Assembly (NCBI RefSeq): GCF_055900595.2
Contig: NZ_CM148325.1
Strand: one strand, 5' to 3'
Length of the DNA stretch: 64,000 nt
The notes under the pieces were generated by a model. The model did not search any database. It saw nothing but the letters and a program-made list of their open reading frames with translations, and was not told the origin of the DNA. The stretch's first letter is position 1. The number at the start of each line of letters is the position of its first letter. Both the position numbers and the translations under genes were made by a program. Of the stretch, positions 1 through 64,000 are shown one piece after another.

Positions 1-519
1 TAATTCCCACAATAATTCGAAATCAGCCGTCGAGAGCGAGATTTCAGCATTAGCCAGAGTGACTACGCGGTTGATGGGATCGATAGTCAACGTGCCGAAA
101 TGCAGGGCTTTGTAGGGAGTCAGCGTCGTTTCCTGAAGACCTTTGCTCAGTGTGGCTTGCTCATTCTGACGTAAATGCAAACGTAAACGCGCTAACAAAA
201 CAGCAGGGGGCGTCGTTTTGAGAATATAGTCGCAGGCACCCATTTCTAGTGCCAGGATGTGGTTCATATCGCTATCGAGAGAGGTTAGAAGAACAATCGG
301 TCCGGACCACTTTGCGCGTAAATCACGACAAATGGTCATGCCGTCCTTGCCTGGTAGCATGATATCGAGTAACACCAAATCCGGATTTTCTCGCAGAATA
401 GTTTCTTCGGCCTGGTCGCCGCGCGGCTCTACGGTAACCTGCATATCATGTTTTGCCAGGTACGCGGCAATCAGTGAACCGACTTCCGCATCATCTTCCA
501 CAAATACGATAGTGTTCAT
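1..519 (-). CDS. rstA: Response regulator RstA (partial; C-terminal end lies beyond window start)
   Basis: Minus-strand ORF with ATG at 517-519; translation MNTIVFVEDDAEVGSLIAAYLAKHDMQVTV... is a CheY-like receiver domain matching E. coli RstA; followed by ydgC-folM as in E. coli. Confidence 0.9.
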   Translation of the reverse strand, partial: MNTIVFVEDDAEVGSLIAAYLAKHDMQVTVEPRGDQAEETILRENPDLVLLDIMLPGKDGMTICRDLRAKWSGPIVLLTSLDSDMNHILALEMGACDYILKTTPPAVLLARLRLHLRQNEQATLSKGLQETTLTPYKALHFGTLTIDPINRVVTLANAEISLSTADFELLWEL

Positions 520-647
520 ATTATTCACGGTAGATATAAAAACGTCACAATACACCGCGCTGTTTTTACTTACTATCAATCGTTTCTAAACAAGGTTTCA
601 TCAGGTATTCTACTGGTGACTTGTTATGGAAGTGTTAAGGTAAAAAG

Positions 648-983
648 ATGGGGCTGGTAATCAAAGCCGCGCTCGGTGCGCTGGTAGTGCTGTTGATTGG
701 TGTATTAGCAAAAACGAAAAATTATTATATCGCCGGACTGATTCCGCTTTTTCCGACTTTTGCGCTCATCGCGCATTATATTGTTGCCAGCGAACGCGGC
801 ATTGAAGCCTTACGTGCAACAATCATTTTTAGTATGTGGTCGATAATTCCCTATTTTGTTTACCTGGTGTCGCTGTGGTATTTCACCGGAATTATGCGCT
901 TGTCCGCCGCTTTTATCGGTTCTGTAGTGTGCTGGGGACTAAGCGCATGGGTGTTGATTATATGCTGGATTAAGCTGCATTAA
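648..983 (+). CDS. ydgC: GlpM-family inner membrane protein YdgC
   Basis: 111-aa hydrophobic ORF MGLVIKAALGALVVLLIGVLAKTKNYYIAGLIPLFPTF...; position between rstA and folM. Confidence 0.85.
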   Translation: MGLVIKAALGALVVLLIGVLAKTKNYYIAGLIPLFPTFALIAHYIVASERGIEALRATIIFSMWSIIPYFVYLVSLWYFTGIMRLSAAFIGSVVCWGLSAWVLIICWIKLH

Positions 984-1702
984 CGCAGATGACGACCGCC
1001 ATCAAGTGGGAAACTGCGTCCGGTGACAAAGCAACTGGTAAGTAAGTAATCGACCAGGTCGATCACTTCTTTCTCGCCAGGCGCGGTTTTCATCAGTGAT
1101 TTATTCAGCGCCTGTTGTCGATATTCGGCATCATCATGCTCATTAAACAGGATCAGCGATGGCGCAATAGAATTCACTTTCACTTCCGGTGCCAGCTTGC
1201 GGGCAAACGAGCGGGTCATATTATCCAGTGCCGCTTTGCTTGCAGCATAGGCAATATGTTTGTCGCTACCGCGCTCCACCACATAATCGGTAAAGTGAAT
1301 GATATCGCTGGCGGCGTGTCCGTGCCCACGCAGTAATCTTTCCAGCGCGTGGTTAAGTAGGTATGGGGCATTAACGTGGATCTGCATCATGCAGGCCAGT
1401 ACGTCGGTGAGTGGCATACCTGGTTTTTCTGCCATCCACGCACTGGCATTGTGCAACACCGCACGCAGGCCGTGGGTGCTTTTTAGCACTTCATCGGCAA
1501 ACGCCATCACACCGTCGTTGGTCGAAAAATCAGCCTGAATACACAGCGCACCCGCATTCATCAGCCCATCAATGGCAGGATAGTGTGTCCGATAGCTGAC
1601 TATCACCGGTTGCTTTTGATTAATGAAATGCCATGCGAGGGCGAGGCCGATGCGACGGCCGCCTCCAGTAATTAATATTGGCAAGGGCTGGGTTTTACCC
1701 AT
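980..1702 (-). CDS. folM: Dihydromonapterin/dihydrofolate reductase FolM (short-chain dehydrogenase)
   Basis: 240-aa ORF MGKTQPLPILITGGGRRIGLALAWHF... with Rossmann TGGGRRIG motif; 4-bp overlap with ydgC end. Confidence 0.9.
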   Translation of the reverse strand: MGKTQPLPILITGGGRRIGLALAWHFINQKQPVIVSYRTHYPAIDGLMNAGALCIQADFSTNDGVMAFADEVLKSTHGLRAVLHNASAWMAEKPGMPLTDVLACMMQIHVNAPYLLNHALERLLRGHGHAASDIIHFTDYVVERGSDKHIAYAASKAALDNMTRSFARKLAPEVKVNSIAPSLILFNEHDDAEYRQQALNKSLMKTAPGEKEVIDLVDYLLTSCFVTGRSFPLDGGRHLR

Positions 1703-1738
1703 CGTTATCTCCTTTGCTATCCAACGATGGGATGAACG

Positions 1739-3121
1739 TTATCCCACCAGCATCCAGGTCGCCGGAACTGAGGCAATTAACAGCATGCCAATCAGCACCA
1801 TTTCCTGACGATTCAGTACATTATCATGTGTATGCGTTTTACGCGCGTACAGGAAGACCAGTAGCCCTGGCGCATACAGAACGACGGACAACAGCAGATG
1901 CATTGGACCAGAGGCGTACAATAACCATAAGCCATAAATGCAGGCACCGACACCTACCGCTTTATGCAGTGGACGGGTTGCAATTTTCAGCAAGAACGCG
2001 CCGACCAGGAAATAAGGTACCAGAATCATTTCTGAGGCGATGGTCAGCAACGTGTTGTAATCGGAACCGGTCAGCCAGATCAGTACCAGACAAATTTGCA
2101 CGCAGATATTGGTCAGCCACAGTGAGGCGGATGGCGCGGCTTGTGCGTTCTGGCGCGCAAAAATGCGCGGGAATGCTTTATGGGTGGCTGCCAGGAACGG
2201 AACTTCTGCCGCCATGATGGTCCAGCTTAAGTACGCACCGCAAACGGAAACGATCAAACCGGCAGCGATGATGATTTCGCCCCACGGTCCCATCATTTCC
2301 ACCATCAGACCGGCCATTGACGGGTTACGAATTTCAGCCAGTTCAGGACGTGCTACCACGCCCAGCGAAAGCAGCGTTACCAGCAAGTAAACGCCCAGAG
2401 CGGAGAGAACCGCCAGCAGTGTTGCTTTACCTACATCACGTTTATTACGCGCACGCGCCGAAACGACCACAGCACCTTCCACACCAATGAAAACCCACAG
2501 GGTGATCAGCATGGTGTTTTTCACCTGTTCCCATACCGGTACGCCAAGTGCAAGGCCAGTAAAGTCGAGCTTGAAGGTGTCCAGTTTGAACATCATCATC
2601 GCCAGCACAATAAACAGGCCCAGCGGCAACAATTTTGCCAGTGTCGCCACCAGGTTAATGCTGGCAGCGGTTTGTACCCCGCGCAGGATCAAAAAGTGAA
2701 CAATCCACAATAAAGCCGAGGCACCGACGATCGATTGCCAGGTATTGCCATCGCCAAACAGACGCAATTCCGGCGTGTCCGTAAAAAAGCTTAACGCGGA
2801 AAAAACGATCACCAGATAGGAGACGTTGGCGATAACCGCGCACAGCCAGTACCCCCATGCGGAACAAAAGCCGATTAACTCACCAAACCCTTCGCGGGCA
2901 TAGGTAAAGATGCCGCCGTCAAGCTCGGGGCGAATGCGTGTGAGGATCAGCATGGCAAAGGCCAGCAATAAAATGCCAGCACCAGTAATGCTCCAGCCGA
3001 TGAGCAGTGCTGCCGGGCTGGCAACTGCCGCCATATTTTGCGGCAGACTGAAAACACCCGCGCCCAGCATTGAGCTTAATACCAGCGCGGTGAGTGCGCT
3101 CAGTCCCAGTTTCTTTTCCAT
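1739..3121 (-). CDS. ydgI: APC-family amino acid transporter (arginine:ornithine antiporter-like) YdgI
   Basis: 460-aa polytopic membrane ORF MEKKLGLSALTALVLSSMLGAGVFSLPQNMA... with the GAGVFSLP transporter signature. Confidence 0.9.
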   Translation of the reverse strand: MEKKLGLSALTALVLSSMLGAGVFSLPQNMAAVASPAALLIGWSITGAGILLLAFAMLILTRIRPELDGGIFTYAREGFGELIGFCSAWGYWLCAVIANVSYLVIVFSALSFFTDTPELRLFGDGNTWQSIVGASALLWIVHFLILRGVQTAASINLVATLAKLLPLGLFIVLAMMMFKLDTFKLDFTGLALGVPVWEQVKNTMLITLWVFIGVEGAVVVSARARNKRDVGKATLLAVLSALGVYLLVTLLSLGVVARPELAEIRNPSMAGLMVEMMGPWGEIIIAAGLIVSVCGAYLSWTIMAAEVPFLAATHKAFPRIFARQNAQAAPSASLWLTNICVQICLVLIWLTGSDYNTLLTIASEMILVPYFLVGAFLLKIATRPLHKAVGVGACIYGLWLLYASGPMHLLLSVVLYAPGLLVFLYARKTHTHDNVLNRQEMVLIGMLLIASVPATWMLVG

Positions 3122-3306
3122 CGATATCCAGTGGTTAAAACGTGATTAGAAGAATAAATATTAGGGCAAAACGCATAAAAATGGAGTTTGCCACTGAAGC
3201 GCGGGATTTTACGAAGAGATGTGTCTGCATGCAATGGTCGTGGGGAAATTTGTGACTAAAAATGCGAAAGGCGGCATTAAGCCGCCTTATAGTGGTAACT
3301 GAATAG

Positions 3307-3385
3307 TTATTTATACAGATCTGCGCTAACGGTGAGGTTATTACCTCGTTCCTGCCACTGGCGGGTGATGTGGTAATACTTAGCG
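3307..3385 (-). pseudogene. ydgH: Displaced 3' end of ydgH (last ~22 codons plus native TAA stop), separated from the gene body by IS10
   Basis: Reverse complement of 3307-3385 reads in the ydgH frame ...K G A K Y Y H I T R Q W Q E R G N N L T V S A D L Y K stop; the 9-bp duplicated target at 3377-3385 repeats the codons that end the truncated gene at 4715-4723. Confidence 0.75.
3377..3385. repeat. IS10 target-site duplication, left copy (TACTTAGCG)
   Basis: Identical 9-mer directly flanks both IS10 termini (3377-3385 and 4715-4723); near-match to the IS10 hotspot NGCTNAGCN. Confidence 0.9.
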
Positions 3386-4714
3386 CTGAGAGATCCCCTC
3401 ATAATTTCCCCAAAACGTAACCATGTGTGAATAGATTTTGAGTAAGCAGGGTTGCAGCCACGAGTGAGTCTTCCCTTGTTATTGTGTAGCCAGAATGCCG
3501 CAAAACTTCCATGCCTAAGCGAACTGTTGAGAGTACGTTTCGATTTCTGACTGTGTTAGCCTGGAAGTGCTTGTCCCAACCTTGTTTCTGAGCATGAACG
3601 CCCGCAAGCCAACATGTTAGTTGAAGCATCAGGGCGATTAGCAGCATGATATCAAAACGCTCTGAGCTGCTCGTTCGGCTATGGCGTAGGCCTAGTCCGT
3701 AGGCAGGACTTTTCAAGTCTCGGAAGGTTTCTTCAATCTGCATTCGCTTCGAATAGATATTAACAAGTTGTTTGGGTGTTCGAATTTCAACAGGTAAGTT
3801 AGTTGCTAGAATCCATGGCTCCTTTGCCGACGCTGAGTAGATTTTAGGTGACGGGTGGTGACAATGAGTCCGTGTCGAGCGCTGATTTTTTCGGCCTTTA
3901 GAGCGAGATTTATACAATAGAATTTGGCATGAGATTGGATTGCTTTTAGTCAGCCTCTTATAGCCTAAAGTCTTTGAGTGACTAGATGACATATCATGTA
4001 AGTTGCTGATAGGTTTCCAGTTTTCCGCTCCTAGGTCTGCATATTGTACTTTTCCTCTTACTCGACTTAACCAGTACCAACCCAGCTTCTCAACGGATTT
4101 ATACCATGGCACTTTAAAGCCAGCATCACTGACAATGAGCGGTGTGGTGTTACTCGGTAGAATGCTCGCAAGGTCGGCTAGAAATTGGTCATGAGCTTTC
4201 TTTGAACATTGCTCTGAAAGCGGGAACGCTTTCTCATAAAGAGTAACAGAACGACCGTGTAGTGCGACTGAAGCTCGCAATACCATAAGCCGTTTTTGCT
4301 CACGGATATCAGACCAGTCAACAAGTACAATGGGCATCGTATTGCCCGAACAGATAAAGCTAGCATGCCAACGGTATACAGCGAGTCGCTCTTTGTGGAG
4401 GTGACGATTACCTAACAATCGGTCGATTCGTTTGATGTTATGTTTTGTTCTCGCTTTGGTTGGCAGGTTACGGCCAAGTTCGGTAAGAGTGAGAGTTTTA
4501 CAGTCAAGTAAGGCGTGGCAAGCCAACGTTAAGCTGTTGAGTCGTTTTAAGTGTAATTCGGGGCAGAATTGGTAAAGAGAGTCGTGTAAAATATCGAGTT
4601 CGCACATTTTGTTGTCTGATTATTGATTTTTGGCGAAACCATTTGATCATATGACAAGATGTGTATCCACCTTAACTTAATGATTTTTACCAAAATCATT
4701 AGGGGATTCATCAG
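3386..4714 (-). mobile_element. Insertion sequence IS10 (IS4 family), complete 1,329-bp element
   Basis: Termini CTGAGAGATCCCCTCATAATTTCCCC (3386->) and CTGATGAATCCCCTAATGATTTTGG (reverse complement at 4714<-) form the IS10 inverted repeats; internal 402-aa transposase; length 1329 bp; flanked by 9-bp direct repeats. Confidence 0.95.
3399..4607 (-). CDS. IS10 transposase
   Basis: 402-aa ORF MCELDILHDSLYQFCPELHLKRLNSLTLACHALLDCKTLTLTELGRNLPTKARTKHNIKRIDRLLGNRHLHKERLAVYRWH... matches the IS10/Tn10 transposase as I recall it. Confidence 0.95.
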   Translation of the reverse strand: MCELDILHDSLYQFCPELHLKRLNSLTLACHALLDCKTLTLTELGRNLPTKARTKHNIKRIDRLLGNRHLHKERLAVYRWHASFICSGNTMPIVLVDWSDIREQKRLMVLRASVALHGRSVTLYEKAFPLSEQCSKKAHDQFLADLASILPSNTTPLIVSDAGFKVPWYKSVEKLGWYWLSRVRGKVQYADLGAENWKPISNLHDMSSSHSKTLGYKRLTKSNPISCQILLYKSRSKGRKNQRSTRTHCHHPSPKIYSASAKEPWILATNLPVEIRTPKQLVNIYSKRMQIEETFRDLKSPAYGLGLRHSRTSSSERFDIMLLIALMLQLTCWLAGVHAQKQGWDKHFQANTVRNRNVLSTVRLGMEVLRHSGYTITREDSLVAATLLTQNLFTHGYVLGKL

Positions 4715-5589
4715 TACTTAGCGCCTTTCTTCGCGGCACGTTTCGCAACCTGATAGGAGACTTCGGTCATGTTGCCATAGTTGCCAGAGAATTTGATGCT
4801 GTCGAATGGAACCATCATCGCTGCTGTTGCTTTGTTCAGTTCTTCGACTTTAGTACCATCAGGAAGCGTGACAGTGTAACGCCCGCCTTTTGATGACTGG
4901 GTTTCAAAGAAGCGACCAACTTCAGAACTTGGTGATGCGGTTGTCGCAACCCCTGGGATCTCTACTTTCTTCGCTGCTTCGCCACCCGCAGCCAGAGCTG
5001 CACGTCCCGCTTCGGAATCTGCCGGGATCACATCCGGGCTTTGTACGACGCGTTTCTTAGCATCTTTTTTATAGATGAACGCTGTAATGCGCTGGTTACC
5101 GCCCTGGTTAGCATCGATTTGACGAACAATGTAGAAAGCGTAAGCGCCTTTCGCTTTTGCCGCTTTGGTGATGGCGTCATTGACTTCAGGCTGGCTACGA
5201 TAGAAGCCCTGAACGGTAACCGTATCAAACGGTTCAATCAGAACGGCCTGATCTTTTGGCAGTTCGACAACACCGTTGATAACGCGATTACTTGTTTCTT
5301 CGGCTTTTTCAGCATCGGCTTTATAGAGGTCAGCGACCACACGCCAGTTACCGCTGTTACCAAAATCAGAAGTGTCGACAACATAAAAAGAGGCGGCACC
5401 TTCTTTATCAGCGCGACGAGAAACGGCTTTCACCGCTTCGCCAATAGCATTAAAACGACCGGTAACCACTACACGGTCAAAAGGTTTAACCGCTGCCGCT
5501 TGCTCCGGTGTCAGTTCTGTTGCTGCGTTAACGGAAAAGGCCGTAGCAGAAAGCAGTGCCGACGCCAGGAGGGTGTTCTTAAGCTTCAT
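4711..5589 (-). CDS. ydgH: Periplasmic DUF1471-repeat protein YdgH, C-terminally truncated by IS10 (stop codon supplied by the IS10 terminus)
   Basis: 292-aa ORF MKLKNTLLASALLSATAFSVNAATELTPEQ... with signal peptide; ends ...KKGAKY then TGA at 4711-4713, which lies inside the IS10 terminal repeat; native continuation is found at 3307-3385. Confidence 0.85.
   Translation of the reverse strand: MKLKNTLLASALLSATAFSVNAATELTPEQAAAVKPFDRVVVTGRFNAIGEAVKAVSRRADKEGAASFYVVDTSDFGNSGNWRVVADLYKADAEKAEETSNRVINGVVELPKDQAVLIEPFDTVTVQGFYRSQPEVNDAITKAAKAKGAYAFYIVRQIDANQGGNQRITAFIYKKDAKKRVVQSPDVIPADSEAGRAALAAGGEAAKKVEIPGVATTASPSSEVGRFFETQSSKGGRYTVTLPDGTKVEELNKATAAMMVPFDSIKFSGNYGNMTEVSYQVAKRAAKKGAKY
4715..4723. 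repeat. IS10 target-site duplication, right copy (TACTTAGCG)
   Basis: See left copy; identical 9-mer. Confidence 0.9.
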
Positions 5590-6049
5590 AAAAATAATCC
5601 TTCGCCTTGCGCAAACCAGGTACTGGTATTGTTATTAACGAGAAACGTGGCTGATTATTGCATTTAAACGGTGTAACTGTCTGCGTCATTTTTCATATCA
5701 CATTCCTTAAGCCAATTTTAATCGTGCTCAAATGACCGTCTATGCTTAAAAAACAGCCGTATCAGCATCAATACTACTGAAGCAACTGAATTGTATAAGT
5801 TAATTTAATGTTAAGTAGTGATTCGTGCCGGGGCGATGTCTCGTTTTACCCGACCGTCGAAGACAATTATCAGTCTTTATCCAGCGTTCTAAGGTGTTTA
5901 TCCCACTATCACGGCTGAATCGTTAATATTTTGCGAGTTCACGCCGAAATACTGATTTTTGGCGCTAGATCACAGGCATAATTTTCAGTACGTTATAGGG
6001 CGTTTGTTACTAATTTATTTTAACGGAGTAACATTTAGCTCGTACATGA

Positions 6050-7645
<1,596 letters not shown>

Positions 7646-7652
7646 GGGGTAA

Positions 7653-9044
<1,392 letters not shown>

Positions 9045-9047
9045 CCC

Positions 9048-9075
9048 TGACGGCCTCTGCGGAGGCCGTCACTCT
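9048..9075. terminator. Hairpin between convergent pntB and tqsA (bidirectional terminator candidate)
   Basis: GACGGCCTC-tgcg-GAGGCCGTC perfect 9-bp stem followed by T-rich tract. Confidence 0.5.
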
Positions 9076-10103
9076 TTATTGAGATCGCTTAACAGAACGG
9101 CGATGCTTTGACCTCCCGCTGTTTGTTCAAGCGCAATTTTGACAATAATTGTTAACGGCACGGAAAGCAGCATACCCACCGGTCCTAACAACCATCCCCA
9201 AAAAATCAACGACAAAAATACCACCAATGTGGAAAGCCCCAGCCCACGTCCCATGATGCGCGGCTCCAGAATATTGCCGAAGACCAGATTAATTAGCAGA
9301 TATCCCGCCAGCACCAGCAACGCTTCGTAGAAGCCATTAAACACCAGTACCTGAGCGATAGGGGGGATTGCCGCGAGAACTGAACCAATATTCGGGATGT
9401 AATTAAGCGCAAAGGCCAGCAATCCCCAGACAAAAGCGAAGCGAACATCGAGTGCGGCGAGCATCGCCCAGGCGACCAGGCCGGTGATGATGCTGATGGC
9501 TGTTTTCAGCACCAGATAATGAGACACACTGTCAATCGCGCGCTGAATCGCCGCCATCCCTTCAACCGGACGCGCCATCATTTGCTGAAATTTTCCGGGC
9601 AATTGTGGCACTTCGAGCAGCATAAACAGCACCGTCAGCAGCAATAAAAATATTGATGACATGGCATTAGATAACTGCGTCAATAAGTTGGTGAGCAACG
9701 TCATCGCCGCGTTCGGGTCAATGTAATGAGCCAGTTGGTCAACTGAGACATCAATCCCTACGCGTTGCAACAACGGTTCAATAGCTTGAAGTGGTGTCAT
9801 AATGGAGTTGCGATATTGCGGCAACGTCCTCGTTAATTCATTGAGCGCGGACCCCAGATAAGCTAGCAGCAACACCATTGCCATCACGATGATGGTCATC
9901 AAAATCGACACCGCCAGTACACGCGGCACTCGCCAGCGGACCATGTGTTGCACCAGCGGGTTAAGAATAACAGCAATAAATAATGCGAGAATAAACGGCA
10001 CGATGATCTCGGCGGCAAAACGGATACCGCAGAGAATAATGACCAGCATTCCCAACATAATGACGATTTTTAGGCCATTGAGCGTGATGATCGGCTTTGC
10101 CAT
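9069..10103 (-). CDS. tqsA: AI-2 exporter TqsA (AI-2E family transporter)
   Basis: 344-aa membrane [40 protein letters not shown]... Confidence 0.9.
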
Positions 10104-10514
10104 GCTTGTCCCCGTTTTTTCTTCCTTTGCTAATAATAATGTCTTTTTCGCTCCGTCATCATAACGAAAATCAAACCGCTCAGGTAAAGAAGTGAAAATA
10201 TTTTGAGTTAATTCTTAAGCTATGATACAAATCAGGCGTGTTCAACTACCGAGGACAATTATCATCCGCGATGATGAGAAGCAACACTGCGGATAATTGT
10301 AATATTATGGACAATTTGTTCAGGACGTTATTTTCTACATTTACCCATCTTCGTACCTCATCCACTATCTTGCTCGTAGGTGAGCAGCACTGGCGCAACG
10401 CGCTTTAGTCCTTTCTTCTGCCTAACCTTGCGCTATGCGCGGGGCTTGATCACTTTGCTCTGGTTTCGCTGAATTGAGCGAAAGATAAAATAATTCTCTT
10501 GCAGGAGAAGGACG

Positions 10515-10880
10515 ATGTATATTTATTGGATTTTATTAGGTCTGGCTATTGCTACGGAAATTACCGGCACGCTGTCAATGAAATGGGCGAGCGTCAGTGA
10601 GGGTAATGGCGGTTTTATTTTAATGCTGGTGATGATTTCTCTGTCGTATATATTTCTCTCCTTCGCCGTTAAAAAAATCGCCTTAGGCGTAGCTTATGCG
10701 CTGTGGGAAGGTATCGGTATTTTATTGATTACCTTGTTTAGCGTTTTGTTATTCGATGAAAGTTTATCGCTGATGAAAATTGCCGGGTTAACGACCCTGG
10801 TGGCTGGGATTGTATTAATCAAATCAGGTACCCGTAAAGCGTGTAAACCTGAGCCGGAGGTGAACCATGGCGCAGTTTGA
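10515..10880 (+). CDS. mdtJ: Spermidine export protein MdtJ (SMR family)
   Basis: 121-aa [33 protein letters not shown]...; overlaps mdtI start. Confidence 0.9.
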
Positions 10881-11196
10881 ATGGGTACACGCCGTCTGGC
10901 TGGCATTGGCAATCGTGCTGGAAATCGTTGCTAATGTCTTTTTGAAATTTTCTGACGGCTTTCGTCGCAAAATCTATGGTTTGCTCTCCCTGGCGGCGGT
11001 GCTGGCTGCCTTTAGTGCGCTTTCTCAAGCCGTTAAAGGGATTGACTTGTCTGTAGCCTATGCATTGTGGGGCGGATTTGGTATTGCCGCCACGTTAGTC
11101 GCAGGTTGGGTTTTGTTTGGTCAACGTTTAAATCGCAAAGGCTGGATTGGCCTGGTCTTGCTGTTGGCTGGAATGATTATGGTGAAGTTTGCCTGA
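10867..11196 (+). CDS. mdtI: Spermidine export protein MdtI (SMR family)
   Basis: 109-aa [34 protein letters not shown]... Confidence 0.9.
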
Positions 11197-11234
11197 TGAA
11201 CACGCTGCCCGTGCTGTCGGGCAGCGTTTGAATG

Positions 11235-12056
11235 CTATTTTTGCAAAAGTTGGTCTAGCTTGTCGCGAAAACCAGTGACAGAAATGGCCCGGTTATCGGC
11301 ACGCCAGCGATCTTTCGCGGCAGGAGCCGAACTTTGCACGCCAATTAACTGACAGCCGTTATCGGTATGCAACATCAGAGGCGAACCGCTATCACCCGGC
11401 AAAGTATCGCACTGATGCGACATCACCGACGTTTGCGCCCAGCCAGTTACTTCGCAATTTTGATGACTGTATAGCGTATCGAGGTGATCTTCAGGATATC
11501 CCGCTTGAGTCACTTTTCGACCTGCCGCTTTTAATGCGGCGGTAAGTGCGGCTTTATCTCCCGCAAATAACGGCAACGGTGTAATGCCAGAAGGGGGATT
11601 ACGTAGCACAATCAAACCGAAGTCCCACGGCGCAGCTGCGGGAGGAACAATCCAACCATCCCCATCTGCTTTTAACCGCTTTCCCAGTGTCGGGTCAACG
11701 CGGCCTTCTATGTCGTGGATCTCATAGCGCCAAAGACCTTTATTTGACACAAAACGCAGCGCCACCGCTTTATCGGCTTTACCCTTTGGCGGCATCAATA
11801 AACAGTGTCCTGCCGTTAATGCCAGATTGGGTGCAATCAGCGTCGCCGTACATAAATTGCCGCTGGCCGTTTCCAGTTGCCCAACCGCATCCCACGGTGA
11901 TTGGGTCGTGTCATTCACTGGCACACGATCATCATGACCAAAAAACAGGGTGCTGACCTCATCGTTTGCCGATTTGGCAACGTCTGGTTTATCTGCAAAC
12001 ACAAAAGCAGACGTCAAACTAATTGCACCCAACACTACAGCAATGGTTGTACGCAT
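11235..12056 (-). CDS. ydgD: Secreted trypsin-like serine protease YdgD
   Basis: 273-aa ORF with signal peptide [21 protein letters not shown], catalytic TAGHC and GDSGSP motifs. Confidence 0.85.
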
Positions 12057-12331
12057 ATCACACTCTGGTGGGTAATTATGATTATTAAAAGCAAACCCTC
12101 ATAAATACTATAGACGGGACGGGATGAAAGTGGGAGTAAAATCAGATAACTACGATCAGGAAAGATAAAAACGGGTGGCAATCAGTGCGCATAAAATAAG
12201 GATGATAAGAATGAACTCAAAGCGATAACGGCCCACCATACTACCCTCCGCTTAAGGCGGTGCTAAACGTTACCCGCTTAGCACCGTAATTTTCAGGCGC
12301 GAGGGGGCGCGCCAGCATTACTGTTGAAAAC

Positions 12332-12640
12332 TTACGCTGCGGGTTGTGCAGCAGGTTTTGCCGGTTGCTGATGGCTGTGTTTCTTGGCGTGTTTCTTCGC
12401 TGCCTGCGCTTTTTGTTCAGGGGCTTTCTGTTCAGCTTTCGCATTTTTATGATGCTTTTTAGCCGCCTGCGCTTTCTGGGCAGGTGCTGCTTTATGCTGT
12501 TTTTTATGATGTGTAGTTTTCGCCGGCGCTGCTTTGGTGGTCGTCGCAGTCGGAGCAGGTGTGGTCGCAGTCTCTGCAGCAAAGGCGGCAGAAGACAGAC
12601 CCATAGCAGCGGCAACAACCAGAGCTAATACTTTTTTCAT
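12332..12640 (-). CDS. asr: Acid shock protein Asr
   Basis: [26 protein letters not shown]... followed by Lys/Ala/His-rich repeats (QKAQAAKKH x2); start taken at the ATG (12638-12640) matching the Asr N-terminus, not the upstream in-frame ATG. Confidence 0.85.
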
Positions 12641-13062
12641 TGTCATACCCTCAATTTGTTTTTTCATTTAACCCCACTGCGGGGCCGTTGAAATAACTAT
12701 ATCCCTGGGAATGGCAGACTTCCGTGAGTGGTTGGTTTCAGCGTGTAACGATATGTACAATAGCAGAACAAATTACAGAATTGATAATAACGTATTGTGA
12801 CTTAAGGAAAATTCAGCTACCAATAATAGTAGTCTTGATCGGGTTAACTATTTTACTACGTACAAAGCAGTACAATACCTGCGCATCAGTAATAAATGAC
12901 ACACAGCAAAATGAATCCGTTTCTTTGGATATTTATAATCCTGATGACACTAGATGCGCTGCGGGAATTGGCTGGCGCTTCGTCTATTTTAGGATGGCTA
13001 TTAACGTTGGTTTGAGCAGGCAATAAGTCCGGATGGGTATTTACCGCAGTCCGGACTTATTT

Positions 13063-14316
13063 TTAGGCGTGCAGACGACGATGCAAACGCGTCCCGACCA
13101 GCAGAGCAATGACCAGCATCAGAGCAATAAATGCGCCGACGCCGTTCCAGCCATAGTTATGCCAGAAAACACCACCCAGCGTCCCGGCAATACTCGACCC
13201 CAGATAGTAACTGAACAGATACAGCGAGGAGGCCTGGCCTTTAGCGCGTTTTGCGCGGGGGCCGATCCAGCTGCTGGCAACGGAGTGGGCTGCGAAGAAT
13301 CCGGCTGAGAAGAGTAACATTCCGGCAAAGATTAGCCACAGCGAGCTGAATAAGGTCATCAGTAAACCAAACAGCATAACCCCCGTCGAAAACAACATCA
13401 CTGGACCGCGCCCATAGCGGGTGGTCATGGTTCCGGCTTTGGGTGAGCTCCATGTACCGGTCAAATAAGCCAGCGATAATAAGCCAACCACGGCCTGACT
13501 GACATGCCAGGGGGAAAGCATCAACCGATAGCCGATGTAATTAAACAGCGTGACGAACGACCCCATCAGCAAAAAGCCTTCTGCGAACAATAACGGCAAT
13601 CCCCGGTCACGCCAGTGCAGACGAAAGTTGATAAATAACGTCTTTGGTCGCAGGGAAGTCGGGCGAAAATGGCGTGATTCCGGGAGGATTTTCCAGAACA
13701 TCAACGCCGAGGCCAGCGCGAAACAGCCGATAGCCGCCAGAGCAATTCGCCAGTTGAAAAAGTCCGTGAAGACACCGCTAATTAAGCGTCCGCTCATGCC
13801 GCCAATTGAGTTGCCGCTGATATACAACCCCATCGAAAAGGCCACGAAACTGGGGTGGATTTCCTCGCTAAGATAAGTCATGCCAACAGCTGCCACGCCA
13901 CTTAACGAAAGCCCAATCAAGGCGCGCATAATCAAAATGCCGTGCCAGCTGGTCATCATTGTCGAAAGTAACGTACAAATGGAGGCCAACAGTAGCGCCG
14001 TGACCATCACTGGTTTGCGACCAATGGCATCGGATAGCGGGCCAGTAAACAGCAAACCGATAGCCAACATCGCCGTTGAAATGGACAGTGAAATACTACT
14101 GTTCGCAGGCGTTAAGCCAAACTCCTGCGAAAGCACCGGAAGGATAGGTTGCACACAATAGAGAAGTGCGAAGGTTGCCAGTCCGGCAGAGAAAAGCGCC
14201 AGGGTGACGCGCATAAATTGCGGCGTACCGCGTTTAATAAATTGATTTGGCTGAGAAATGCTTTGCTTGTCAGTGACGCTTGCCGGAGCGCCATCAACAG
14301 TTGTAGTACGGCTCAC
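13063..14316 (-). CDS. ynfM: MFS transporter YnfM
   Basis: 417-aa 12-TM-like ORF MSRTTTVDGAPASVTDKQSISQPNQFIKRG... Confidence 0.9.
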   Translation of the reverse strand: MSRTTTVDGAPASVTDKQSISQPNQFIKRGTPQFMRVTLALFSAGLATFALLYCVQPILPVLSQEFGLTPANSSISLSISTAMLAIGLLFTGPLSDAIGRKPVMVTALLLASICTLLSTMMTSWHGILIMRALIGLSLSGVAAVGMTYLSEEIHPSFVAFSMGLYISGNSIGGMSGRLISGVFTDFFNWRIALAAIGCFALASALMFWKILPESRHFRPTSLRPKTLFINFRLHWRDRGLPLLFAEGFLLMGSFVTLFNYIGYRLMLSPWHVSQAVVGLLSLAYLTGTWSSPKAGTMTTRYGRGPVMLFSTGVMLFGLLMTLFSSLWLIFAGMLLFSAGFFAAHSVASSWIGPRAKRAKGQASSLYLFSYYLGSSIAGTLGGVFWHNYGWNGVGAFIALMLVIALLVGTRLHRRLHA

Positions 14317-14422
14317 TTGAAATCCTTGCTAAATATGCCTGTGGATCAGGCTTATGAATAGATTAGGAAAATCGAATTGTTCTGTCTAATATATTAATAA
14401 TCTCAAATAAGATGTTTTAAAT

Positions 14423-15316
14423 ATGAATATTGAACTTCGTCATCTGCGTTACTTTGTTGCTGTTGCGGAAGAGCTGCATTTCGGGCGCGCCGCTGCCCGC
14501 CTGAATATTTCGCAACCACCGCTAAGTCAGCAGATTCAGGCGCTGGAGCAACAAATTGGTGCCCGACTGCTGGCACGGACCAATCGCAGTGTATTGCTGA
14601 CGGAAGCAGGAAAACAGTTTCTTGCAGATAGTCGGCAAATCCTGTCTATGGTGGATGACGCTGCCGCTCGCGCTGAAAGGCTGCATCAGGGCGAAGCGGG
14701 GGAGTTGCGCATTGGTTTTACTTCGTCCGCTCCTTTTATTCGGGCGGTGTCCGATACGTTATCGCTGTTTCGTCGTGATTATCCCGATGTCCATTTACAA
14801 ACCCGCGAAATGAACACTCGCGAGCAAATCGCTCCGCTCATTGAAGGAACGCTGGATATGGGATTGCTGCGTAACACAGCGTTACCGGAGACGCTTGAAC
14901 ACGCAGTCATCGTCCATGAACCGCTTATGGCGATGATCCCGCACGATCATCCCCTGGCAAATAACCCGAGTGTAACGCTGGCTGAACTGGCGAAAGAACC
15001 CTTTGTCTTTTTTGATCCGCACGTAGGGACAGGGCTGTATGACGATATTCTCGGGCTGATGAGACGTTACAATTTGACGCCCGTCATCACTCAGGAGGTG
15101 GGTGAGGCAATGACCATCATCGGTCTGGTTTCCGCTGGTCTGGGTGTTTCAATTTTGCCTGCGTCATTTAAACGTGTTCAGCTCAACGAAATGCGCTGGG
15201 TGCCGATTGCTGAAGAGGATGCGGTTTCTGAAATGTGGTTGGTCTGGCCGAAACACCATGAACAAAGTCCGGCTGCGCGTAACTTTCGTATTCATCTGCT
15301 GAATGCTCTCAGGTGA
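14423..15316 (+). CDS. ynfL: LysR-family transcriptional regulator YnfL
   Basis: 297-aa ORF MNIELRHLRYFVAVAEELHFGRAAARLNISQPPLSQQIQALE... (LysR HTH); divergent from ynfM. Confidence 0.9.
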   Translation: MNIELRHLRYFVAVAEELHFGRAAARLNISQPPLSQQIQALEQQIGARLLARTNRSVLLTEAGKQFLADSRQILSMVDDAAARAERLHQGEAGELRIGFTSSAPFIRAVSDTLSLFRRDYPDVHLQTREMNTREQIAPLIEGTLDMGLLRNTALPETLEHAVIVHEPLMAMIPHDHPLANNPSVTLAELAKEPFVFFDPHVGTGLYDDILGLMRRYNLTPVITQEVGEAMTIIGLVSAGLGVSILPASFKRVQLNEMRWVPIAEEDAVSEMWLVWPKHHEQSPAARNFRIHLLNALR

Positions 15317-15450
15317 GGGAAATTTCAGCGAAAAAGCCCGAAAAATGTGCTGTTAATCACATGCCTAAGTAAAAATTTGACGACACGTATTGAAGTGCTT
15401 CACCATAGCCTACAGATTATTTCGGAGCGCGAAAATATAGGGAGTATGCG

Positions 15451-16671
15451 GTGGTTGCTGAAAACCAGCCTGGGCACATTGATCAAATAAAGCAGACCAA
15501 CGCGGGCGCGGTTTATCGCCTGATTGATCAGCTTGGTCCAGTCTCGCGTATCGATCTTTCCCGTCTGGCGCAACTGGCTCCTGCCAGTATCACCAAAATT
15601 GTCCGTGAGATGCTCGAAGCACACCTGGTGCAAGAGCTGGAAATCAAAGAAGCGGGGAACCGTGGCCGTCCGGCGGTGGGGCTGGTGGTTGAAACTGAAG
15701 CCTGGCACTATCTTTCTCTGCGCATTAGTCGCGGGGAGATTTTCCTTGCTTTGCGCGATCTGAGCAGCAAACTGGTGGTGGAGGAGTCGCAGGAACTGGC
15801 GTTAAAAGATGACTCGCCATTGTTGGATCGTATCATTTCCCATATCGATCAGTTTTTTATCCGCCATCAGAAAAAACTTGAGCGTCTGACTTCGATTGCC
15901 ATTACCTTGCCGGGAATTATTGATACGGAAAATGGTATTGTACATCGCATGCCGTTCTACGAGGATGTAAAAGAGATGCCGCTCGGCGAGGCGCTGGAGC
16001 AGCATACCGGCGTACCGGTTTATATTCAGCATGATATCAGCGCATGGACGATGGCTGAGGCCTTGTTTGGTGCCTCACGCGGGGCGCGCGATGTGATTCA
16101 GGTGGTTATCGATCACAACGTGGGGGCGGGCGTCATTACCGATGGTCATCTGCTACACGCAGGCAGCAGTAGCCTCGTGGAGATTGGTCACACGCAGGTC
16201 GACCCATATGGGAAACGCTGTTATTGCGGGAATCACGGCTGCCTCGAAACCATTGCCAGTGTGGACAGTATTCTTGAGTTGGCACAGCTGCGTCTCAATC
16301 AATCCATGAGCTCGATGTTACATGGACAGCCGTTAACCGTGGACTCATTGTGTCAGGCGGCATTGCGCGGCGATCTGCTGGCAAAAGACATCATTACCGG
16401 GGTGGGCGCGCATGTCGGGCGCATTCTTGCCATCATGGTGAATTTATTTAACCCACAAAAAATACTGATTGGCTCACCGTTAAGTAAAGCGGCAGATATC
16501 CTCTTCCCGGTCATCTCGGACAGCATCCGTCAGCAGGCCCTTCCTGCGTATAGTCAGCACATTAGTGTTGAGAGTACTCAATTTTCTAACCAGGGTACGA
16601 TGGCAGGGGCTGCGCTGGTAAAAGACGCGATGTATAACGGTTCTTTGTTGATTCGTCTGTTGCAGGGTTAA
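15451..16671 (+). CDS. mlc: ROK-family global regulator Mlc (DgsA)
   Basis: 406-aa ORF, GTG start, (M)VAENQPGHIDQIKQTNAGAVYRLIDQLGPVSRIDLSRLAQ...; ROK zinc motif CYCGNHGCLE. Confidence 0.9.
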   Translation: MVAENQPGHIDQIKQTNAGAVYRLIDQLGPVSRIDLSRLAQLAPASITKIVREMLEAHLVQELEIKEAGNRGRPAVGLVVETEAWHYLSLRISRGEIFLALRDLSSKLVVEESQELALKDDSPLLDRIISHIDQFFIRHQKKLERLTSIAITLPGIIDTENGIVHRMPFYEDVKEMPLGEALEQHTGVPVYIQHDISAWTMAEALFGASRGARDVIQVVIDHNVGAGVITDGHLLHAGSSSLVEIGHTQVDPYGKRCYCGNHGCLETIASVDSILELAQLRLNQSMSSMLHGQPLTVDSLCQAALRGDLLAKDIITGVGAHVGRILAIMVNLFNPQKILIGSPLSKAADILFPVISDSIRQQALPAYSQHISVESTQFSNQGTMAGAALVKDAMYNGSLLIRLLQG

Positions 16672-16795
16672 CATTTTTTAACTGTTCTACCAAAATTTGC
16701 GCTATCTCAATTTGGGCCAGGAAAGCATAACTTAGACTTTCAAGGTTAATTATTTTCCTGGTTTATATTTGTGAAGCATAACGGTGGAGTTAGTG

Positions 16796-17491
16796 ATGCT
16801 GAAGCGTTTCTTTATTACCGGTACAGACACTTCTGTAGGGAAAACGGTGGTTTCCCGCGCATTGCTACAAGCGTTAGCCTCCCAGGGAAAAACGGTTGCG
16901 GGATATAAACCCGTAGCGAAGGGGAGCAAAGAGACACCCGAAGGGCTGCGTAATAAAGATGCCCTGGTGTTGCAGAGTGTTTCAACCATCGAACTGCCTT
17001 ATGAAGCAGTTAATCCTATCGCGTTAAGCGAAGAAGAAAGTAGCGTGGCGCACAGTTGCCCAATCAATTACACCCTCATTTCAAACGGCCTGGCAAACCT
17101 GACCGATAAAGTCGATCATGTCGTGGTAGAAGGGACTGGCGGCTGGCGCAGTCTGATGAATGATTTACGTCCGCTCTCTGAATGGGTGGTGCAGGAACAA
17201 CTGCCGGTGTTGATGGTTGTCGGTATTCAGGAAGGTTGCATTAACCATGCACTGCTGACAGCTCAGGCGATTGCCAACGACGGGCTGCCGCTCATTGGCT
17301 GGGTGGCTAACCGAATCAACCCAGGACTGGCGCATTATGCGGAAATCATTGATGTGCTGGGTAAAAAACTTCCAGCACCGCTCATTGGTGAACTGCCTTA
17401 TTTACCGCGCGCCGAACAGCGTGAACTGGGGCAATACATTCGCCTATCCATGCTGCGCAGTGTGCTGTCGGTAGATAGAGTCACGGTGTAA
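16796..17491 (+). CDS. ynfK: Dethiobiotin synthetase paralog YnfK (BioD2)
   Basis: [30 protein letters not shown]... with P-loop GTDTSVGKT; ATG at 16796 preferred (RBS GGTGGAG) over upstream GTG at 16784. Confidence 0.85.
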
Positions 17492-18700
17492 CGTCCGCGA
17501 AATTACCGACGCAATTACGCAGGCAATCAATAAACCGGGGAGTAGCTGATACTCCCCGGTCATTTCACATATCATCAACGTCGACATAATCGGCGCGTGC
17601 GTGGTCGCCGCCAACAGTGTCGCCATCCCGGTTAATCCGAGTAAGAGTGTCATTTCTTCGCCGTCAGGAAACCATAACCCCAGGCTACGTCCATACAACA
17701 TGCCAATGGCAAGACCGATAAAGAGTGTTGGTGTAAACACACCACCAGGCGCGCCGGAACCGCTACTCGCCAGAACGGCAAACAGTTTGCAAAGGAAGAT
17801 CCCGGCAATGATCATAAACAGTGGCGGGGCGGTTAAAAAGGATTGTACGGTGCTATAGCCGTTGCCCCACACGGCAGGGGTGAACAGGGAAAGCAGACCC
17901 ACGATCAACCCGCCGAGTGCCAGTTGCCAGGGGGGCGCAAGTTTGAGAATAACAAATCCTCGATGACTGGCGTTCATTAACGTTAACAACACTGGTCCGC
18001 ATAGACCTGCCAGCACACCAGTACTGATAATCAGCGCATAGTCACGAGCTTGAACCGTCACTGAGAGTTGCACGCTGTAGAGTAATGCATCGCTATGATT
18101 AATCAGATTGCTAATCAGCAACGCCACGACAGCAGAAATAACCACCGGTCCGAGAGAGGCCAACATCATAGTGCCAAACAGCACTTCGGCTATAAATAAA
18201 CTGCCAGCAAGCGGGGCGCGGTAAGCCGCAGCCATTCCCGCCGCAGCTCCACAGGCAATCCATAATTTCCACTCCTGGCGTGGCGTAAAACGCTGAGCAA
18301 AACAGGAGGCGGCAAGGGCAGCTAAAAGAATCATCGCACCTTCGCGACCAATTGCGCTGCCGCTAGTTACTACCAGCAGAGAGGCAAGCGATTTAACCAG
18401 GCTTGCTGCGTAATCGAATTTACCATCGGTTTGCAACGCTTCCATGTAATCGGTCGGCGCATGAGGGCGTTGCTGGGTAAATTTCTGCCAGCCCATCAAC
18501 AACAAACCCGCCGCCAGTCCGCCGAGCGCCGGAGTTAGCAGCCGTCGCCACGGAGAAAGATTCGTCGCTGCATTGACCAGACTGCCGGAGTCATTATTGA
18601 GGAACAGCCATTCCAGTAGCAGCATCGCGTGACGAAACGCGGCAACGGCAAAGGCCGCAAGAATACCGACTATTGTTGCGATAAGCAGACGGCGAAACAT
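17444..18700 (-). CDS. clcB: Voltage-gated ClC-type chloride channel ClcB
   Basis: Membrane [34 protein letters not shown]... with GREGA motif; start taken at the internal ATG matching the ClcB N-terminus; 3' end overlaps ynfK convergently. Confidence 0.85.
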
Positions 18701-18893
18701 AGTACGCAGATCCGGATAGCTGTGTAGATGGTGCATGAGCAGAAATGGACAATGAAACACGAGCGACTATTTTGCGGCAAAACAGGTTATCGGCAAAAGC
18801 AGTGCGTGCTTAAAGCGATAAAATACGTGACGTTGTAACGTATTATTGCCGAATAACGCGTGATTGTCGCCATCCGGCAATATTGCGGCAACT

Positions 18894-19508
18894 TTATCGA
18901 AACAGTGGTTTAACCGCGACAGGAATCAACAGTTGTGATTGCCATTGCGCCAGCGTTAAGCGAGCCAGTTCACCCAGCGCACGGTAGAAAGGGTGTTCTG
19001 CTTTTTCGATAAAAACGTCGAGAAAACGTGTTGACCACGGAAAAAGATGCCATGCCAGCAATTCTTCGCATTCTGTCTGGCGACCATTCTCCGCCAACCA
19101 TGCAACCATCAACAGCAGTGAGCCAAAATGATCTTCCGGTTCATTTTGCTTCATCTCAAACTGAATGCCTTTCTCGCGCATCCACTGACGAAGTGCCAAT
19201 GTTGAATCGCCAAACAGCACAGATTCGCGATCCAGCCAGACAGATCCCCATGGAGGAGACGGCAGAGCCCACGGGCCGACAAATAGACGCTGCCAGGCCT
19301 GGGTTCGAGTCTCTTCACTCTGTGTTTGAAACGCCGTCACCAGCGGTGTTAATGATGCTTCTGGTAGCGGCCACTGGTTTTCCCAGCCGTCGCTGGTGAG
19401 TACCGTAACCAGAGGGGCGGCTTCCGTACTCTCTGGGGCGTAATAAAACAGTGCGCCCAACACGCGCGCCGCGACAGAAAAATTATCTTGCTGTGAAAAA
19501 TGGGTCAT
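18894..19508 (-). CDS. dmsD: Tat proofreading chaperone DmsD
   Basis: ORF MTHFSQQDNFSVAARVLGALFYYAPESTEAAPLV... (TorD/DmsD family). Confidence 0.85.
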   Translation of the reverse strand: MTHFSQQDNFSVAARVLGALFYYAPESTEAAPLVTVLTSDGWENQWPLPEASLTPLVTAFQTQSEETRTQAWQRLFVGPWALPSPPWGSVWLDRESVLFGDSTLALRQWMREKGIQFEMKQNEPEDHFGSLLLMVAWLAENGRQTECEELLAWHLFPWSTRFLDVFIEKAEHPFYRALGELARLTLAQWQSQLLIPVAVKPLFR

Positions 19509-19550
19509 TCCTAACATCCTGAAATGTGCGGGTTGCCCCGCACCAATTTG

Positions 19551-20405
19551 TTAACCTGCAATAGCCATTCCTACCGTCATGTGCAGGCCATAAAAGAGCA
19601 CACGCCCGATCATCTCACCGCCAAGTATGAGGATTAGCCCCAGAATAAGTCCGGCAACGTGAGGTTCACGGCGACGAATGAGCGGACAAAGCCAGCATCC
19701 TAGACCTGTGCATAACAATACCACACGCCAGACCTGTAAGGAGGCGTAATCTGGTACCAGTGTGCTGGCTTGTTGTACGGATGAGTGAATAGACGCCAGA
19801 GACAAACCTTGCAGCACAATCACCCCGGCACAAGCGATCAGCGCCAGAACGCTAATGATGGCAAATGGTGTGGTATTAAATGTACCGCGGGCTGCCCGCA
19901 GAATTGCGGCAGCAAGTATTGGACCGCTCAATAATACTGTCAGGAAGAAAGCCAGCGTAGTGTAACCGTTATGCCAGGTTGGCACAGTGTCGATTTGATA
20001 CACGCCGGTCATCATCCAGACGAAAATGACGCCGAGCGCCATGCTGACAAGTAACCAGAGTTTCCCCAACGCTTGCGGCATTTTACCGATGACCGCCACC
20101 AGCCACCATAATCCGCCAACGGCAAAAAATATTGAACCGGCAGCAATCTCGTTACTCAGACCAGAAGCACCGATTCGATTCAGCGAGTTAAACGCCCGCA
20201 GTGGCGATCCCAGGTGCATGACAGAGGCAATAAACCCGATGCCCATCAACAGCCAGAGGAAAAACATGCCACGAACAATGTGCTGACGGTCTGCGTCATT
20301 TTTGGCGGCGAACCAGCCAATTCCGCTAACAATCAGCGCGCCTACTACGCATTGACCCAATACGGTAAAGATAACCAGTGGCCATTCATGCCATCCATTT
20401 CCCAT
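19551..20405 (-). CDS. ynfH: DMSO-reductase-type membrane anchor subunit YnfH (DmsC paralog)
   Basis: 284-aa polytopic ORF MGNGWHEWPLVIFTVLGQCVVGALIV... Confidence 0.9.
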   Translation of the reverse strand: MGNGWHEWPLVIFTVLGQCVVGALIVSGIGWFAAKNDADRQHIVRGMFFLWLLMGIGFIASVMHLGSPLRAFNSLNRIGASGLSNEIAAGSIFFAVGGLWWLVAVIGKMPQALGKLWLLVSMALGVIFVWMMTGVYQIDTVPTWHNGYTTLAFFLTVLLSGPILAAAILRAARGTFNTTPFAIISVLALIACAGVIVLQGLSLASIHSSVQQASTLVPDYASLQVWRVVLLCTGLGCWLCPLIRRREPHVAGLILGLILILGGEMIGRVLFYGLHMTVGMAIAG

Positions 20406-20406
20406 T

Positions 20407-21024
20407 TTACACTTCCTCCGGATTAGCCAGATAACCAGTGGTATCGCCGGTCGGGCGGCTGTTGGCGTTAGGTTTGATTACGATATTAGGTTTTGTGAAA
20501 TGCGCGCGCGGCAGTGGCGCGACGGCAGCCAGAGTACCGTGTTTCTGGCGCAGCTCTTCAATTGGACCGAACTCAAGTGCACGCAGCGGGCAGGATTCGA
20601 CACAGATGGGTTGTTTCCCTTCGGCGACGCGCGAATAACAACCATCGCACTTCGTCATGTGTCCTTTTTCAGCATTGTACTGTGGCGCGCCGTACGGACA
20701 AGCCATGTGGCAGTAGCGGCAGCCGATACAAACATCTTCATCAACCACCACAAAGCCATCTTCACGCTTATGCATTGCGCCGCTGGGGCAGACTTTTGTA
20801 CATGCGGGGTCATCGCAATGGTTACAGGAGATGGAGAGATAATAAGCGAACACGTTCTGGTGCCAGACGCCATTATCTTCCTGCCAGTCGCCGCCAGCAT
20901 ATTCATAAACACGGCGGAAACTGACTTCCGGGCCAAGATCTTTAAAATCTTTGCACGCCAGTTCGCAGGTTTTACAGCCTGTACAGCGGCTGGAATCGAT
21001 AAAAAATCCATATTGTGTGGTCAT
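20407..21024 (-). CDS. ynfG: 4Fe-4S electron-transfer subunit YnfG (DmsB paralog)
   Basis: 205-aa ORF with four CxxCxxCxxxCP ferredoxin motifs. Confidence 0.9.
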   Translation of the reverse strand: MTTQYGFFIDSSRCTGCKTCELACKDFKDLGPEVSFRRVYEYAGGDWQEDNGVWHQNVFAYYLSISCNHCDDPACTKVCPSGAMHKREDGFVVVDEDVCIGCRYCHMACPYGAPQYNAEKGHMTKCDGCYSRVAEGKQPICVESCPLRALEFGPIEELRQKHGTLAAVAPLPRAHFTKPNIVIKPNANSRPTGDTTGYLANPEEV

Positions 21025-21034
21025 GGGCTACTCC

Positions 21035-23458
21035 TTAAACCTTTTCGATCTGGACGAGATTGCTGTGCGACGGGTTTCCCTTTGCCAGCGGTGAAGGGCG
21101 GTGAGAGGTCAGAATATTGATGCTGCCACCGTGATCGACCCGGTCACCAAACATATCCGCTTTAAGCCACGCACCTTGCCCGATGGCGGTAACGCCAGGC
21201 AGAATACGCGGAGTCACTTTTGCGACAATGCGCATTTCTCCATTATTGTTAAATACCCGCACTGTATCGCCATGACGGATACCACGTGCCTGAGCATCAA
21301 TGGGGTTGATCCACACCTCTTGTGGGCAGGCCTGCTGTAACACATCAATATTGCCGTAGCTGGAGTGGGTACGCGCTTTGTAGTGGAAGCCCGTTAGCTG
21401 CAGTGGATAGGTTTTCCGCAGGGGATCGTCCCAGCCATCAAAACCTGGGGTATACGCAGGAAGGGGATGAATAATTTCATCTTTTTTCAATTCCCAGGTA
21501 TCCGCAATCGTCGCCAGTCGTTCAGAATAAATTTCGATTTTTCCCGAAGGTGTTTTCAACGGGTTTGCCTGTGGATCTTCACGGAATGCGCGGAAAGCGA
21601 CGTAATGTTCTTCCGGGCATTTTTTCTTAAAGATCCCGGTCGTTTTCATCTCCTCGTAGTCCGGCATCTCAGGGTTACGTTCCTTCGTTTTCGCATGGAG
21701 ATATTTGATCCATTCATGCTGGCTGCGACCTTCAGTAAAAGTTTGATAAACGTCTGGTCCTAAGCGTTTCGCGACTTCACTCAGCATCCAGTAGATGGGT
21801 TTGCGTTCAAATTTTGCCGAGGTGGCGGGTTGGGCGAGGATCACATAGCCCATATTCCCTGCAGATTCATGAGAGATAAGGTCTTCTTGCTCTGTTGGCA
21901 TCAGGTCGGGCAACAGGATATCGCAATACTTAGCCGAGGCCGTCATGAAGTGGTCAATGCCAACAATCATCTCGCACTTGCTGTCATCCTGAAGCACATC
22001 ATGGGTGTGATTGATGTCGCCATGTTGATTGATCAATGTGTTACTGGCGTAGCACCATAAAAACTTGATGGGGACATCCAGTTTTTCTTTTCCACGAATA
22101 CCATCACGGGTCGCGGTCATTTCCGTACCGTGGTCGATGGCATCTGTCCATGTAAAGACGGAAATCTGCGTTTTAACGGGATTATCAAGCATCGGGAACC
22201 ATTCGACCCCCAGATCCCAGCTACCTTCGCGTACACCTGAGTTGCCGCCGTTTATGCCGACGTTACCGGTGAGAACGGAAAGCATGGCAATAGCGCGGGA
22301 CGTTTGCTCACCGTTGGAGTGTCGTTGTGGCCCCCAACCCTGACAAATATAAGCAGGTTTTGCTGAACCGATCTCTCGTGCCAACTGGATAATTTTTTCT
22401 GCCGGGATGCTGGTGATTTTTGCTGCCCATTCCGGCGTTTTAGCAATGCCGTCAGGCCCTTCGCCCAGAATATAGGCTTTATAATGCGCGTTACGTGGTG
22501 CGCTGGGGGGCAGCGTTTTTTCATCGTAACCAACACAATATTTGTCGAGAAATGGCTGATCGACCATGTTTTCCGTAATTAGTACCCAGGCAATCGCACA
22601 GGCCAGTGCGCCATCGGTGCCAGGGCGAATGGGTAGCCATTCATCTTCACGCCCGGCAGCTGTGTCGTTATAACGTGGATCAATGACGATCATGCGTGCG
22701 TTTGAACGTTCGCGGGCTTGCTCGACGTAGTAAGTGACACCACCGCCGCTCATCCGCGTTTCTGCCGGGTTATTTCCGAACATAACGACCAGCTTCGTAT
22801 TGGCGATATCATCCGGGCTGTTGCCATCATTGGCACCGAACATATAACTCATTGCGGCACTGATCTGTGCGGTACTGTAGCTGCCATAGCGACTGAGAAA
22901 ACCACCACAAGAGTTCATCAGACGGTACGGGACGTTTGAGTTGGTGATGTTTCCGCCATCTACGCCTGTTCCGTACAGGACATGTACAGCCTCATTTCCG
23001 TAATCTTTTAGGATCCGCCGAAGATTATCACTGATGGTATCCAGGGCTTCGTCCCAACTTATCCGTTCAAATTTACCTTCACCGCGCTTGCCGACGCGCT
23101 TCATGGGATATTTCAGCCGATCAGGATGATTCATCCGTCGGCGGATAGAGCGCCCGCGTAAACAGGCCCGAACCTGATGATTACCGTAAACGTCGTCACC
23201 TGTCGTATCAGACTCCACCCAGTACACAGTGTCATCTTTCACATGCAAACGTAACAGACAGCGGCTCCCGCAGTTAACGGTGCAGGAACTCCAGACCGCT
23301 TTCTCTTCTACCGGAGCCTCTGCCGCTCGGACCATTTGGGAAAATGGCAGAGTGAAAGCACTGCTTGCCAGCGCGAGACTGCCAAGTGCGGAGGTTTTCA
23401 TCAGACTTCTACGGCTGATTTCAGCCTTCATGAGCGCCTCTGTGGTATGGATTTTCAT
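21035..23458 (-). CDS. ynfF: Molybdopterin oxidoreductase catalytic subunit YnfF (DmsA paralog)
   Basis: ORF MKIHTTEALMKAEISRRSLMKTSALGSLALASSAFTLPF... with Tat twin-arginine signal and N-terminal Cys cluster CTVNCGSRC. Confidence 0.9.
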   Translation of the reverse strand: MKIHTTEALMKAEISRRSLMKTSALGSLALASSAFTLPFSQMVRAAEAPVEEKAVWSSCTVNCGSRCLLRLHVKDDTVYWVESDTTGDDVYGNHQVRACLRGRSIRRRMNHPDRLKYPMKRVGKRGEGKFERISWDEALDTISDNLRRILKDYGNEAVHVLYGTGVDGGNITNSNVPYRLMNSCGGFLSRYGSYSTAQISAAMSYMFGANDGNSPDDIANTKLVVMFGNNPAETRMSGGGVTYYVEQARERSNARMIVIDPRYNDTAAGREDEWLPIRPGTDGALACAIAWVLITENMVDQPFLDKYCVGYDEKTLPPSAPRNAHYKAYILGEGPDGIAKTPEWAAKITSIPAEKIIQLAREIGSAKPAYICQGWGPQRHSNGEQTSRAIAMLSVLTGNVGINGGNSGVREGSWDLGVEWFPMLDNPVKTQISVFTWTDAIDHGTEMTATRDGIRGKEKLDVPIKFLWCYASNTLINQHGDINHTHDVLQDDSKCEMIVGIDHFMTASAKYCDILLPDLMPTEQEDLISHESAGNMGYVILAQPATSAKFERKPIYWMLSEVAKRLGPDVYQTFTEGRSQHEWIKYLHAKTKERNPEMPDYEEMKTTGIFKKKCPEEHYVAFRAFREDPQANPLKTPSGKIEIYSERLATIADTWELKKDEIIHPLPAYTPGFDGWDDPLRKTYPLQLTGFHYKARTHSSYGNIDVLQQACPQEVWINPIDAQARGIRHGDTVRVFNNNGEMRIVAKVTPRILPGVTAIGQGAWLKADMFGDRVDHGGSINILTSHRPSPLAKGNPSHSNLVQIEKV

Positions 23459-23518
23459 CATTACTCACTTATTGCTTTTCAAACAAAATGTCATGTCAAA
23501 ATTTATGGTCGTAGTGGG

Positions 23519-25945
23519 TTATATTTTGTCGATCTCGACCAGATTAGTGTGCTGCGGGTTTCCCTTCGCCAGTGGTGAAGGGCGCAGAGTGGTTAGCGTA
23601 TTCACACAGCCGCCGTGGTCGATTTTATCGCCAGACATATCGGCTTCGTGCCAGGCTCCCTGGCCCATAGCGCTAACTCCAGGGAGAATGCGTGGTGTCA
23701 CTTTGGCTGGTAGCCGAACTTCGCCACGATGGTTAAACACTCGCACCATATCGCCGTTGGCAATCCCACGTTTCTGTGCATCTATAGGGTTGATCCACAC
23801 TTCCTGACGGCAGGCTGCCTTCAGGACATCAATGTTGCCGTAGGTCGAGTGAGTACGGGATTTGTAATGGAAACCAAACAGTTGTAGCGGGAAGGTACTA
23901 CGTTCAGGGGCGTCCCAGCCTTCAAAGGTTGAGGCATAAACCGGCAGTGGGCTTATCACTTCATCTTTTTCCAGTTCCCAGGTACGGGCAATTTCCGCCA
24001 GCTTGCTGGAATAAATTTCAATCTTACCGGAAGGCGTTTTAAGTGGATTTGCCTCGGGGTCGTCACGAAATGCTTTGTAGGCGACAAAATGACCATTGGG
24101 ATCCTTACGCTTATAGATACCCATTTTTTTCAGTTCGTCGTAAGACGGTAACGCCGGATCTTTGGCAAGCATTTTGGCGTACAGATGTTGTAACCATTGT
24201 TCCTGAGTGCGGCCTTCAGTGAATTTTTGATAGACGTCAGGGCCAAGACGTTTCGCGACTTCACTTAGGATCCAGTAAATCGGTTTGCGTTCGAATTTTT
24301 CGCTGGTGACTGGCTGGAGGAAAATGAGATATCCCATGTTACCGGCGTAATCGTTAGGAATAATATCTTCCTGCTCAACGGTCATCAGGTCTGGCAGCAG
24401 AATGTCGGCATATTTCGCCGATGAGGTCATAAAGTTTTCGATGACCACAATCATTTCGCATTTCGATTCGTCCTGCAGAATTTCATGCGTTTTGTTAATG
24501 TCAGAATGCTGATTAACCAGGGTATTTCCCGCGTAGTTCCAGATGAACTTAATGGGCACATCCAGTTTATCTTTGCCGCGGACGCCGTCGCGGATTGCCG
24601 TCATTTGCGGGCCATGATCGATAGCATCCGTCCAGCTGAAGCAGGAGATTGATGTTTTGACCGGATTATCCAGCACCGGCAGGCGTTCTATGGTAATGGT
24701 ATAGGTGGATTCACGCGCGCCACTATTTCCGCCGCTGATGCCGACATTGCCCGTCAGAATAGGCAACATCGCAATAGCGCGTGCAGTCAGCTCGCCGTTT
24801 GCCTGGCGTTGCGGTCCCCAGCCCTGGCAGATATAAGCGGGTTTTGCTGTGCCAATTTCACGCGCCAGTTTGATGATACGGTCCACCGGGATACCGGTAA
24901 TTTGCGAAGCCCACTGCGGCGTTTTCGCTGTTTTGTCGTCTCCTTCACCAAGAATATAGGCTTTATAGTGACCATTTTTTGGTGCATCTGCGGGTAAGGT
25001 TTTTTCGTCATAGCCGACGCAGTATTTATCGAGAAAAGGTTGATCAACGAGATTTTCGTTAATCAATACCCAGGCAATGCCCGCTACCAGCGCGGCATCA
25101 GTGCCCGGGCGAATAGGAATCCACTCGTCTTCACGACCGGCAGCCGTATCGGTATATCGCGGATCGATAACAATCATTTTTGCGTTCGATTTCTCGCGCG
25201 CTTTTTCAAGAAGATAAGTGATGCCACCACCGCTCATGCGGGTTTCTGCCGGGTTGTTACCAAACATCACGACCAGCTTGCTGTTTTCAATATCCGTGGT
25301 GCTGTTGCCATCATTACTGCCGTAGGTGTAGGGCATGGCACAGGAAATTTGCGCAGTGCTGTAGGAGCCATACTGGTTGAGTGAACCGCCGTAGCAGTTC
25401 ATCAGGCGTTTGACCGCCGAGGCCGATGGCGAAGAGCGGGTCATATTGCCGCCAACGATCCCCGAAGAGTACTGAATATATACAGCCTCATTGCCATATT
25501 GTTCGACGGTTTTCTTCAGGCTACTGGCGATAGTATCCAGGGCTTCATCCCAGCTAATCCGTTCGAATTTGCCTTCGCCACGTTTGCCCACGCGTTTCAT
25601 TGGGTAATTCAAGCGATCGGGATGATTAATACGTCGACGAATGGACCGACCGCGCAAACAGGCGCGTACTTGATGATTGCCATACTCGTCGTTGCCGGTG
25701 TTGTCAGTTTCCACCCAGGTGACTTCATTATCTTTAACATGTAGACGAAGTGCACAGCGGCTACCACAGTTGACGGAACAGGCACCCCAGACCACTTTTT
25801 CGCTGGCCTGTTGTACCGCTGCCGCTGCACTGCGCAGGGTGAACGGTAAAGAAAAACCGCCTGCAGCCAGCGCCAGAGAACCTATCGCGGTAGATTTAAC
25901 GAGTGTTCTGCGGCTGATGCCCACCATTTGTTCATTTTTGGACAT
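23519..25945 (-). CDS. ynfE: Molybdopterin oxidoreductase catalytic subunit YnfE (DmsA paralog)
   Basis: 808-aa ORF MSKNEQMVGISRRTLVKSTAIGSLALAAGG... Tat signal; tandem paralog of ynfF. Confidence 0.9.
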   Translation of the reverse strand: MSKNEQMVGISRRTLVKSTAIGSLALAAGGFSLPFTLRSAAAAVQQASEKVVWGACSVNCGSRCALRLHVKDNEVTWVETDNTGNDEYGNHQVRACLRGRSIRRRINHPDRLNYPMKRVGKRGEGKFERISWDEALDTIASSLKKTVEQYGNEAVYIQYSSGIVGGNMTRSSPSASAVKRLMNCYGGSLNQYGSYSTAQISCAMPYTYGSNDGNSTTDIENSKLVVMFGNNPAETRMSGGGITYLLEKAREKSNAKMIVIDPRYTDTAAGREDEWIPIRPGTDAALVAGIAWVLINENLVDQPFLDKYCVGYDEKTLPADAPKNGHYKAYILGEGDDKTAKTPQWASQITGIPVDRIIKLAREIGTAKPAYICQGWGPQRQANGELTARAIAMLPILTGNVGISGGNSGARESTYTITIERLPVLDNPVKTSISCFSWTDAIDHGPQMTAIRDGVRGKDKLDVPIKFIWNYAGNTLVNQHSDINKTHEILQDESKCEMIVVIENFMTSSAKYADILLPDLMTVEQEDIIPNDYAGNMGYLIFLQPVTSEKFERKPIYWILSEVAKRLGPDVYQKFTEGRTQEQWLQHLYAKMLAKDPALPSYDELKKMGIYKRKDPNGHFVAYKAFRDDPEANPLKTPSGKIEIYSSKLAEIARTWELEKDEVISPLPVYASTFEGWDAPERSTFPLQLFGFHYKSRTHSTYGNIDVLKAACRQEVWINPIDAQKRGIANGDMVRVFNHRGEVRLPAKVTPRILPGVSAMGQGAWHEADMSGDKIDHGGCVNTLTTLRPSPLAKGNPQHTNLVEIDKI

Positions 25946-26143
25946 AACTCACTCCCTGTTCTTTATCGTTATATAAAAGTTTATATATTGAATATTTAGC
26001 GCGCTAACAATAGAGGGAGTCTACCCATTTTGGGTTAAGAATTATTAATCCATATCAATAGAACGGTATGAGTAATAAGGCGGGATTATGTTGTATGTTC
26101 ATATCGCCGGACCTGTTGAATCCGGCGTTTAGTCAATAATGTG

Positions 26144-26449
26144 TTACTGCGGTTCGGCAGGCGCGCCATCCTGAGTAGACTGCGCGGGGGCAGAGACGTT
26201 ACCGCTGGTGGTGCGGGTGTAAAGAATTTTATGCGTATCATTGGCGCAATGCCCGACGACCTGGGAATCAGGCTGATCAACCTGGTCATTGGGTACAATA
26301 CTTAACGTGAAGCTGCTTTCAGGTACGCCATTATTGATAATACGCTGTAATATATCGCTCTGTATGCGCTCACAGGAAACCGGGACGGCGAGTACCGCGG
26401 GTGAGGTGAGTGCGAGCAGAAGCGCGGCACAGCAGGTTGAGAGTTTCAT
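26144..26449 (-). CDS. ynfD: DUF1161 periplasmic protein YnfD
   Basis: ORF MKLSTCCAALLLALTSPAVLAVPVSCERIQSDILQRIINNG... with signal peptide; start at the internal ATG. Confidence 0.8.
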   Translation of the reverse strand: MKLSTCCAALLLALTSPAVLAVPVSCERIQSDILQRIINNGVPESSFTLSIVPNDQVDQPDSQVVGHCANDTHKILYTRTTSGNVSAPAQSTQDGAPAEPQ

Positions 26450-26556
26450 CATAAGCTCCTTACGCGAAGATAACTTCTTTAAGCATAGCATTTAACGTGT
26501 AAAGTACTGTATTTGCTATTATGATTGAGAATCATCTCTACTGTCTGGTGACTGTT

Positions 26557-27267
26557 GTGAAATACAAATTACTACCATGCTTACTCGCGATATTACTCAC
26601 AGGATGTGACCGCACAGAGGTAACACTTTCATTTACCCCTGAGATGGCCAGTTTCTCTAATGAATTCGATTTTGATCCGCTGCGTGGTCCGGTAAAAGAT
26701 TTCACTCAGACATTAATGGATGAGCAAGGGGAAGTAACGAAGCGTGTTTCGGGGACTTTGTCGGAAGAAGGCTGTTTTGATTCACTCGAATTACTGGATC
26801 TGGAAAATAATACCGTGGTTGCCCTGGTACTGGACGCCAATTATTACCGTGATGCCCAGACACTGGAGAAAAGAGTTCGTTTGCAGGGAAAATGCCAGCT
26901 AGCAGAATTACCTTCTGCCGGGGTGAGTTGGGAAACCGATGATAATGGCTTCGTGATTAAAGCCAGCAGCCAACAAATGCAGATGGAATATCGCTATGAT
27001 GAGCAGGGGTATCCGCTGGGTAAAACCACGAAAAGTAACGACAAAACATTATCTGTCAGCGCCACGCCATCAACGGATCCGATCAAAAAATTAGATTACA
27101 CCGCGGTTACTTTACTGAATAATCAACGGGTAGGTAATGTAAAACAGAGCTGTGAATATGACAGTCACGCCAATCCGGTGGACTGTCAGCTAATCATTGT
27201 TGATGAAGGAGTAAAACCCGCCGTCGAACGGGTTTATACCATCAAAAATACAATAGATTATTATTAA
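26557..27267 (+). CDS. ynfC: UPF0257 lipoprotein YnfC
   Basis: ORF (GTG start) VKYKLLPCLLAILLTGCDRTEVTLSF... with lipobox LTGC. Confidence 0.8.
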   Translation: MKYKLLPCLLAILLTGCDRTEVTLSFTPEMASFSNEFDFDPLRGPVKDFTQTLMDEQGEVTKRVSGTLSEEGCFDSLELLDLENNTVVALVLDANYYRDAQTLEKRVRLQGKCQLAELPSAGVSWETDDNGFVIKASSQQMQMEYRYDEQGYPLGKTTKSNDKTLSVSATPSTDPIKKLDYTAVTLLNNQRVGNVKQSCEYDSHANPVDCQLIIVDEGVKPAVERVYTIKNTIDYY

Positions 27268-27269
27268 TG

Positions 27270-27830
27270 CTATTGTGCGGTCGGCTTCAGGAGAGTCTGC
27301 CCCGGTGTTTTGTGCTCTGCCAGATACTGATGCTGGAATATGCACATACGAATGGCATTACGATATTGACCATTAATAAAGAACTCATGCATCAATTCAC
27401 CTTCAACCGTAAAGCCAAGCTTACGGTAAATGTGAATTGCTTTTTCGTTCTCTTTATCGACGATCAGATACAGCTTATAAAGATTGAGAACGGTGAAGCC
27501 ATAGTCCATTGCTAATTTTGCGGCGCGGGTAGCCAGACCTTTCCCCTGATACTCCGGGGAGATAATTATCTGAAATTCTGCGCGGCGATGGACATGGTTA
27601 ATTTCCACCAGCTCCACCAGACCGGCTTTTTCGCCGTCACATTCCACCACGAAGCGCCGCTCGCTCTGATCGTGAATATGCTTATCATACAGATCAGAGA
27701 GTTCAACGAAGGCTTCGTAGGGTTCCTCAAACCAGTAACGCATCACACTGGCGTTATTGTCGAGTTGATGTACATAGCGTAAATCTTCACGCTCCAGCGG
27801 ACGTAGCTTAACACTGTGGGCGCTTGGCAT
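27270..27830 (-). CDS. speG: Spermidine N1-acetyltransferase SpeG (GNAT)
   Basis: 186-aa [47 protein letters not shown]... Confidence 0.9.
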
Positions 27831-27864
27831 AACGTGTCCTTACATTCCTTAAATCAATAACAGG

Positions 27865-28206
27865 TTAGGGGGTAATAACGCGGCCAGTTCGACGGTCCAG
27901 GCAGCGCAATGTATTTGGCTCCCAGTAGGCATTGATGTTGGCACTTTGCTCGCATTTATCGCGGTTATCAAAAGCGGCGTCGGCTTTATCCCACTCTTTT
28001 TCAGTGCGTTTATTCACTTTCTGTCGCAGATTGCGCGTGTCATTCCATTGTTCTTTTTCCATTGCAGCGTGCTGGCGGCTTTGTGCACTGTCTCCAGACT
28101 CAATCACCAGTTTGTTAGTTTCGGCATGGGCCGTTGTGCTCAATGCCAGTGCGCAAGGCAGCAGAAAAGCGAGCAGGCCGATTCGTTTGCTGAGAGTGAC
28201 TTTCAT
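27865..28206 (-). CDS. ynfB: UPF0482 secreted protein YnfB
   Basis: 113-aa [36 protein letters not shown]... with signal peptide. Confidence 0.85.
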
Positions 28207-28340
28207 AATTCATTCCTTGTGTGAATGATTAAAGGCGATTCTACACCATCCACTGTGAACGCAAAACGCACCGGGAGGATGTTTATATTGATGATATTAT
28301 GTCGCCCTATAACTATACATGATGTCAATAAGTGACAAAG

Positions 28341-28667
28341 ATGATTAAAACAACGTTACTGTTTTTTGCTACTGCGCTGTGTGAAATTATTGGATGCTTT
28401 CTGCCTTGGTTGTGGTTAAAACGAAACGCCAGTATCTGGCTGTTGCTTCCGGCGGGGATTTCACTGGCGCTATTTGTCTGGTTGTTAACGTTGCATCCTG
28501 CGGCGAGTGGGCGTGTTTACGCGGCTTATGGTGGCGTTTATGTCTGCACGGCGTTGATTTGGCTGCGCGTTGTGGATGGCGTGAAACTGAGTCTTTATGA
28601 CTGGACGGGGGCGTTGATTGCGCTTTGCGGCATGTTGATCATTGTTGCGGGCTGGGGGCGCGCGTAA
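28341..28667 (+). CDS. ynfA: UPF0060 small membrane protein YnfA
   Basis: [36 protein letters not shown]... Confidence 0.85.
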
Positions 28668-28872
28668 GGACATAAATCCATTTTATCAATAAGATACAAG
28701 GAAGTGTCAGCTGACAAAAGGTATTCTATTTCATCTTTTGTCAACCATTCACGGCGCAAATATACGCCTTTTTTTGTGATCACTCCGGCTTTTTTCGATC
28801 TTCATACTTGTATGGTAGTAGCTCAGTTGCGTAGATTTCATGCATCACGACAAGCGATGCAAGGAATCGAAC

Positions 28873-30087
28873 ATGAAGATCGTAAAGGCTGAAGTTTTTG
28901 TTACCTGTCCGGGGCGTAATTTCGTCACATTAAAAATCACCACTGAGGACGGTATTACGGGCCTTGGGGATGCCACCCTCAATGGACGTGAGCTTTCCGT
29001 GGCCTCTTATTTGCAGGATCACCTTTGTCCGCAGCTTATTGGTCGCGATGCACAGCGTATCGAAGATATCTGGCAGTTTTTCTATAAAGGTGCGTACTGG
29101 CGTCGCGGTCCGGTGACGATGTCGGCCATTTCAGCGGTTGATATGGCGCTGTGGGATATTAAAGCCAAAGCTGCCAACATGCCGCTTTACCAGTTACTCG
29201 GCGGCGCGTCTCGTGAAGGGGTGATGGTTTATTGCCATACCACCGGTCACAGTATTGATGAAGCTCTGGATGATTATGCCCGTCATCAGGAGCTGGGATT
29301 CAAAGCCATCCGCGTGCAGTGCGGAATCCCTGGTATGAAAACCACCTACGGCATGTCGAAAGGCAAAGGTCTGGCTTATGAACCCGCAACCAAAGGACAG
29401 TGGCCGGAAGAGCAGCTGTGGTCGACGGAGAAATACCTCGATTTCATGCCGAAATTGTTTGACGCGGTACGTAACAAGTTTGGTTTTAATGAACATTTGC
29501 TGCATGACATGCACCATCGCTTAACGCCTATTGAAGCGGCGCGCTTTGGTAAAAGCATTGAAGATTATCGCATGTTCTGGATGGAAGACCCGACGCCTGC
29601 GGAAAACCAGGAATGCTTCCGCCTGATTCGCCAACACACCGTCACGCCAATTGCAGTGGGTGAAGTCTTCAACAGCATCTGGGACTGCAAACAGCTGATT
29701 GAAGAGCAACTTATCGACTATATCCGCACCACGCTGACTCACGCGGGGGGGATTACCGGTATGCGCCGGATTGCCGATTTTGCTTCGTTGTATCAGGTAC
29801 GTACTGGCTCACACGGTCCTTCCGATTTGTCACCAGTCTGCATGGCTGCGGCGCTGCACTTTGATCTGTGGGTCCCCAATTTCGGTGTCCAGGAATACAT
29901 GGGCTATTCCGAACAAATGCTTGAAGTCTTCCCGCACAACTGGACTTTCGATAACGGCTATATGCATCCGGGAGACAAACCGGGTCTTGGCATCGAATTC
30001 GATGAAAAGCTGGCGGCGAAATATCCCTATGAACCTGCTTATCTGCCAGTCGCACGTCTGGAAGATGGCACGCTGTGGAACTGGTAA
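28873..30087 (+). CDS. rspA: Starvation-sensing protein RspA (enolase superfamily, mannonate dehydratase-like)
   Basis: [43 protein letters not shown]... Confidence 0.9.
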
Positions 30088-30098
30088 GGAGTAAGATA

Positions 30099-31118
30099 AT
30101 GAAAAGCATTTTAATTGAAAAACCGAATCAACTGGCAATTATCGAACGCGAAATACCCACCCCGTCAGCGGGTGAAGTACGAGTAAAAGTGAAACTTGCC
30201 GGAATTTGTGGTTCAGATAGCCATATTTATCGTGGGCATAATCCTTTTGCGAAATATCCGCGCGTCATTGGACATGAATTCTTTGGCGTCATTGATGCAG
30301 TGGGTGAAGGCGTGGAAAGCGACAGAGTCGGTGAACGCGTTGCTGTCGATCCGGTGGTCAGCTGTGGGCATTGCTATCCGTGCTCTATAGGTAAGCCGAA
30401 CGTTTGTACGACACTGGCTGTATTAGGTGTGCACGCTGACGGTGGTTTCAGTGAATATGCCGTGGTGCCGGCAAAAAATGCGTGGAAAATTCCTGAAGCA
30501 GTGGCCGATCAATATGCGGTGATGATCGAACCTTTTACCATTGCGGCTAACGTTACCGGTCATGGTCAACCGACTGAAAATGATACCGTTCTGGTTTACG
30601 GTGCAGGTCCAATCGGCCTGACAATCGTTCAGGTATTAAAAGGCGTCTATAACGTTAAGAATGTGATTGTTGCCGATCGCATTGATGAACGACTGGAAAA
30701 AGCGAAAGAGAGCGGGGCAGACTGGGCGATTAATAACAGCCAGACACCGCTTGGCGAGATTTTCGCTGAAAAAGGCATAAAGCCGACATTAATTATCGAT
30801 GCGGCTTGTCATCCTTCAATCCTGAAAGAAGCCGTAATGCTGGCTTCTCCAGCGGCACGTATTGTATTGATGGGCTTCTCCAGTGAACCGTCTGAGGTGA
30901 TTCAGCAAGGAATTACCGGAAAAGAACTCTCTATTTTCTCTTCACGCTTAAATGAAAATAAATTCCCGGTCGTTATCGACTGGTTAAGTAAAGGGTTAAT
31001 TAAACCAGAAAAACTAATTACCCATACGTTTGATTTCCAGCATGTTGCTGATGCCATTAGTTTATTTGAACAGGATCAAAAGCATTGCTGCAAAGTCTTA
31101 CTCACTTTTTCTGAATAA
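30099..31118 (+). CDS. rspB: Zn-dependent alcohol dehydrogenase-family protein RspB
   Basis: ORF MKSILIEKPNQLAIIEREIPTPSAGEVRVKVKLAGICGSDSHIYRGHN... with zinc-ADH GHE signature and GAGPIG NAD motif. Confidence 0.9.
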   Translation: MKSILIEKPNQLAIIEREIPTPSAGEVRVKVKLAGICGSDSHIYRGHNPFAKYPRVIGHEFFGVIDAVGEGVESDRVGERVAVDPVVSCGHCYPCSIGKPNVCTTLAVLGVHADGGFSEYAVVPAKNAWKIPEAVADQYAVMIEPFTIAANVTGHGQPTENDTVLVYGAGPIGLTIVQVLKGVYNVKNVIVADRIDERLEKAKESGADWAINNSQTPLGEIFAEKGIKPTLIIDAACHPSILKEAVMLASPAARIVLMGFSSEPSEVIQQGITGKELSIFSSRLNENKFPVVIDWLSKGLIKPEKLITHTFDFQHVADAISLFEQDQKHCCKVLLTFSE

Positions 31119-31175
31119 TACCAATAACGGCGAGTAAGTAGTACGCATCTTACCTCTTTTTTAGAGATAACCATT

Positions 31176-31268
31176 ATGACAATAGAAAAACACGAAAGAA
31201 GCACTAAGGATTTGGTGAAAGCAGCAGTATCGGGATGGCTGGGCACTGCGCTTGAATTTATGGATTTC
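31176..31268 (+). pseudogene. ydfJ: 5' fragment of MFS transporter gene ydfJ, interrupted by prophage integration
   Basis: ORF MTIEKHERSTKDLVKAAVSGWLGTALEFMDF matches the YdfJ N-terminus then diverges into 12 unrelated codons and a stop; integrase gene ends 38 bp further on. Confidence 0.65.
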
Positions 31269-31305
31269 AAGAGTCATACGTGTCAACTATTTGATAAATA
31301 TTAAA

Positions 31306-32586
31306 TTAATTTTTCATTGCTTCGTTATGGGGCATGGTTGGGGCAAACTCGCTTAACTGTGTATTTAACAAAGCTACCTGTGCATTATTGTTTTCAGACA
31401 TCCATTTTCCGTATACCTGAAATACCATTTGCGCATCTGCATGGCCCATCTGGTTTGCTATAAATGCCGGATTAGCACCAGCTGTCAGCGACCAGCAGGC
31501 ATAAGTATGTCTCGACTGATATGATTTTCGATGGCGGAGTCCGGCACGTTTTATCGCTGCGTCCCACATCTGCCTTATTGAGTCAACGGTAAAATGGTCA
31601 CCATAATTTTTTACTCTCGCTGACACTTCAGGTTGAAAAACAAAGGTGCATTTTTGTTTTTCTGTTCTGCCATACTCTCTGAGGTGAACATCAATGATAT
31701 GCTCTTTGCTCAGTCTCGTTAATGTCATCTGACTCCGGAGAGCGTCGATTGCTGGCTTAATAAGATGAATGACCCGATTGGTTCCCGCCTGTGTTTTTGG
31801 TACCGTGAAACGGTCTTTTGCTAAATTTCTCCTGATCATCATTGTTCCATTTTTCAGATCTATGTCCTCCCATCCAAGTGCACACAGCTCACCAGGGCGA
31901 ACGCCAGTATAAACAGAAACACACCATAAATTTTTTGCTTGCTGATTTCTGCACGCATCGATAAGACGGATAAATTCCTCCCGCGAAAGAGGATCCGGAA
32001 TGGTTCTTGATTCCTTTAATGGCGAGATCCCCTTAAACGGATTATCTGGCAGGTAACCGTTATCAACACCAAACTGGAACACGGCGTTAAGATTTGTCAT
32101 GTAATTATTTACAGTTACAGCCGATCTCCCTGGTTGTGTAACAATATAGTTACTTTTGGGGATCTGGTATCCAGTCAGTAGCTCTTTACGAACCTCCAGT
32201 AATTTTTCTTTATTAATCGATGAGGCAAGATTTTTTTCACCGATTATGCTCAGGATATTTTTGATGACGGCACGGTATGTGTTGAGTGATGTTTTGGCGA
32301 CTTCAGTTTCTTTCAGTGCCAGAAATTTTTCAGCCAGTTCTTTTATGGTTAAATCTTGTCGGGCCTCACCAAATTTTTCCAGATTGCGTGAGGAGGGAAA
32401 CTGTTTTGCATAGTCGAAAACACCAGTTTTTATTGCGTAACAAACAGAGGCGCGTAGTTCACCTGCAACGCGCCTGTTTTTTGCTGTGTCAGGAACCCCC
32501 AGATTTTCCCTGACTCTTACGCCTTTATAAACAAACCAGATACGTAATTTCCCTCCATGGTTTTCCACGCCTGTCGGATATTTCAT
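31306..32586 (-). CDS. Prophage tyrosine integrase (IntQ/IntR-like)
   Basis: ORF MKYPTGVENHGGKLRIWFVYKGVRVRE... with C-terminal catalytic region ...RHTYACWSLTAGANPAFIANQMGHADAQMVFQVYGKW; start at ATG 32584-32586 with RBS GAGAGAGG. Confidence 0.9.
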   Translation of the reverse strand: MKYPTGVENHGGKLRIWFVYKGVRVRENLGVPDTAKNRRVAGELRASVCYAIKTGVFDYAKQFPSSRNLEKFGEARQDLTIKELAEKFLALKETEVAKTSLNTYRAVIKNILSIIGEKNLASSINKEKLLEVRKELLTGYQIPKSNYIVTQPGRSAVTVNNYMTNLNAVFQFGVDNGYLPDNPFKGISPLKESRTIPDPLSREEFIRLIDACRNQQAKNLWCVSVYTGVRPGELCALGWEDIDLKNGTMMIRRNLAKDRFTVPKTQAGTNRVIHLIKPAIDALRSQMTLTRLSKEHIIDVHLREYGRTEKQKCTFVFQPEVSARVKNYGDHFTVDSIRQMWDAAIKRAGLRHRKSYQSRHTYACWSLTAGANPAFIANQMGHADAQMVFQVYGKWMSENNNAQVALLNTQLSEFAPTMPHNEAMKN

Positions 32587-32620
32587 TTCAACCTCTCTCA
32601 TTAGTTAGTGTGGCTTTTAG

Positions 32621-32872
32621 TCAAGTAAGATGACGTCTTGGTCTCGCTGATGCCTGGCGCTCAATCCAGCGATCAATTTCTTCCAGGTTGTAAAAGCATG
32701 GACTGTTATCCCATGGCATACCGTCATGAGCGACATGCTTATATTCCCTTCCTTCCATAAACGATTTTTCCCGGGCCTTTTTTAACGTACCTTTTTTTAT
32801 TCCTTTCAGCGCAATTAACTGCTCTTCGGATACCCATTTGCCGGGAGAGACAATCATGATTACTTCGCTCAT
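32621..32872 (-). CDS. Putative excisionase / small DNA-binding protein
   Basis: 83-aa basic ORF immediately upstream of int, same strand. Confidence 0.55.
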   Translation of the reverse strand: MSEVIMIVSPGKWVSEEQLIALKGIKKGTLKKAREKSFMEGREYKHVAHDGMPWDNSPCFYNLEEIDRWIERQASARPRRHLT

Positions 32873-32944
32873 CGATTTCTTTATCTCTTACATCAGACGA
32901 GCGCCGGTTGCAGAATACCAGTCACAACCGGCGACAGTTGAACA

Positions 32945-35416
32945 TTAAGAATCAGCCTGACTCGGGATCAGTTTTTGCCAGATAACTGAAACGTATTTTG
33001 CCTGGTAACGGGCGTCATCAAGTGCATTATGCCGCTCACCTTCGAATGGAATAGCCGTTCTGGCATCGAAGTCTATGGCTTTCCCCAGCTCAACGATTGT
33101 GCGTACATCGCGATCGTTGTAGTAACGCCACGGGCAGGGGATCCCCTGCCGTTCGTATGAACGGCGCAAAATCGTGTTGTCGAAGTTGGCTCCATTTCCC
33201 CAGACCTGAACAAAAAATTCACCGGAGTTTTCGTCGATAAATTCCCGCAATTGTAACAGTGCATCATCTAACGGGATTTCATCGGTCATAATGGCAGACT
33301 GCGCTTCACGTGATTGCTTCAGCCACCATTTAATGACGTCACGATCAATGACTCCGCCAGCAGTATTCAGATCTATGGTCTTGCTAAATTCCGGTCCCAT
33401 ATCTCCGGTTTGTGGATCGAAAAATATTGCGCCTATTGAGATAATCGGGGCATCAGGATTTTTTCCCATGGTTTCAAGGTCGATCATTAGATGGTCACAC
33501 GTCCTGCTGGTGGATGTGATAACGTGATGACCGTTCACCGTAATTAAGGGATCTGCCGTCTCGCCAGTTTCACTATCGCTGGCGTGATCCTGAGCGCTGC
33601 CAGCATTCTCCTTGTGTGGATGTTCAGCGCCTTCCATTTTCTCCGAATCGTCTTCCTGAACTTCAACCTGGTTCTTGTCATCGAATGTTTCCTGGTATGT
33701 TGCGTCGCCCATCACCGCACCACATTCAGGGCAGTTGCCGCCGCCGGTCTGACCGTAGGCGGTGCAGATTTTTTCCGCTTCCTGTTGCGCTACTGGCTCA
33801 GGTTGTTTCGTTTCTGGCTCGTTTTGTAACGCATTTGGGCTGTTTTGTTCCGCTTTCTGGTCGTTCTGTTCCGTTTCTTGCTGGTTCTGGTTCACTGAAT
33901 CGCGGGTTTCAATCCCCTTCACCCATTTCGGATCATTCGGATCGCTAATCCCTGCAACAAATTCACCACGTGATACAGCAAGCAACTGATTGGCGTCAGG
34001 CTGGCTGATATTGGCTGCCTGCATAATTTTGTTTACTTCGTCAGCGGTAATTTTTACCGGCTCTGGTTGTGCGGTCGTGTCAGATGCACCAGTATTTTGT
34101 TGTGAACCTGAGTATGTACCGTTTTTGCGGGCGAAATATTCTTCTTTCGTGATTTCAGTAGCCCCGGCAGCCAGCGCCTTATCCAGACCAGAAAGTTTGT
34201 TTGCGCGACCGTATTTTTCGCCATCCTTGTCGGTAAAGAGGAAGTAGAACGGCCCCTCACGCTCTACAGATGGTTCGACTTCCACTTTGCATTCAGTTTT
34301 TTCGTTGCCCGGAATTGCCGTTTCCACTGCATCAGTTTCTGGTACTGGCGACGAGAGAGTATCAGTTGCGCTCTGATTTGTTCCTTCATCTTCAAACACG
34401 CCCTTTGTAGTCAGGTATTTAGTAATGTATTTGTTCAGTGCCACAGGGTCTTTGTGAATGTCGATCGGACGTTCACGGACAAGGCCAAAAATAGTCTGGC
34501 GGTCGTAGCGAAGGGCATCAGGCTGTTTGCGCATTGATGCCGAGATACGCTTCCAGTCTTCGCGGTCGTTGTCGATAACTTCATTTTTTGCCCAGCGATG
34601 GATGCTGCCGTCAATGTTTCCGGCATCCACATCACCAGGCCAGAGAGCGTAGGCCAGTTCGTCATCCAGTGTTTTCCATGTCTGCTTGTATTCGCGATGA
34701 GTGGCAGCAATGACCGGGTTGATTTTTCCTGTTGAATTTTCAGTGTGCTGTTGATTGGCTCTGGCGCGGGCGAGATCAACAACAGACGTGTATTTTCCGG
34801 TTTCCTTGCGTTCATTTTCGCGACGTTTTTTCCAGATGCGCATCTCTGCCTGAATTTCGGGCCATTTAGCTCCAGGATTACATTTATGTTTAACCCACCC
34901 GATGGCATGCAGCTTAAGCTCCGGATACATGGCGTTAACTTCTGGCATTTTCATCAACGCTTCAACGATATGTCCGTCGAATGTTGCCATGTCTTCCTGC
35001 AACAATTCCTGCGCGCTAATCACCATATCAACGGTGATGTTTTCACATGTGTCGAACTTAACCATGACAGCGTTCTGTACTTCAGGGGCCAGCTTGTCAA
35101 AAGTGACGTTCATCGGATCTGATTCAGTCTCAACCGGGACAAAGGAAGCAGACTCCTCATCCCAGCGGTTTTCCTGCATATATTCAGCATCCCAGGAATC
35201 GAGGGCAGGGCGGGGTATACCGGGTTTATCCTCGCAAACAAGAAATTTATAAGCGCAGTCCTGAGCAACCGGATAATGTTCCAGGAATTGCCAGTGAAAT
35301 TTTGCGCGGGCGCGACGTTCATCACCGGCTTCAATGGCAGTGGCTACAGCGATTGCACCTTCTTCCTTTATTGCCTGTTCGTCCGGAATGGCGGCGCAAA
35401 TAAAGACTTTACTCAT
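32945..35416 (-). CDS. Large RecE-like prophage exonuclease-family protein with C-terminal DnaQ-like (DEDDh) 3'-5' exonuclease domain
   Basis: 823-aa ORF; central segment ...LLAVSRGEFVAGISDPNDPKWVKGIETRDSV... resembles the RecE/YdfE family as I recall it; C-terminus has Exo I (MIDLETMG), Exo II and Exo III (ERHNALDDARYQ) DEDDh motifs. Confidence 0.7.
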   Translation of the reverse strand: MSKVFICAAIPDEQAIKEEGAIAVATAIEAGDERRARAKFHWQFLEHYPVAQDCAYKFLVCEDKPGIPRPALDSWDAEYMQENRWDEESASFVPVETESDPMNVTFDKLAPEVQNAVMVKFDTCENITVDMVISAQELLQEDMATFDGHIVEALMKMPEVNAMYPELKLHAIGWVKHKCNPGAKWPEIQAEMRIWKKRRENERKETGKYTSVVDLARARANQQHTENSTGKINPVIAATHREYKQTWKTLDDELAYALWPGDVDAGNIDGSIHRWAKNEVIDNDREDWKRISASMRKQPDALRYDRQTIFGLVRERPIDIHKDPVALNKYITKYLTTKGVFEDEGTNQSATDTLSSPVPETDAVETAIPGNEKTECKVEVEPSVEREGPFYFLFTDKDGEKYGRANKLSGLDKALAAGATEITKEEYFARKNGTYSGSQQNTGASDTTAQPEPVKITADEVNKIMQAANISQPDANQLLAVSRGEFVAGISDPNDPKWVKGIETRDSVNQNQQETEQNDQKAEQNSPNALQNEPETKQPEPVAQQEAEKICTAYGQTGGGNCPECGAVMGDATYQETFDDKNQVEVQEDDSEKMEGAEHPHKENAGSAQDHASDSETGETADPLITVNGHHVITSTSRTCDHLMIDLETMGKNPDAPIISIGAIFFDPQTGDMGPEFSKTIDLNTAGGVIDRDVIKWWLKQSREAQSAIMTDEIPLDDALLQLREFIDENSGEFFVQVWGNGANFDNTILRRSYERQGIPCPWRYYNDRDVRTIVELGKAIDFDARTAIPFEGERHNALDDARYQAKYVSVIWQKLIPSQADS

Positions 35417-35509
35417 TTTGTTTTAACCTCATGACAGATTTAAGGGTGAACAAATCCCTGCCATTGCTGGCATATAAGAATGAAATCGGATGTTTATTAC
35501 GGAACTGTT

Positions 35510-35701
35510 TTAAAGACCTGCCGGGATTTCGTTATTATCCTGGTGAATAACTTTATCGACAGGGTAACAGTTACCGGGAATTTTCTGTTCGGTTGCTGCA
35601 GTCACACACTCCTGCATTGTCCTGTGAACACTGACTGCAATATCAACTGGTTCTCCGGAAACAAGAAAAACTGTCAGAACAAGTGCAAATGCTGTATTCA
35701 T
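35510..35701 (-). CDS. ydfD: Small lysis-associated membrane protein YdfD
   Basis: 63-aa ORF MNTAFALVLTVFLVSGEPVDIAVSVHRTMQECVTAATEQKIPGNCYPVDKVIHQDNNEIPAGL; overlaps dicB stop by 4 nt. Confidence 0.8.
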   Translation of the reverse strand: MNTAFALVLTVFLVSGEPVDIAVSVHRTMQECVTAATEQKIPGNCYPVDKVIHQDNNEIPAGL

Positions 35702-35886
35702 TGCCAGCATCCTTTTTGTATCGGACGTAAACGGGCCAGCATTGAAAGAATGCATACTTTATTTAATAGCTCCCGTTCTTGTTTTCTCTTGTTAATGGCA
35801 TCTTCAGTAAATACTGGGTTACTGATAGTGACACCAATTTCAAAACAACCTTCAGACGTATTAACGTTTGGTAATAACGTTTTCAT
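35698..35886 (-). CDS. dicB: Cell division inhibitor DicB (MinC activator; functional analogue of lambda Kil)
   Basis: 62-aa ORF MKTLLPNVNTSEGCFEIGVTISNPVFTEDAINKRKQERELLNKVCILSMLARLRPIQKGCWQ. Confidence 0.85.
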   Translation of the reverse strand: MKTLLPNVNTSEGCFEIGVTISNPVFTEDAINKRKQERELLNKVCILSMLARLRPIQKGCWQ

Positions 35887-36060
35887 TATCGCGTCCTCAA
35901 CAATGAATTTTGTGATGCAGTGCCTGGTGCCTCCAGGTGACGTTAACCAGTTAACAATTAACGTCGGATACAGAGAATCCACCCATAACACTGTTTTTGG
36001 TTTTAACTGTTCCGCGTGCGCTCAGCCGCATTCACCGCATCACAAAATTCACTTTAAAAA

Positions 36061-36113
36061 CGGCGGCAGAGCAGTCACGGAGTAAAACTGATACCGCTAA
36101 ACGTCACCAGAAA
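36061..36113 (-). ncRNA. dicF: DicF small regulatory RNA (ftsZ-targeting sRNA)
   Basis: Reverse complement TTTCTGGTGACGTTTAGCGGTATCAGTTTTACTCCGTGACTGCTCTGCCGCCG followed by T-run; near-identical to the 53-nt DicF sequence as I recall it; located just upstream of dicB. Confidence 0.75.
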
Positions 36114-36372
36114 ATTGATAACAGAGGGCGTTGCAGCGGGGTTGTCACTTAAGCGTATGGTCAACCTGACAACCCGGTGTCCTCAACGGGGAAGGAATAA
36201 CCCCGCCATACTTACCGCCGCGCCATTTCGCGGGTTGCCACAACCGGAAGCGCACGGTCGAATTAAATTTAACGACACCGTACAGTGAGACGAACTTCGC
36301 CGTGCGCTTTCGTGTTGTGTGCCTGCTTTTAACCACGTCAGGCGAGGTGGTATCCTTAAAATCACCACAGTT

Positions 36373-36948
36373 TTAAGGATTCATTAAGCAATGTCGCAAC
36401 CACCAATAAATCCGCTTAAGAACATGAAAATTGATTACTGGTATAAAGCGCTTACAGTTGTTGGCGCTGCGTTGTTTGTCTTTAATGGAACGTCTTTTTT
36501 TGACAGATATTCCGTTGTTCCATTGGGTTTTTTGTCCTCCGGCATCTTTTTTATTGGTTTGGGGGAGTGGATTAATCACCCTCTCAAAGTGAGATTTATT
36601 GGTCCTGGAGTTTGGACTCGTGGATATAATCGTTCTTCGTGCGCACTCGGTATCATCTTCGACATACTTGGTTGTTTCCTGATTGTTACAGGAGTCGTCA
36701 AGTTCTTCTGATGTAAAACCGCAAATGGGGCACGTAACGGGAATTTTGAAAAGCGTTTCTCCGGGTTCCAGAACAAAATTTTCTGCGGTCTGATTTTGCT
36801 TCTCATATTTGTGCTCCGCGTCATTGTGAGAGCACATTCTTATTCTGAGGGCCTGTTTAAACTCACTGAAGCTGAGAGCTTCTTCGCCTTCGGCAAGGCC
36901 TTCGAAGTATTCTTCGTAAGCCTTTTCCATGATTGTGTCGAAATCCAT
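36373..36948 (-). CDS. Hypothetical protein, ydfB-like N-terminus continuing as a long ORF
   Basis: ORF MDFDTIMEKAYEEYFEGLAEGEEALSFSEFKQAL... starts 1 nt after the ydfA stop; contains CPICGF motif; distal part looks low-quality and an antisense membrane-like ORF overlaps it, so extent is uncertain. Confidence 0.35.
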   Translation of the reverse strand: MDFDTIMEKAYEEYFEGLAEGEEALSFSEFKQALRIRMCSHNDAEHKYEKQNQTAENFVLEPGETLFKIPVTCPICGFTSEELDDSCNNQETTKYVEDDTECARRTIISTSPNSRTNKSHFERVINPLPQTNKKDAGGQKTQWNNGISVKKRRSIKDKQRSANNCKRFIPVINFHVLKRIYWWLRHCLMNP

Positions 36949-36949
36949 A

Positions 36950-37105
36950 TCACTCACCTGAGTTTCTTTCCAGCCAGCGACGGGCACCATTTTCGGTTTT
37001 AAACGTTTTGCTTTTGGTATACGTCATCGCGGTGAACGTGCCGTCCTGGTTGGGAAACACGCCGTACACCAGAGATTCGCTGTTGCCAAGATCGATAGTA
37101 TCCAT
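36950..37105 (-). CDS. ydfA: Small prophage protein YdfA
   Basis: 51-aa ORF MDTIDLGNSESLVYGVFPNQDGTFTAMTYTKSKTFKTENGARRWLERNSGE. Confidence 0.75.
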   Translation of the reverse strand: MDTIDLGNSESLVYGVFPNQDGTFTAMTYTKSKTFKTENGARRWLERNSGE

Positions 37106-37397
37106 GCTGACCTCATTTCCCCTTAACGCCGGGGTAGCGGAACAAAAACCTGCTGCATAGTTATTAAAGTTGAACCCTGCCGTCATGTTCTTACGCCTCG
37201 GGCTGGCTACTTAACCCCTGACCACTGCCTGGTAACTCGACGTATTGCCCTGCATTCTGTGGGGCGGGGTGAGGGAATGAATGAAGTTTAGAAAAATGAA
37301 CATTTAAGGTCAATGTTTTTTTATCAAAACATTTTAAGCAGGCAGCTGTTACGCCATCACTACGATGGCATACAGTTAATCAAATAGATGAGGTTGG

Positions 37398-38036
37398 TTA
37401 AATATCTTTTTGAATTTTAAAGCATACTCCCAATATGCAAGATAGATCATCCAGCATAATTGAAGGGTAGCGAGGATTCGTGGGGACTAAAAGAATATCC
37501 GGCCCTTCTATCTCCAGTTTGCGAATGACAGGCGTTGTGGTCCCTTTGGGTAAGGCAAGGACAATATTTCCTGGTTGTACGATTCGATCGGGATCAACAA
37601 AAACTGTTGAACCATTTGGGATGGAAACTCCACCACCAGATGTCGACATACTGTCACTCTCTAGAACAACAGCAAAGGTATTGGCCGGGATTTCTCCGAC
37701 AAGCTGCACACAAGAGGTTATTGAGGAATTTTTCATATAATCACTCCAGCTTGCTGCCTGCTGAAGTGATAGTAGCGGAACCGTTTTTATCGGCGGTAAA
37801 GATAGATCAAGCGAATCACCTGTATTTAACTCTCCTCCATTAAGAAGCCAATTTTCGTTTACTTTCAATATCTTTGCCAGTGAGCTTATGTAACGCGAGG
37901 ACGGCGCTCCTCCACCGTTCATCCATTGACTTACGGAGCCTTTTGATGCGCCAGTGGCATTGACAAGGTCTTTGCCTTTCAAGTTTAGCGCATGCATACG
38001 TTGGGTTATGCGTTCAGATATTGTTTGCTTGTTCAT
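37398..38036 (-). CDS. CI-like prophage repressor (XRE HTH + LexA/S24 autopeptidase domain)
   Basis: 212-aa ORF; N-terminal HTH (...LKGKDLVNATGASKGSVSQWMNGG...) and C-terminal S24 fold with ESDSMSTSGGG serine motif; divergent from the Cro-like gene. Confidence 0.85.
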   Translation of the reverse strand: MNKQTISERITQRMHALNLKGKDLVNATGASKGSVSQWMNGGGAPSSRYISSLAKILKVNENWLLNGGELNTGDSLDLSLPPIKTVPLLSLQQAASWSDYMKNSSITSCVQLVGEIPANTFAVVLESDSMSTSGGGVSIPNGSTVFVDPDRIVQPGNIVLALPKGTTTPVIRKLEIEGPDILLVPTNPRYPSIMLDDLSCILGVCFKIQKDI

Positions 38037-38127
38037 GTTTTGATTTTAAAACACAGATGGTTTTGTTTCTTGACTTTCTTTGGTTTTGATTATTAAACTT
38101 TTGGCGTTCAGTTTTATGGAGCGAATC
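38037..38127. promoter_or_regulatory. Divergent repressor/cro promoter-operator region with three phased GTTTTG(A/T)TT repeats
   Basis: GTTTTGATTTT (38037), GTTTTGTTTC (38060), GTTTTGATT (38083) at 23-bp spacing between divergent start codons; TTGACT -35-like hexamer at 38070. Confidence 0.45.
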
Positions 38128-38370
38128 ATGAAAAAATCAGAAGTATTAGGCTATTTTGGCGGAGTTGTTAAAACAGCCGCCGCTCTAGGAACGTCAAAAA
38201 CCACAGTCAGCATGTGGGGGGAAGACGTTCCGTGGAAATGGGCGTTGCTAATTCAGGCAGTCACTGCCGGGGCGCTCAAATATGAGTTACACATACCGAC
38301 GGTTGTCATTCCCGGTTCTGATCATAATCCGCCTTCTAACCAAGGGGGGATTCATGAAAATCAAGCATGA
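38128..38370 (+). CDS. Cro/YdaS-like small HTH regulator
   Basis: ORF MKKSEVLGYFGGVVKTAAALGTSKTTVSMWGEDVPWKWALLIQ...; RBS GGAG 5 nt upstream of ATG 38128; divergent from the repressor. Confidence 0.7.
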   Translation: MKKSEVLGYFGGVVKTAAALGTSKTTVSMWGEDVPWKWALLIQAVTAGALKYELHIPTVVIPGSDHNPPSNQGGIHENQA

Positions 38371-38779
38371 ACACATCCGCATGGCGATGAATGCCTGGGC
38401 ACGTCCTGATGGCGAAAAAGTTCCGGCAGCTGGAATAACCCAGGCTTATTTTGAGTTGGGTATGACGTTTCCTAAACTGTACGACGACAGCCATCCGGAA
38501 GCCCTGGCTCGCAATACCCAGAAAATTTTCCGCTGGATAGAGAAAGACACCCCTGATGCAGTTGAAAAAATTCAGGCGTTGTTACCAGCGATCGAAAAGG
38601 CAATGCCACCTTTGCTGGTGGCCAGAATGCGCAGCCACAGTTCAGCTTATTTTCGGGAGCTGGTGGAGACGCGGGAGCGACTGGTGAGAGACGCTGATGA
38701 TTTTGTCGCAGTGGCAATCGCCGGTTTCAATCAGATGAACCGTGGTGGCCCGGCTGGAAATGCTGTGGCAGTACATTGA
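38354..38779 (+). CDS. YdaT-like early regulatory protein (CII-position gene)
   Basis: 141-aa ORF MKIKHEHIRMAMNAWARPDGEKVPAAG...; N-terminus matches Rac YdaT (MKIKHEHI...) as I recall it; RBS AAGGGGGG. Confidence 0.6.
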   Translation: MKIKHEHIRMAMNAWARPDGEKVPAAGITQAYFELGMTFPKLYDDSHPEALARNTQKIFRWIEKDTPDAVEKIQALLPAIEKAMPPLLVARMRSHSSAYFRELVETRERLVRDADDFVAVAIAGFNQMNRGGPAGNAVAVH

Positions 38780-38850
38780 CTGACAATAGCCATATCGAAT
38801 CGCTTCCGGCAACTCGTGAGTAAAAAGATTCGGTATCAGAAGAGGTGAGT

Positions 38851-39921
38851 ATGGCTAACGCCTGGCTCAGATTATGGCATGACATGCCAAATGACCCTAA
38901 GTGGCGAACAATTGCCAGGGTGTCAGGGCAGCCAATTGCAACAGTGATGGCAGTGTATATCCACCTCCTGGTGAGCGCGTCACGAAATGTCACGCGAGGT
39001 CACATTGATGTCACGACAGAAGATTTGGCAAGTGCGCTCGACGTGACAGAAGAGGTAATTGATTCAATTTTGCAGACGATGCAGGGGCGGGTACTTGATG
39101 GTGATTTAATCACTGGATGGGAAAAACGCCAGGTGCTGAAAGAGGACAACGGTAATATTTCGCAAACCGCAAAATCTCCGGCAGAGCGCAAGAGGGCGCA
39201 GCGAGAGAGGGAAAGAAAGCGGGAACAAAATGGCGATTGTCACGGCGAGTCACGAAATGTCACGCACATGTCACGACGAGTCACGACAGATAAAGATACA
39301 GATAAAGATACAGATCAAGAAGATCAAAACACTATGGTCCATGGCGTAAAAAACGCCGCGAACCAGGCAGGGGATGTTCAGACCGTCAATCTTGGTCAGC
39401 CAGCAGGCACGACACCGGAAGCCGATTCAGCGTATGCGCTGAAAGCCGATTCGGGCGCTGTGCAGCAGGTGATGACCGCAAGGCAGGAGCAATCACACCA
39501 ACTTCAGCAGCCTGAAGCCGATTCCGCCATTCAGCGGGAAGCCGATCGGGTAGTCCCGGAAAACACCGGGCAGCCTGTGGGACGAGTGGATTATCCTGAT
39601 GTGTTCGAACAGGTCTGGCGGGAATACCCGTTGCGTGCCGGGGCAAACCCGAAGAAATCCGCTTTCAGTGCCTGGAAGGCCAGATTACGCGAGGGGGTGC
39701 CACCAGAGGCCATGCTGGATGGCGTGAGGCGTTACGCAAGATACCTGGCGGCTACCGGGAAAACGGGAACGGAATTTGTTCAGCGAGCGACGACGTTTTT
39801 TGGACCGGACCGGAATTTTGAAAACCCCTGGTTGCTCCCGGTAAGCGGTACGAACAACCAGCGTTGTGTGAATCATATTTCTGAACCGGATACCGAAATT
39901 CCACCGGGCTTCAGGGGGTAA
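38851..39921 (+). CDS. Phage replication initiation protein (DUF1376/YdaU-like, lambda O-position) containing internal iterons
   Basis: ORF MANAWLRLWHDMPNDPKWRTIARVSGQPIATVMAVYIHLLV...; position after the cro/cII-like genes; internal phased GTCACG repeats. Confidence 0.6.
   Translation: MANAWLRLWHDMPNDPKWRTIARVSGQPIATVMAVYIHLLVSASRNVTRGHIDVTTEDLASALDVTEEVIDSILQTMQGRVLDGDLITGWEKRQVLKEDNGNISQTAKSPAERKRAQRERERKREQNGDCHGESRNVTHMSRRVTTDKDTDKDTDQEDQNTMVHGVKNAANQAGDVQTVNLGQPAGTTPEADSAYALKADSGAVQQVMTARQEQSHQLQQPEADSAIQREADRVVPENTGQPVGRVDYPDVFEQVWREYPLRAGANPKKSAFSAWKARLREGVPPEAMLDGVRRYARYLAATGKTGTEFVQRATTFFGPDRNFENPWLLPVSGTNNQRCVNHISEPDTEIPPGFRG
38979..39015. repeat. Iteron cluster A (4 x GTCAC(G/A) at 10-11 bp phasing) inside the replication gene
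   Basis: GTCACG at 38979, 38989, 39010 and GTCACA at 38999; shares 17-mer GTCACGAAATGTCACGC with cluster B. Confidence 0.55.
39239..39330. repeat. Iteron cluster B (5 x GTCACG at 10-11 bp phasing) plus adjacent A-rich tract; candidate phage ori
   Basis: GTCACG at 39239, 39249, 39259, 39270, 39280 followed by GATAAAGATACAGATAAAGATACAGATCAAGAAGATCAAAAC. Confidence 0.55.
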
Positions 39922-39961
39922 GTGTGTATTTCAGGTCATGAGGTAATTTTCAGGAGGACTT

Positions 39962-40387
39962 GTGGCAAAAGTTTTTACACAAGAAGAGCGAGAAAAAATT
40001 AAGGGGCAGGTTGTTGAACTTGTACGTCTGAGTGGTCGCGAGACGTTACGGGCTCTGGAGGCTAAAACCGGTGCATCAAGGTATTACATAAGCACTCTCG
40101 CCAGAGAGCTGGTTGCCAGCGGCGATGTATACAACTCTGGTTACGGATTATTCCCGTCTGAACAGGCTCGTAAGGACTGGCAAAATGCCCGCAAAAAACT
40201 CTCAAGGGCAAAGCTGAAGAAAAAAACATCTGTGGTTGATCCGGACCTTATCTGGTCATTACCTGACGGAGAAATACGTCGCTACGACAGTCGTCTAAAC
40301 ATAATCTGTCGCGAGTGCCGGAAGAGCGAAGTTATGCAGCGCATACTGGCATTTTATCAGGGAAATGTTTGGTATTTATTGAAATGA
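39962..40387 (+). CDS. Hypothetical prophage early protein
   Basis: 141-aa ORF (GTG start) (M)AKVFTQEEREKIKGQVVELVRLSGRETLRALEAKTGASRYYISTLARELV... ; basic, possible HTH. Confidence 0.45.
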   Translation: MAKVFTQEEREKIKGQVVELVRLSGRETLRALEAKTGASRYYISTLARELVASGDVYNSGYGLFPSEQARKDWQNARKKLSRAKLKKKTSVVDPDLIWSLPDGEIRRYDSRLNIICRECRKSEVMQRILAFYQGNVWYLLK

Positions 40388-40627
40388 CGAGATTAAAGAG
40401 CATTAGTTCAGATATTAATTGACACTTCGGTTGCATAAGACTAGAACTAGTGTGATTGGCATCTTTGTACCAAAAACGGACATTACAGTGTATGGTTAAT
40501 TCTGCCTGTCAAATAACTTACATTCATCAAATGATCGAAATTATGACTTAGCTCAACAATTAGGTTTAGCATGGGTCATATGACTAGAGTGTAGCAACTT
40601 TCTGCTATAATTTAATAAGGATAAAAA

Positions 40628-40855
40628 ATGCCAGCTTATGCTAATAAAGGCGGTAATTCGGGTATAGTGTTTTATGAGATTACTCCAGATGCTATCACAG
40701 TACAGTTTAAAGATGGATGGAAATACGTTTACGATTCTACAAAACCAGGGGCTTCAACGGTCTCTAGGATGAAAGAGTTAGCCCAGGCTGGGCATGGGCT
40801 AAATAGTTTTATTAGTAGTGTGGTTAAGAAAAATTTCTCACGTAAATACCTTTAA
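40628..40855 (+). CDS. KTSC-domain small protein
   Basis: 75-aa ORF MPAYANKGGNSGIVFYEITPDAITVQFKDGWKYVYDSTKPGASTVSRMKELAQAGHGLNSFISSVVKKNFSRKYL fits the KTSC pattern; RBS TAAGGA; followed by hairpin GAGGGTG...CACCCTC. Confidence 0.6.
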   Translation: MPAYANKGGNSGIVFYEITPDAITVQFKDGWKYVYDSTKPGASTVSRMKELAQAGHGLNSFISSVVKKNFSRKYL

Positions 40856-41008
40856 TTTTAATTGAGGGTGGGAAGGACTATCACCCTCATAATTCTTCAC
40901 CATTCAATCAAGAGCAATTCAAGGTGATTTGCTCTGTACATAGTCGGTTAGTTAGCACTTCGTAATTTATTGAATAGAAGGCTTTTGGAACAGTATCTTC
41001 ACTCGTGC

Positions 41009-41257
41009 TTATCGCCCAGCAGATTTAGCAAGAATAGTCTCGAGCATTTCTGGTACGTTGCCTTTAGCATTGATAGTTGCTGTTCGGTAAGCTAGTTGAT
41101 TTTTTGAGAGATTGATTCCTGTAAGTGCTTCAATTTCGTTGCAGGCCTTACCCCATTCTACCCAGTTTTCAGACAAAAAAGATTCAAGATGATCCGCAAA
41201 TATAGCAATATCATTAGTAACTGTTGCAGCTGGAATATAGACTATGCGAAAAGCCAT
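41009..41257 (-). CDS. Hypothetical protein (convergent with KTSC gene)
   Basis: 82-aa ORF MAFRIVYIPAATVTNDIAIFADHLESFLSENWVEWGKACNEIEALTGINL...; no recognisable motif. Confidence 0.4.
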   Translation of the reverse strand: MAFRIVYIPAATVTNDIAIFADHLESFLSENWVEWGKACNEIEALTGINLSKNQLAYRTATINAKGNVPEMLETILAKSAGR

Positions 41258-41579
41258 TGGTTGACTACTTCAATGTATCCTGTATCAACAATGAAAATGT
41301 CCGTTCTTCGCTCACAGAATTAGTGCGACAGCTTCGCACCAAGAGCTGACATTGTAATATCCGACAGGCTATTGCCTGTCAGTTAACAGTTACGTGTTAT
41401 AAAAGGTCAGGCGGGATCCTGACTAGGTGTGTTTAAAGAAGTGCTGGTGGTGAGCGGGTGTTGTGTCCAATTTCCACAGAAAAAAATCTGAGAAACTATA
41501 CCCAATAGTTGTATTGAATCACTGACGAGACAGCCTCATATTTATCAGGACTGGTGTACTTCCAATTCAGGAGGTTGTC

Positions 41580-41669
41580 GTGCTGGTTCTCAAATGTGCG
41601 CTAGCTATTGCGGCTGTAATGGCAATTTATTGTCTTGCTGTTGTTCTTACGGATCGCCTTTCTGATTGA
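41580..41669 (+). CDS. Candidate small hydrophobic peptide (29 aa), possible small membrane toxin
   Basis: Perfect SD AGGAGG (41569-41574), 5-nt spacer, GTG start; translation (M)LVLKCALAIAAVMAIYCLAVVLTDRLSD = single predicted TM helix with charged tail. Confidence 0.35.
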   Translation: MLVLKCALAIAAVMAIYCLAVVLTDRLSD

Positions 41670-41823
41670 TTTTATATTGGCGAGGTGACGTGAGTTAAGT
41701 AGAATTGCTGCGGGTGCTTGAGGCTATCTGCCTCAGGCATGAACACCAACGGCAGATAGAGAAAAGCCCCAGTTAACATTACGCGTCCTGCAAGACGCTT
41801 AACATTAATCTGAGGCCAATTTC

Positions 41824-42036
41824 ATGCTAGACACATGTAGGTTAGCCTCTTACGTGCCGGAAGGCAAGGAGAAGCAGGCTATGAAGCAGCAAAAGGCGAT
41901 GTTAATCGCCCTGATCGTCATCTGTTTAACCGTCATAGTGACGGCACTGGTAACGAGGAAAGACCTCTGCGAGGTACGAATCCGAACCGGCCAGACGGAG
42001 GTCGCTGTCTTCACAGCTTACGAACCTGAGGAGTAA
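41824..42036 (+). CDS. mokD: Mok-like leader frame (N-terminally extended hok reading frame)
   Basis: ATG at 41824, MLDTCRLASYVPEGKEKQA-MKQQK...; same frame as hok, as in annotated mok/hok pairs. Confidence 0.5.
   Translation: MLDTCRLASYVPEGKEKQAMKQQKAMLIALIVICLTVIVTALVTRKDLCEVRIRTGQTEVAVFTAYEPEE
41881..42036 (+). CDS. hokD: Hok-family type I toxin (HokD/RelF-like)
   Basis: 51-aa ORF MKQQKAMLIALIVICLTVIVTALVTRKDLCEVRIRTGQTEVAVFTAYEPEE. Confidence 0.9.
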   Translation: MKQQKAMLIALIVICLTVIVTALVTRKDLCEVRIRTGQTEVAVFTAYEPEE

Positions 42037-42104
42037 GAGACTAAGCGGGGGAGAAATCCCTCGCCACCTCTGATGAGTCAGGCATCCTCAATGCACCCGC
42101 GCTT

Positions 42105-42126
42105 AACCCGCTTCGGCGGGTTTTTC
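42105..42126 (+). terminator. Rho-independent terminator after hok
   Basis: CCCGC-ttcg-GCGGG stem-loop followed by TTTTT. Confidence 0.7.
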
Positions 42127-42202
42127 TAGCATCTACCTGGTTGACAAAGTCGATGTTAAATGGAAATATGGTTGACACCAAAACAACAAGGATATTACGG
42201 TC

Positions 42203-42817
42203 ATGCAGAATTTATCTCAACAGTTGTTAGAAGCATATGACAAGGAGTGCCGCAAAGAGCTTTCGATCGCGTTAGCACAGGCTTATCTTCATTCGCATAT
42301 GAAGGCAAAAGAGTTTGGTTCTTTTTGGGCTCAAGCACAGTCATATTTGCGCTGGTTTTATGCCGATGCATTGCTTGAGAATGCGGCTAAGCGTGTGGGG
42401 CTGGATTTTGAAGTCGGTAGCAATGCTGCTAAAAATTGTAAACACATTGCGATTCACTCGAACAACTGGAAAATGACGGCACATCATTTATCGGGTAATG
42501 CGCCACTTCCTAAGCAGGCATTGTATAGAGCTGTTTACGCTAATCAAAATTATGAATTGAATTTTGGGGATGAAAATGCCGACTCCCTGGATGGGAGAGC
42601 GTCTGGTGGACATGTTTATATGTTACATGATGGCAGTAATCAGCACTTGTCCAAACTGAATTTAACTGTTCCTTCTTCGGATAATTACGGGATTCTTTAT
42701 ACTGAGTCTTTACCAATTATGACGATGGTAGAAGTTGAAGCAGAAAATGTGGATTCTGAGATTGAAGATAAAATCAAGATTCTTACCGAACAAATAATTA
42801 AATCACAGCAATCATGA
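42203..42817 (+). CDS. Uncharacterised protein, upstream partner of the HTH-peptidase gene (candidate toxin/effector)
   Basis: 204-aa ORF MQNLSQQLLEAYDKECRKELSIALAQAYLHSHMKAKEFGSFW...; RBS AAGGA; stop overlaps the next gene's start (ATGA); no motif recognised; AT-rich. Confidence 0.7.
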   Translation: MQNLSQQLLEAYDKECRKELSIALAQAYLHSHMKAKEFGSFWAQAQSYLRWFYADALLENAAKRVGLDFEVGSNAAKNCKHIAIHSNNWKMTAHHLSGNAPLPKQALYRAVYANQNYELNFGDENADSLDGRASGGHVYMLHDGSNQHLSKLNLTVPSSDNYGILYTESLPIMTMVEVEAENVDSEIEDKIKILTEQIIKSQQS

Positions 42818-43959
42818 GCATGAATATCGCACAAACACCATTTACTGATAAATCGTTTAATCCTCGTCGCCTTGAGGAGGCAAGAGAGGCAAAAGGGTTG
42901 ACGATGGCTGAACTTGCCAGAGTGCTCAATATTTCAAGACAAGCTATTTCGTCATTTGAGAAGGGGTTGAAGTCTCCCTCTGCTGATACACTTTCTGCAA
43001 TAGCCAAGGTGTTAGGATTTCCAGAACGATTTTTCTTAGCCTCCAGTGCTTCTCCATCTCTGGAGGGGGCGATTCATTTTAGAAGTCGTTCAACTGCGAC
43101 CAAAAAGGCTCGAGTTACAGGGAAAACACGTGGGCGTTGGGCGGCATTAATATTGGATGAATGTCTAAAATATGCTCAATTACCAGATGTGGTTCTGCCT
43201 GAATTCGATATTATTGATTTTGAGGTTCTGTCTCTATCTGATATTGAGGATATGTCCACCCAATTAAGGCGTTTTTGGGGGTTAGGTGATGGTCCAATAC
43301 TCAATTTAACTAGACTTGTTGAAAATAAAGGAATCGTGGTTTCTCATTTACCTTCTGGTGAGAAAGTTGATGCCTTTTCGTTCTGGCATAATGGGCGGCC
43401 TTTAATTATGTTAGATAGCTCGAAGACGGCTGTTCGCATGCGATTTAGTCTTGCTCATGAACTTGGCCATTTAATTATGCATAGGGCAGTGGAGGATGAC
43501 TACCTGAATGATAAAGAATTATTCGACCTGGTGGAGTTGCAGGCCGATTATTTTGCCTCCAGCTTTTTAATGCCAGCCACCACTTTCGGGCGTGAATTTT
43601 ATAGTCCAAATTTATCAGCGTTAGAACGATTAAAACTACGTTGGATTACATCTATCGGTAGTATTGCCATGAGGAGTCATAGCCTTAAGTTAATCAGCGA
43701 TAATCAGAAAAGCTATATATTTAAGCAATTAGCGCCATTCCATCGTAGGGAGCCGTTAGATGATGCAATCCCAAAAGAAGAGCCTGAGTTACTTAATAAG
43801 TTACTTTTACTTCTTGATAAGCATTCAATCATAAAGGTAACTGAGTTAACTGATATCTTTGCTCTTCCCTTAAATGAGTTATCTGCAATTACACGATTTA
43901 AAGAATCAGATATGATTCATTCTGACAATGTTATTTCATTTACCATAAAACAAAAATAA
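42814..43959 (+). CDS. XRE-family HTH fused to ImmA/IrrE-type zinc metallopeptidase
   Basis: 381-aa ORF; N-terminal HTH (...LTMAELARVLNISRQAISSFEKGLKSPSADTLSAIAKVLGF...) and HExxH motif in ...RFSLAHELGHLIMH...; translationally coupled to upstream gene. Confidence 0.8.
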   Translation: MSMNIAQTPFTDKSFNPRRLEEAREAKGLTMAELARVLNISRQAISSFEKGLKSPSADTLSAIAKVLGFPERFFLASSASPSLEGAIHFRSRSTATKKARVTGKTRGRWAALILDECLKYAQLPDVVLPEFDIIDFEVLSLSDIEDMSTQLRRFWGLGDGPILNLTRLVENKGIVVSHLPSGEKVDAFSFWHNGRPLIMLDSSKTAVRMRFSLAHELGHLIMHRAVEDDYLNDKELFDLVELQADYFASSFLMPATTFGREFYSPNLSALERLKLRWITSIGSIAMRSHSLKLISDNQKSYIFKQLAPFHRREPLDDAIPKEEPELLNKLLLLLDKHSIIKVTELTDIFALPLNELSAITRFKESDMIHSDNVISFTIKQK

Positions 43960-43970
43960 TTCTCATTCAT

Positions 43971-43994
43971 ACCCGCCTCGGCGGGTTTTTGTTT
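43971..43994 (+). terminator. Rho-independent terminator after the HTH-peptidase gene
   Basis: CCCGCC-tc-GGCGGG stem followed by TTTTTGTTTT. Confidence 0.75.
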
Positions 43995-44065
43995 TACGTA
44001 TTCTGGTTTACAATCCACAGGCCAGCCTGAACAACTGGCACCTGCTGCGCCAGCAGAGACAACCG

Positions 44066-44344
44066 ATGGCGCACGATACCAAATTACACAATTCTGATGA
44101 TTCTGCCGTCTTTGCCAGCAGGCACGGGCGGCGCTCTCACGCATTTAAATCTGATTGGTACCAGCATCCCCCATGCACTGAAGAACAGGCCGAATGGCTG
44201 ATTCATTCTTACCGCAGGCGCGGGTTCGAGGTTAAGAAAGCTCTCAGTCTCGACTATCGGCACTGGATAATCTCTGTCAGGCTGCCTTATTCCGAACGCC
44301 CACCACGTGCGTCCCGCACTTTCCAGCAACGGATCTGGAGGTAA
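44066..44344 (+). CDS. Hypothetical prophage protein (upstream of ydfU-like gene)
   Basis: 92-aa basic ORF MAHDTKLHNSDDSAVFASRHGRRSHAFKSDWYQHPPCTEEQAEWLIHSYRRRGFEV... Confidence 0.4.
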   Translation: MAHDTKLHNSDDSAVFASRHGRRSHAFKSDWYQHPPCTEEQAEWLIHSYRRRGFEVKKALSLDYRHWIISVRLPYSERPPRASRTFQQRIWR

Positions 44345-44345
44345 C

Positions 44346-45395
44346 GTGCGGGTATTACTTAGACCTGTTCTGGTGCCAGAGCTTGGGCTGGTGGTCCTTA
44401 AACTAGGCCGTGAATCCATGCCGGTATTCCACAATACCCGGGTACTGGTGGAGCCGGAACCGAAAAGCATGCGTAATCTGCCGTCCGGGGTCGTTCCTGC
44501 CGTTCGCCAGCCGCTGGTGGAAGACAAAACATTGCTGCCGTTTTTCAGTAACGCACGGGTGATTCGTGCTGCTGGTGGTGCTGGTGCATTGTCTGACTGG
44601 CTGTTGCGCCATATTAAATCCTGCCAGTGGCCGCACGGCGATTATCATCACAGCGAAACCGTCATTCACCGTTATGGTACCGGCGCAATGGTGTTGTGCT
44701 GGCACTGCGACAACCAACTGCGTGACCAGACATCCGAATCACTCGAGCAACTTGCTCATCAAAACCTGTCAGCATGGATGATTGACGTCATCGGTCACGC
44801 AATAAGCGGTACGCAGGAGCGTGAATTATCTCTGGCTGAATTATCCTGGTGGGCGCTCCGCAATCAGGTGGCGGACGCGCTACCGGAAGCGGTATTACGT
44901 CGTTCGCTGGGATTACCAGCGGAAAAAATCTGCTCGGTGTACCGCGAGAGCGACATCGTACCGGGAGAGCAGACCGCCACCAGCATATTGAAACAACGCA
45001 CAAAAAATCTTGCACCGTTGCCTTACGCCCACCAGCAACAAAAACCACCACAGGAAAAGACGGTGGTAAGCATCACCGTTGATCCAGAGTCTCCGGAATC
45101 TTTCATGAAGCTGCCTAAACGTCACCGTTGGGTTAAGGAGAAATACACACGCTGGGTTAAGACACAGCCGTGTGCTTGCTGCGGGATGCCAGCCGACGAT
45201 CCGCATCATCTGATTGGTCACGGGCAGGGCGGAATGGGAACCAAAGCACATGATCTCTTTGTGTTGCCTTTGTGCAGAAAGCATCACGACGAGTTGCATA
45301 CGGATACCGTGGTATTTGAAGAGAAGTATGGCTCCCAACTGGAGCTGATTTTTCGATTTATCGATCGCGCGCTGGCAATTGGTGTGCTGGCCTAA
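44346..45395 (+). CDS. ydfU: YdfU-like prophage protein (DUF968; HNH-like Cys/His motif)
   Basis: ORF (GTG start after GGAGG) (M)[32 protein letters not shown]...; C-terminal [21 protein letters not shown]...CRKHHDELH. Confidence 0.8.
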
Positions 45396-45412
45396 TTTTG
45401 TGGAGTAAGTTG

Positions 45413-45790
45413 ATGCGTGATATTCAGATGGTTCTTGAGCGTTGGGGGGCATGGGCGGCTAATAATCATGAAGATGTGACCTGGTCGTCCATTGCCGCTG
45501 GTTTTAAGGGATTAATTCCTTCAAAAGTAAGATCTCGTCCGCAATGCTGTGACGATGACGCGATGATCATTTGTGAATGTATGGCTCGCCTGAGAAAAAA
45601 CAACAGCGATTTACATGGTTTATTGGTGGACTATTATGTCGGCGGCATGACTTTTATGGCGCTTGCACGTAAGCATGGGCGATCTGATTGTTGGGTTGGC
45701 AGGATGCTCCAGAAAGCTGAGGGCGTAGTGGAGGGCATGCTGATGGTATTGGATCTCCGATTGGAGATGGATGCTGATTGTTCGAAATAA
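45413..45790 (+). CDS. Late-gene antiterminator Q (short QuuD-type)
   Basis: [79 protein letters not shown]...; RBS GGAG. Confidence 0.85.
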
Positions 45791-45888
45791 TTAAAGGAAA
45801 AGTTGCTGTCTGATTGTCATTAGTCTAACATTTTAAATGTTGGAATCGCAACGTAGTTATTATCATATAACAGCTTGTTTCCTGATTT

Positions 45889-45918
45889 AGCCAGCCTCCC
45901 CAAAGGCTGGTTTTTTTC
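45889..45918 (+). terminator. Rho-independent terminator downstream of Q (tR'-like)
   Basis: CCAGCC-tccccaaa-GGCTGG stem followed by TTTTTTT. Confidence 0.55.
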
Positions 45919-45945
45919 TAATAAGTATCATTTCGGGTAGGGATT

Positions 45946-46476
45946 TTATTGTTTAACCCATAATAATTCATTGACATTGAATCCCAACTTTTGAGCGGTT
46001 CGCACATAGTCTGCTTTTACTTTATCTGGAATAGTTGGGGTCCTTGCCAGAATCCATAGGTATTCTCTGTTCGAACCACTAACAAGAGCATACTTATACT
46101 CATCATCCAGTTTGATTACATTATAGCCACCATAGAAGGGGCCAAAAAACGAAACCTTCAACGCTGCAGTTTTAGTATCTCCAGTAAAGTATGCTTTACC
46201 TTCGCTCTCGCTCCATTTATTTTTCGTTGGATCGTATCCACGGTTAAGTACACGAATCCCTCCGTCGTTCCGTTTTCCATAAGTAGCGCTGACCTGCTCC
46301 AGACCACGTTCGAACCGGTTCTCGAGGCGAGCTATTTCATACCATTTTCCGAGGTAGCGGTTGGCGTCAAAATTTGTAATCGGCTGCACACCTTTAGGTG
46401 GTGTCGGGGCCTTACATGCTATAAGAGTGAAAGAGAGTGCAATGCCAGTCAACACAGGCCATAACTTCATAATCAA
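45946..46476 (-). CDS. Outer-membrane lipocalin (Blc homolog) lipoprotein, prophage moron
   Basis: 176-aa ORF with lipobox (...SFTLIAC) and lipocalin core FDANRYLGKWYEIARLENRFERGLE...YLWILARTPTIP; opposite strand to flanking late genes. Confidence 0.85.
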   Translation of the reverse strand: MIMKLWPVLTGIALSFTLIACKAPTPPKGVQPITNFDANRYLGKWYEIARLENRFERGLEQVSATYGKRNDGGIRVLNRGYDPTKNKWSESEGKAYFTGDTKTAALKVSFFGPFYGGYNVIKLDDEYKYALVSGSNREYLWILARTPTIPDKVKADYVRTAQKLGFNVNELLWVKQ

Positions 46477-46662
46477 TCCTGTACTTTTGATAGTTGAGAG
46501 TAAGTATGAAAGATAGATGATTACGACCGATCACTTAAAGAACTTTCATACTATATTAGGAATAGTCCATAACAGAAAAATTGTCAGTGATGACGTCAGA
46601 AAGGCAATTTATTCCGTGCACTACACAGTTTATGTGTTAATGAATTAGTCAAGGGGGAGGAT

Positions 46663-47622
46663 ATGATAAAAAAACCTGTGATTGGAATCAGCGGTTGTTT
46701 GGCCGGTTCTGCTGTTCGTTTTGATGGTGGTCACAAAAGAGCTGACTTTTTAATGGACAAATTAGTGGAATGGGTAACATTCAGACCAGTATGTCCGGAA
46801 ATGGCTATAGGGCTGCCAGTTCCGCGTCCTGCTCTACGTCTTGTGCGCTCGAAGCAAGGAAATATACGGATGTGTTTCAGCCACGACCAGAATGAGGATG
46901 TGACAGAGAGAATGACAGAGTTTAGTCGTTCTTATATGCACAAATTAAAGGATGTATCGGGGTTTGTGGTTTGTGCTAAATCTCCCAGCTGTGGCATGGA
47001 GCGCGTGCGTGTCTATGATGAAAATGGTAATCGAGGTCGTAAAGATGGAGTGGGACTATTTACGAGCACTTTGATGGAAAAGTTTTCCTGGCTACCGGTT
47101 GAAGAGGATGGGCGATTACATGATCCAGTGCTTCGTGAGAATTTTGTTGAAAGAGTTTTTGCTTTGCATGAGCTCAATCACCTTTACAAGGAGAAATTAT
47201 CAAGAAGAGAGTTATTAGCTTTTCATAGTCGTTATAAGCTTCAGTTGTTGGCGCATAGTCAGGCAGGCTATAAAGATATGGGACCATTTGTGGCTGCAAT
47301 ACACGAGTGGGCGGACCTTGAATCATACTTTGAGGTGTATCGTGATAAGCTGATGGCGATTCTCAGAAAACCTGCATCACGTAAAAATCACACGAATGTG
47401 CTGATGCATATACAGGGGTATTTTAGTAATTACTTAAGTACACGCCAGCGTAAAGAGTTGACCGAGGTTATACTTAACTATCGCTTTGGCACATTGCCTC
47501 TTCTTGCGCCGTTGACTCTGCTGAAGCATTATCTGGGTGAGTATCCTAATGATTACTTGCTTACACAGAATTACTTCGATCCCTATCCGGAAGAACTGGC
47601 TCTAAGACTGATGGTGAATTAA
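46663..47622 (+). CDS. DUF523 (TudS-like Fe-S) / DUF1722 (YbgA-like) fusion protein, prophage moron
   Basis: 319-aa ORF; N-terminus MIKKPVIGISGCLAGSAVRFDGGHKRADFL... with conserved cysteines; C-terminal half resembles YbgA/DUF1722; RBS AAGGGGGAGG. Confidence 0.7.
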   Translation: MIKKPVIGISGCLAGSAVRFDGGHKRADFLMDKLVEWVTFRPVCPEMAIGLPVPRPALRLVRSKQGNIRMCFSHDQNEDVTERMTEFSRSYMHKLKDVSGFVVCAKSPSCGMERVRVYDENGNRGRKDGVGLFTSTLMEKFSWLPVEEDGRLHDPVLRENFVERVFALHELNHLYKEKLSRRELLAFHSRYKLQLLAHSQAGYKDMGPFVAAIHEWADLESYFEVYRDKLMAILRKPASRKNHTNVLMHIQGYFSNYLSTRQRKELTEVILNYRFGTLPLLAPLTLLKHYLGEYPNDYLLTQNYFDPYPEELALRLMVN

Positions 47623-48028
47623 CTGTATGCGATATCATCTGAAAGTGATGAGTTCCTGTATGCAGGATATTTACAATCGTAAAAACTACACTATGATACC
47701 CATAGTGTCAGTTTGTATAAAAATCCTGTTCACGCTGAAGAAAACATTGAGATGCAATTTAATGTTGGTAAACATACCAGCCCCAAAAGATTTTATTCAA
47801 TCTGTTTTTATATGAAGATATTTCAAGTGAATATTAAGAGTATATAATATTATTATTGCACGCAGCTATTATAATATAACAGATTAGTTTAATGATTTGT
47901 TTTTTGTGAGTTAAACACATGGTTTTATAGTTGTGATGCAATGAGATTTTCCTTATTGTTGAACTGGCGAATATTGATTTTCCACCTATACTTACCTGGT
48001 GTAACCCCAGTGATATCAGGTGGATAAT

Positions 48029-48742
48029 ATGCCATACATATGTTCTGTCATTTTGGTGTTGAACTCGTTTGGTGTCCGAATTGGTAAAGAAGATATTTTG
48101 TTTAAAAAAGGAAGTGCTGTCCTCATCGAATACAATTTAAAAGATCTTTTTTCGTCAAATACAGATCATCTAATGATCGTAGATGTTGAGGAGAAAACAG
48201 TTAATGATTTCTTTAAAAACTACACACTCTCACCTTTTTCTGTAAGAAGGTTTTATCCGTCATACTTGATAGTAGAATGTGAAGATTTTTCATTGTTAAG
48301 GAACTTGGTTGCATGCTTGAATTGTGATAGCAAAACCGTGGATGTAGTTAGAAATCAAATATCACTTGCATGTCTTGCTGTCTTATCTTCAGAGAAAATA
48401 GTGCAAAGTTTTTTGTTCGGAAGTCTTAATAGCTTAGGTTGTAAAGTTAAGGCTATTATTCACTCGGATATCTCAGCGTCATGGAGACTTTGTGATATAT
48501 CTTCAAGATTATATATGAGCGAGAGTTTGTTAAAAAGAAAATTAAAAGACGAAGGATTATCGTTTAGTAAATTAATTCTTGAAGAACGAATGATGATGGC
48601 GCAAAGATTATTGATCTACAGTAACCATACTGTCGGCAAGGTGGCGGGAATATGCGGGTATGACAATGCATCATATTTTGTAAGTGTTTTTAGAGGATAT
48701 TTTGGTGTGCCTCCGCACCAATATTTATCAAGATTTTCTTAG
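48029..48742 (+). CDS. AraC/XylS-family transcriptional regulator (prophage-encoded), in AT-rich block
   Basis: ORF MPYICSVILVLNSFGVRIGKEDILFKKG...; C-terminal AraC HTH (...SESLLKRKLKDEGLSFSKLILEERMMMAQRLLIYSNHTVGKVAGICGYDNASYFVSVFRGYFGVPPHQY); RBS AGGTGG. Confidence 0.8.
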   Translation: MPYICSVILVLNSFGVRIGKEDILFKKGSAVLIEYNLKDLFSSNTDHLMIVDVEEKTVNDFFKNYTLSPFSVRRFYPSYLIVECEDFSLLRNLVACLNCDSKTVDVVRNQISLACLAVLSSEKIVQSFLFGSLNSLGCKVKAIIHSDISASWRLCDISSRLYMSESLLKRKLKDEGLSFSKLILEERMMMAQRLLIYSNHTVGKVAGICGYDNASYFVSVFRGYFGVPPHQYLSRFS

Positions 48743-48932
48743 AAGATATGATGTGATGGCATTTTATAAAGTTATTTTTTGAAGTGTAAGATTATACGAT
48801 ATTTTTAGCTACGCCAGAATAATTGCTGGCGTTTTTCTTTTTGAATAGATGTTCGGGCCTTACGCTAATGTAACTTCTTTCCTTCTTCGAACCAAACCGT
48901 GTACACCATCCGTTATCTGCGGAGGTGAGGCT

Positions 48933-49148
48933 ATGAAATCCATGGATAAGTTAACAACGGGCATCGCCTACAGCACCTCTGCAGGCAGTGCTGGCTACTG
49001 GTTTTTACAGTTGCTCGATAAAGTCACGCCCTCACAGTGGGCGGCAATAGGTGTATTGGGTAGTCTGGTATTTGGCATGCTGACGTATCTGACAAACCTT
49101 TATTTCAAGATTAAAGAAGACAGGCGTAAGGTTGCGAGAAGAGAGTAA
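48933..49148 (+). CDS. Holin (EssD/lambda S-like class)
   Basis: 71-aa [74 protein letters not shown]; RBS GAGGTGAGG. Confidence 0.85.
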
Positions 49149-49152
49149 TCCA

Positions 49153-49704
49153 ATGACTCAAGACTATGAACTGGTTGTGAAAGGAGTTCGCAATTTTGAG
49201 AATAAAGTGGCGGTAACTGTAGCCTTACGGGACAAAAAACACTTTGACGGTGAAATTTTTGACCTGGACATCTCGCTGGACCGTGTTGAAGGTGCCGCGC
49301 TGGAGTTTTATGAGGCAGCAGCCAGAAGGAGCATCAGACAGGTCTTCCTGGATGTTGCTGCCGGGTTATGTGAAGGGGATGAGCAGTCGCCGGAAAAGCG
49401 CCCCATAATTTTAGAGGCGCAGAATGTGTGGATAACCTACAAAGGAAAGCTACCGGGAAGAATTACTGGTTCTCTGAAGACGCCACCGACGGCATTGCGG
49501 TCAGAAAAAGATGATATTGAATCGCCCATTGAAAAACTGGAGGGCAGCGTCGCTGATCTGAATAAAAAATTGTCGGTGCTGATTCCTTCTGAAGATGAAA
49601 AAAAACGCCGCGATGAGCAGTTTGCGGCGTTTTACGATTATTGCATTGAAGTTACTCGCAGGAATTTTGTGAAGATTTTTGAGGAGGGTAAATCTCTTCA
49701 GTAA
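49153..49704 (+). CDS. Hypothetical protein inserted between holin and endolysin
   Basis: 183-aa ORF MTQDYELVVKGVRNFENKVAVTVALRDKKHFDGEIFDLDISLDRVEG...; RBS GAGAG; no recognisable motif. Confidence 0.5.
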   Translation: MTQDYELVVKGVRNFENKVAVTVALRDKKHFDGEIFDLDISLDRVEGAALEFYEAAARRSIRQVFLDVAAGLCEGDEQSPEKRPIILEAQNVWITYKGKLPGRITGSLKTPPTALRSEKDDIESPIEKLEGSVADLNKKLSVLIPSEDEKKRRDEQFAAFYDYCIEVTRRNFVKIFEEGKSLQ

Positions 49705-49912
49705 GCTTATTGGCGGACGCTGCAATTAATTCAGGAAGGTCCGCAAGGTCATCTGTCAGTGGATATGATGAAAAATCGGCGGCAGTTCTGTTAAGAAGCG
49801 CTTTAACTAATTCCTTTTCCTTCTCCGGCAACAAGTTGATTAGAGCTACGACTGCTTGCCTGAGTGCGATTAAATCAGCAAAAGTTTGTTTAGGTAGATT
49901 TGTGTAATCCAT
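49652..49912 (-). CDS. Hypothetical protein, convergent and 3'-overlapping the preceding gene
   Basis: 86-aa ORF MDYTNLPKQTFADLIALRQAVVALINLLPEKEKELVKALLNRTAADFSSYPL...; RBS GAGG 7 nt upstream; 53-nt 3' overlap with the plus-strand ORF. Confidence 0.35.
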   Translation of the reverse strand: MDYTNLPKQTFADLIALRQAVVALINLLPEKEKELVKALLNRTAADFSSYPLTDDLADLPELIAASANKLTEEIYPPQKSSQNSCE

Positions 49913-50025
49913 AGTCGCCTCTGTGTTTATCAGATTGACATCCTCCTCCCGCCAGTGCCCATCACTGGTGAGGTAAGATTTAACATATCCGGGGATTTGA
50001 AGCCGATAAATCCTGATAAATATCC

Positions 50026-51053
<1,028 letters not shown>

Positions 51054-51416
51054 ATTAATATTAAATCGGATTATTTTTAGCGCTGAATGTGAAATTTAAA
51101 TAAAAAGGACTCTTCCATGAGTCAAAATCCTTGAAATCTTAAGGGTAAGATAAAAGGTCATTAGACAGAATGACACGTTTTATTAATAAATAAAGCTATT
51201 GTTTCATTCGTGTGTTTTTCTTTACAAAAGTAATCCTTGCTATGGTTGGTTAATCATGCGTTAATGGTGTTCTGGTTTGTTACAAAATTATCTGAAGCAG
51301 TCATTGTTATAATTTTATTATTTGTACCTCTTGAGATTTCCTTGTTGGTTTTTCTCTCTGATATTTTTTTTCGGACCATTCTGCCCAAGGGCTAACTTCT
51401 TCAAAAGGTAATAATG

Positions 51417-51629
51417 ATGTCTAACAAAATGACTGGTTTAGTGAAATGGTTTAACCCTGAAAAAGGTTTTGGTTTCATCACGCCGAAAGATGGTAGCAAA
51501 GATGTGTTTGTCCATTTCTCAGCTATTCAGAGCAACGATTTCAAAACGTTAACTGAGAATCAGGAAGTCGAATTTGGTATTGAGAACGGACCTAAAGGCC
51601 CCGCGGCTGTTCATGTTGTGGCACTTTGA
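51417..51629 (+). CDS. cspI: Cold-shock protein (CspA family; CspI-like)
   Basis: 70-aa [73 protein letters not shown]; preceded by ~360-bp untranslated AT-rich leader. Confidence 0.85.
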
Positions 51630-51828
51630 GGTAGATAATATTACAAACCATATTCACTTTAGATGCCCGTGTTGCCATGGTTCTCAGTATAGAACATCAT
51701 CTTTTGATGTTTCTGACAGGAATCCTTTCGGGGCAAAATGTATCTTTTGTAAATCAATGATGATTACATTTGATAATATTTCACAATACTTAAATGTTAG
51801 CCGTCTATCGTTAGATTTAAGAAAGTGA
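51613..51828 (+). CDS. Candidate small zinc-ribbon-like protein (CPCC...CxxC)
   Basis: [51 protein letters not shown]...; overlaps csp 3' end; weak RBS; followed by terminator. Confidence 0.25.
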
Positions 51829-51833
51829 AAATG

Positions 51834-51858
51834 AAGGCTCCTTCGGGAGCTTTTTTTC
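51834..51858 (+). terminator. Rho-independent terminator
   Basis: GCTCC-ttcg-GGAGC stem followed by TTTTTTT. Confidence 0.65.
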
Positions 51859-51900
51859 TTAGTGTCTAGTCGATGGATACTCACATAATACGGTAACATT

Positions 51901-52131
51901 ATGAAAAAAATAATAGTTTTTTTTAACTCTGAACCAGCAATGGTAGTGCCAGTGATGACCGGAGTTAACACCATCATGCGTGAATATCCAAATGGCGAAA
52001 CAACACACCTCACTGTAATGGCTGCAGGGTTTCCATCTCTGACCGGAGATCATAAAATCATTTATGTAGCAGCGGATCGACATGTAACTTCAGAAGAAAT
52101 TCTGGAAGCAGCAATGAGACTCTTGAATTGA
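51901..52131 (+). CDS. Small prophage protein (YdfK/YnaE-like, tentative)
   Basis: 76-aa ORF MKKIIVFFNSEPAMVVPVMTGVNTIMREYPNGETTHLTVMAAGFPSLTGDHKIIYVAADRHVTSEEILEAAMRLLN; family assignment from memory. Confidence 0.45.
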   Translation: MKKIIVFFNSEPAMVVPVMTGVNTIMREYPNGETTHLTVMAAGFPSLTGDHKIIYVAADRHVTSEEILEAAMRLLN

Positions 52132-52303
52132 TTTGATTCTAATGCATTGATAATAAATGATAATCATCTTTATCTGTTTGTGTGAAATTTAGACCGTCGT
52201 ATGTTGATTATTGCGATGTTTCATCTTATCTTTTATACGTTTGCTCCATATAATTGACACTACTGTGTACCAGGAAAGTCATAACAGACTAAAAGAGGAA
52301 ATG

Positions 52304-52477
52304 ATGAACATTGAAGAGTTAAAAACAAAAACAGAAGCAGATATTTCTGAATATATAACAAAAAAAATCATTGAGCTTAAGAAAAAGACCGGGAAAGAAG
52401 TTACCAGTATCCAGTTTACTGCACGGGAAAAAATGACTGGTCTTGAAAGCTATGATATCAAGATTGATTTAATCTAG
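52304..52477 (+). CDS. gnsB: GnsA/GnsB-family protein
   Basis: 57-aa ORF MNIEELKTKTEADISEYITKKIIELKKKTGKEVTSIQFTAREKMTGLESYDIKIDLI; RBS AGAGGA. Confidence 0.8.
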   Translation: MNIEELKTKTEADISEYITKKIIELKKKTGKEVTSIQFTAREKMTGLESYDIKIDLI

Positions 52478-52770
52478 TCTGTTTAGTATTAGCATCAATT
52501 TCTCATCAGATGCTATTCAACAATACAAATTACCCATAAACCTCGTTTTTACGGGGTTTTGTTATATTTAAACATTACCGAATAGGTATAAATCTCGATT
52601 GTCGATGGTATTGGTTGTGTGACAATACCTAGTCTTTCCGGTATGCCTGATGAGAATACAAACGACAGATTATGTAAGGGAAACGCGCTGAATCTTTAAC
52701 TCTTTCATGCTGAGTGATTTGACGTTATATTTTTAGCCGTAAGTGAAGAGCAAACGCATGGAGCGACAAA

Positions 52771-52977
52771 ATGCATAAAGATCAATACACTGATGCCCCC
52801 TCCCAGGAGCAGGTTCGTGTAAAAACTATGCTTAATAGCACCATTTCGATGGGTTACCCGGATGTTGTAATTGCATGTATAGAACATCAAGTGTCTCTGG
52901 AAGCATTCAGGGCAATTGAGGCCGCGTTAGTAAAGCACGATAAGAATACGAAGGATTATTCCCTGGTGGTTGACTGA
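52771..52977 (+). CDS. Hypothetical small protein
   Basis: 68-aa [71 protein letters not shown]; no motif recognised. Confidence 0.3.
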
Positions 52978-53539
52978 TCACCATAACTGCTAACCATTCT
53001 GACCATTTCACAAGTGACAGAGTCAATATCGTATTCTGTCACTGTCAGGCTAATACAGCAATGCAATTCAACTACAGCAATGCCTCGTATTTAGGTGAAT
53101 TTACAATATCGTCCAGTTCGGATGCCGGCTGCATTTCTGAAGATAAGGCATTTCGGTTCTCGTATTTTCCCCTCATGCTCGTCAGTCCTGCGCGTAGTAA
53201 GAAACAGGACACTCACACTAATTTGTGTGGGCATGCTGTGATGTCCTTCTGAATTATCCCCATGCCATTATGTAAAGCTCTGTTACAGATGCTCGTCACG
53301 GTTGTCAGGCTGTCGGGTCCTCCCAGTGGGGGGCCCTGCCACGGGGCGGGAGCGTCGCGGAAAAAGGCTAGTTTTTGCATTTCCATGGCGGCGGCAGCAT
53401 GTTTGGTAATTTATTGATAATTAAAAGTTATTTCCCTTTTCACCTGTACAATATTTTTTTCTTCCTGTCATTAGACCAGTTTGCAATTAATTGAAATATA
53501 TAAATAAACCTGATTTTCACCTGCCAGATGGAGTTGCTT

Positions 53540-54067
53540 ATGTCAAATGTGAGCGGGATCGGTGATGCTTATTACTGGAGTGTTTTTAAAATCGCCGAGG
53601 CCTTTGGGCTTCACCGGGACACAGTAAAAAAACGGCTCCTCGCGGCCAACACTCCTGTGGCTGCGACTGTCAGGGGGAACCCCGTTTACGCCCTGCAGCA
53701 TGTCGGGCCCGCCCTGTTTAGTGTGAAGCATGAGGCAGCAGACTCTGTTCATGATCCATCCCGTATGGAGCCGAAAGAGAGAAAGGACTGGTACCAGTCT
53801 GAAAATGAAAGGATCAAGCTGGAAAAGGAGCAGCGAAAACTCATCCCAGTTGATGAAGTAGTCATCGTCTATTCGTCCATGAGAAAGGCTGTCGTCCAGG
53901 TTCTGGAGACAATTCCGGATGTTCTTGAACGCGATTGCGCTCTGACTCCTCAGGCCGTCGGCGTTGTACAGCAGGCCATTGATGACCTGCGATACACTCT
54001 TCAGGAAAAATCCTACGAGGCTTGTGCTGCTGAATTAATTCCTGATGAGGAAGGAGAGAGTCTCTAG
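53540..54067 (+). CDS. Terminase small subunit (putative)
   Basis: ORF MSNVSGIGDAYYWSVFKIAEAFGLHRDTVKKRLLAANTPVAATVRGNPVYALQHV... with N-terminal HTH-like segment; directly upstream of large terminase; RBS GGAG. Confidence 0.65.
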   Translation: MSNVSGIGDAYYWSVFKIAEAFGLHRDTVKKRLLAANTPVAATVRGNPVYALQHVGPALFSVKHEAADSVHDPSRMEPKERKDWYQSENERIKLEKEQRKLIPVDEVVIVYSSMRKAVVQVLETIPDVLERDCALTPQAVGVVQQAIDDLRYTLQEKSYEACAAELIPDEEGESL

Positions 54068-54075
54068 GAGGAATA

Positions 54076-56175
54076 ATGGGTTTTTCATCAGCCCGAAATT
54101 TGGGAAGGGACATATCGGCAGGATTTTCCCCACCACGTCGCATGCCGATTTCGGAGGCTGTTAAAAAATTCATGCGTGTTCCCAAGGGGGCTGGTAACTC
54201 GGTGCCATGGGATCCTGAACTGACACCCTACATCATTGAGCCCATGAACTGCCTGGCATCGCGTGAATACGATGCGGTGATTTTTGTTGGTCCTGCGCGA
54301 ACAGGGAAGACCATTGGTCTGATCGATGGATGGATTGTCTATACCATCGTTTGCGATCCTTCGGACATGCTCGTTGTGCAGATGACCGAAGATAAGGCCC
54401 GCGAGCATTCTAAAAAGCGCCTCGACAGAACGTTCAGAAGCAGTGCGGCGGTAAAGAAAAGAATGAGTCCACGTCGTAACGACAATAATGTCCATGATAA
54501 GACGTTCAGGGATGGCTCGTTCCTTAAAATTGGTTGGCCCTCGGTCAACATTATGTCGTCGTCGGATTACCGGTTTGTCGCCTTAACCGATTACGACCGT
54601 TTTCCGGAGAATATCGACAGCGAGGGTGATGGTTTCTCCCTGGCCTCAAAACGTACCACCACATTTATGTCCGCCGGGATGACTCTGGTGGAGAGCTCGC
54701 CGGGACGTGACATCTGCGACAGCAAATGGCGACGTAAGTCGCCTCATGAAGCGCCACCGACGACTGGTATTCTTTCCCTTTACAATCGTGGTGACCGCCG
54801 CCGCTGGTACTGGCCATGTCCGCACTGCGGTGAATATTTTCAGCCAGCTATGGATGCCATGACCGGCTACCGTAATGAACCGGATCCCTTTAAAGCCAGT
54901 GAGGCGGCGTATCTACTTTGCCCGCACTGCAGCGGCATTATCACTGCGGAGAAAAAGCGTGAGCTCAATAGTGCAGGAGTCTGGTTGCGTGAAGGTCAGG
55001 TCATTGATCGTAACGGCAACGTTTCCGGTGAACCGCGCCGCTCCCGTATCGCCAGTTTCTGGATGGAAGGGCCAGCTGCTGCGTATCAGACCTGGGCGCA
55101 ACTGGTTTACAAATTACTGACTGCAGAACAGGAGTATGAAGCGACAGGAAGCGAAGAAACACTCAGGGCGGTTATCAACACCGACTGGGGATTGCCTTAT
55201 CTTCCTCGTGCCAGCATGGAGCAACGAAAAAGTGAACTGCTTGAGCAGCGGGCAGAGCCAGTTCCTTCCTGCAGTGTGCCGGATGGCGTTAATTTCCTTG
55301 TGGCGACAGTGGATGTGCAGGCGGGACGTCATCGCCGTTTTGTGGTTCAGGTAACTGGCTATGGCAGTCGTGGCGAACGCTGGATTATTGATCGTTACAA
55401 TATCACGCAGTCATTGCGCAGTGACTGCGACGGGGAGAGCCAGCGAATTGATCCGGCCAGCTATCCGGAAGACTGGGATGTCCTGCTGACGGATGTTTTT
55501 CATAAAAGCTGGCCGCTGGCCTCCGATCCTTCTCAACAAATGCGACTGATGGCAATGGCGGTGGACTCCGGCGGTGAAGACGGGGTCACTGATAATGCCT
55601 ATAAATTCTGGCGTCGTTGCCGTCGTGATGGCCTTGGTAAACGTATTTACCTGTTTAAGGGCGACAGCATCCGGCGCGCAAAACTGATCACCCGTACATT
55701 CCCTGATAACACCGGACGAACGGGCCGACGGGCGCAGGCCGCAGGTGATGTGCCGCTCTGGCTTCTTCAGACGGATGCACTGAAAGACCGGGTGAATAAC
55801 GCGTTATGGCGTGACTCGCCAGGTCCCGGCTATGTGCATTTCCCTGACTGGCTGGGGAGCTGGTTTTACGACGAACTGACGTATGAAGAGCGGAGCAGTG
55901 ACGGGAAATGGAGTAAGCCGGGTCGCGGTGCCAACGAAGCTTTTGACCTGATGGTGTATGCCGAGGCTCTGGTCATTCTGCATGGATACGAAAAGATCCG
56001 CTGGCCGGATGCACCGGAGTGGGCGAGCCGGGAAACCTGGCTGGAGTGTGTCCCGGACAGTACCGAACCGTCACCCTCACCGGAACCGGTATCCACGCCT
56101 GTTAAAAAACAAAAACGGAAGAAAACAGTAACTGACGATGTTAACCCCTGGCTGACTTCCGGAGGATGGTTATGA
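54076..56175 (+). CDS. Terminase large subunit (lambda gpA-like)
   Basis: 699-aa ORF with Walker A (VGPARTGKT) and C-terminal nuclease region; RBS AGGAGG. Confidence 0.9.
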   Translation: MGFSSARNLGRDISAGFSPPRRMPISEAVKKFMRVPKGAGNSVPWDPELTPYIIEPMNCLASREYDAVIFVGPARTGKTIGLIDGWIVYTIVCDPSDMLVVQMTEDKAREHSKKRLDRTFRSSAAVKKRMSPRRNDNNVHDKTFRDGSFLKIGWPSVNIMSSSDYRFVALTDYDRFPENIDSEGDGFSLASKRTTTFMSAGMTLVESSPGRDICDSKWRRKSPHEAPPTTGILSLYNRGDRRRWYWPCPHCGEYFQPAMDAMTGYRNEPDPFKASEAAYLLCPHCSGIITAEKKRELNSAGVWLREGQVIDRNGNVSGEPRRSRIASFWMEGPAAAYQTWAQLVYKLLTAEQEYEATGSEETLRAVINTDWGLPYLPRASMEQRKSELLEQRAEPVPSCSVPDGVNFLVATVDVQAGRHRRFVVQVTGYGSRGERWIIDRYNITQSLRSDCDGESQRIDPASYPEDWDVLLTDVFHKSWPLASDPSQQMRLMAMAVDSGGEDGVTDNAYKFWRRCRRDGLGKRIYLFKGDSIRRAKLITRTFPDNTGRTGRRAQAAGDVPLWLLQTDALKDRVNNALWRDSPGPGYVHFPDWLGSWFYDELTYEERSSDGKWSKPGRGANEAFDLMVYAEALVILHGYEKIRWPDAPEWASRETWLECVPDSTEPSPSPEPVSTPVKKQKRKKTVTDDVNPWLTSGGWL

Positions 56176-56384
56176 ACCAGAATGATATCGAAGCCATGAT
56201 TCAGCGTTATACGGAAGCTGAAATGGCGGTGCTGGACGGAAAATCCGTCACCTTTAATGGTCAGCAGATGACCATGGAAAACTTATCTGAGATCCGGCAG
56301 GGACGGCAGGAGTGGGAGCGCCGCCTTGCGGCTCTGATTACACGACGACGGGGGCATCCCGGGTACCGGCTGGCGAGGTTCTGA
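56172..56384 (+). CDS. Head-tail joining protein (lambda gpW-like)
   Basis: 70-aa ORF MNQNDIEAMIQRYTEAEMAVLDGKSVTFNGQQMTMENLSEIRQGRQEWERRLAALITRRRG...; start overlaps terminase stop (ATGA). Confidence 0.6.
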   Translation: MNQNDIEAMIQRYTEAEMAVLDGKSVTFNGQQMTMENLSEIRQGRQEWERRLAALITRRRGHPGYRLARF

Positions 56385-57892
56385 TGGCAATTCTTGATGA
56401 TGTGATTGGCGTTTTTTCACCAGGATGGAAAGCGGCAAGGCTGCGTTCCCGGGCGGTGATCCAGGCTTATGAGGCCGTAAAAACGACGCGGACACACAAA
56501 GCCCGGCGGGAAAACCGAACTGCCGACCAGTTAAGCCTCTACGGGGCCGTGTCGTTACGTGAGCAGGCCCGTTACCTTGATAACAACCACGATCTGGTCA
56601 TTGGTGTATTTGACAAGCTGGAAGAACGGGTGGTGGGGAAAAACGGGATTATTGTCGAGCCACATCCGGTATTACGCAATGGGGCCATTGCCCGTGATCT
56701 GGCAGCGGAGATACGCACCCGATGGAGTGAATGGTCTGTCAGTCCGGAAGTTACCGGGCAGTTTACCCGTCCGATGCTGGAACGTCTGATGCTGCGTACC
56801 TGGCTGCGCGATGGTGAGGTGTTTGCCCAGATGGTTTCCGGGCGCATAAACAGCCTGACGCCTTCTGCCGGTGTTCATTTCTGGCTGGAGGCACTCGAGC
56901 CAGACTTTATTCCCATGACCAGTGATGAGAGCAACAGGCTGAATCAGGGCGTGTTTGTTGATGACTGGGGGCGTCCCGAAAAATATCTGGTGTATAAAAG
57001 TCGTCCTGTATCCGGACGGCAGATGGAAACCAAAGAAGTGGATGCAGAGCGAATGCTGCATCTTAAATTTGTTCGCCGTCTGCACCAGATGCGCGGGACG
57101 TCTTTATTGTCCGGTGTGCTGATCCGCCTCAGTGCCCTGAAAGAATATGAAGATTCTGAGCTGACTGCAGCAAGGATCGCTGCTGCTCTGGGGATGTACA
57201 TCCGCAAAGGCGACGGACAGAGCTATGAAACGGATGGTAATGACAGCAAGGAGAATGAACGCGAGCTTACCATTCAGCCAGGCATTATTTACGACGATCT
57301 GAAACCCGGCGAAGAAATCGGAATGGTGAAGTCGGATCGCCCCAATCCTAACCTTGAAACTTTTCGTAATGGTCAGTTGCGTGCCGTGGCGGCGGGCAGT
57401 CGTCTGAGTTTTTCCAGTACAGCGCGCAACTATAACGGCACTTACAGCGCCCAGCGTCAGGAGCTGGTTGAATCCACTGATGGCTACCTGATCCTGCAGG
57501 ACTGGTTTATTGGTGCCGTCACCCGCCCGATGTATCGTGCCTGGCTGAAACAGGCTGTGGCATCCGGTGTTATCAGGCTACCCCGCGATCTTGACCGTTC
57601 TTCACTGTATACCGCGGTGTATTCCGGACCGGTGATGCCGTGGATTGACCCTGTTAAGGAGGCTGAGGCCTGGAAAATTCAGATTCGTGGTGGAGCGGCG
57701 ACAGAATCAGACTGGGTACGTGCAGGTGGTCGTAATCCGGATGATGTCAAACGTCGGCGCAAGGCAGAAATTGATGAAAACCGCAAGCTGGATCTGGTAT
57801 TTGATACCGATCCGGCCAGTGATAAAGGAGGCAGCAGTGCCGCAACGAAACGACAGGAGCCGCAGCACACCGACGACCAGTCCGAAGAATAA
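56384..57892 (+). CDS. Portal protein (lambda gpB-like)
   Basis: 502-aa ORF MAILDDVIGVFSPGWKAARLRSRAVIQAYEAVKT...; start overlaps gpW-like stop. Confidence 0.85.
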   Translation: MAILDDVIGVFSPGWKAARLRSRAVIQAYEAVKTTRTHKARRENRTADQLSLYGAVSLREQARYLDNNHDLVIGVFDKLEERVVGKNGIIVEPHPVLRNGAIARDLAAEIRTRWSEWSVSPEVTGQFTRPMLERLMLRTWLRDGEVFAQMVSGRINSLTPSAGVHFWLEALEPDFIPMTSDESNRLNQGVFVDDWGRPEKYLVYKSRPVSGRQMETKEVDAERMLHLKFVRRLHQMRGTSLLSGVLIRLSALKEYEDSELTAARIAAALGMYIRKGDGQSYETDGNDSKENERELTIQPGIIYDDLKPGEEIGMVKSDRPNPNLETFRNGQLRAVAAGSRLSFSSTARNYNGTYSAQRQELVESTDGYLILQDWFIGAVTRPMYRAWLKQAVASGVIRLPRDLDRSSLYTAVYSGPVMPWIDPVKEAEAWKIQIRGGAATESDWVRAGGRNPDDVKRRRKAEIDENRKLDLVFDTDPASDKGGSSAATKRQEPQHTDDQSEE

Positions 57893-57905
57893 TTCCTGGT
57901 TCAGG

Positions 57906-59864
57906 ATGCAGGCTGGTCACCAGAGTGACGCGGATATTTATATTTATGACGAGATTGGTTTCTGGGGTGTTACAGCGAAGCAGTTTATCAGTGATCTGAA
58001 TGCACTGGGCGATATCACCCACATTAATCTCCATATCAATTCACCGGGTGGCGATGTCTTTGAAGGCATCGCCATTTTTAATGCGCTGAAAACACATGGT
58101 GCGTCCATTACCGTTTATGTCGACGGTGTGGCGGCGTCAATGGCGTCGGTCATTGCGATGGTGGGAAACCCGGTCATTATGCCGGAAAACACCTTCATGA
58201 TGATTCATAAACCATTTGGCTTTACGGGCGGTGATGCGGAGGACATGCGCACCTATGCCGACCTGCTCGATAAGGTTGAGGCGGTTCTGTTACCCGCTTA
58301 TGCACAGAAAACCGGGAAAACCACCGATGAAATTGCTGCCATGCTGGCGGATGAGACCTGGATGTCCGGTGCCGAATGTCTGGCACATGGATTTGCTGAT
58401 CAGGTGACGCCAGCCGTTAAGGCAATGGCATGTATTCAGTCAAAACGTACAGAGGAATTTAAAAAGATGCCGGAATCCATTCGAAACATGATTACTCCGC
58501 CACGCAACAGTGCTCCACGCGTACAGGATGATGAACCTGCAGCCTCCCGGACGCCAGTGCAGGCAGCAGCACCCGTGGTGGATGAAAACAGTATCCGTGC
58601 GCAGGTACTGGCAGAGCAAAAAGCGCGTGTAAACGGTATTAATGATCTGTTTGCCATGTTTGGCGGGCGTTATCAGACGCTGCAGGCTCAGTGTCTTGCC
58701 GATCCTGAGTGTTCGCTGGAGCAGGCCCGCGAAAAGCTGTTGAACGAGATGGGGCGCGAGTCCACGCCATCCAATAAAAATACACCGGCTCATATTTATG
58801 CTGGTAACGGTAATTTTGTGGGGGACGGGATCCGCCAGGCGCTGATGGCGCGTGCCGGATTTGAAAAAACCGAACGTGATAATGTCTACAACGGGATGAC
58901 CCTGCGTGAATATGCCCGTATGTCACTGACTGAACGGGGTATTGGGGTTTCCGGTTATAACCCGATGCAGATGGTCGGTGCGGCGTTCACCCACAGTACG
59001 TCTGACTTCGGTAATATTCTGCTGGATGTTGCGAACAAAGCCATTCTGCAGGGCTGGGAAGATGCTCCTGAAACCTATGAACAATGGACGCGGAAAGGTC
59101 AGTTGTCTGATTTTAAAATTGCCCATCGTGTGGGTATGGGGGGCTTCAGTGCTCTGCGTCAGGTGCGTGAAGGGGCGGAATATAAATACGTCACCACCGG
59201 AGATAAACAGGCCACTATTGCACTGGCGACCTATGGCGAGCTGTTCAGTATCACCCGTCAGGCCATTATCAATGATGATCTGAATATGCTGACCGATGTC
59301 CCGATGAAACTGGGCCGTGCGGCGAAATCCACTATTGCCGATCTGGTTTATGCCATTCTGACGTCTAACCCGAAAATCTCCACAGATAATGTAAGTCTGT
59401 TCGATAAAGCGAAACATGCAAACGTACTGGAGAGCGCTGCAATGGACGTGGCATCGCTGGATAAAGCCCGCCAGTTGATGCGCGTTCAGAAAGAGGGGGA
59501 GCGTCATCTGAATATTCGTCCTGCGTTCGTACTGGTACCGACGGCGATGGAGTCTGTTGCTAACCAGGTCATTCGCTCCTCAAGTGTCAAGGGGGCTGAC
59601 ATTAACGCCGGTATTATTAACCCGGTGAAAGATTTTGCGACCGTTATTGCAGAGCCTCGTCTTGATGATAACAGCCAGACCACCTTCTACCTGGCTGCGT
59701 CAAAAGGCTCCGATACGATTGAAGTGGCTTATCTCAACGGTGTGGATACGCCATATATTGATCAGATGGAGGGCTTCAGTGTGGATGGCGTGACAACGAA
59801 AGTGCGTATTGACGCCGGTGTCGCGCCAGTTGATCACCGCGGTCTGGTGAAATGTACGGCGTAA
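57906..59864 (+). CDS. Fused prohead protease (ClpP/S49-like) - scaffold - major capsid protein
   Basis: 652-aa ORF; N-terminal ClpP-like segment (...IYIYDEIGFWG...INSPGGDVFEGIAIFNALKTH...MMIHKPF...) and C-terminal capsid-like domain. Confidence 0.8.
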   Translation: MQAGHQSDADIYIYDEIGFWGVTAKQFISDLNALGDITHINLHINSPGGDVFEGIAIFNALKTHGASITVYVDGVAASMASVIAMVGNPVIMPENTFMMIHKPFGFTGGDAEDMRTYADLLDKVEAVLLPAYAQKTGKTTDEIAAMLADETWMSGAECLAHGFADQVTPAVKAMACIQSKRTEEFKKMPESIRNMITPPRNSAPRVQDDEPAASRTPVQAAAPVVDENSIRAQVLAEQKARVNGINDLFAMFGGRYQTLQAQCLADPECSLEQAREKLLNEMGRESTPSNKNTPAHIYAGNGNFVGDGIRQALMARAGFEKTERDNVYNGMTLREYARMSLTERGIGVSGYNPMQMVGAAFTHSTSDFGNILLDVANKAILQGWEDAPETYEQWTRKGQLSDFKIAHRVGMGGFSALRQVREGAEYKYVTTGDKQATIALATYGELFSITRQAIINDDLNMLTDVPMKLGRAAKSTIADLVYAILTSNPKISTDNVSLFDKAKHANVLESAAMDVASLDKARQLMRVQKEGERHLNIRPAFVLVPTAMESVANQVIRSSSVKGADINAGIINPVKDFATVIAEPRLDDNSQTTFYLAASKGSDTIEVAYLNGVDTPYIDQMEGFSVDGVTTKVRIDAGVAPVDHRGLVKCTA

Positions 59865-59885
59865 ACGTCGCAGACAACAACTCTG

Positions 59886-59908
59886 ATGGCCCGTAAGGGC
59901 TTTTTTTG
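59886..59908 (+). terminator. Hairpin plus T-run after capsid gene (partial terminator candidate)
   Basis: GGCCC-gtaa-GGGC followed by TTTTTTT. Confidence 0.5.
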
Positions 59909-59950
59909 TACCTGAAATCAGCCCCTGAACGGGGCTGTGCGGAGACAGTT

Positions 59951-60274
59951 ATGGCAAAGAATTTTGTAGAAGAAGGAAAAACGGTGGCGATTGTTGCCAG
60001 TGCAGCCATCAGCAGCGGAGAGCTGGTGCAGGTGGGTGATGTTTTTGCGGTGGCGCTGACCGATATTCCACAGGGTGAAACAGGCGACGGCATGACCGAA
60101 GGTGTGTTTATGCTGCCTAAGCTGAAAACGGATGACATGAAAACGGGTAAGAAGGTTTATCTGAAGTCCGGAAAAGTTCAGCTGACTAACAGCGGCTCTG
60201 ATCCGCTGGTCGGGGTTGTCTGGGCAGATGCCGGAACCAGTGCAGAAGAAGTGCCGGTAAAACTCAATGTCTGA
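59951..60274 (+). CDS. Small head protein (head completion/decoration candidate)
   Basis: 108-aa ORF MAKNFVEEGKTVAIVASAAISSGELVQVGDVFAVALTDIPQGETGDGMTEG...; RBS GGAGA; position after capsid gene. Confidence 0.5.
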   Translation: MAKNFVEEGKTVAIVASAAISSGELVQVGDVFAVALTDIPQGETGDGMTEGVFMLPKLKTDDMKTGKKVYLKSGKVQLTNSGSDPLVGVVWADAGTSAEEVPVKLNV

Positions 60275-60542
60275 TCCCTTTTCCCGGCTGGCAGCGCGTA
60301 TGGATGCGATCACGGTCAGAAAGATGGGAAAGACAGCCTCGATTAATGATGTCGATATGACTGTGATCCCGGGAGAAACACTGGCAGAGCTGAATGCTCT
60401 GTCCGGACCTGCGGTCTCTCTGGTGGTGTTTTCTTCGGGATACCGCCCACGGCGCGGGGATCGCGTTGTTTATGACGGACAACAATGGACGGTCACACGG
60501 CATGAACGCTTTAACGGTAAGCCAATGATCTTTATTGAGTAA
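60267..60542 (+). CDS. Head-tail connector protein (lambda gpFII-like)
   Basis: 91-aa ORF MSDPFSRLAARMDAITVRKMGKTASINDVDMTVIPGETLAELN...RRGDRVVYDGQQWTV... Confidence 0.55.
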   Translation: MSDPFSRLAARMDAITVRKMGKTASINDVDMTVIPGETLAELNALSGPAVSLVVFSSGYRPRRGDRVVYDGQQWTVTRHERFNGKPMIFIE

Positions 60543-60553
60543 AGAGGTGTGGG

Positions 60554-61144
60554 ATGAAGGGGCTTGAGAATGCCATCCGCAATCTGAACAGCCTTGATAC
60601 CCGTATGGTGCCACAGGCCAGCGCATGGGCGATAAACCGTGTGGCACAGAAAGCGGTCTCGGTTGCCACCCGGCAGGTTGCCGGGAATACCGTTGCGGGA
60701 GATAACCAGGTGAAAGGGATCCCCCTGAAACTGGTACGTCAGCGTGTCCGGGTGTTTAAAGCCAGTCCGTCAGGAAAAATGACGGCCAGGATCCGCGTTA
60801 ACCGGGGCAATCTGCCCGCCATCAAACTGAACACAACACGGCGGCGTGCTGGTGAAGGACTGAGAGTGGGAAAATACTTTTTCCGGGGGGCATTTGTTCA
60901 GCAACTGGCGAATGGCCGCTGGCATGTTCTGAGGCGTCTTCCTGAAGCGCGTTTTGCAACAGGGCATGACCATCAGGGCAGGCCAAGAAAAAATCGTCTT
61001 CCTGTGGAGGTAGTGAAAATCCCGCTGTCCGGACCGCTGACACAGGCATTTGAAGATGCCCGCGACCACATCATTGCTGCGGAAATGCCGAAACAGCTGG
61101 GGTATGCACTGAAACAACAACTGAGGTTATGGCTGACCCGATGA
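60554..61144 (+). CDS. Tail completion protein (lambda gpZ-like)
   Basis: 196-aa ORF MKGLENAIRNLNSLDTRMVPQASAWAINRVAQKAVSVATRQVAGN... Confidence 0.65.
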   Translation: MKGLENAIRNLNSLDTRMVPQASAWAINRVAQKAVSVATRQVAGNTVAGDNQVKGIPLKLVRQRVRVFKASPSGKMTARIRVNRGNLPAIKLNTTRRRAGEGLRVGKYFFRGAFVQQLANGRWHVLRRLPEARFATGHDHQGRPRKNRLPVEVVKIPLSGPLTQAFEDARDHIIAAEMPKQLGYALKQQLRLWLTR

Positions 61145-61542
61145 ACCGACATACACAAATCCGCCAGGTCGTACTGGCACGCCTTCGGGAACAGTGTGGA
61201 GACAGCGCCACGTTTTTTGACGGGCTTCCGGCATTTATTGATGCGCAGGAACTGCCTGCCGTGGCGGTGTGGCTGAGTGATGCTCAGTACACCGGAAAAA
61301 TGACGGATGAAGATGACTGGCAGGCTGTTCTGCATATTGCCGTCTTCATCCGGGCACAGGCACCGGATTCAGAGCTGGATATGTGGATGGAGAGCACCAT
61401 TTTCCCGGCCCTGAATGATGTACCGGCACTTTCCGGACTCATCGACACCCTGAACCCACTCGGTTTTAACTATCAACGTGATAATGAGATGGCCACCTGG
61501 GCGATGGCGGAAATCACGTACCAGATCACGTACACGAATTAA
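61141..61542 (+). CDS. Tail terminator protein (lambda gpU-like)
   Basis: ORF MNRHTQIRQVVLARLREQCGDSATFFDGLPAFIDAQELPAVAVWLSDAQYTGK... aligns with lambda gpU (…ATFFDGRPAVFDEADFPAVAVYLTGAEYTGE…) from memory; start overlaps gpZ stop. Confidence 0.8.
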   Translation: MNRHTQIRQVVLARLREQCGDSATFFDGLPAFIDAQELPAVAVWLSDAQYTGKMTDEDDWQAVLHIAVFIRAQAPDSELDMWMESTIFPALNDVPALSGLIDTLNPLGFNYQRDNEMATWAMAEITYQITYTN

Positions 61543-61552
61543 GGAGGTGGTA

Positions 61553-62296
61553 ATGACCACACCAAATCCACTGGCAAAGACGAAAGGTGCGGGGACGACG
61601 TTCTGGATGTATACCGGCAACGGCGATGCGTTTGCGAACCCTTTGTCGGACACTGACTGGCTGCGTCTTGCGATGGTGAAGGATCTGCAACCTGGCGAAA
61701 TGACCGCTGATGCAGAAGATGACACTTATCTCGATGATGAAGATGCAGACTGGAAAACGACAACCCAGGGGCAGAAATCCGTTGGTGATACTTCGGCGAC
61801 GCTGGCCTGGCGTCCGGGTGACAGCGGGCAGAAAAAACTGGTTCAGTTGTTCGACTCCGGTGAAGTCTGCGCGTTTCGTATCAAATATCCCAACGGCACT
61901 GTTGATGTTTTCCGTGGCTGGCTGAGCTCACTGGGTAAAACCATTGCCTCAAAAGACGTGATGACCCGCACTGTGAAAATCAGCGGTGTGGGGCGTCCGT
62001 ATCTGGCAGAGGAAGGCACTGAAACCGTGAGCGTTACCGGGCTGACAGTATCACCGGCGTCTGCCAGTGTAAAAGTGGGAGCAACCACCACGCTGACCTT
62101 TACAGTAAAACCTGACGGAGCCAGTGACAAAGCGATCAGTGTGCATTCGTCAGATCCACAGACTGCCACGGTTACCCTGAACGGACTTGTGGCCACGGTA
62201 AAAGGCGTGAAGCAGGGCAGTGTCAGCATTGTGGGCATGACCGCTGACGGGAATTTTGTGGCTGTGACTGCGGTGACTGTCAGCGCAGCAGGTTAA
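61553..62296 (+). CDS. Major tail protein (lambda gpV-like) with C-terminal Ig-like domain
   Basis: ORF MTTPNPLAKTKGAGTTFWMYTGNGDAFANPLSDTDWLRLAMVKDL...YLDDEDADW...NGTVDVFRGW...; RBS AAGGAGG. Confidence 0.85.
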   Translation: MTTPNPLAKTKGAGTTFWMYTGNGDAFANPLSDTDWLRLAMVKDLQPGEMTADAEDDTYLDDEDADWKTTTQGQKSVGDTSATLAWRPGDSGQKKLVQLFDSGEVCAFRIKYPNGTVDVFRGWLSSLGKTIASKDVMTRTVKISGVGRPYLAEEGTETVSVTGLTVSPASASVKVGATTTLTFTVKPDGASDKAISVHSSDPQTATVTLNGLVATVKGVKQGSVSIVGMTADGNFVAVTAVTVSAAG

Positions 62297-62315
62297 CAGG
62301 ACGATACTCATCATT

Positions 62316-62341
62316 TGCCCCGGTTATGCGGGGCTTTTTTG
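62316..62341 (+). terminator. Rho-independent terminator after major tail gene
   Basis: GCCCCG-gttatg-CGGGGC stem followed by TTTTTT. Confidence 0.6.
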
Positions 62342-62353
62342 CAGGTGGAGAAC

Positions 62354-62743
62354 ATGATGTTTCTGAAACAGGACACGTTTAATTATGAAAAACAGTCCGT
62401 GGTGCTCAGTGAGCTGTCCGGGCTGCAGAGAATTGAATATCTGACGTTTGTTCAGCAGCGAACGGCAAAGTTTGATGCCGTGGAGGGAGAACTGCCGGAG
62501 GCTGAACGACAGATTGCTTTTCTGCGGATGGGGATGGATATCAATGCCTGGCTGGTTTCCCGCTCACTGTGGAATGCGGATCAGTCTAAGGATGTAGAGA
62601 CGCTTTGCGCATCCGTTATTACAACATGGTCGTATGATGCCCTGGGTGCGGGGGCGGAGATGGTTCTGTCGCTGAGCGGTATGGGGGCCATTGATAATGC
62701 CGTGGATGATGAGCATGAGGCGCTGACGCCGGAAAAGTCCTGA
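62354..62743 (+). CDS. Tail assembly chaperone (lambda gpG-like)
   Basis: ORF MMFLKQDTFNYEKQSVVLSELSGLQRIEYLTFVQQ... aligns with lambda gpG (MFLKTESFEHNGVTVTLSELSALQRIEHL...) from memory; RBS GGAG. Confidence 0.8.
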   Translation: MMFLKQDTFNYEKQSVVLSELSGLQRIEYLTFVQQRTAKFDAVEGELPEAERQIAFLRMGMDINAWLVSRSLWNADQSKDVETLCASVITTWSYDALGAGAEMVLSLSGMGAIDNAVDDEHEALTPEKS

Positions 62744-63081
62744 CGCGGGAAATGCAGTTTGTCATGCGGCTTGCCCGGGAGTTCCGGCGGGCAGACTGGC
62801 GGCGGATGCTGTCGGAAATGTCGGCCACTGAGCTTGGTGAGTGGGGCGATTATTTCCGGATGCAGAGCTTCAGTGATGTGTGGATGGATGCGCAGTTTGC
62901 CTCGCTGAAGGCATTGATCGTGAGAATGGTGTCCGGCAGCAGTGATGCTGCGGTGGCTGATTTCAGCCTTTTACCGGAAGAGAACGGGATACCGGAGCGA
63001 ACGGACGAAGAACTGATGCATCTTGGGGAAGGTATTTCCGGAGGTGTGCGTTATGGACCAGATAGCCAACCTGGTCATTGA
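62719..63081 (+). CDS. Tail assembly chaperone T segment (expected to be expressed as G-T fusion by -1 frameshift)
   Basis: -1 frame relative to G is open from 62719 (after TGA at 62716-62718) to 63081 and overlaps the last 8 codons of G; candidate slip site GGAAAAG at 62731-62737. Confidence 0.6.
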   Translation, partial: GADAGKVLTREMQFVMRLAREFRRADWRRMLSEMSATELGEWGDYFRMQSFSDVWMDAQFASLKALIVRMVSGSSDAAVADFSLLPEENGIPERTDEELMHLGEGISGGVRYGPDSQPGH

Positions 63082-64000
63082 TTTGGGGATTGATGCGGCA
63101 GAGTTTAAAAATGAAATTCCCCGTATCAAAAACCTTCTGAATGGTGCAGCCAGCGATGCAGAACGGTCTTCTGCCCGTATGCAGCGTTTTATGGAGCGTC
63201 AGACTCAGGCCGCCCGGCAGACAACGCAGGCAGCTTCTTCGGCTGCAACAGCCGCATCCGTCCATGCGCAGACGGTGGAGAAGAACGCACAGGCTCATGA
63301 ACGCATGGCCCGCGAGGTGGAGAAAACCCGCCAGCGCATGGAGGCACTGAGCCAGAAAATGCGCGAGGAACAGGCGCAGGCCATCGCTCTGGCGGAGGCT
63401 CAGGATAAAGCGGCTGCTGCGTTTTATCGTCAGATTGACAGTGTGAAACAGGCCAGTGCGGGGCTGCAGGAATTACAGCGTATTCAGCAGCAGATCCGAC
63501 AGGCCAGAAACAGTGGCGGGATTGGTCAGCAGGATTATCTGGCGCTGATTTCTGAGGTTACGGCGAAAACCCGTGTTCTTACGCAGGCTGAGGCAGAGGC
63601 TACCCGACAGAAAGTGGCGTTTATCCGTCAGCTTAAAGAGCAGGCAACCCGCCAGAATCTTTCTTCTTCTGAGTTGCTTCGTGCCAGGGCTGCCCAGCTG
63701 GGGGTAAGCAGTGCTGCAGAAGTGTATATCCGCAAAATGGAGCGGGCAGGAAAAGCCACGCATTCGCTGGGTCTGAAAAGTGCAGCGGCCCGCCAGGAGA
63801 TAGGCGTTCTGATAGGTGAACTGGCCCGCGGCAATTTAGGGGCGCTGAGGGGATCCGGGATAACGCTGGCTAACCGTGCCGGATGGATAGACACACTGAT
63901 GTCACCGAAAGGCATGATGCTGGGCGGGGTTATTGGCGGTATTACCGCGGCCGTCTATGGTCTGGGTAAAGCCTGGTATGACGGTCAGAAGGAGGGGGAA
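63053..64000 (+). CDS. Tail tape measure protein (lambda gpH-like), 5' portion; continues beyond window
   Basis: Open frame from ATG 63053 (RBS GGAGG) to window end: MDQIANLVIDLGIDAAEFKNEIPRIKNLLNGAASDAERSSARMQRFMERQTQAARQ...; Ala/Gln-rich coiled-coil character. Confidence 0.8.
   Translation, partial: MDQIANLVIDLGIDAAEFKNEIPRIKNLLNGAASDAERSSARMQRFMERQTQAARQTTQAASSAATAASVHAQTVEKNAQAHERMAREVEKTRQRMEALSQKMREEQAQAIALAEAQDKAAAAFYRQIDSVKQASAGLQELQRIQQQIRQARNSGGIGQQDYLALISEVTAKTRVLTQAEAEATRQKVAFIRQLKEQATRQNLSSSELLRARAAQLGVSSAAEVYIRKMERAGKATHSLGLKSAAARQEIGVLIGELARGNLGALRGSGITLANRAGWIDTLMSPKGMMLGGVIGGITAAVYGLGKAWYDGQKEGE

Follow-up and report, generated by a model that had tools for sequence, protein, structure and literature searches.

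The slot between the late antiterminator gene Q and the holin gene of a Qin-like lambdoid Escherichia coli prophage is occupied by a three-gene cargo ('moron') block. In the window (the whole 64-kb stretch of DNA analysed here, 64,000 nucleotides), the order is Q, a lipocalin gene (minus strand), rudS (plus), an AraC-like regulator gene (plus), the class II holin gene and a lysozyme gene (50026-50559), with coordinates collected in Table 1. Gene identities, catalytic residues, domain architecture, distribution, synteny and purifying selection all come from the present analysis. We estimate a probability of about 0.75 for the explanation as a whole, namely that this RudS/lipocalin/PatE-like block is a minimised form of a chromosomal locus and is expressed in the lysogen, where it would provide a light- or oxidative-stress function.

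Table 1 Features of the Q-to-holin region of the prophage, in window coordinates.
Coordinates	Strand	Feature	Basis
45413..45790	+	Late antiterminator of the short Q type, 125 aa	PHROG phrog_79 'anti-termination protein Q-like', 1.5e-49
45791..45888	+	Candidate late promoter/leader (PR'-like)	Assigned by position only
45889..45919	+	tR'-like intrinsic terminator	9-bp GC-rich stem and U7 run, directly upstream of the cargo
45946..46470	-	Blc-subfamily lipocalin, predicted outer-membrane lipoprotein, 174 aa	NCBIfam Blc, Pfam Lipocalin_2
46471..46662	.	Divergent lipocalin/rudS intergenic region	Presumed site of both cargo promoters
46663..47622	+	RudS, TudS-type desulfidase with DUF1722 tRNA-binding domain, 319 aa	Pfam PF04463 and PF08349
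47623..48028	+	AT-rich spacer, ~31% GC, with hairpin 47688-47708	Composition profile
48029..48742	+	PatE-like AraC/XylS-family prophage regulator, YdeO/GadX type, 237 aa	Pfam HTH_18, 7e-16
48811..48840	+	Second terminator-like hairpin, closing the block before the holin gene	7-bp stem, 5 GC pairs, U-run
48933..49148	+	Class II holin (essQ-like), first gene of the lysis cassette, downstream slot boundary	PHROG holin families, 1e-35

The block displayed the anatomy of a moron, with cargo lying between conserved phage genes, a deviant base composition (31-45% GC versus 50-55% in the flanks) and terminator-like hairpins on both sides (45889 and 48811). The initial annotation had placed the cargo between Q and the holin, and this location held: Q, named 'antiterminator Q family protein' by RefSeq, and a hairpin at 45889-45912 lie upstream, and the holin, which RefSeq names essQ in a 100%-identical strain, lies downstream. 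Its interval (45946-47622) rightly contained two genes, a minus-strand lipocalin and a plus-strand 319-aa protein, both of which exist as described, but its end fell short, as the block runs on to the AraC-family regulator gene. The order Q-lipocalin-RudS-(AraC-like)-holin was constant in 36 viral contigs, on lambda-like and Qin-like backbones alike (established by targeted look-ups of loci), and Q was co-linear with the cassette in 36/36 E. coli-type viral contigs.

Conservation was also apparent in the DNA leading into the cargo, with 97% mean column identity across the Q-to-lipocalin interval (45780-45950) of the window, phage 1H12 and phage IdasGreatGrand. The tR'-like hairpin (-14.9 kcal/mol, z = -4.3; 0/200 shuffles folded as well) had an identical stem and loop in the three phage alleles, the sole difference within 45889-45919 being that the T-run of 1H12 is one T longer. 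In the PR'-like region, a TTGCTG-17 nt-TAACAT motif can be read; because the consensus scan did not flag it, the PR' assignment is one that we infer. Further downstream, the AT-rich spacer marks the boundary between two cargo modules. Its hairpin (-13.1 kcal/mol, z = -5.6) lacks a proper U-tract, and nucleotide homology to 1H12-type phages ends at ~47740. The hairpin closing the block folded at -11.3 kcal/mol (z = -2.5). At the gathering threshold, Rfam returned no RNA family in the cassette and there were no tRNA genes of the Stx-phage kind, while a search for inverted-repeat operators across 45780-48940 gave only AT-rich palindromes of doubtful meaning.

The 319-aa product of the central gene is predicted to convert 4-thiouridine (s4U) in tRNA to uridine. 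Residues 7-149 covered the full Pfam model PF04463 (2-thiour_desulf/DUF523; E = 1.2e-39) and residues 192-309 of the same polypeptide matched PF08349 (DUF1722; E = 9.4e-40), so that the domain call made earlier, a DUF523/TudS-type Fe-S enzyme fused to DUF1722, proved exact. Judged by its domain content, this TudS/DUF523 plus DUF1722 fusion is the RudS architecture. The conserved Cys ligands, on which the earlier call had been made to hinge, were all present: Cys12, Cys44 and Cys110 align to Cys10, Cys43 and Cys104 of TudS (6z92) and match the positions given for RudS_vir and RudS_ST (PMC11417400). Glu46 (CPE) and Ser107/Ser109 (SPSCG) likewise sit in motifs aligned with TudS 6z92, and a catalytic role has been described for the Glu after the second Cys and the two Ser before the third (PMC11417400). 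RefSeq names this protein YbgA. We reserved that name for a stand-alone DUF1722 protein of ~169 aa scoring above the NCBIfam equivalog cutoff, and rejected it here: the match to NF007549 reached 190 bits (cutoff 237) over residues 160-315 only, and the protein is a fusion. The stand-alone YbgA protein left s4U unchanged (PMC11417400).

The prophage protein was 92% identical, with no gaps and 24 substitutions, to RudS_vir (gp66 of Escherichia phage 1H12, NC_049947). Jamontas et al. (NAR 2024) cloned RudS_vir, and its expression in E. coli lowered tRNA s4U, as did all RudS proteins assayed (PMC11417400). The RudS enzyme is thus already known, because an ortholog this close has the activity. The proposal that tRNA thiouridine is the target fits the published RudS work; the substrate, however, is s4U and not s2U.

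The third gene encodes a C-terminal AraC-type double helix-turn-helix, matched by both Pfam HTH_18 and HTH_AraC, and its best NCBIfam match was YdeO, under the cutoff of that model. In other phages, the alleles occupying this slot were 76-99% identical, and a 39%-identical homolog occupies the Q-to-holin slot of an Stx2k phage. The protein resembles PatE, PsrA and PsrB of EHEC in being a prophage-borne AraC/XylS regulator of YdeO/GadX type (PMC10877973). It was 48% identical over its full length (237 aa) to ECs_0287 of Sakai Sp1, which is probably PatE, judging from the Sp1 annotation and the equivalence of Sp1 to CP-933H; at this identity, however, it is not an ortholog of ECs_0287. PatE and PsrB activate the gadE/hdeA acid-resistance promoters and repress LEE (PMC10877973). 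The prophage regulator may act on gadE/hdeA, on the cassette that carries it, or on other genes.

On the minus strand, the lipocalin matched the NCBIfam model NF007786 'outer membrane lipoprotein Blc' over its full length (312 bits, cutoff 267), Pfam Lipocalin_2 (3e-43) and the solved structures of E. coli Blc (PDB 1qwd, 2aco, 3mbt; 5e-68). This agrees with its previous description as a minus-strand Blc-like lipoprotein, the start being better placed at 46470 (RefSeq) than at 46476 as in the ORF. Its signal peptide, read from the translation as MKLWPVLTGIALSFTLIAC-K, has the lipobox L-I-A-C with Lys (not Asp) at +2, and the protein probably resides in the outer membrane. Identity to E. coli Blc was 59%, the Blc reference sequence used being consistent with the aligned solved structure. 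Blc binds lysophospholipids or fatty acids, and its chromosomal gene adjoins ampC. Fold family, lipoprotein signal and length are common to both proteins, whereas the phage lipocalin belongs to a paralogous lineage linked to RudS loci.

This linkage was evident from chromosomal loci. In Klebsiella variicola, Scandinavium and Cedecea, a lipocalin gene is divergent from a MerR-SnoaL-SDR-amine oxidase-DUF1365-CFA synthase-DUF2878-DUF3833-RudS series, with shortened versions in Serratia rubidaea (lipocalin/MerR/RudS) and in metagenome contigs (lipocalin/MerR/transthyretin-like/RudS). rudS was the last operon gene in most of the chromosomal loci examined. The phage lipocalin was 76-82% identical to lipocalins flanking MerR-RudS loci and so, by sequence comparison, is closer to these than to E. 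coli Blc. In the enterobacterial locus, the counterparts of the phage lipocalin and RudS are the two end genes, in the same divergent orientation, whereas MerR and the middle genes are missing from the phage and its intergenic DNA is unrelated. In blastn comparisons with five chromosomal loci, similarity was limited to coding sequences and the lipocalin-merR intergenic DNA was unmatched; at word size 7, no merR remnant or operator was found in the phage lipocalin/rudS intergenic region. A 175-aa protein of a Citrobacter operon, considered as a candidate for the lipocalin, had no Pfam match and was rejected as unrelated.

The chromosomal enterobacterial RudS proteins (Salmonella RudS_ST/ORF319 STM1389, Citrobacter, Klebsiella, Serratia) share the length and architecture of phage RudS at 70-76% identity. 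They differ in setting, the chromosomal genes belonging to a MerR-headed locus and the phage gene lying in a late-operon slot with no MerR neighbour. A MerR gene was present at all chromosomal RudS loci examined far enough upstream, whereas none of the phage RudS loci had a MerR homolog. The RudS paper reports Salmonella RudS to be under a MerR-family regulator and rudS to lie often in light-responsive operons (PMC11417400). The absence from the phage of MerR, which would tie the cargo genes to light, counts against the explanation given here. Capture of lipocalin and rudS as one block is plausible rather than demonstrated, because the nearest chromosomal relatives lie in different loci (lipocalin, 82%, metagenome locus; RudS, 76%, Citrobacter) and the phage intergenic DNA shows no detectable homology to the chromosomal loci; our searches found no close donor above 82% identity.

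Taking enzyme activity from the literature on the 92%-identical ortholog, and deducing expression pattern, lysogen benefit and joint capture, we propose the following. The TudS domain of RudS would carry a [4Fe-4S] cluster on Cys12, Cys44 and Cys110, whose free iron would bind the sulfur of 4-thiouridine, and Glu46 with Ser107/Ser109 would finish the desulfuration to uridine. The C-terminal DUF1722 would dock tRNA. Because one domain is expected to desulfurate and the other to hold tRNA, RudS would erase s4U, the near-UV sensor of tRNA that most often occupies position 8, and its erasure would in turn weaken UVA-triggered tRNA crosslinking and growth arrest. The phage would thus carry a minimised enterobacterial lipocalin-rudS locus devoid of its MerR regulator. 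Lysogen transcription of the block most likely starts at promoters of its own, with the terminators on either side insulating it from the lysis genes, and the block would give E. coli a light- or oxidative-stress function absent from its chromosome. The initial annotation had considered lysogen expression of the lipocalin probable. Across the three phage alleles, column identity in the presumed promoter region between lipocalin and rudS was 95%. This region contains a promoter-like site at 46494-46521 (+; 9/12 positions); matches in the consensus scan were weak and no more numerous than expected from shuffles, and the scan gave no convincing sigma-70 promoter for the lipocalin. After induction, Q-modified polymerase would read rudS and the AraC-like gene within the late transcript. 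The physiological role could be lysogen conversion to light-stress tolerance or a function in the lytic cycle.

The second of these roles is the subject of an alternative that we regard as unlikely: RudS would mainly be a lytic-cycle tool, expressed late in a Q-dependent manner after UV/SOS induction and stripping s4U from host tRNA. Phage late-protein synthesis would then not be slowed by UVA crosslinking of tRNA or by the stringent response, or would escape a tRNA-directed host response. Lambdoid prophages are classically induced by UV, and both rudS and the AraC-like gene point in the direction of late transcription, with Q and the tR'-like terminator immediately upstream. Moreover, a Citrobacter-type prophage group gained RudS independently in a different slot, the early nin region, where the gene lies beside a DinI homolog and likewise on the strand of the lytic transcript; that uptake happened twice independently, into different slots, suggests that the phage itself benefits. 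Recruitment of the eraser at least twice by lambdoid phages (Q-to-holin, and nin by dinI) may even point to phage takeover during UV induction, not only to lysogen benefit, with s4U removal uncoupling the synthesis of phage proteins from tRNA crosslinking by light and from the stringent response; we consider this unlikely. Against a mainly lytic role, RudS is unable to repair tRNA that is already crosslinked, and late expression would leave little time for turnover of the tRNA pool. The terminator-like hairpin of the block itself before the holin and the divergent intergenic region upstream of rudS are typical of lysogen-expressed genes. There was likewise no defence or counter-defence signature, PADLOC matching none of the three cargo proteins to a defence system, and no LexA box (CTGT-N8-ACAG) in the cassette; the only one in the 64-kb window, at 26360, is distant from it and within chance expectation.

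The published assays also bear on substrate. RudS_vir was soluble at good levels yet desulfidated tRNA less than other RudS proteins did, and it gave the shortest lag of the RudS proteins tested for a uracil auxotroph on 4-thiouracil (PMC11417400), so that substrates other than tRNA may also, or even mainly, be used. It is conceivable, if improbable, that small thiolated pyrimidines (4-thiouracil, s4UMP) are the chief substrates of phage RudS, as they are of stand-alone TudS, the enzyme then serving salvage or detoxification, and full conservation of the TudS catalytic core would accord with this. However, no RudS, RudS_vir included, rescued growth on thiouracils as TudS does, every one tested lowered tRNA s4U (PMC11417400), and the phage protein retains an intact DUF1722 tRNA-binding domain and is, as a whole, under purifying selection.

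The cassette was found in about 1150/5426 complete E. coli genomes (~21%). Intact copies occurred in >1000 genomes, as well as in phages that had been deposited as isolates, and degraded rudS copies were also seen (IS3-cut in an E. coli B derivative, IS1-interrupted in another strain, partial in others). The cassette was matched in four PLSDB records, but their very large size (0.28-4.9 Mb) points to a probable chromosomal origin or mis-assignment, with no real spread on plasmids. Between alleles differing by dS 0.2-0.6, dN/dS was 0.07 for the lipocalin (versus the 1H12 allele), 0.13 for RudS and 0.21 for the AraC-like regulator, indicating purifying selection and maintained function. That the cassette is a neutral hitch-hiker on a successful Q/lysis module, functionless for phage and host, is highly improbable: its constant linkage to the same short Q and class II holin and the degraded rudS copies would fit, but these dN/dS values, the abundance of intact copies and the independent gain of RudS by another prophage lineage all stand against it.

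Approximately one in five complete E. coli genomes thus carries a prophage RudS, whereas the literature treats E. coli as RudS-free and employs it as a null background for s4U/UVA experiments, the RudS paper stating that E. coli lacks RudS homologues (PMC11417400). Because of this prevalence, a prophage could be what determines how strains differ in tRNA s4U content, near-UV growth delay and stringent-response kinetics. Pairing with RudS also gives the locus-linked Blc paralog a functional context, as it flanks an operon ending in rudS, and recurrent uptake of RudS by temperate phages makes phage carriage of an RNA-modification eraser concrete and open to testing.

With the RudS family and a near-identical phage copy characterised in 2024, the core finding is already known and this is no new kind of system. 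The initial annotation had overlooked this prior characterisation, the third gene and the chromosomal locus shared by lipocalin and RudS. New here are the third gene, the bracketing hairpins, the constant slot, the prevalence in E. coli, the shared chromosomal locus, the independent Citrobacter-type acquisition and the dN/dS values. Our search for literature on lipocalin, RudS or DUF1722 in prophages found the RudS paper alone, which assayed only a synthetic RudS_vir gene and left the cassette undescribed (PMC11417400). RudS_vir has the same 319-aa TudS plus DUF1722 architecture, the same Cys12/44/110 and the same slot (Q, lipocalin, RudS, AraC-like, holin) as the copy in the window, which is nevertheless a different allele on a Qin-like backbone, the backbone of 1H12 being lambda-like. 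Finally, whilst the block shares with Stx and other lambdoid Q-to-S morons a slot that has Q and tR' upstream of it and the holin downstream, together with foreign base composition, its cargo differs from that of Stx phages, comprising a tRNA-modification eraser, a lipocalin and a regulator in place of a toxin.

The two ORFs that the initial annotation had placed between Q and the holin, a lipocalin gene and a gene encoding a 319-aa protein on opposite strands, were both recovered in the ORF list, and the genes on either side confirmed the slot (see table). Their strong profile matches exclude chance ORFs. With the NCBIfam subfamily model 'outer membrane lipoprotein Blc' (cutoff 267) the lipocalin reached 312 bits, and Pfam Lipocalin_2 matched it at 3e-43; its N-terminus (MKLWPVLTGIALSFTLIAC-K) is a predicted lipoprotein signal with the lipobox L-I-A-C. 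In the 319-aa protein Pfam identifies two domains, both full length: 2-thiouracil desulfurase/DUF523 (residues 7-149, 1e-39) and DUF1722 (residues 192-309, 9e-40).

The cassette is larger than first noted, including a third gene, for an AraC-like regulator, and bracketing terminator-like hairpins. All three cargo proteins match PHROG families annotated 'unknown function'. The Q-to-lipocalin interval displayed 97% conservation across three phage alleles (the window, 1H12 and IdasGreatGrand), and the layout of the block is that of a typical moron. Polymerase modified by Q would cross the whole block, reading rudS and the AraC-like gene in sense and the lipocalin in antisense; in the lysogen, transcripts from cargo promoters would end ahead of the lysis genes. 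These promoters are candidates only; consensus-scan sites were no more numerous than in shuffled sequence.

Features of the cargo block and of other regions of the window
Feature	Coordinates	Strand	Details
IS10 RNA-OUT	4600-4669		Rfam
DicF sRNA	36061-36112		Rfam
sok antitoxin RNA	41712-41886		Rfam; with hokD
Rosmer-like gene pair	42203-43959	+	overlapping; upstream of DUF968/Q genes
Short Q antiterminator	ends 45790		phrog_79, 1.5e-49
Upstream terminator-like hairpin	45889-45912		U7 run; -14.9 kcal/mol, z = -4.3
Lipocalin	45946-46470	-	ORF list 45946-46476; RefSeq start ATG at 46470, 174 aa
rudS	46663-47622	+	319 aa
AraC/XylS regulator	48029-48742	+	237 aa; downstream of rudS; Pfam HTH_18
Downstream terminator-like hairpin	48811-48832		U-run; -11.3 kcal/mol; just before holin
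Class II holin	starts 48933		lysozyme and Rz-like gene downstream
190-aa ORF	49132-49704	+	after holin; full-length phrog_2091 match
86-aa ORF	49652-49912	-	phrog_2572; overlaps end of 190-aa ORF
cspA-type thermoregulator 5'UTR	51259-51675		Rfam; upstream of cspI

Elsewhere in the window, sok, DicF and the cspA-type 5'UTR are typical Qin-prophage features, and RNA-OUT signals an IS10 copy close to the window start. The 190-aa and 86-aa ORFs are small lysis-region genes, the former represented in RefSeq only by a truncated 'YdfR family' pseudogene. Further upstream, two genes matched the Rosmer anti-phage system (PADLOC), a 204-aa protein resembling RmrT weakly (7.5e-10) and a 381-aa HTH-peptidase resembling RmrA strongly (5.5e-102); the latter also matched an NCBIfam spr1629-like repressor/antitoxin below cutoff. 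Another strain has an AbiH gene at the same prophage position, which therefore looks like a defence-cargo slot.

A fusion of TudS with DUF1722 has been named RudS (Jamontas et al., NAR 2024; PMC11417400). Expressed in E. coli, RudS proteins lowered tRNA 4-thiouridine (s4U), an effect that depended on the three Fe-S cysteines, and in a model the DUF1722 domain bound tRNA at its anticodon region (PMC11417400). One of the six proteins assayed, RudS_vir, is gp66 of Escherichia phage 1H12 (NC_049947), with Cys12/Cys44/Cys110 (PMC11417400). Phage 1H12 was among the DNA-level matches, and its gp66 aligns gap-free with the window protein across all 319 residues at 92% identity. In an alignment to the solved TudS (6z92), Cys12/44/110 of the window protein fall on Cys10/43/104, and the CPE and SPSCG motifs bearing the catalytic Glu and Ser are kept. 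Loss of the cysteine ligands, named at the outset as fatal to a thiouridine-processing role, is thus contradicted, and that role agrees with the published RudS experiments (PMC11417400). Overall, the initial observation was confirmed and its interpretation supported. RefSeq's 'YbgA family protein' is an imprecise label; the protein scored below cutoff against the YbgA equivalog model, which covered the C-terminal half only, and stand-alone YbgA leaves s4U unaffected (PMC11417400). By analogy with the family literature, a [4Fe-4S] cluster on Cys12/44/110 would bind the thiocarbonyl of s4U, and Glu46 and Ser107/109 would complete desulfuration to U; the window protein has these residues, and its 92%-identical ortholog was shown to be active (PMC11417400). 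The lag on 4-thiouracil was shortest with RudS_vir, which despite good expression acted less strongly on tRNA than other RudS proteins did (PMC11417400), a profile compatible with a small-substrate role for the phage enzyme.

The third gene is separated from rudS by an AT-rich spacer (~31% GC). Its product's best NCBIfam matches, YdeO and GadX, were both below cutoff, and it is 48% identical, full length, to ECs_0287, the sole such regulator in Sakai prophage Sp1. Since Sp1 is the counterpart of CP-933H/OI-8, which encodes PatE (z0321) (PMC10877973), the window protein is probably a PatE-family member. An Stx2k phage has a homolog (39% identity) placed after Q and before its tRNA-stx2 genes; AraC-type regulators of this kind recur as cargo in the Q-to-holin slot. 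Its alleles (~99%, 85% and 76% identity) were more varied than the lipocalin (96-99% in all full-length copies) or RudS (92-98%), and the regulator thus forms a separately recombining module. Between the window and 1H12, dN/dS was lowest for the lipocalin (0.07), followed by Q (0.09), RudS (0.13) and the AraC-like gene (0.21), at dS 0.2-0.6; purifying selection maintains all four.

Among 5426 complete E. coli genomes, 1153 matched the 3-kb block, with query coverage of at least 80% in 880, and 1150 matched the lipocalin-rudS pair, which was near full length in 1046 and nearly always chromosomal; 12 deposited phage genomes also had the block. Two backbones carried the block, lambda-like (O/P/ren/nin, rrrD, iss/bor) and Qin-like (hokD, ydfU, essQ, rrrQ, cspI). 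IMG/VR held the E. coli-type cassette at 36 loci, and every sufficiently long one had the order Q, lipocalin, RudS, (AraC-like gene), holin. E. coli was said to have no RudS homologues (PMC11417400), which is true of K-12 but untrue for about one-fifth of sequenced strains. In the Qin-like prophage of E. coli B95.deltaA (NZ_CP085842.1, 3501-5557), the lipocalin is intact and IS3 cuts rudS after ~49 codons; laboratory B strains, as represented by B95.deltaA, therefore carry just a rudS remnant. Some other E. coli have IS1 or IS2 inside the cassette (NZ_CP147125.1, NZ_CM144249.1), and in one IS-inserted cassette rudS is split into separate DUF523 and YbgA annotations.

Six more viral contigs (e.g. 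L062:4001-4960, IMG/VR) encode a RudS 73% identical to that of the window and 82% identical to the chromosomal RudS of Citrobacter braakii. Here, rudS is a nin-region gene with replication (DnaC-like loader) and activator genes to one side, DinI-RusA-YdfU-Q to the other, and no lipocalin. The contigs match Citrobacter phage Chris1, and this prophage group is probably from Citrobacter. This is a second, independent acquisition in another slot; lambdoid phages thus gained rudS on at least two occasions.

We propose that the lipocalin-RudS pair would be expressed in the lysogen, giving a light/oxidative-stress function absent from the E. coli chromosome. As a consequence of s4U removal, RudS_KT in E. 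coli gave fewer UVA-crosslinkable tRNAs and diminished the UVA-induced growth delay (PMC11417400). After induction, late transcription would in addition cover rudS and the AraC-like gene. The main rival is that RudS acts in the lytic cycle. The direction of the gene and the second uptake of rudS, beside dinI, speak for this; the little time left late in infection and the insulated moron anatomy speak against it.

The nearest RudS proteins outside E. coli are chromosomal, from Citrobacter (76%), with Serratia, Klebsiella, Enterobacter, Pectobacterium and Salmonella among the genera listed at 70-75%. In Citrobacter, Klebsiella and Pectobacterium, rudS closes a long same-strand gene run, which, where covered up to its upstream end, is MerR(MlrA-like)-SnoaL-SDR-amine oxidase-DUF1365-CFA synthase-DUF2878-(about 175 aa)-DUF3833-RudS. 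The closest relatives of the phage lipocalin were 76-82% identical (E. coli Blc only 59%) and in 6/6 cases examined lay divergently upstream of the MerR gene just named. The full locus, closing with RudS, is present in Klebsiella variicola and Scandinavium; Serratia rubidaea has a short lipocalin/MerR/RudS locus, and metagenome contigs have lipocalin/MerR/transthyretin-like/RudS. In Cedecea lapagei the lipocalin diverges from the MerR operon, within which the stretch covered stops, short of any RudS end. The phage lipocalin and RudS thus match the genes at either end of this locus. rudS is reported to lie often in light-responsive operons (PMC11417400), and the pair shares a functional theme. 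The lipocalin and rudS may have been captured as one block; no donor above 82% identity was found, the best lipocalin relatives and the best relatives of RudS belong to separate loci, and no homology was found between phage intergenic DNA and the chromosomal loci.

In Scandinavium sp. (L069, 273-3131 and 10622-13431), the locus adjoins icd, the attachment site of e14 in E. coli K-12. Prophage-type genes (dinI, ynfU-like, cspI-like, ymcF-like) flank its RudS end and an IraP-like gene its lipocalin end; this nearby prophage hotspot could bear on the route of phage pick-up. A JGI metagenome contig (L016, 161-5525) carries the lipocalin/MerR/transthyretin-like/RudS mini-locus whose lipocalin is closest to that of the phage (82%). 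This mini-locus adjoins an rve-family transposase and an AAA_15/AAA_21 ATPase gene and is possibly carried by a mobile element itself.

The central element was already known, a near-identical phage allele having been cloned and assayed in 2024. The present analysis adds the anatomy of the three-gene cassette, its frequent occurrence in E. coli, the independent rudS acquisition in another prophage lineage, and a putative origin of the cargo from both ends of a locus in which a MerR-headed operon closes with rudS. Compared with that enterobacterial locus, the phage pair keeps the same divergent orientation but is without MerR and the middle genes.

Follow-up and report, generated by a model that had tools for sequence, protein, structure and literature searches.

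A PatE/Psr/AppY-related AraC-family regulator carried in the Q-holin slot of an Escherichia coli lambdoid prophage

Introduction

The prophage-borne AraC-family regulators AppY, PatE and PsrA/B are known to plug into the acid-resistance and virulence networks of E. coli. Reviewed work has PatE and PsrB activating gadE and hdeA, and PsrA/B and PatE also affecting expression of the LEE and its type III secretion system (T3SS). AppY activates gadE directly and is under H-NS control, and the title of one paper describes its targets as pleiotropic, reaching beyond acid resistance. Rns, CsvR and ToxT, which belong to the same fold class, are fatty-acid-responsive AraC virulence activators.

Here we describe a further gene of this kind, found in an AT-rich islet of an E. 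coli prophage, and compare it with these systems. No paper on the gene, or on the cassette that carries it, was found in the literature searched.

The islet and its regulator gene

The window, by which we mean the whole 64,000-nucleotide stretch of DNA that was analysed (NZ_CM148325.1, GCF_055900595.2), is chromosomal from position 1 to about 31,300 (rstB to rspB), after which come an integrase gene and, at the E. coli Qin site, a lambdoid prophage. The prophage contains exonuclease, dicB, cI/Cro-like, hokD, DUF968, Q, lysis, cspI, terminase and head genes. RefSeq annotation was transferred from the chromosome of E. coli THO-008, which differs from the window at 10 of 25,341 positions.

A first-pass annotation of the window had pointed to an AT-rich, prophage-borne islet lying between a DUF523 gene and a holin gene. 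The integrase, cI/Cro, Q, lysis and head genes bear out the prophage setting, and the computed composition bears out the islet: positions 47623 to 48932 have a GC content of 33.7% (0.337) against 48.4% (0.484) across the whole 64-kb window. Only 0.27% of the 1310-nt segments of the window are equally low, and the GC minimum of the entire window begins at 47541. The gene upstream is indeed the former DUF523 gene (46663 to 47622, plus strand), with a 2-thiouracil-desulfurase domain (Pfam 2-thiour_desulf, PF04463, 1e-39) followed by DUF1722 (PF08349, 9e-40), the domain pair of the YbgA family. Downstream, the islet stood as described and the proposed holin start near 48850 did not. The 99-aa holin ORF starting at 48849 is an over-extension, and the true start is at 48933, where RefSeq places the 71-aa class II holin essQ (48933 to 49148, plus strand). 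GC contents are 0.43 for the YbgA gene and a nearby lipocalin gene, 0.46 for the holin gene, and 0.43-0.47 for the neighbouring genes overall.

The islet holds a single long ORF on the plus strand, with a GTG start at 48020 or an ATG start at 48029 and a stop at 48742. The ATG form (48029 to 48742, 237 aa) is annotated by RefSeq as WP_001587085.1 in THO-008, and the motif AGGTGG lies 5 nt before its start. The coding sequence has a GC content of 0.34 and a GC3 of 0.31. It is preceded by an intergenic leader of 406 nt (47623 to 48028, plus strand) with a GC content of 0.31 (0.313, or 69% AT), in which the density of A/T-tracts and TpA steps is about twice that of the window. In being AT-rich and in its A-tracts and TpA steps, the leader has the composition expected of H-NS-silenced xenogeneic DNA. 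The H-NS high-affinity motif has one weak match in the islet (2 mismatches), not above the window-wide rate. The leader carries indels between alleles, and the window allele has an insertion of about 54 nt near 47783-47836. A 62-aa ORF at 47627-47815 sits within the AT-rich leader and crosses this indel-rich sequence, and was taken as non-coding.

Most members of the family are low in GC, and the window copy is nothing special in this respect. Genes of the window clade have 31-34% GC, PatE 35%, AppY 32% and YdeO 40%, with the Psr-type, GadW and GadX genes at 41-44%. Since low GC is common to the closest relatives, it reflects the composition of the lineage more than a recent event at the window site.

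The encoded protein is, as had been proposed, a 237-aa AraC-family regulator with a C-terminal dual helix-turn-helix (HTH), an assignment drawn from the ORF list, Pfam, the phage protein profile phrog_1450 and a structure model. In a Pfam scan of the 240-aa GTG form, HTH_18 matches residues 161-237 of that form at 7.2e-16, and HTH_AraC matches twice, at 1e-5 and 0.047. An N-terminal beta-rich domain and a helical linker precede a C-terminal double HTH (about residues 136-237), so that the protein has the roughly 100-aa C-terminal region with two HTH motifs that defines the AraC/XylS family. The AF2 model has a pLDDT of 89.7 and a pTM of 0.86. Its DNA-binding domain superposes on that of GadX (3mkl) at 1.2-1.5 A and also matches those of MarA, AraC and AdpA, and a Foldseek search with the full chain returned CsvR, Rns and ToxT at E values of 7e-11 to 3e-7. 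Among NCBIfam models the best match was YdeO, which was full-length (residues 1-231), followed by partial matches to an unnamed AraC-family model, HilD and GadX. It is very probable that the protein is a functional regulator of the clade that holds GadX, GadW, YdeO, AppY, PatE and Psr.

Kinship with PatE, Psr and AppY

PatE and the window protein align without gaps over 237 aa at 48% identity (E 2e-77), with 65% identity in the DNA-binding half and 36% in the N-terminal domain. The recognition helix of HTH-1, SESLLKRKLK, is identical in PatE, and that of HTH-2 reads NASYFVSVFRG in the window protein versus SVSYFTYVFRR in PatE. Three of the HTH-2 differences align with residues that we take, from the MarA-DNA complex, to be base contacts.

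The Psr type was represented by a 237-aa protein in a CP-933O-type prophage of the O157 strain ATCC 43894, encoded shortly past a Q-like antiterminator gene, which matches the window protein at 38% identity (E 7e-50). We label it Psr-type (putative PsrB) because two such groups in viral contigs are 90% identical to each other, and the published identity of PsrA and PsrB, given in a review, is likewise 90%. The window protein is 38% identical to each of the two groups. A search for psrA in CP-933N of ATCC 43894, by tblastn in two stretches spanning 1.61-1.70 Mb, found no AraC-like ORF. Identity to the other relatives is 34% for GadW, 30% for AppY, 28% for YdeO and 27% for GadX.

Residues 1-237 of the window protein match positions 8-251 of the 254 in phrog_1450 (E 1.8e-96), a profile also matched full-length by PatE (1e-96) and the Psr type (4e-99). 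Twenty alignment columns are invariant across 18 subgroup members, and the window protein has all of the invariant residues. In a distance tree the window clade stands beside P0013, a 60% relative, with PatE next, the Psr type after it and the chromosomal paralogues last. The protein thus has full-length, collinear homology to the subgroup that includes the N-terminal domain, and falls within phrog_1450. The kinship with Psr/PatE-type regulators that the first-pass annotation had proposed to check by alignment is real.

Assignment to any one named protein was considered and rejected. As a YdeO the window protein scores 112.5 bits, where the curated cut-off of NCBIfam NF007407 is 348, and as a GadX it scores 90 bits, where that of NF007432 is 500. 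PatE orthology was rejected at 48% identity, PatE-type copies being a separate cluster (47-48% identical to the window protein) in another context, and orthology to PsrA or PsrB at 38% identity to both groups, though the window gene shares with them a position downstream of Q. One O157-associated phage contig (L014) is about 41-46% identical to everything and was uninformative for placement, and a further group (P0028-P0030) proved not to be prophage-borne, lying instead on genomic islands beside a MASE4-GGDEF gene. Judged by these sequence comparisons, the window protein is a full-length paralogue of PatE and an orthologue of no named member. The gene is a fourth, uncharacterised lineage beside AppY, PatE and PsrA/B.

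This lineage is widespread. At least 80% of the AraC gene is present in 995 of 5426 complete E. coli genomes (about 18%), and the copies are nearly all chromosomal, with 4 of 1746 matching places on plasmids. The closest-matching chromosomes come mostly from human isolates, along with wastewater and poultry. The O157:H7 genomes do not have the gene, and their sole DNA match is a stretch of 220 nt at 72% identity, at the PatE locus. O157:H7 is where PatE and Psr were studied.

The differences from PatE bear on what the regulator might control. Since the HTH-2 helix differs, target choice may differ, and with no more than 36% identity in the N-terminal domain the protein may also respond to another input signal. 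These changes could have retargeted the protein away from acid resistance, towards adhesins, secretion, respiration or biofilm. Such a shift would be in keeping with the pleiotropy that AppY's paper title announces, with the effects of PsrA/B and PatE on LEE/T3SS, and with the mainly pilus and virulence activators (Rns, CsvR, ToxT) that share its fold class. We nevertheless think it unlikely, if worth keeping in mind, for HTH-1 is identical to that of PatE, and gadE- and hdeA-type genes are among the targets of PatE, PsrB and AppY alike.

The cargo slot between Q and the holin

The islet is the last part of a longer stretch that lies between two phage genes. At its left edge is a Q-type late antiterminator gene (45413 to 45790, plus strand; "antiterminator Q family protein" by RefSeq in THO-008), and at its right edge is the holin gene essQ. 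Just past Q is a candidate late promoter pR', TTGCTG-17-TAACAT (45803 to 45831, plus strand), which was read from the sequence and falls below the promoter-scan threshold, in a position that fits lambdoid organisation. The terminator scan placed a tR'-like terminator after it (45889 to 45912, plus strand), a hairpin of 9 pairs, 5 of them G-C, followed by TTTTTTCT, and this element is identical in the 89% allele described below. Two cargo genes come next: a Blc-like lipocalin lipoprotein gene on the minus strand (45946 to 46470; NCBIfam NF007786 at 312 bits with a cut-off of 267, and lipocalin family by RefSeq) and the YbgA-family gene. Searched with PADLOC, the AraC, YbgA and lipocalin proteins and a 190-aa ORF past the holin matched no defence system. 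The surrounding lysis region also holds a ydfR pseudogene.

The slot was surveyed in 80 viral contigs. Q is upstream of every window-type copy with enough flank, and the order Q-lipocalin(-)-YbgA-AraC-holin is found in all of the approximately 33 window-type viral loci with enough flank, as well as in three alleles within two prophage backbones. The holin gene begins 192-216 nt past the AraC match in every such locus. The lipocalin/YbgA/AraC block occurs in the Qin-site prophage of the window, in DLP12-type prophages (rusA-ylcG-Q) and in the cultivable phages IdasGreatGrand and the Lambda_2G7a/1H12/ev series. The slot of K-12 DLP12 is occupied by nmpC instead, two contigs (L022 and L052) have the AraC gene on its own, and homology to the holin region of that prophage starts about 20 nt before the holin start.

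This constancy raises the question of whether the regulator simply serves its neighbours, controlling the lipocalin and YbgA/TudS-like genes in the way that AraC-family proteins classically control adjacent operons. The three genes do travel together in all window-type loci with enough flank, a scope of some 33 viral loci, three chromosomal alleles and the phages, and the intergenic region between the divergent lipocalin and YbgA genes (46477-46662) could hold a regulated promoter pair. The wider family does not keep this company. The 60% relative (P0013) and a 50% relative (P0016/L052) directly follow other Q families with neither lipocalin nor YbgA, and the Psr type likewise follows Q without them. 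The GC content of the AraC gene is 0.34 versus 0.43 for both companions, and the histories differ: between alleles the lipocalin and YbgA genes are 98-100% identical, the AraC genes about 85-89%, and the AraC islet 68-97%. PatE, PsrB and AppY, furthermore, act on distant host genes. Local regulation is therefore a doubtful reading, to which we give little weight.

At least four Q families are represented among the phages with this slot. Q genes of three families stand 0.5-2.1 kb upstream of Psr-type copies, and about 28 PatE-type copies lie mostly between tail-fibre/pinE and the integrase, with one between Q and holin. The AraC regulator is a unit in its own right and has come to lie in the late region repeatedly. 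It has the marks of a moron: GC unlike that of its flanks, its own predicted terminator, and presence or absence between related phages.

Predicted regulatory signals around the gene

The leader contains a candidate sigma-70 promoter, TTTACA-16-TATGAT (47670 to 47697, plus strand), which has 10 of 12 consensus positions and is overlapped by a palindrome with 8-bp arms (47688-47708). Transcription from it would start near 47704. This block is kept in all alleles, including the most diverged, while its surroundings diverge with indels. Promoter-like sites as a class are not in excess (13, against 11 +/- 3.5 expected in shuffled sequence).

Closer to the start codon, TCCACCT (47981-47987) can pair with AGGTGGA (48018-48024) in a possible hairpin (47981 to 48024, plus strand) that would sequester the Shine-Dalgarno (SD) sequence. 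In the allele alignment the arms are conserved and the loop is divergent. The arms pair in the minimum free energy (MFE) folds of all three alleles, but with z-scores of only -0.7 to -1.7. Of 28 window-type loci, 27 have the SD/anti-SD pairing; the arms are invariant within the clade and so show no covariation, and the anti-SD arm is missing in the 60% relative. A leader hairpin covering the ribosome-binding site is thus possible, and we treat it as a lead only. Rfam models run at permissive thresholds over 43-53 kb gave no match in the islet; elsewhere in that range they matched a cspA thermoregulator near cspI and, below threshold, the tR' hairpin.

Between the AraC stop and the holin lies the gene's own predicted intrinsic terminator (48811 to 48832, plus strand), found by the terminator scan as ACGCCAG-loop-CTGGCGT and then TTTTTCTTTTT. 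Across the four aligned alleles nothing changes in the stem or the T-run and the loop has a single T/C substitution; the diagnostic 13-mer of this terminator is present in 28 of 28 related loci. Terminator-like sites are enriched in the 4-kb stretch as a whole (7, against 2.7 +/- 1.4 in shuffles).

These signals help to judge whether the protein could be a late factor that serves the phage alone, adjusting late transcription, the timing of lysis or the physiology of the host during the lytic cycle and doing nothing in the lysogen. Its obligatory site, inside the late unit under Q control and 192-216 nt before the holin gene, across at least four Q families, would suit such a factor, as would its retention in IdasGreatGrand and the Lambda_2G7a/1H12/ev phages. 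The conserved predicted terminator and the promoter-like block mark an independent unit, however, and PatE-type and AppY genes are found away from the late lysis region, towards the tail fibre and integrase. Related prophages manage without the gene, K-12 DLP12 with its nmpC being one, and frameshifted alleles are frequent. We regard a purely phage-serving role as very unlikely.

Alleles and selection

The gene occurs in three allele classes by DNA identity, at about 99-100%, 89% and 82%. The AraC gene is under purifying selection: pairwise dN/dS is about 0.2, with a value of 0.12 for the HTH half and of 0.33-0.46 for the N-terminal half. The window allele is a mosaic within the gene, its dS versus the 89% allele being 0.12 over the first half and 0.71 over the second, and a further recombinant is on record (P0003). 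The window allele is without the last 6 residues found in other alleles. Its 237-aa form makes up a large cluster (P0001) of 1532 members, and both Psr types are also 237 aa long.

A degenerate or truncated ORF would have counted against the first-pass annotation, and neither was found: dN/dS is low, and the ORF is intact in 24 of 28 full-length related loci. All four broken loci belong to the 89% allele and have lost one or two letters from a T8 run, leaving T7 or T6; the window allele has a C within this run. About one in three of the 89% alleles has a frameshift in the T8 run, so the function is dispensable in many hosts. That the gene is a decaying, functionless remnant in a defective prophage is hardly credible, for although the lysis region includes the ydfR pseudogene, the sister alleles are often frameshifted and the window allele lacks the six terminal residues, the ORF is intact with a dN/dS of 0.12-0.46 that contradicts decay, the 237-aa length is that of the 1532-member cluster and of both Psr types, all invariant family residues are present, and the AF2 model is confident.

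Proposed role and significance

On balance we favour, with somewhat better than even confidence, the reading that the islet is a self-contained cargo gene, or moron, of a lambdoid prophage and encodes a functional AraC factor of the PatE/Psr/AppY subgroup. In a lysogen the gene would be transcribed from its own candidate promoter in the AT-rich leader. Its expression would probably be held low by H-NS, as reported for appY, and the analogy makes such silencing of the AraC gene rather more probable than its absence; the leader hairpin over the ribosome-binding site might lower expression further. The low GC that prompts the view on H-NS is common to the window clade, PatE, AppY and YdeO. The protein would bind AT-rich sites as a dimer and activate host promoters, of which the likeliest, with PatE, PsrB and AppY as precedents, are the gadE and hdeAB promoters of the glutamate-dependent acid-resistance circuit. 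By analogy with these relatives, we put the acid-resistance regulon at about an even chance of being the main target.

Lambda-type Q complexes read through terminators, and the stx genes of Stx phages sit at the same Q-antiterminated position in the late unit. Because the AraC gene lies inside such a unit, it should be strongly transcribed on prophage induction, when Q-modified polymerase would add to the activity of its own candidate promoter. One could go further and suppose that the fixed slot is itself functional, with the regulator abundant only on prophage induction or when the leader hairpin opens. The hairpin may then open in response to temperature or to a factor acting in trans, host programmes for acid resistance or the envelope may be tied to induction in the way that Shiga toxin release is, and the slippery T8 run of the 89% allele may add a heritable on/off switch. 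We consider this extended scenario a long shot.

If the gene activates gadE and hdeA as its relatives do, it would be a widespread modifier, varying between strains, of how non-O157 E. coli survive acid. About one complete E. coli genome in six has it, and many of these are from human isolates. Its presence in cultivable temperate phages makes it directly studiable, and its fixed site in a Stx-like Q-holin slot suits a clean test of linkage between regulator and induction. The finding leaves the present picture of the field unchanged.

Comparison with known systems

PatE (Z0321, O-island 8 of O157:H7 EDL933) is the closest named relative, and is likewise prophage-borne with a low-GC gene and leader. 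The two differ in site: PatE-type copies occupy a tail-fibre/pinE-to-integrase position, whereas the window gene occupies the Q-to-holin position.

PsrA and PsrB (Z1789/Z2104), prophage-borne regulators of secretion in EHEC O157:H7, are of the same family and the same 237-aa length, and also lie in the late region shortly downstream of a Q-type antiterminator. The Psr genes have about 44% GC and a leader that is not AT-rich, in contrast to the 34% GC and AT-rich leader of the window gene. After them come tRNA genes and genes for a TerB-family protein and an esterase, whereas the window gene is followed directly by the holin, and a review links them to effector and pch loci.

AppY, from DLP12 of K-12, is prophage-borne, belongs to the same subgroup and is very AT-rich (GC 0.32, leader 0.24). 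As a direct activator of gadE that is controlled by H-NS, it is the best-studied functional model for the window gene, although it sits at the far end of DLP12 beside ompT, outside the Q-holin slot. GadX, GadW and YdeO, which belong to the acid fitness island and the EvgA regulon, are collinear, full-length homologues of the window protein but are chromosomal and not phage-borne.

Rns, CsvR and ToxT, for which full-length structures are solved, share with the model of the window protein a two-domain architecture with an N-terminal beta-sandwich, and the sequence match to ToxT reaches into the N-terminal domain (residues 23-234). Identity to the three is 17-21%, with a TM-score of about 0.45 because the orientation of the domains differs.

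Allelic variation within the AraC gene

The AraC gene of the window (48029-48742) is an intragenic mosaic: compared with the sister allele at 89% DNA identity, its dS is 0.12 over the first half of the gene and 0.71 over the second. One of the related protein clusters, P0003, is a further recombinant between allele classes. Taken together, the mosaic window allele and the recombinant P0003 suggest that recombination inside this gene is frequent.

The 89% allele carries a run of eight T residues at codons ~39-42, and in 4 of its 14 loci (L047, L048, L049 and L082) this run is cut to T7 or T6, so that the reading frame ends after 44-52 codons. An abundant 195-aa restart form, P0012 (623 members), agrees with such an early stop; the intact form, P0002, has 1131 members. 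In the window allele a C interrupts the equivalent run, at 48146-48153, and the AraC reading frame is intact. The T8 run of the 89% allele may be prone to slippage or may act as an on/off switch.

Leader of the AraC gene

Upstream of the start codon, at 47981-48024, two arms are conserved across alleles while the loop between them has diverged: TCCACCT and AGGTGGA, the latter being the Shine-Dalgarno sequence. These arms could form a predicted hairpin that masks the ribosome-binding site, although its statistical support is weak and no covariation is seen between the arms. The Shine-Dalgarno region in the leaders of PatE and of the P0016 cluster likewise pairs with a UCAUCC that lies upstream. 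In the alignment, the AT-rich leader of the window allele also carries an insertion of ~54 nt (~47783-47836) relative to all other alleles.

Neighboring prophage genes

Alongside the regulator travel two conserved phage cargo genes (45946-47622). One encodes a Blc-like lipocalin; the other belongs to the YbgA family and has a 2-thiouracil-desulfurase domain and DUF1722. Both are 98-100% identical between alleles. On the other side, in the interval between holin and lysozyme (49153-49912), RefSeq annotates ydfR as a truncated pseudogene and places a small hypothetical gene on the minus strand, and a 190-aa ORF at 49132-49704 had no match in NCBIfam or PADLOC. The lysis cassette may be disrupted.

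Outside the AraC islet, GC in the window drops below 0.36 only in an AT-rich patch further downstream, at ~50.9-52.7 kb. The Rfam cspA thermoregulator model matches at 51259-51675 with 113 bits, against a gathering score of 78, and this match precedes the prophage cspI gene.

Related regulators in islands and prophages

A related group at 32-36% identity, P0027-P0030, is not phage-borne. Its genes (8001-8759 in loci L015-L018) sit in islands flanked by an integrase and IS elements, with a MASE4-GGDEF gene ~1.7 kb downstream of them.

Among the Psr-type genes, psrA (z1789) has been assigned to CP-933N in reviews. In CP-933N of the O157 strain ATCC 43894, tblastn over two stretches covering 1.61-1.70 Mb (L012/L013) found no AraC-like ORF, and the sole Psr-type gene among the stretches of that strain examined belongs to a CP-933O-type prophage (L020:6697-7410). 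In viral contigs, Psr-type genes are found ~560 nt downstream of a CP-933N-type Q.

Follow-up and report, generated by a model that had tools for sequence, protein, structure and literature searches.

The interval between the holin and lysozyme genes of this Qin-type lysis cassette probably holds a late, Q-dependent gene of the YdfR family with a fused tail, here called Y, and facing it a moron-like antisense unit, here called X, which occupies a variable slot. Y belongs to the YdfR/DUF1327 family; this family is already known. X falls into the already catalogued family phrog_2572. Both families are narrow and belong to enterobacterial prophages. Sequence comparison with relatives is best explained if the interval is not a foreign block that splits an otherwise fixed pair of holin (S) and lysozyme (R) genes.

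In the window, which is the whole 64,000-nucleotide stretch of DNA that was analysed, the class II holin gene (48933..49148, plus strand) is an essQ allele encoding 71 aa with an MKSM dual-start motif; it matches phrog_9876 (E 1e-35) and also phrog_20, and RefSeq names it 'class II holin family protein'. The lysozyme gene R (50026..50559, plus strand; rrrQ allele, also annotated in RefSeq) encodes 177 aa with a hydrophobic N-terminus and matches phrog_7 (endolysin). It is followed by the Rz-like spanin gene (rzpQ, DUF2514; 50556..51053, plus strand), which has a lipoprotein ORF embedded in another frame and is recognised by both a PHROGs spanin family and RefSeq. Two convergent ORFs are placed between holin and lysozyme: Y (49153..49704, plus strand), with 183 aa in its ATG form, and X (49652..49912, minus strand), with 86 aa. 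Their 3' ends share the 53 nt from 49652 to 49704; in two diverged clades the corresponding overlap is 59 nt. The ORF list and the sequence bear out the preliminary description on the two ORFs, on this overlap and on the ribosome-binding sites: GAGAG lies 7 nt upstream of the Y ATG, and the Shine-Dalgarno sequence GAGG of X (49918..49921, minus strand) lies 5 nt before its ATG.

E. coli HS and many other strains have this region, with 100% identity, in their Qin-type prophage. RefSeq gives the order in the HS-type prophage as essQ, 'YdfR family protein (partial, pseudogene)', the minus-strand hypothetical protein WP_001557934.1 (which is X), rrrQ and rzpQ. The genes cspI, ynfQ, ynfN and gnsB lie downstream; the window and K-12 Qin have the same prophage backbone. 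The GC content of the Y tail and X is 0.41-0.42, versus 0.46-0.52 in the flanks (holin, DUF1327 part of Y, R and Rz). An Rfam scan of 47600-52600 returned the cspA thermoregulator at cspI only, and no match in the holin-endolysin interval.

Y was at first thought to have no recognisable motif; this is incorrect. Residues 1-112 (49153..49488, plus strand) match nearly the whole Pfam model DUF1327 (PF07041; E 4.9e-42, model positions 1-92 of 93), and all 183 residues match phrog_2091 end to end. The homology search that had been proposed for both proteins has thus placed Y in DUF1327/phrog_2091 and X in phrog_2572. There is also a 296-aa relative, in phrog_1085. Alignment shows that the Y family is a mosaic: a DUF1327 core is combined with two alternative domain ends, a coiled-coil-like segment (SEKDDIES...FAAFYDYC) and alternative C-termini. 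In the helical tail of Y (residues 113-183; 49489..49704, plus strand), a segment resembling a coiled coil (SEKDDIES...KLSVL) is combined with a conserved end (EKKRRDEQFAAFYDYCIEVTRRNFVKIFEEGKSLQ). Salmonella prophages have a homologue of this tail as a free-standing gene of 73 aa, the similarity lying in the C-terminal half of the 73-aa protein (pairwise E 9e-6). A search of PDB sequences with Y gave no match, and PADLOC and NCBIfam scans of Y gave nothing significant.

PGAP recognises only 49153-49488 of Y and calls it a 'partial' YdfR. The pseudogene label looks wrong, because the tail has the best codon-usage score in the region (log-odds +0.363 per codon) and a pN/pS of 0.46; the full-length 183-aa form appears instead to be a recurrent, selected family.

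K-12 YdfR is reported to bind RNase E at its catalytic N-terminal half, as seen in two-hybrid and in pull-down/co-purification assays; the first 72 residues of YdfR suffice for this binding, and the protein co-purifies with RNA and may bind RNA itself (PMC13232886). Literature searches on DUF1327, on WP_001557934 and on lysis-cassette morons returned nothing specific besides this RNase E paper.

The holin-lysozyme interval varies widely between relatives. The comparison set consisted of 88 loci with a readable interval, taken from phage records, E. coli genomes and IMG/VR; they were picked by similarity to this region using a single-protein query, so the counts are biased to relatives and are no measure of prevalence. 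In 87 of the 88 loci the holin stop is followed, 4-8 nt later, by the start of a DUF1327 gene, as in the window and in K-12 Qin; the exception, L009, has only the tail and a C-terminal domain. Thirty-three loci carry a short ydfR only. In K-12 Qin the order is essQ-ydfR-rrrQ and the ydfR stop overlaps the rrrQ start; here 657 nt of the window (49359-50015) stand in place of about 92 nt, and K-12 Qin is without the cassette. Of 5426 complete E. coli genomes, 295 carry 80% or more of the cassette.

The Stx2a phages, PA2 and 24B have the same holin and lysozyme types, and in these S and R are directly adjacent (738 nt at the matched place), which makes YdfR an optional occupant of this junction. 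The preliminary description regarded holin and endolysin as normally adjacent. This holds for the phages just named, but not for K-12 Qin or for the 87 loci in which ydfR lies between them. It had also named two findings that together would refute its reading: a plus-strand protein that is a conserved resident of the lysis cassette in this lineage, and a minus-strand ORF that is not conserved. The first is the case, and the second is false, X being conserved.

The antisense genes found in this place are interchangeable. In other loci the same upstream block is followed by unrelated antisense ORFs of 90 aa (phrog_2411), 104 aa (phrog_1853) and 233 aa. The 233-aa and 104-aa proteins have no Pfam matches, and PADLOC reports nothing for the 233-aa and 90-aa proteins. 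The 90-aa antisense protein of Chlobot was considered as a homologue of X and rejected, as the two have no similarity. Together with the absence of the insert from K-12 Qin, this exchange of antisense genes supports the earlier suggestion of an accessory 'cargo' site. The best reading of the aligned loci is that the S-R interval represents a variable accessory slot of the phage-21/Qin-type lysis cassette (S - ydfR - R - Rz). In this very common E. coli/Shigella lysis cassette, the S-R junction can be empty or can carry ydfR, a long ydfR, or ydfR with one of several antisense genes.

The X unit has candidate signals at both ends. All three clades in which homologues occur keep a Shine-Dalgarno sequence and the start codon, the former being AAGGA with 6-nt spacing in the diverged clades. 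The X leader, which is also the Y-R spacer, contains the palindrome CCAGTG-cccat-CACTGG (49952..49968), common to loci with X, with the 233-aa cargo or with the 104-aa cargo. Cross-locus alignment then reveals a conserved block, ATATTTATCAGGATTTATC...TATGTT (49982..50023, minus strand), which abuts the R start codon and is a candidate promoter for X: TTTATC (50010-50005) is separated by a 17-nt spacer from TATGTT (49987-49982), and 7 of 12 consensus positions are matched. A strict sigma-70 scan called no site before X. No aligned locus type shows any change in the left part of the block, ATATTTATCAGGnTTTATC; this includes Salmonella, where R is not adjacent. Beyond this part a TATGTT or TATTGT element is found at the conserved 17-nt spacing across clades. 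The block is kept in loci with X, in loci with the three unrelated antisense ORFs, in short loci without an antisense gene (L052, L077) and also in other, non-Salmonella contigs without adjacent R. The 297-aa type lacks it, and the K-12 and mEp460 type lacks most of it. As a promoter for X the block would be a weak one. It may also, or instead, serve translation of R, since R has no obvious Shine-Dalgarno sequence.

At the other end, the X stop codon (49654-49652) is followed, 18 nt downstream on the X strand, by a hairpin, AAAACGCCGC-12 nt-GCGGCGTTTT, which runs into T8 (49598..49633, minus strand) and has a 10-bp stem in the minimum free energy (MFE) fold. Read on the opposite strand, the same bases are Y codons, for KKRRDEQFAAF. 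The 8-bp core of the hairpin pairs in nine of ten sequences from the three clades, and L040 has one mismatch. One pair has changed in a compensatory manner from G-C to A-U; the partner protein changes from RR...AA to RHH...GVA while the pairing is kept. This is a single event, and the covariation lacks significance, 82 of 500 shuffles scoring at least as high. The T-run is strong in the E. coli clade only and weak in the other clades. The strict promoter and terminator scan missed the hairpin because of its 12-nt loop. Judged by this terminator-like hairpin and T8, X appears to have its own terminator. At the sequence level, X has several traits of a moron: it is present or absent among collinear relatives, it differs in base composition, and it ends in a terminator-like hairpin.

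These observations can be joined into one mechanism. In Y, the DUF1327 domain, which is the part that binds RNase E in K-12 YdfR (PMC13232886), continues in frame into a helical tail of 71 residues. The X unit would consist of the block beside the R start as candidate promoter, a leader of about 70 nt with the palindrome, the Shine-Dalgarno sequence, 86 codons, and the hairpin with T8 inside the Y tail codons. X would be transcribed from the repressed prophage, and it would be shut down by Q-modified late transcription that passes through it from the opposite direction; the two RNAs would then be complementary. Both expression of X in the lysogen and its head-on shut-off are suggested by the orientation of X and by the known organisation of lambdoid late operons and morons. 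The preliminary description had the whole insert co-expressed late in infection; this is possible for Y only, as X is antisense to transcription from the late promoter.

A more ambitious form of this mechanism is unlikely. It proposes a dedicated antisense slot, with a promoter/leader block at the endolysin start and interchangeable cargo (four unrelated genes have been seen). It combines this slot with a co-evolving module of X and the tail with a codon-embedded terminator; X would be switched off, and R/Rz expression modulated, by head-on late transcription and by the RNA duplexes it allows, at the transition from lysogeny to lysis. X, alone or together with the tail, could then act as a new factor in lysis timing or prophage immunity, and there might be a link to the way the YdfR domain binds RNase E.

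Antisense transcription may also matter without the X protein. The functional product would then be an RNA that starts at the block beside R and is complementary to the late S-Y-R-Rz message; such an RNA could damp leaky expression of the lysis genes in lysogens, or tune R/Rz output and lysis timing. Its action would resemble that of lambda OOP on cII, or that of the type I antitoxin RNAs with 3' overlaps in B. subtilis prophages. Such a role would fit the retention of the block in the loci without an antisense ORF (L052, L077) and its association with unrelated cargo genes; the whole X unit also lies inside the late transcript, and relatives have kept both the hairpin and an overlap of 53-59 nt. 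However, X evolves as a protein, with a pN/pS of 0.48, in-frame indels and the best-conserved frame across clades; the block is only a candidate promoter in which the strict scan calls no site; and nothing of this kind is present in the K-12 and Stx2a cassettes. An RNA-only function is considered quite improbable.

X has been found in three different late-region contexts, and in each it converges on a partner ORF with an overlap of 53-59 nt. Besides the cassette described here, Salmonella prophages that have other holins and an endolysin of the GH19 type show the order R-Rz followed by the free-standing 73-aa gene, which faces an antisense X homologue and overlaps it by 59 nt; Nu1 (the small terminase gene) comes next. 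On other contigs, X faces a 144-aa protein whose gene follows TerB-like and DUF3927 genes. In further contigs, the partner is a DUF1327-related protein of 243 aa or 116 aa, and the overlap is again 59 nt. The last ~37 residues of the partner are conserved in all three clades. Within the overlap, the partner tail is better conserved and helical; the X tail is of low complexity and poorly modelled. The best explanation of these arrangements is that the tail end and X travel together as a convergent module, which has apparently been placed in at least three late-region contexts.

The association of X with the conserved partner tail, through three clades and three contexts, is also what would be expected if Y (or its tail) and X were a toxin/immunity or toxin-antitoxin-like pair, in which X neutralises the tail-bearing protein and the overlap couples expression of the two. 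In addition, X is small and acidic, like many antitoxins and immunity proteins, and one allele lineage (seven loci) in which the X start codon is changed from ATG to ACG also has a 7-residue in-frame deletion in the Y tail. However, the co-occurrence of X and the partner tail is physically forced, because the DNA of the last ~37 partner codons, read on the other strand, is the X 3' end with the spacer and the hairpin; it is no proof of a functional link. At locus L007, an IS3-family element has inserted into X and left Y intact. Neither protein matches the toxin or defence models of PADLOC, Pfam or NCBIfam.

Hydropathy and physiology also count against such a pair. An AF2 model of the tail and X joined by a linker is not confident (pLDDT 46, pTM 0.25; shallow alignment) and speaks neither for nor against a complex. 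Neither protein has a hydrophobic, toxin-like segment: the Kyte-Doolittle maxima over 19 residues are 0.81 for Y, 0.35 for the tail and 1.62 for X, the last being borderline in a segment that contains Asp, Arg and Gln. Among the proteins overproduced in one study, growth arrest is reported only for YegJ, and YdfR caused few transcript changes (PMC13232886); the YdfR concerned was that of K-12, which has no tail. The toxin/immunity pairing raised in the preliminary description finds no support here, and its probability is put lower than that of a functional antisense RNA.

An antisense ORF of 86 codons is, by itself, not beyond chance. X matches the phrog_2572 profile over its full length (86 of 86 positions, E 4.4e-53), and the diverged homologues P0024 and P0026 match this family too; Pfam, NCBIfam and PADLOC gave nothing significant for X, and DUF1823, a name used in some phage records, reached only E 0.18. 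The codon-usage log-odds of X are +0.146 per codon, compared with 0.141 for the holin and 0.154 for R; 47 shadow ORFs have a mean of -0.09 and a maximum of 0.115. Thirteen distinct intact alleles have variable sites at codon positions one, two and three in the numbers 9/8/16, with a pN/pS of 0.47; outside the Y overlap the counts are 7/7/14 and the pN/pS is 0.48. Five in-frame indels are found among X alleles.

Alleles within E. coli are 84-100% identical, and homologues in Salmonella and other prophages keep the ORF open at 38-55% identity. A single-sequence search of 1.84 billion representatives, performed with no word index, finds homologues of 89-93 aa (E 4e-10 and 3e-8). A profile search adds Salmonella and metagenomic members from outside the training set (E 1e-34 to 1e-38), which belong to phrog_2572 by their matches as well. 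All of these are whole-library E-values. Six comparisons between clades give the X frame the top identity and BLOSUM score, and no other frame is stop-free; the shadow frame contains 4-6 stops.

The pN/pS ratio alone leaves the frame undecided, because a 65-aa shadow ORF on the plus strand (49710-49907) shares the wobble positions of X and scores similarly (0.41 vs 0.48). Codon usage, the in-frame indels, the homologues and the cross-clade frame scores decide the matter, and by these sequence criteria X is a genuine protein-coding gene. It is highly improbable that X is a gene-caller artefact, with the ~320 nt between Y and R being decaying non-coding DNA or the 65-aa ORF being the real gene: the 65-aa frame is largely open in other clades too, X varies little within E. 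coli and some of its alleles have lost the start codon or the frame, but the codon usage of the 65-aa ORF resembles that of shadow ORFs (-0.066 per codon), it has no Shine-Dalgarno sequence, and it is rejected on these grounds together with its stops and cross-clade scores.

Disrupted alleles indicate that X is dispensable in cryptic prophages, since, besides the start-loss lineage, one allele is frameshifted and X is interrupted by IS3-family elements at two different sites.

The properties of the X protein suggest a class of function. Hydropathy analysis gives no clear signal peptide and no convincing membrane segment; the predicted structure has three helices (model pLDDT 75) and the calculated pI is 4.6. 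X is best explained, on this model, as a small, acidic three-helix protein of the cytoplasm. Searches of the PDB and BFVD with the model returned no significant fold match. By the tests run (PADLOC, Pfam, NCBIfam, and fold and profile searches), X and Y both lie outside known toxin-antitoxin, defence and anti-CRISPR (Acr) families. As a guess, X is most likely to be a protein-binding accessory factor of the lysogen, acting for example in exclusion, immunity or anti-defence.

The immediate impact of these results is modest because the families are narrow and already catalogued. The annotation of Y can be corrected, from the truncated pseudogene of RefSeq to what appears to be a recurrent, selected, full-length form of 183 aa. 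The block, leader, X gene and embedded hairpin together make a concrete unit for studying gene expression against a late operon. The locus also gives a handle on the role of a widespread family of RNase E-binding phage proteins once a tail has been added, and on whether small antisense genes affect lysis timing or phenotypes conferred by prophages.

The closest known counterpart of Y is YdfR of K-12 Qin, which has the same DUF1327 domain, lies in the same place between the class II holin gene essQ and the lysozyme gene rrrQ, and belongs to the same prophage backbone. In contrast to the 103 residues of K-12 YdfR, Y has 183, with a different domain end and the added 71-residue helical tail; its stop codon lies 321 nt from R, whereas that of K-12 ydfR overlaps the R start. 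RNase E binding has been reported for the K-12 protein (PMC13232886); the Y allele differs from it in sequence and length and is known here from its sequence.

AcrIIC4, an anti-CRISPR protein with an 88-aa helical bundle, is similar in size to X and is also prophage-derived. It is the top structural match to X in the PDB, at a level that is not significant (Foldseek E 4.5, TM 0.33), and it appears among the weak, sub-threshold matches of the X profile (HMM E 0.12), collinear over ~62 residues. It has no significant similarity to X in sequence or fold, and the resemblance is a lead, not evidence. To our knowledge, E. coli and Salmonella have no type II-C Cas9.

Convergent antisense pairs with overlapping 3' ends occur in other phages and prophages; examples are OOP/cII of lambda and the type I systems txpA/RatA and bsrG/SR4 of B. 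subtilis prophages. Y and X resemble these in being convergent prophage units whose 3' ends overlap by tens of nucleotides, so that pairing between the RNAs is possible. They differ in that both encode soluble proteins which are under purifying selection; there is neither a short hydrophobic toxin nor a dedicated non-coding RNA.

The bor gene of lambda is an accessory gene located just after Rz, on the strand opposite to the late operon, and is expressed from the prophage. X is likewise small, antisense to late transcription and situated in or next to the lysis cassette, and its presence varies among collinear phages; the Salmonella homologue of X is found in exactly the post-Rz position that bor has in lambda. 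In contrast to Bor, to which it is unrelated, X has no clear signal peptide or membrane segment, and its promoter and its expression in the lysogen are putative. As in lambdoid morons, the X unit has a lower GC content than its flanks and a terminator-like hairpin of its own. It is unusual that the 3' end of X and this hairpin are embedded in the coding sequence of a late gene. The locus neatly illustrates a variable accessory slot, here with a terminator-like hairpin placed, unusually, inside coding sequence.

X, the 86-aa minus-strand gene of the lysis cassette (49652-49912), is one of several antisense genes that can occupy its position. Three others lie there in comparison loci, each behind the conserved block which in the window adjoins the lysozyme start codon (49982-50023). 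These are a 233-aa ORF (L008, 2239-2937, minus strand), a 104-aa ORF assigned to phrog_1853 (L047-type loci, antisense) and a 90-aa ORF assigned to phrog_2411 (L005, 2047-2319, minus strand). The 233-aa ORF overlaps the 263-aa plus-strand ORF upstream by about 250 nt. A Pfam search with the 233-aa and 104-aa proteins gave no match, nor did a PADLOC run on the 233-aa and 90-aa proteins.

Within the X leader, on the minus strand at 49931-49950, GGGAGGAGG leads into a mini-ORF of three codons, ATG TCA ATC TGA. The same mini-ORF is kept in L003, while the third X clade has ATG TGA at the equivalent site. In one allele lineage (IMG/VR loci L029-L034 and L041), the X start codon, equivalent to 49910-49912 in the window, is changed from ATG to ACG. 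In this lineage Y, the convergent plus-strand gene of the YdfR family, has also lost 21 nt in frame within its coiled-coil part (equivalent to about 49540-49560), leaving a 176-aa protein. The two changes may be tied by function or by descent alone.

Antisense to X is a 65-aa shadow ORF (49710-49907, plus strand), whose frame is largely open in all three X clades; this is explained by the scarcity of Tyr, His and Gln codons in X. It has a pN/pS of 0.41 and non-coding codon usage. Since it has wobble positions in common with X, the shadow ORF mimics purifying selection.

IS elements have entered the cassette on independent occasions in prophages that are otherwise identical. In loci L104 (strain 2017-03-3CC), L103 (strain D2) and L007, the insertions are an IS2 between holin and Y, an IS3 upstream of holin and, within X, an element of the IS3 family. 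Independent insertions in the lysis cassette fit the decay of a cryptic prophage.

The window holin begins with MKSM and thus has two possible starts (48933-48944), presumably a dual start as in class II pinholins. The N-terminus of the lysozyme (50026-50110) reads as Ala-rich and hydrophobic, like those of signal-arrest-release endolysins, which makes the enzyme a candidate for this class. The holin start is preceded, at a distance of about 100 nt, by a hairpin and T-run that resemble a terminator (48811-48832, plus strand; ACGCCAG...CTGGCGTTTTTCTTTTT). The AraC-type gene could end with it, or it could be a late terminator with read-through by Q-modified polymerase. Shortly after the lysis cassette, at 51414-51629, comes cspI, a cold-shock gene of the prophage. 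Its leader and coding region are spanned by a full-length hit to Rfam RF01766, the cspA thermoregulator (51259-51675, plus strand; 112.8 bits, E 3.7e-29).

In K-12 Qin (L102), the C-terminus of YdfR (EKLSEKVESYLQHQYSFKIENPANKHERPH...) has its match in the central part of the 243-aa and 116-aa convergent partners of the third X clade (L093/L099). From this match, K-12 ydfR looks like the product of a deletion that removed the remaining part of the gene together with X and the greater part of the conserved block. The interval between the Q antiterminator and holin also differs. In the identical RefSeq locus it holds a minus-strand lipocalin gene, then a YbgA-family gene (46663-47622 in the window) and an AraC-type HTH regulator (48020-48742); the window from about 46000 to 48742 is a second accessory cluster of the late region. 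In place of these three genes, K-12 Qin has cspB and ynfU.

Follow-up and report, generated by a model that had tools for sequence, protein, structure and literature searches.

Two gene clusters of Escherichia coli K-12 provide the closest annotated counterparts of the locus described here. The first, cspI-ynfQ-ynfR-ynfN-gnsB (b1552, b4724, b4749, b1551, b1550), lies in Qin, a cryptic prophage remnant. The second, cspG-ymcF-ymcE-gnsA, is a chromosomal paralog located outside a prophage, in which an ATT-start gene of the YmcF family begins 10 nt after a csp gene and precedes a terminator-like hairpin, an ORF of 76 aa, and a gene of the Gns family. The annotated K-12 members of the YmcF family are b4724 (ynfQ) and b4723 (ymcF); the two proteins were reportedly discovered by D'Lima et al. 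in 2017, together with their cold induction and their ATT starts. The temperate phages Tritos, mEp460, 2H10, HannyBb, and PhiR63_1 carry cspI-ynfQ-ynfN-gnsB after their endolysin and Rz genes, most of the records being without an annotation of ynfQ. At the RNA level, the cspA mRNA thermosensor (RF01766) is the relevant comparison, and for the YnfQ protein, zinc-ribbon domains such as the TFIIE-alpha zinc finger (PDB entry 1vd4) are among the closest known systems.

Cold induction of the cluster is drawn from the literature on the K-12 copies. The cspI gene is cold-induced (PMC4956666), and cspI, ynfQ, and ynfN were found to be co-induced 6.5-, 5.9-, and 5.8-fold, respectively, with ynfQ described as "cold shock induced" (PMC11228462). 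The copy studied here may respond in the same way. In prophage Tritos, the morons include an expressed cspI and ynfN (PMC9928086).

Here, we establish the gene identities, operon layout, conservation, and start-codon position of the segment 51054-52477 of a 64,000-nucleotide stretch of DNA, referred to as the window. We are confident that this segment is the cold-shock accessory (moron) cluster cspI-ynfQ(-ynfR remnant), ynfN, gnsB of Qin/Tritos-type lambdoid prophages, for which we propose a cold-linked working. All of its genes have been annotated before, and the cluster is already known.

Results

Setting and distribution of the cluster

The segment is 100% identical to the DNA of many E. 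coli chromosomes, on which RefSeq labels cspI, ymcF/ynfQ, a remnant of ynfR flagged "too short", ynfN, and gnsB. Of 5426 complete E. coli genomes, 2151 (about 40%) contain a match. The preliminary description of this DNA had placed a cluster of accessory genes between the modules for lysis and packaging, which is in agreement with the neighboring genes: Rz (DUF2514, 50556-51053) on the 5' side and, on the 3' side, a DUF1441 gene and then the gene for the terminase large subunit. All features of the cluster described below are on the + strand. The GC content of the cluster is 34.5%, compared with 49-53% in the flanking phage modules. This deviant composition, a promoter, terminators, and a seat between conserved phage modules characterize the cluster as a moron, and it is missing from some phages that have the same head-tail genes as the window.

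K-12 Qin agrees with the window in the order and spacing of the genes, in the promoter, the ATT start, and the terminators, and in having rzpQ on its flank; the DNA identity lies in the 90-95% band, and YnfQ is 95% identical. Unlike the Qin remnant, the window retains terminase, portal, head, and tail genes. YmcF of the chromosomal paralog is 68% identical to the window YnfQ, and ymcE, which overlaps the genes on either side, has no relation to ynfN. The five temperate phages encode a YnfQ with 95-100% identity, and the packaging and head-tail genes of Tritos, HannyBb, and mEp460 are 95.8-99.2% identical to those of the window. Tritos differs in having one more gene 3' of gnsB, DUF1398 (YbcV-like), and in a short annotation of ynfN.

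The csp promoter, leader, and coding sequence

The Rz stop and the csp start are separated by 363 bp with 30% GC, compared with 48% GC for the whole window. The preliminary description had regarded this AT-rich gap of ~360 bp as the csp leader. Its composition is as stated, but only part of the gap appears to be leader: the 5'UTR would span about 51272-51416, roughly 145 nt, and the rest is the promoter and the DNA 5' of it. The part that runs from the Rz stop to the promoter (51054..51236, 27% GC) is to some extent common to the region 5' of K-12 cspG, as revealed by a three-way DNA alignment.

The cspA-type promoter (51237..51265) is composed of a -35 element TTGCTA at 51237-51242, a 17-nt spacer, and an extended -10 element TGcGTTAAT, the hexamer of which occupies 51260-51265. 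These blocks are conserved in alignments with the upstream regions of K-12 cspA, cspB, cspG, and cspI, and homology with these promoters suggests a transcription start near 51272. A generic sigma-70 scan did not detect the csp promoter, because position 2 of its -10 hexamer is T and not A; therefore, the promoter was placed by homology. The number of promoter-like sites returned by the scan was 7, compared with 9.0 +/- 2.8 in shuffled sequences.

The region 51259..51675 matched the whole Rfam model of the cspA thermoregulator RF01766, which comprises the 5'UTR and coding part of cold-inducible csp mRNAs (112.8 bits versus a gathering score of 78, E = 3.3e-29). The cspA thermosensor and the window cspI have the -35, extended -10, and leader blocks in common. 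However, the "cold box" of cspA, cspB, and cspG (alignment columns 108-123) is missing from the cspI-type leader, and the window cspI mRNA appears to run on into a second cistron and not to end right after csp.

The csp gene already recognized in the preliminary description is cspI (51417..51629). It encodes a 70-aa cold shock protein (PF00313, E = 1.7e-31), is annotated as "cold shock protein CspI" in RefSeq, and aligns with K-12 cspI; the top NCBIfam matches of the protein are CspG and CspA. A cold-shock domain of ~70 aa together with a cspA-type long structured 5'UTR places it in the CspA/B/G/I family.

YnfQ is a conserved four-cysteine protein

The gene directly 3' of cspI is ynfQ (51640..51828), a member of the YmcF family that encodes a 62-aa small protein of the type CxxC...CxxC from an ATT start. 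This assignment is based on Pfam, the RefSeq CDS, homologs, substitution rates, and an AlphaFold model. The protein matches PF23641 over profile positions 1-61 of 62 (112.6 bits, cut-off 27; E = 9.8e-33), and RefSeq lists an identical protein under the name "cold shock small protein YmcF". A match to the NCBIfam CxxC model ECs_2282 was weak (17 bits versus a cut-off of 37).

We found 132 homologs of YnfQ across the Enterobacterales. Conservation of the cysteine frame, which had been suggested as a check, was clearly observed: in 42 enterobacterial homologs from about 20 genera, C9, C12, and C37 never vary, and conservation of C11 and C34 is at least 90%. The alignment contains 18 invariant columns, the Cys pairs among them, and H13 is nearly invariant. 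The dN/dS ratio in the ynfQ frame was about 0.07-0.11, with pN of 0.07-0.15 versus pS of 0.46-1.0 and synonymous sites being saturated, whereas the ratios in the two other frames over ynfQ exceeded 1 in nearly every comparison. These data indicate that ynfQ is under strong purifying selection.

In the AlphaFold model, residues 11-40 have pLDDT values >90, and this core looks like a zinc ribbon. Structure comparison and a profile search of PDB sequences returned no significant structural homologs. We conclude that YnfQ is a four-cysteine protein with a putative zinc ribbon, and that it may bind metal. The suggestion that the CPCC...CIFC frame may be a real zinc-ribbon mini-protein therefore stands in that the protein is real and conserved (PF23641, dN/dS about 0.1) and probably has a zinc-ribbon fold, but the protein is not new, as it is YnfQ/YmcF. 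Qin encodes one other small putative zinc-binding protein, YnfU; kinship with it was also considered and rejected, because the two proteins have no similarity.

The identity of the metal leaves room for a second reading, in which YnfQ binds iron in a rubredoxin-like or Rieske-like manner, with no structural zinc, and has a role in redox chemistry or sensing. The sequence CPCCHGSQY is like Rieske box II (CPCHGSxY), the profile search gave weak matches to b6f Rieske proteins exactly over this stretch (E 0.03-0.9), and the nearly invariant H13 falls in line with this resemblance. A 2026 paper also modelled YnfQ with a rubredoxin topology and a metal site holding Fe2+ (PMC13348028). However, the Rieske matches are not significant and span 13-15 residues, Rieske box I (CxHxGC) is missing, and the four-Cys CxxC...CxxC geometry is equally compatible with zinc ribbons. 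Based on these observations, we consider iron binding unlikely. As a Rieske [2Fe-2S] protein in the strict sense, YnfQ was rejected, as it has the box II-like CPCCHGSQY alone and no box I.

Terminators, the ynfR remnant, ynfN, and gnsB

A good terminator had been noted after the cysteine frame, and our terminator scan recovered it as a hairpin and T run at 51833-51854. This intrinsic terminator of the cspI-ynfQ unit (51833..51861) has the structure GAAGGCTCC-TTCG-GGAGCTTTT, followed by the T run, and is kept in K-12 Qin; its conservation after ymcF is looser. Overall, the scan revealed 5 hairpin and T-run sites in 2.7 kb, compared with 1.7 +/- 1.3 in shuffled sequences. One of these terminator-like sites lies 3' of gnsB (52538..52567), where it closes the cluster, and is likewise kept in K-12 Qin. 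An Rfam match to Atu_C8 at 51756-51868 (22 bits versus a gathering score of 50) was discarded, as it merely reflects the terminator hairpin.

Starting 2 nt past the ynfQ stop and crossing this hairpin is a truncated ynfR (51831..51869), flagged "too short" by RefSeq. It has 12 codons instead of the 21 in K-12 Qin, and the alignment shows that a K-12 TAT is TAG in the window. The gene truncated in the window cluster is cold-induced in K-12, where the tagged form of the 21-aa YnfR rises strongly after cold shock (PMC6001520).

The 76-aa ORF that follows (51901..52131) had been described as YdfK/YnaE-like. This was rejected on the basis of BLASTP against K-12 YdfK (E = 6.4, 4/11 identities); the ORF is ynfN, annotated as "protein YnfN" in RefSeq and matched by phrog_3425 (E = 2e-55), with no match in Pfam or NCBIfam. 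The window contains the full 76 aa, whereas K-12 Qin has lost 1 nt from a T run and has an annotated product of 51 aa. Homology to YmcE, whose gene holds the corresponding place in the chromosomal paralog, was rejected for lack of similarity. The last gene, expected from the preliminary description to encode a GnsB-like protein, is indeed gnsB (52304..52477), annotated as such in RefSeq, and its 57-aa product of the GnsA/GnsB family matches PF08178 over its full length (E = 2.1e-33, 114.5 bits versus a cut-off of 27).

The name given to this family in Pfam and RefSeq, "GnsA/GnsB family addiction module toxin", raises the question of whether ynfN and gnsB form a toxin-antitoxin (addiction) pair that stabilizes the prophage and has no function in cold adaptation. 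The chromosomal paralog, in which ymcE lies directly 5' of gnsA and overlaps it, would fit such an arrangement. In the window, however, YnfN has no similarity to YmcE, and ynfN and gnsB are separated by 172 bp with no overlap. Moreover, the effects reported for overexpression of gnsA or gnsB are an increase in unsaturated fatty acids and a rescue of low-temperature growth, and not cell death (bioRxiv 10.1101/2024.03.27.586906). An addiction pair thus seems quite improbable to us.

ynfQ starts at ATT 51640

Sequence comparison assigns the ynfQ start to the ATT at 51640, 10 nt 3' of the cspI stop, which gives a product of 62 aa. This is the RefSeq start, and the same ATT is annotated for both K-12 paralogs, ynfQ and ymcF. 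A Shine-Dalgarno sequence GAGGT (51628..51632), read from the sequence, overlaps the TGA stop of cspI and lies 7 nt 5' of the ATT. In the 33 csp-coupled loci of other species, the stop is inside the Shine-Dalgarno sequence (TAAGG/TGAGG) without exception. The geometry of the YmcF family, about 62 aa with a non-AUG start directly 3' of a cspG/cspI-type gene, is therefore found here as it is in K-12 ynfQ and ymcF and in these 33 loci.

The preliminary description had instead reported a 71-codon cysteine frame overlapping the csp 3' end. The open frame 51613-51828 does have 71 codons and includes CPCC...CIFC, but the conserved and annotated start is the ATT. The additional nine N-terminal codons from ATG 51613 (51613..51639) lie within the cspI 3' end and probably do not contribute to the YnfQ product. 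Synthesis of a 71-aa protein from this ATG, which would use the final 17 nt of cspI in a different frame, is very unlikely. The frame is open in the window, lengths of 70-71 aa occur among database entries from Citrobacter, Salmonella, and a phage MAG, and one Citrobacter locus likewise has an ATG at -27. On the other hand, the equivalent ATG in the 95% identical K-12 ynfQ is directly followed by TAG, K-12 ymcF has ACG at the same place, Kosakonia has no in-frame upstream start, and Salmonella has only TTG. The Pfam model covers residues 10-70 only of the 71-aa version, RefSeq annotates the ATT, and no Shine-Dalgarno sequence is found at a usable distance from the ATG, in contrast to the GAGGT before the ATT. 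ATG 51613 was rejected as the ynfQ start on the comparative grounds provided by K-12, Kosakonia, and Salmonella.

Reading ORFs with ATG, GTG, and TTG only thus mis-assigns ynfQ. The mechanical ORF list and the preliminary description both ran the gene on into cspI, and it is missing from the annotation of 6 of 9 phage GenBank records. These missing annotations, the short and AT-rich frame (33% GC), and the lack of a canonical start codon could suggest an ORF that arose by chance in the 3' region of cspI and the terminator, a reading with virtually no likelihood that the conservation data already refute through the Enterobacterales homologs with their invariant columns and Cys pairs and the purifying selection specific to this frame, besides the match to a curated Pfam family and the annotation of the gene in K-12.

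The start codon and the csp neighbor

We surveyed the start codon in 82 usable loci, 33 of them csp-coupled and 49 without an adjacent csp. Where a csp gene is directly 5', the start was non-ATG in 33 of 33 species loci (ATT or ATC; three of them without ATG are probably ATT). Without an adjacent csp, 43 of 49 loci have an ATG start; in the remaining six, the start position is occupied by ATT or ATC, so that start codon and context are strongly but not absolutely linked. Folding of four orthologous junctions revealed no shared RNA structure hiding the ynfQ start (z +0.2 to -1.5). Therefore, independent initiation at the AUU is possible as well.

Discussion

For the purpose of a genome scan, the matter is closed: the "possible mini-protein" belongs to a named, curated family, the K-12 copies of which are annotated and reported to be cold-induced.

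We propose the following cold-linked working for the cluster. The cspA-type promoter and the thermosensing 5'UTR of ~145 nt would yield a cspI mRNA that is stable and translatable at low temperature. ynfQ would be co-transcribed with cspI, because it has no promoter of its own and no terminator upstream; the first terminator is 3' of ynfQ. The 10-nt gap between the genes suggests translational coupling, in which YnfQ would be made from the AUU past the cspI stop. Because the ynfQ Shine-Dalgarno sequence overlaps that stop, ribosomes ending on the heavily translated cspI could feed the weak AUU, leading to a small, cold-linked output of YnfQ. The strong terminator would then close the unit, with ynfN and gnsB coming next. 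The cluster may also benefit the host in the cold.

Somewhat speculatively, the weak AUU/AUC start of ymcF-family genes may itself be a selected part of a translational-coupling device, kept only 9-15 nt behind an intact, massively translated csp with its stop inside the Shine-Dalgarno sequence and repeatedly replaced by AUG where csp was lost or decayed. Provided that this pattern arose by selection and is more than a legacy of common descent, YmcF would be held at a constant, low ratio to Csp by the csp-ymcF junction. The output of YmcF could then also be sensitive to IF3, because IF3 discriminates against AUU and its level rises in the cold.

The cold-shock cluster and its neighborhood

We read the region 50400-53200 and listed its ORFs; the genes and hairpins that follow lie in this order on the plus strand. 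A phage lysozyme gene (50026-50559; Pfam Phage_lysozyme) and an Rz-type DUF2514 gene with an embedded Rz1-like frame (50556-51053) precede a 363-bp gap (51054-51416), the 70-aa cold-shock-domain gene cspI (51417-51629; Pfam CSD, RefSeq), the CPCC...CIFC frame ynfQ/ymcF (up to 51828; Pfam YmcF-like), a GC-rich hairpin with a T run (51833-51854), the 76-aa ORF ynfN (51901-52131; RefSeq), and the 57-aa ORF gnsB (52304-52477; Pfam GnsAB_toxin). Sequence reading placed a second hairpin with a T-rich tail at 52538-52559; a 68-aa ORF (52771-52977) and, from 53528, a DUF1441 gene (Pfam) come next, adjoined by the terminase large subunit. The csp, GnsB-like, and cysteine-frame objects described in the preliminary description between Rz and the terminase are thus present, and the terminator proposed after the cysteine frame is real by the criteria of the terminator scan. 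The interval 51054-52477 has a GC content of 34.5%, compared with 49-53% in the neighboring lysis and packaging genes and 48% in the whole window.

Between holin and endolysin (49132-49912), a YdfR/DUF1327 frame is lengthened to 190 aa, which RefSeq treats as an incomplete pseudogene, and a minus-strand 86-aa ORF (49652-49912) has no family match. In the K-12 cryptic prophage Qin and in phage Tritos, by contrast, ydfR abuts the endolysin gene without this insert.

Of 5426 complete E. coli genomes, 2151 contain a match to the 1424-base interval, in many cases at 100% identity; the RefSeq names are cspI, ymcF/ynfQ ("cold shock small protein YmcF"), ynfN, and gnsB, with a hypothetical marked "too short" after ymcF/ynfQ. 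The same order (rzpQ, cspI, ynfQ, ynfR, ynfN, gnsB) is found in Qin, and K-12 carries a chromosomal paralog cluster (cspG, ymcF, ymcE, gnsA). Temperate phages Tritos, mEp460, 2H10, HannyBb, and PhiR63_1 also carry the cluster, and in its packaging and head-tail genes the window shares 99% identity with Tritos and the cdtI phage. Prophage Tritos morons include cspI and ynfN (PMC9928086). All genes of the interval are therefore already annotated and the cluster is already known. The preliminary description, right in spirit since this is a cold-shock moron cluster and the cysteine mini-protein is real, is partly confirmed overall; it erred in a start codon, a gene name, and a leader length. The YnfQ-family gene is unannotated in six of the nine GenBank records of phages that encode it, including mEp460, 2H10, and PhiR63_1, presumably because of its ATT start.

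ynfR, ynfN, and gnsB

The 76-aa ORF at 51901-52131, labeled YdfK/YnaE-like on first reading, is YnfN (RefSeq; phrog_3425); comparison showed it to be unrelated to YdfK or YmcE. It is full-length here, whereas the K-12 annotation (3955-4110 of the Qin ynfN locus, L002) is N-terminally truncated to 51 aa because a run of T near the 5' end has lost 1 nt. Only 12 codons of ynfR remain (51831-51869), because a TAG stands where K-12 has TAT. This ORF begins 2 nt past the ynfQ stop and spans the hairpin of the terminator, which must be read through for full-length YnfR to be made. K-12 YnfR has 21 aa, and its tagged form increased strongly after cold shock (PMC6001520). The GnsB-like protein proved to be GnsB by its Pfam match; overexpressed gnsA or gnsB raises unsaturated fatty acids and rescues low-temperature growth (bioRxiv 10.1101/2024.03.27.586906).

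The cspI promoter and leader

The Rfam cspA thermoregulator matched 51259-51675 with 112.8 bits (gathering score 78). Alignment with the upstream regions of K-12 cspA, cspB, cspG, and cspI revealed a common -35 (TTGCTA), a TGn-extended -10 (GTTAAT), and common leader blocks. The cspA homology would place the transcription start near 51272 and make the leader ~145 nt long; the 1999 work of Wang et al. is reportedly in agreement. The AT-rich leader of ~360 bp first proposed therefore holds for the AT-rich 363-bp gap and for the cspA-type character of the leader but not for its length. The rest of the gap, ~180 bp upstream of the promoter region, has 27% GC. This AT-rich DNA contains, on the minus strand at 51108-51123, a terminator-like hairpin (GACTCATGGAAGAGTC) with a T run behind it; as the minus strand has no gene upstream, it may be due to chance. 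The cspI-type leader (51280-51300; alignment A3 columns 108-123) lacks the "cold box" stretch GACGTACAGAC that is present in the K-12 cspA, cspB, and cspG leaders.

ynfQ is a conserved gene with an ATT start

The match to Pfam PF23641 (YmcF-like) had E = 9.8e-33 and was limited to residues 10-70 of the 71-aa version originally proposed. A database search returned 132 homologs within Enterobacterales, mostly of 62 aa. Among 42 aligned homologs, F7, C9, P10, C12, G14, Q16, R18, S20, D23, P29, G31, A32, K33, I35, F36, C37, K38, and M41 are invariant, and C11, H13, and C34 are ≥90% conserved. Pairwise codon analysis gave pN of 0.07-0.15 against pS of 0.46-1.0, with dN/dS of 0.07-0.11 where synonymous sites were unsaturated, whereas the other two frames had ratios >1 in nearly all comparisons. 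The cysteine frame is thus clearly conserved, which rules out the lack of conservation that would have spoken against it, and it is a real gene.

AlphaFold2 predicts short strands in YnfQ and, less confidently, a helix at the C terminus; the core (residues 11-40) is confident, with pLDDT >90. CPCCHGSQY (residues 9-17; 51664-51690) is similar to CPCHGSxY, the box II of Rieske proteins. When PDB sequences were searched with a profile, no hit passed the threshold; those below it were cytochrome b6f Rieske proteins, matched at the box II loop (E 0.03-0.9), and a UvrA zinc module. In Shimwellia blattae (711-1698 of locus L014), a CSD gene, a ynfU-like gene for a putative zinc-binding small protein, and a ymcF-like gene lie side by side; in Qin, ynfU adjoins cspB. 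YnfU and YnfQ have no sequence similarity.

RefSeq starts ynfQ at an ATT (51640), 10 nt past the cspI TGA; the annotations of both K-12 genes, ynfQ and ymcF, use the same ATT. GAGGT lies 7 nt ahead of it, overlapping the cspI stop; GAGGT and the ATT fall within 51628-51642. The preliminary description had chosen an in-frame ATG at 51613, 27 nt upstream and within cspI. The 71-codon frame is indeed open and carries the cysteine pairs, but this ATG cannot be the family start, because it directly precedes a TAG in K-12 ynfQ, is ACG in K-12 ymcF, has no upstream in-frame equivalent in Kosakonia, and has only a TTG in Salmonella. Sequence reading before 51613 found no Shine-Dalgarno comparable with GAGGT. 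Initiation at ATT and cold induction are said to have been confirmed experimentally by D'Lima et al. (2017, J Proteome Res 16:3722).

Start codon and csp adjacency

Scanning species-representative genomes with a DNA pattern for the CPCCHGSQY(R/K) core yielded 97 loci, one of them (Tateyamaria) a chance match; 82 family loci with enough flank were analyzed. Where a csp ORF ends 9-15 nt upstream (n = 33), 27 loci have ATT at the start position, 3 have ATC, and the remaining three (Serratia/Symbiopectobacterium) have GTT then ATT, so that no ATG occurs; the csp stop lies within a TAAGG or TGAGG (Shine-Dalgarno) in all 33. Without an intact adjacent csp, 43 of 49 loci have an ATG. These 49 fall into 14 upstream-sequence classes (nine ATG-only, one mixed, and four non-ATG singletons), so that ATG starts without csp occur in at least nine distinct upstream contexts. 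ATT or ATC is retained in six exceptions that lack a csp gene, most of which belong to a Kluyvera-type clade. A naive Fisher test (p = 4e-17) overstates the evidence, because phylogenetically related loci are counted as independent.

Among the ATG loci are lineages in which remnants of a decayed csp are still visible (Klebsiella/Raoultella type), and one Citrobacter sedlakii locus where csp carries a frameshift and the ATG occupies the same position. In loci of Klebsiella, Raoultella, and Citrobacter braakii (L009, L035, L040, L064, and related ones), the sequence right before the ATG still resembles a csp 3' end (e.g. ...cctgcggtagtgaatgttgtagcaaa...). This suggests that the csp partner decayed in situ after the start became ATG, or that the order was the reverse.

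The terminator scan placed the first terminator after ynfQ, and neither promoter nor terminator separates cspI from ynfQ, so the two make up a bicistronic unit. When four orthologous junctions were folded, no conserved RNA structure emerged that would enforce their coupling. cspI, ynfQ, and ynfN respond in concert (6.5-, 5.9-, and 5.8-fold) with a common SspA dependence (PMC11228462), and cspI is reported to be cold-induced (PMC4956666). The start codon of ymcF-family genes tracks csp context, a modest and possibly new observation on a known family. Ribosomes ending on cspI may feed the weak AUU start of ynfQ, and a small amount of YnfQ would then accompany the burst of CspI that cold induces.
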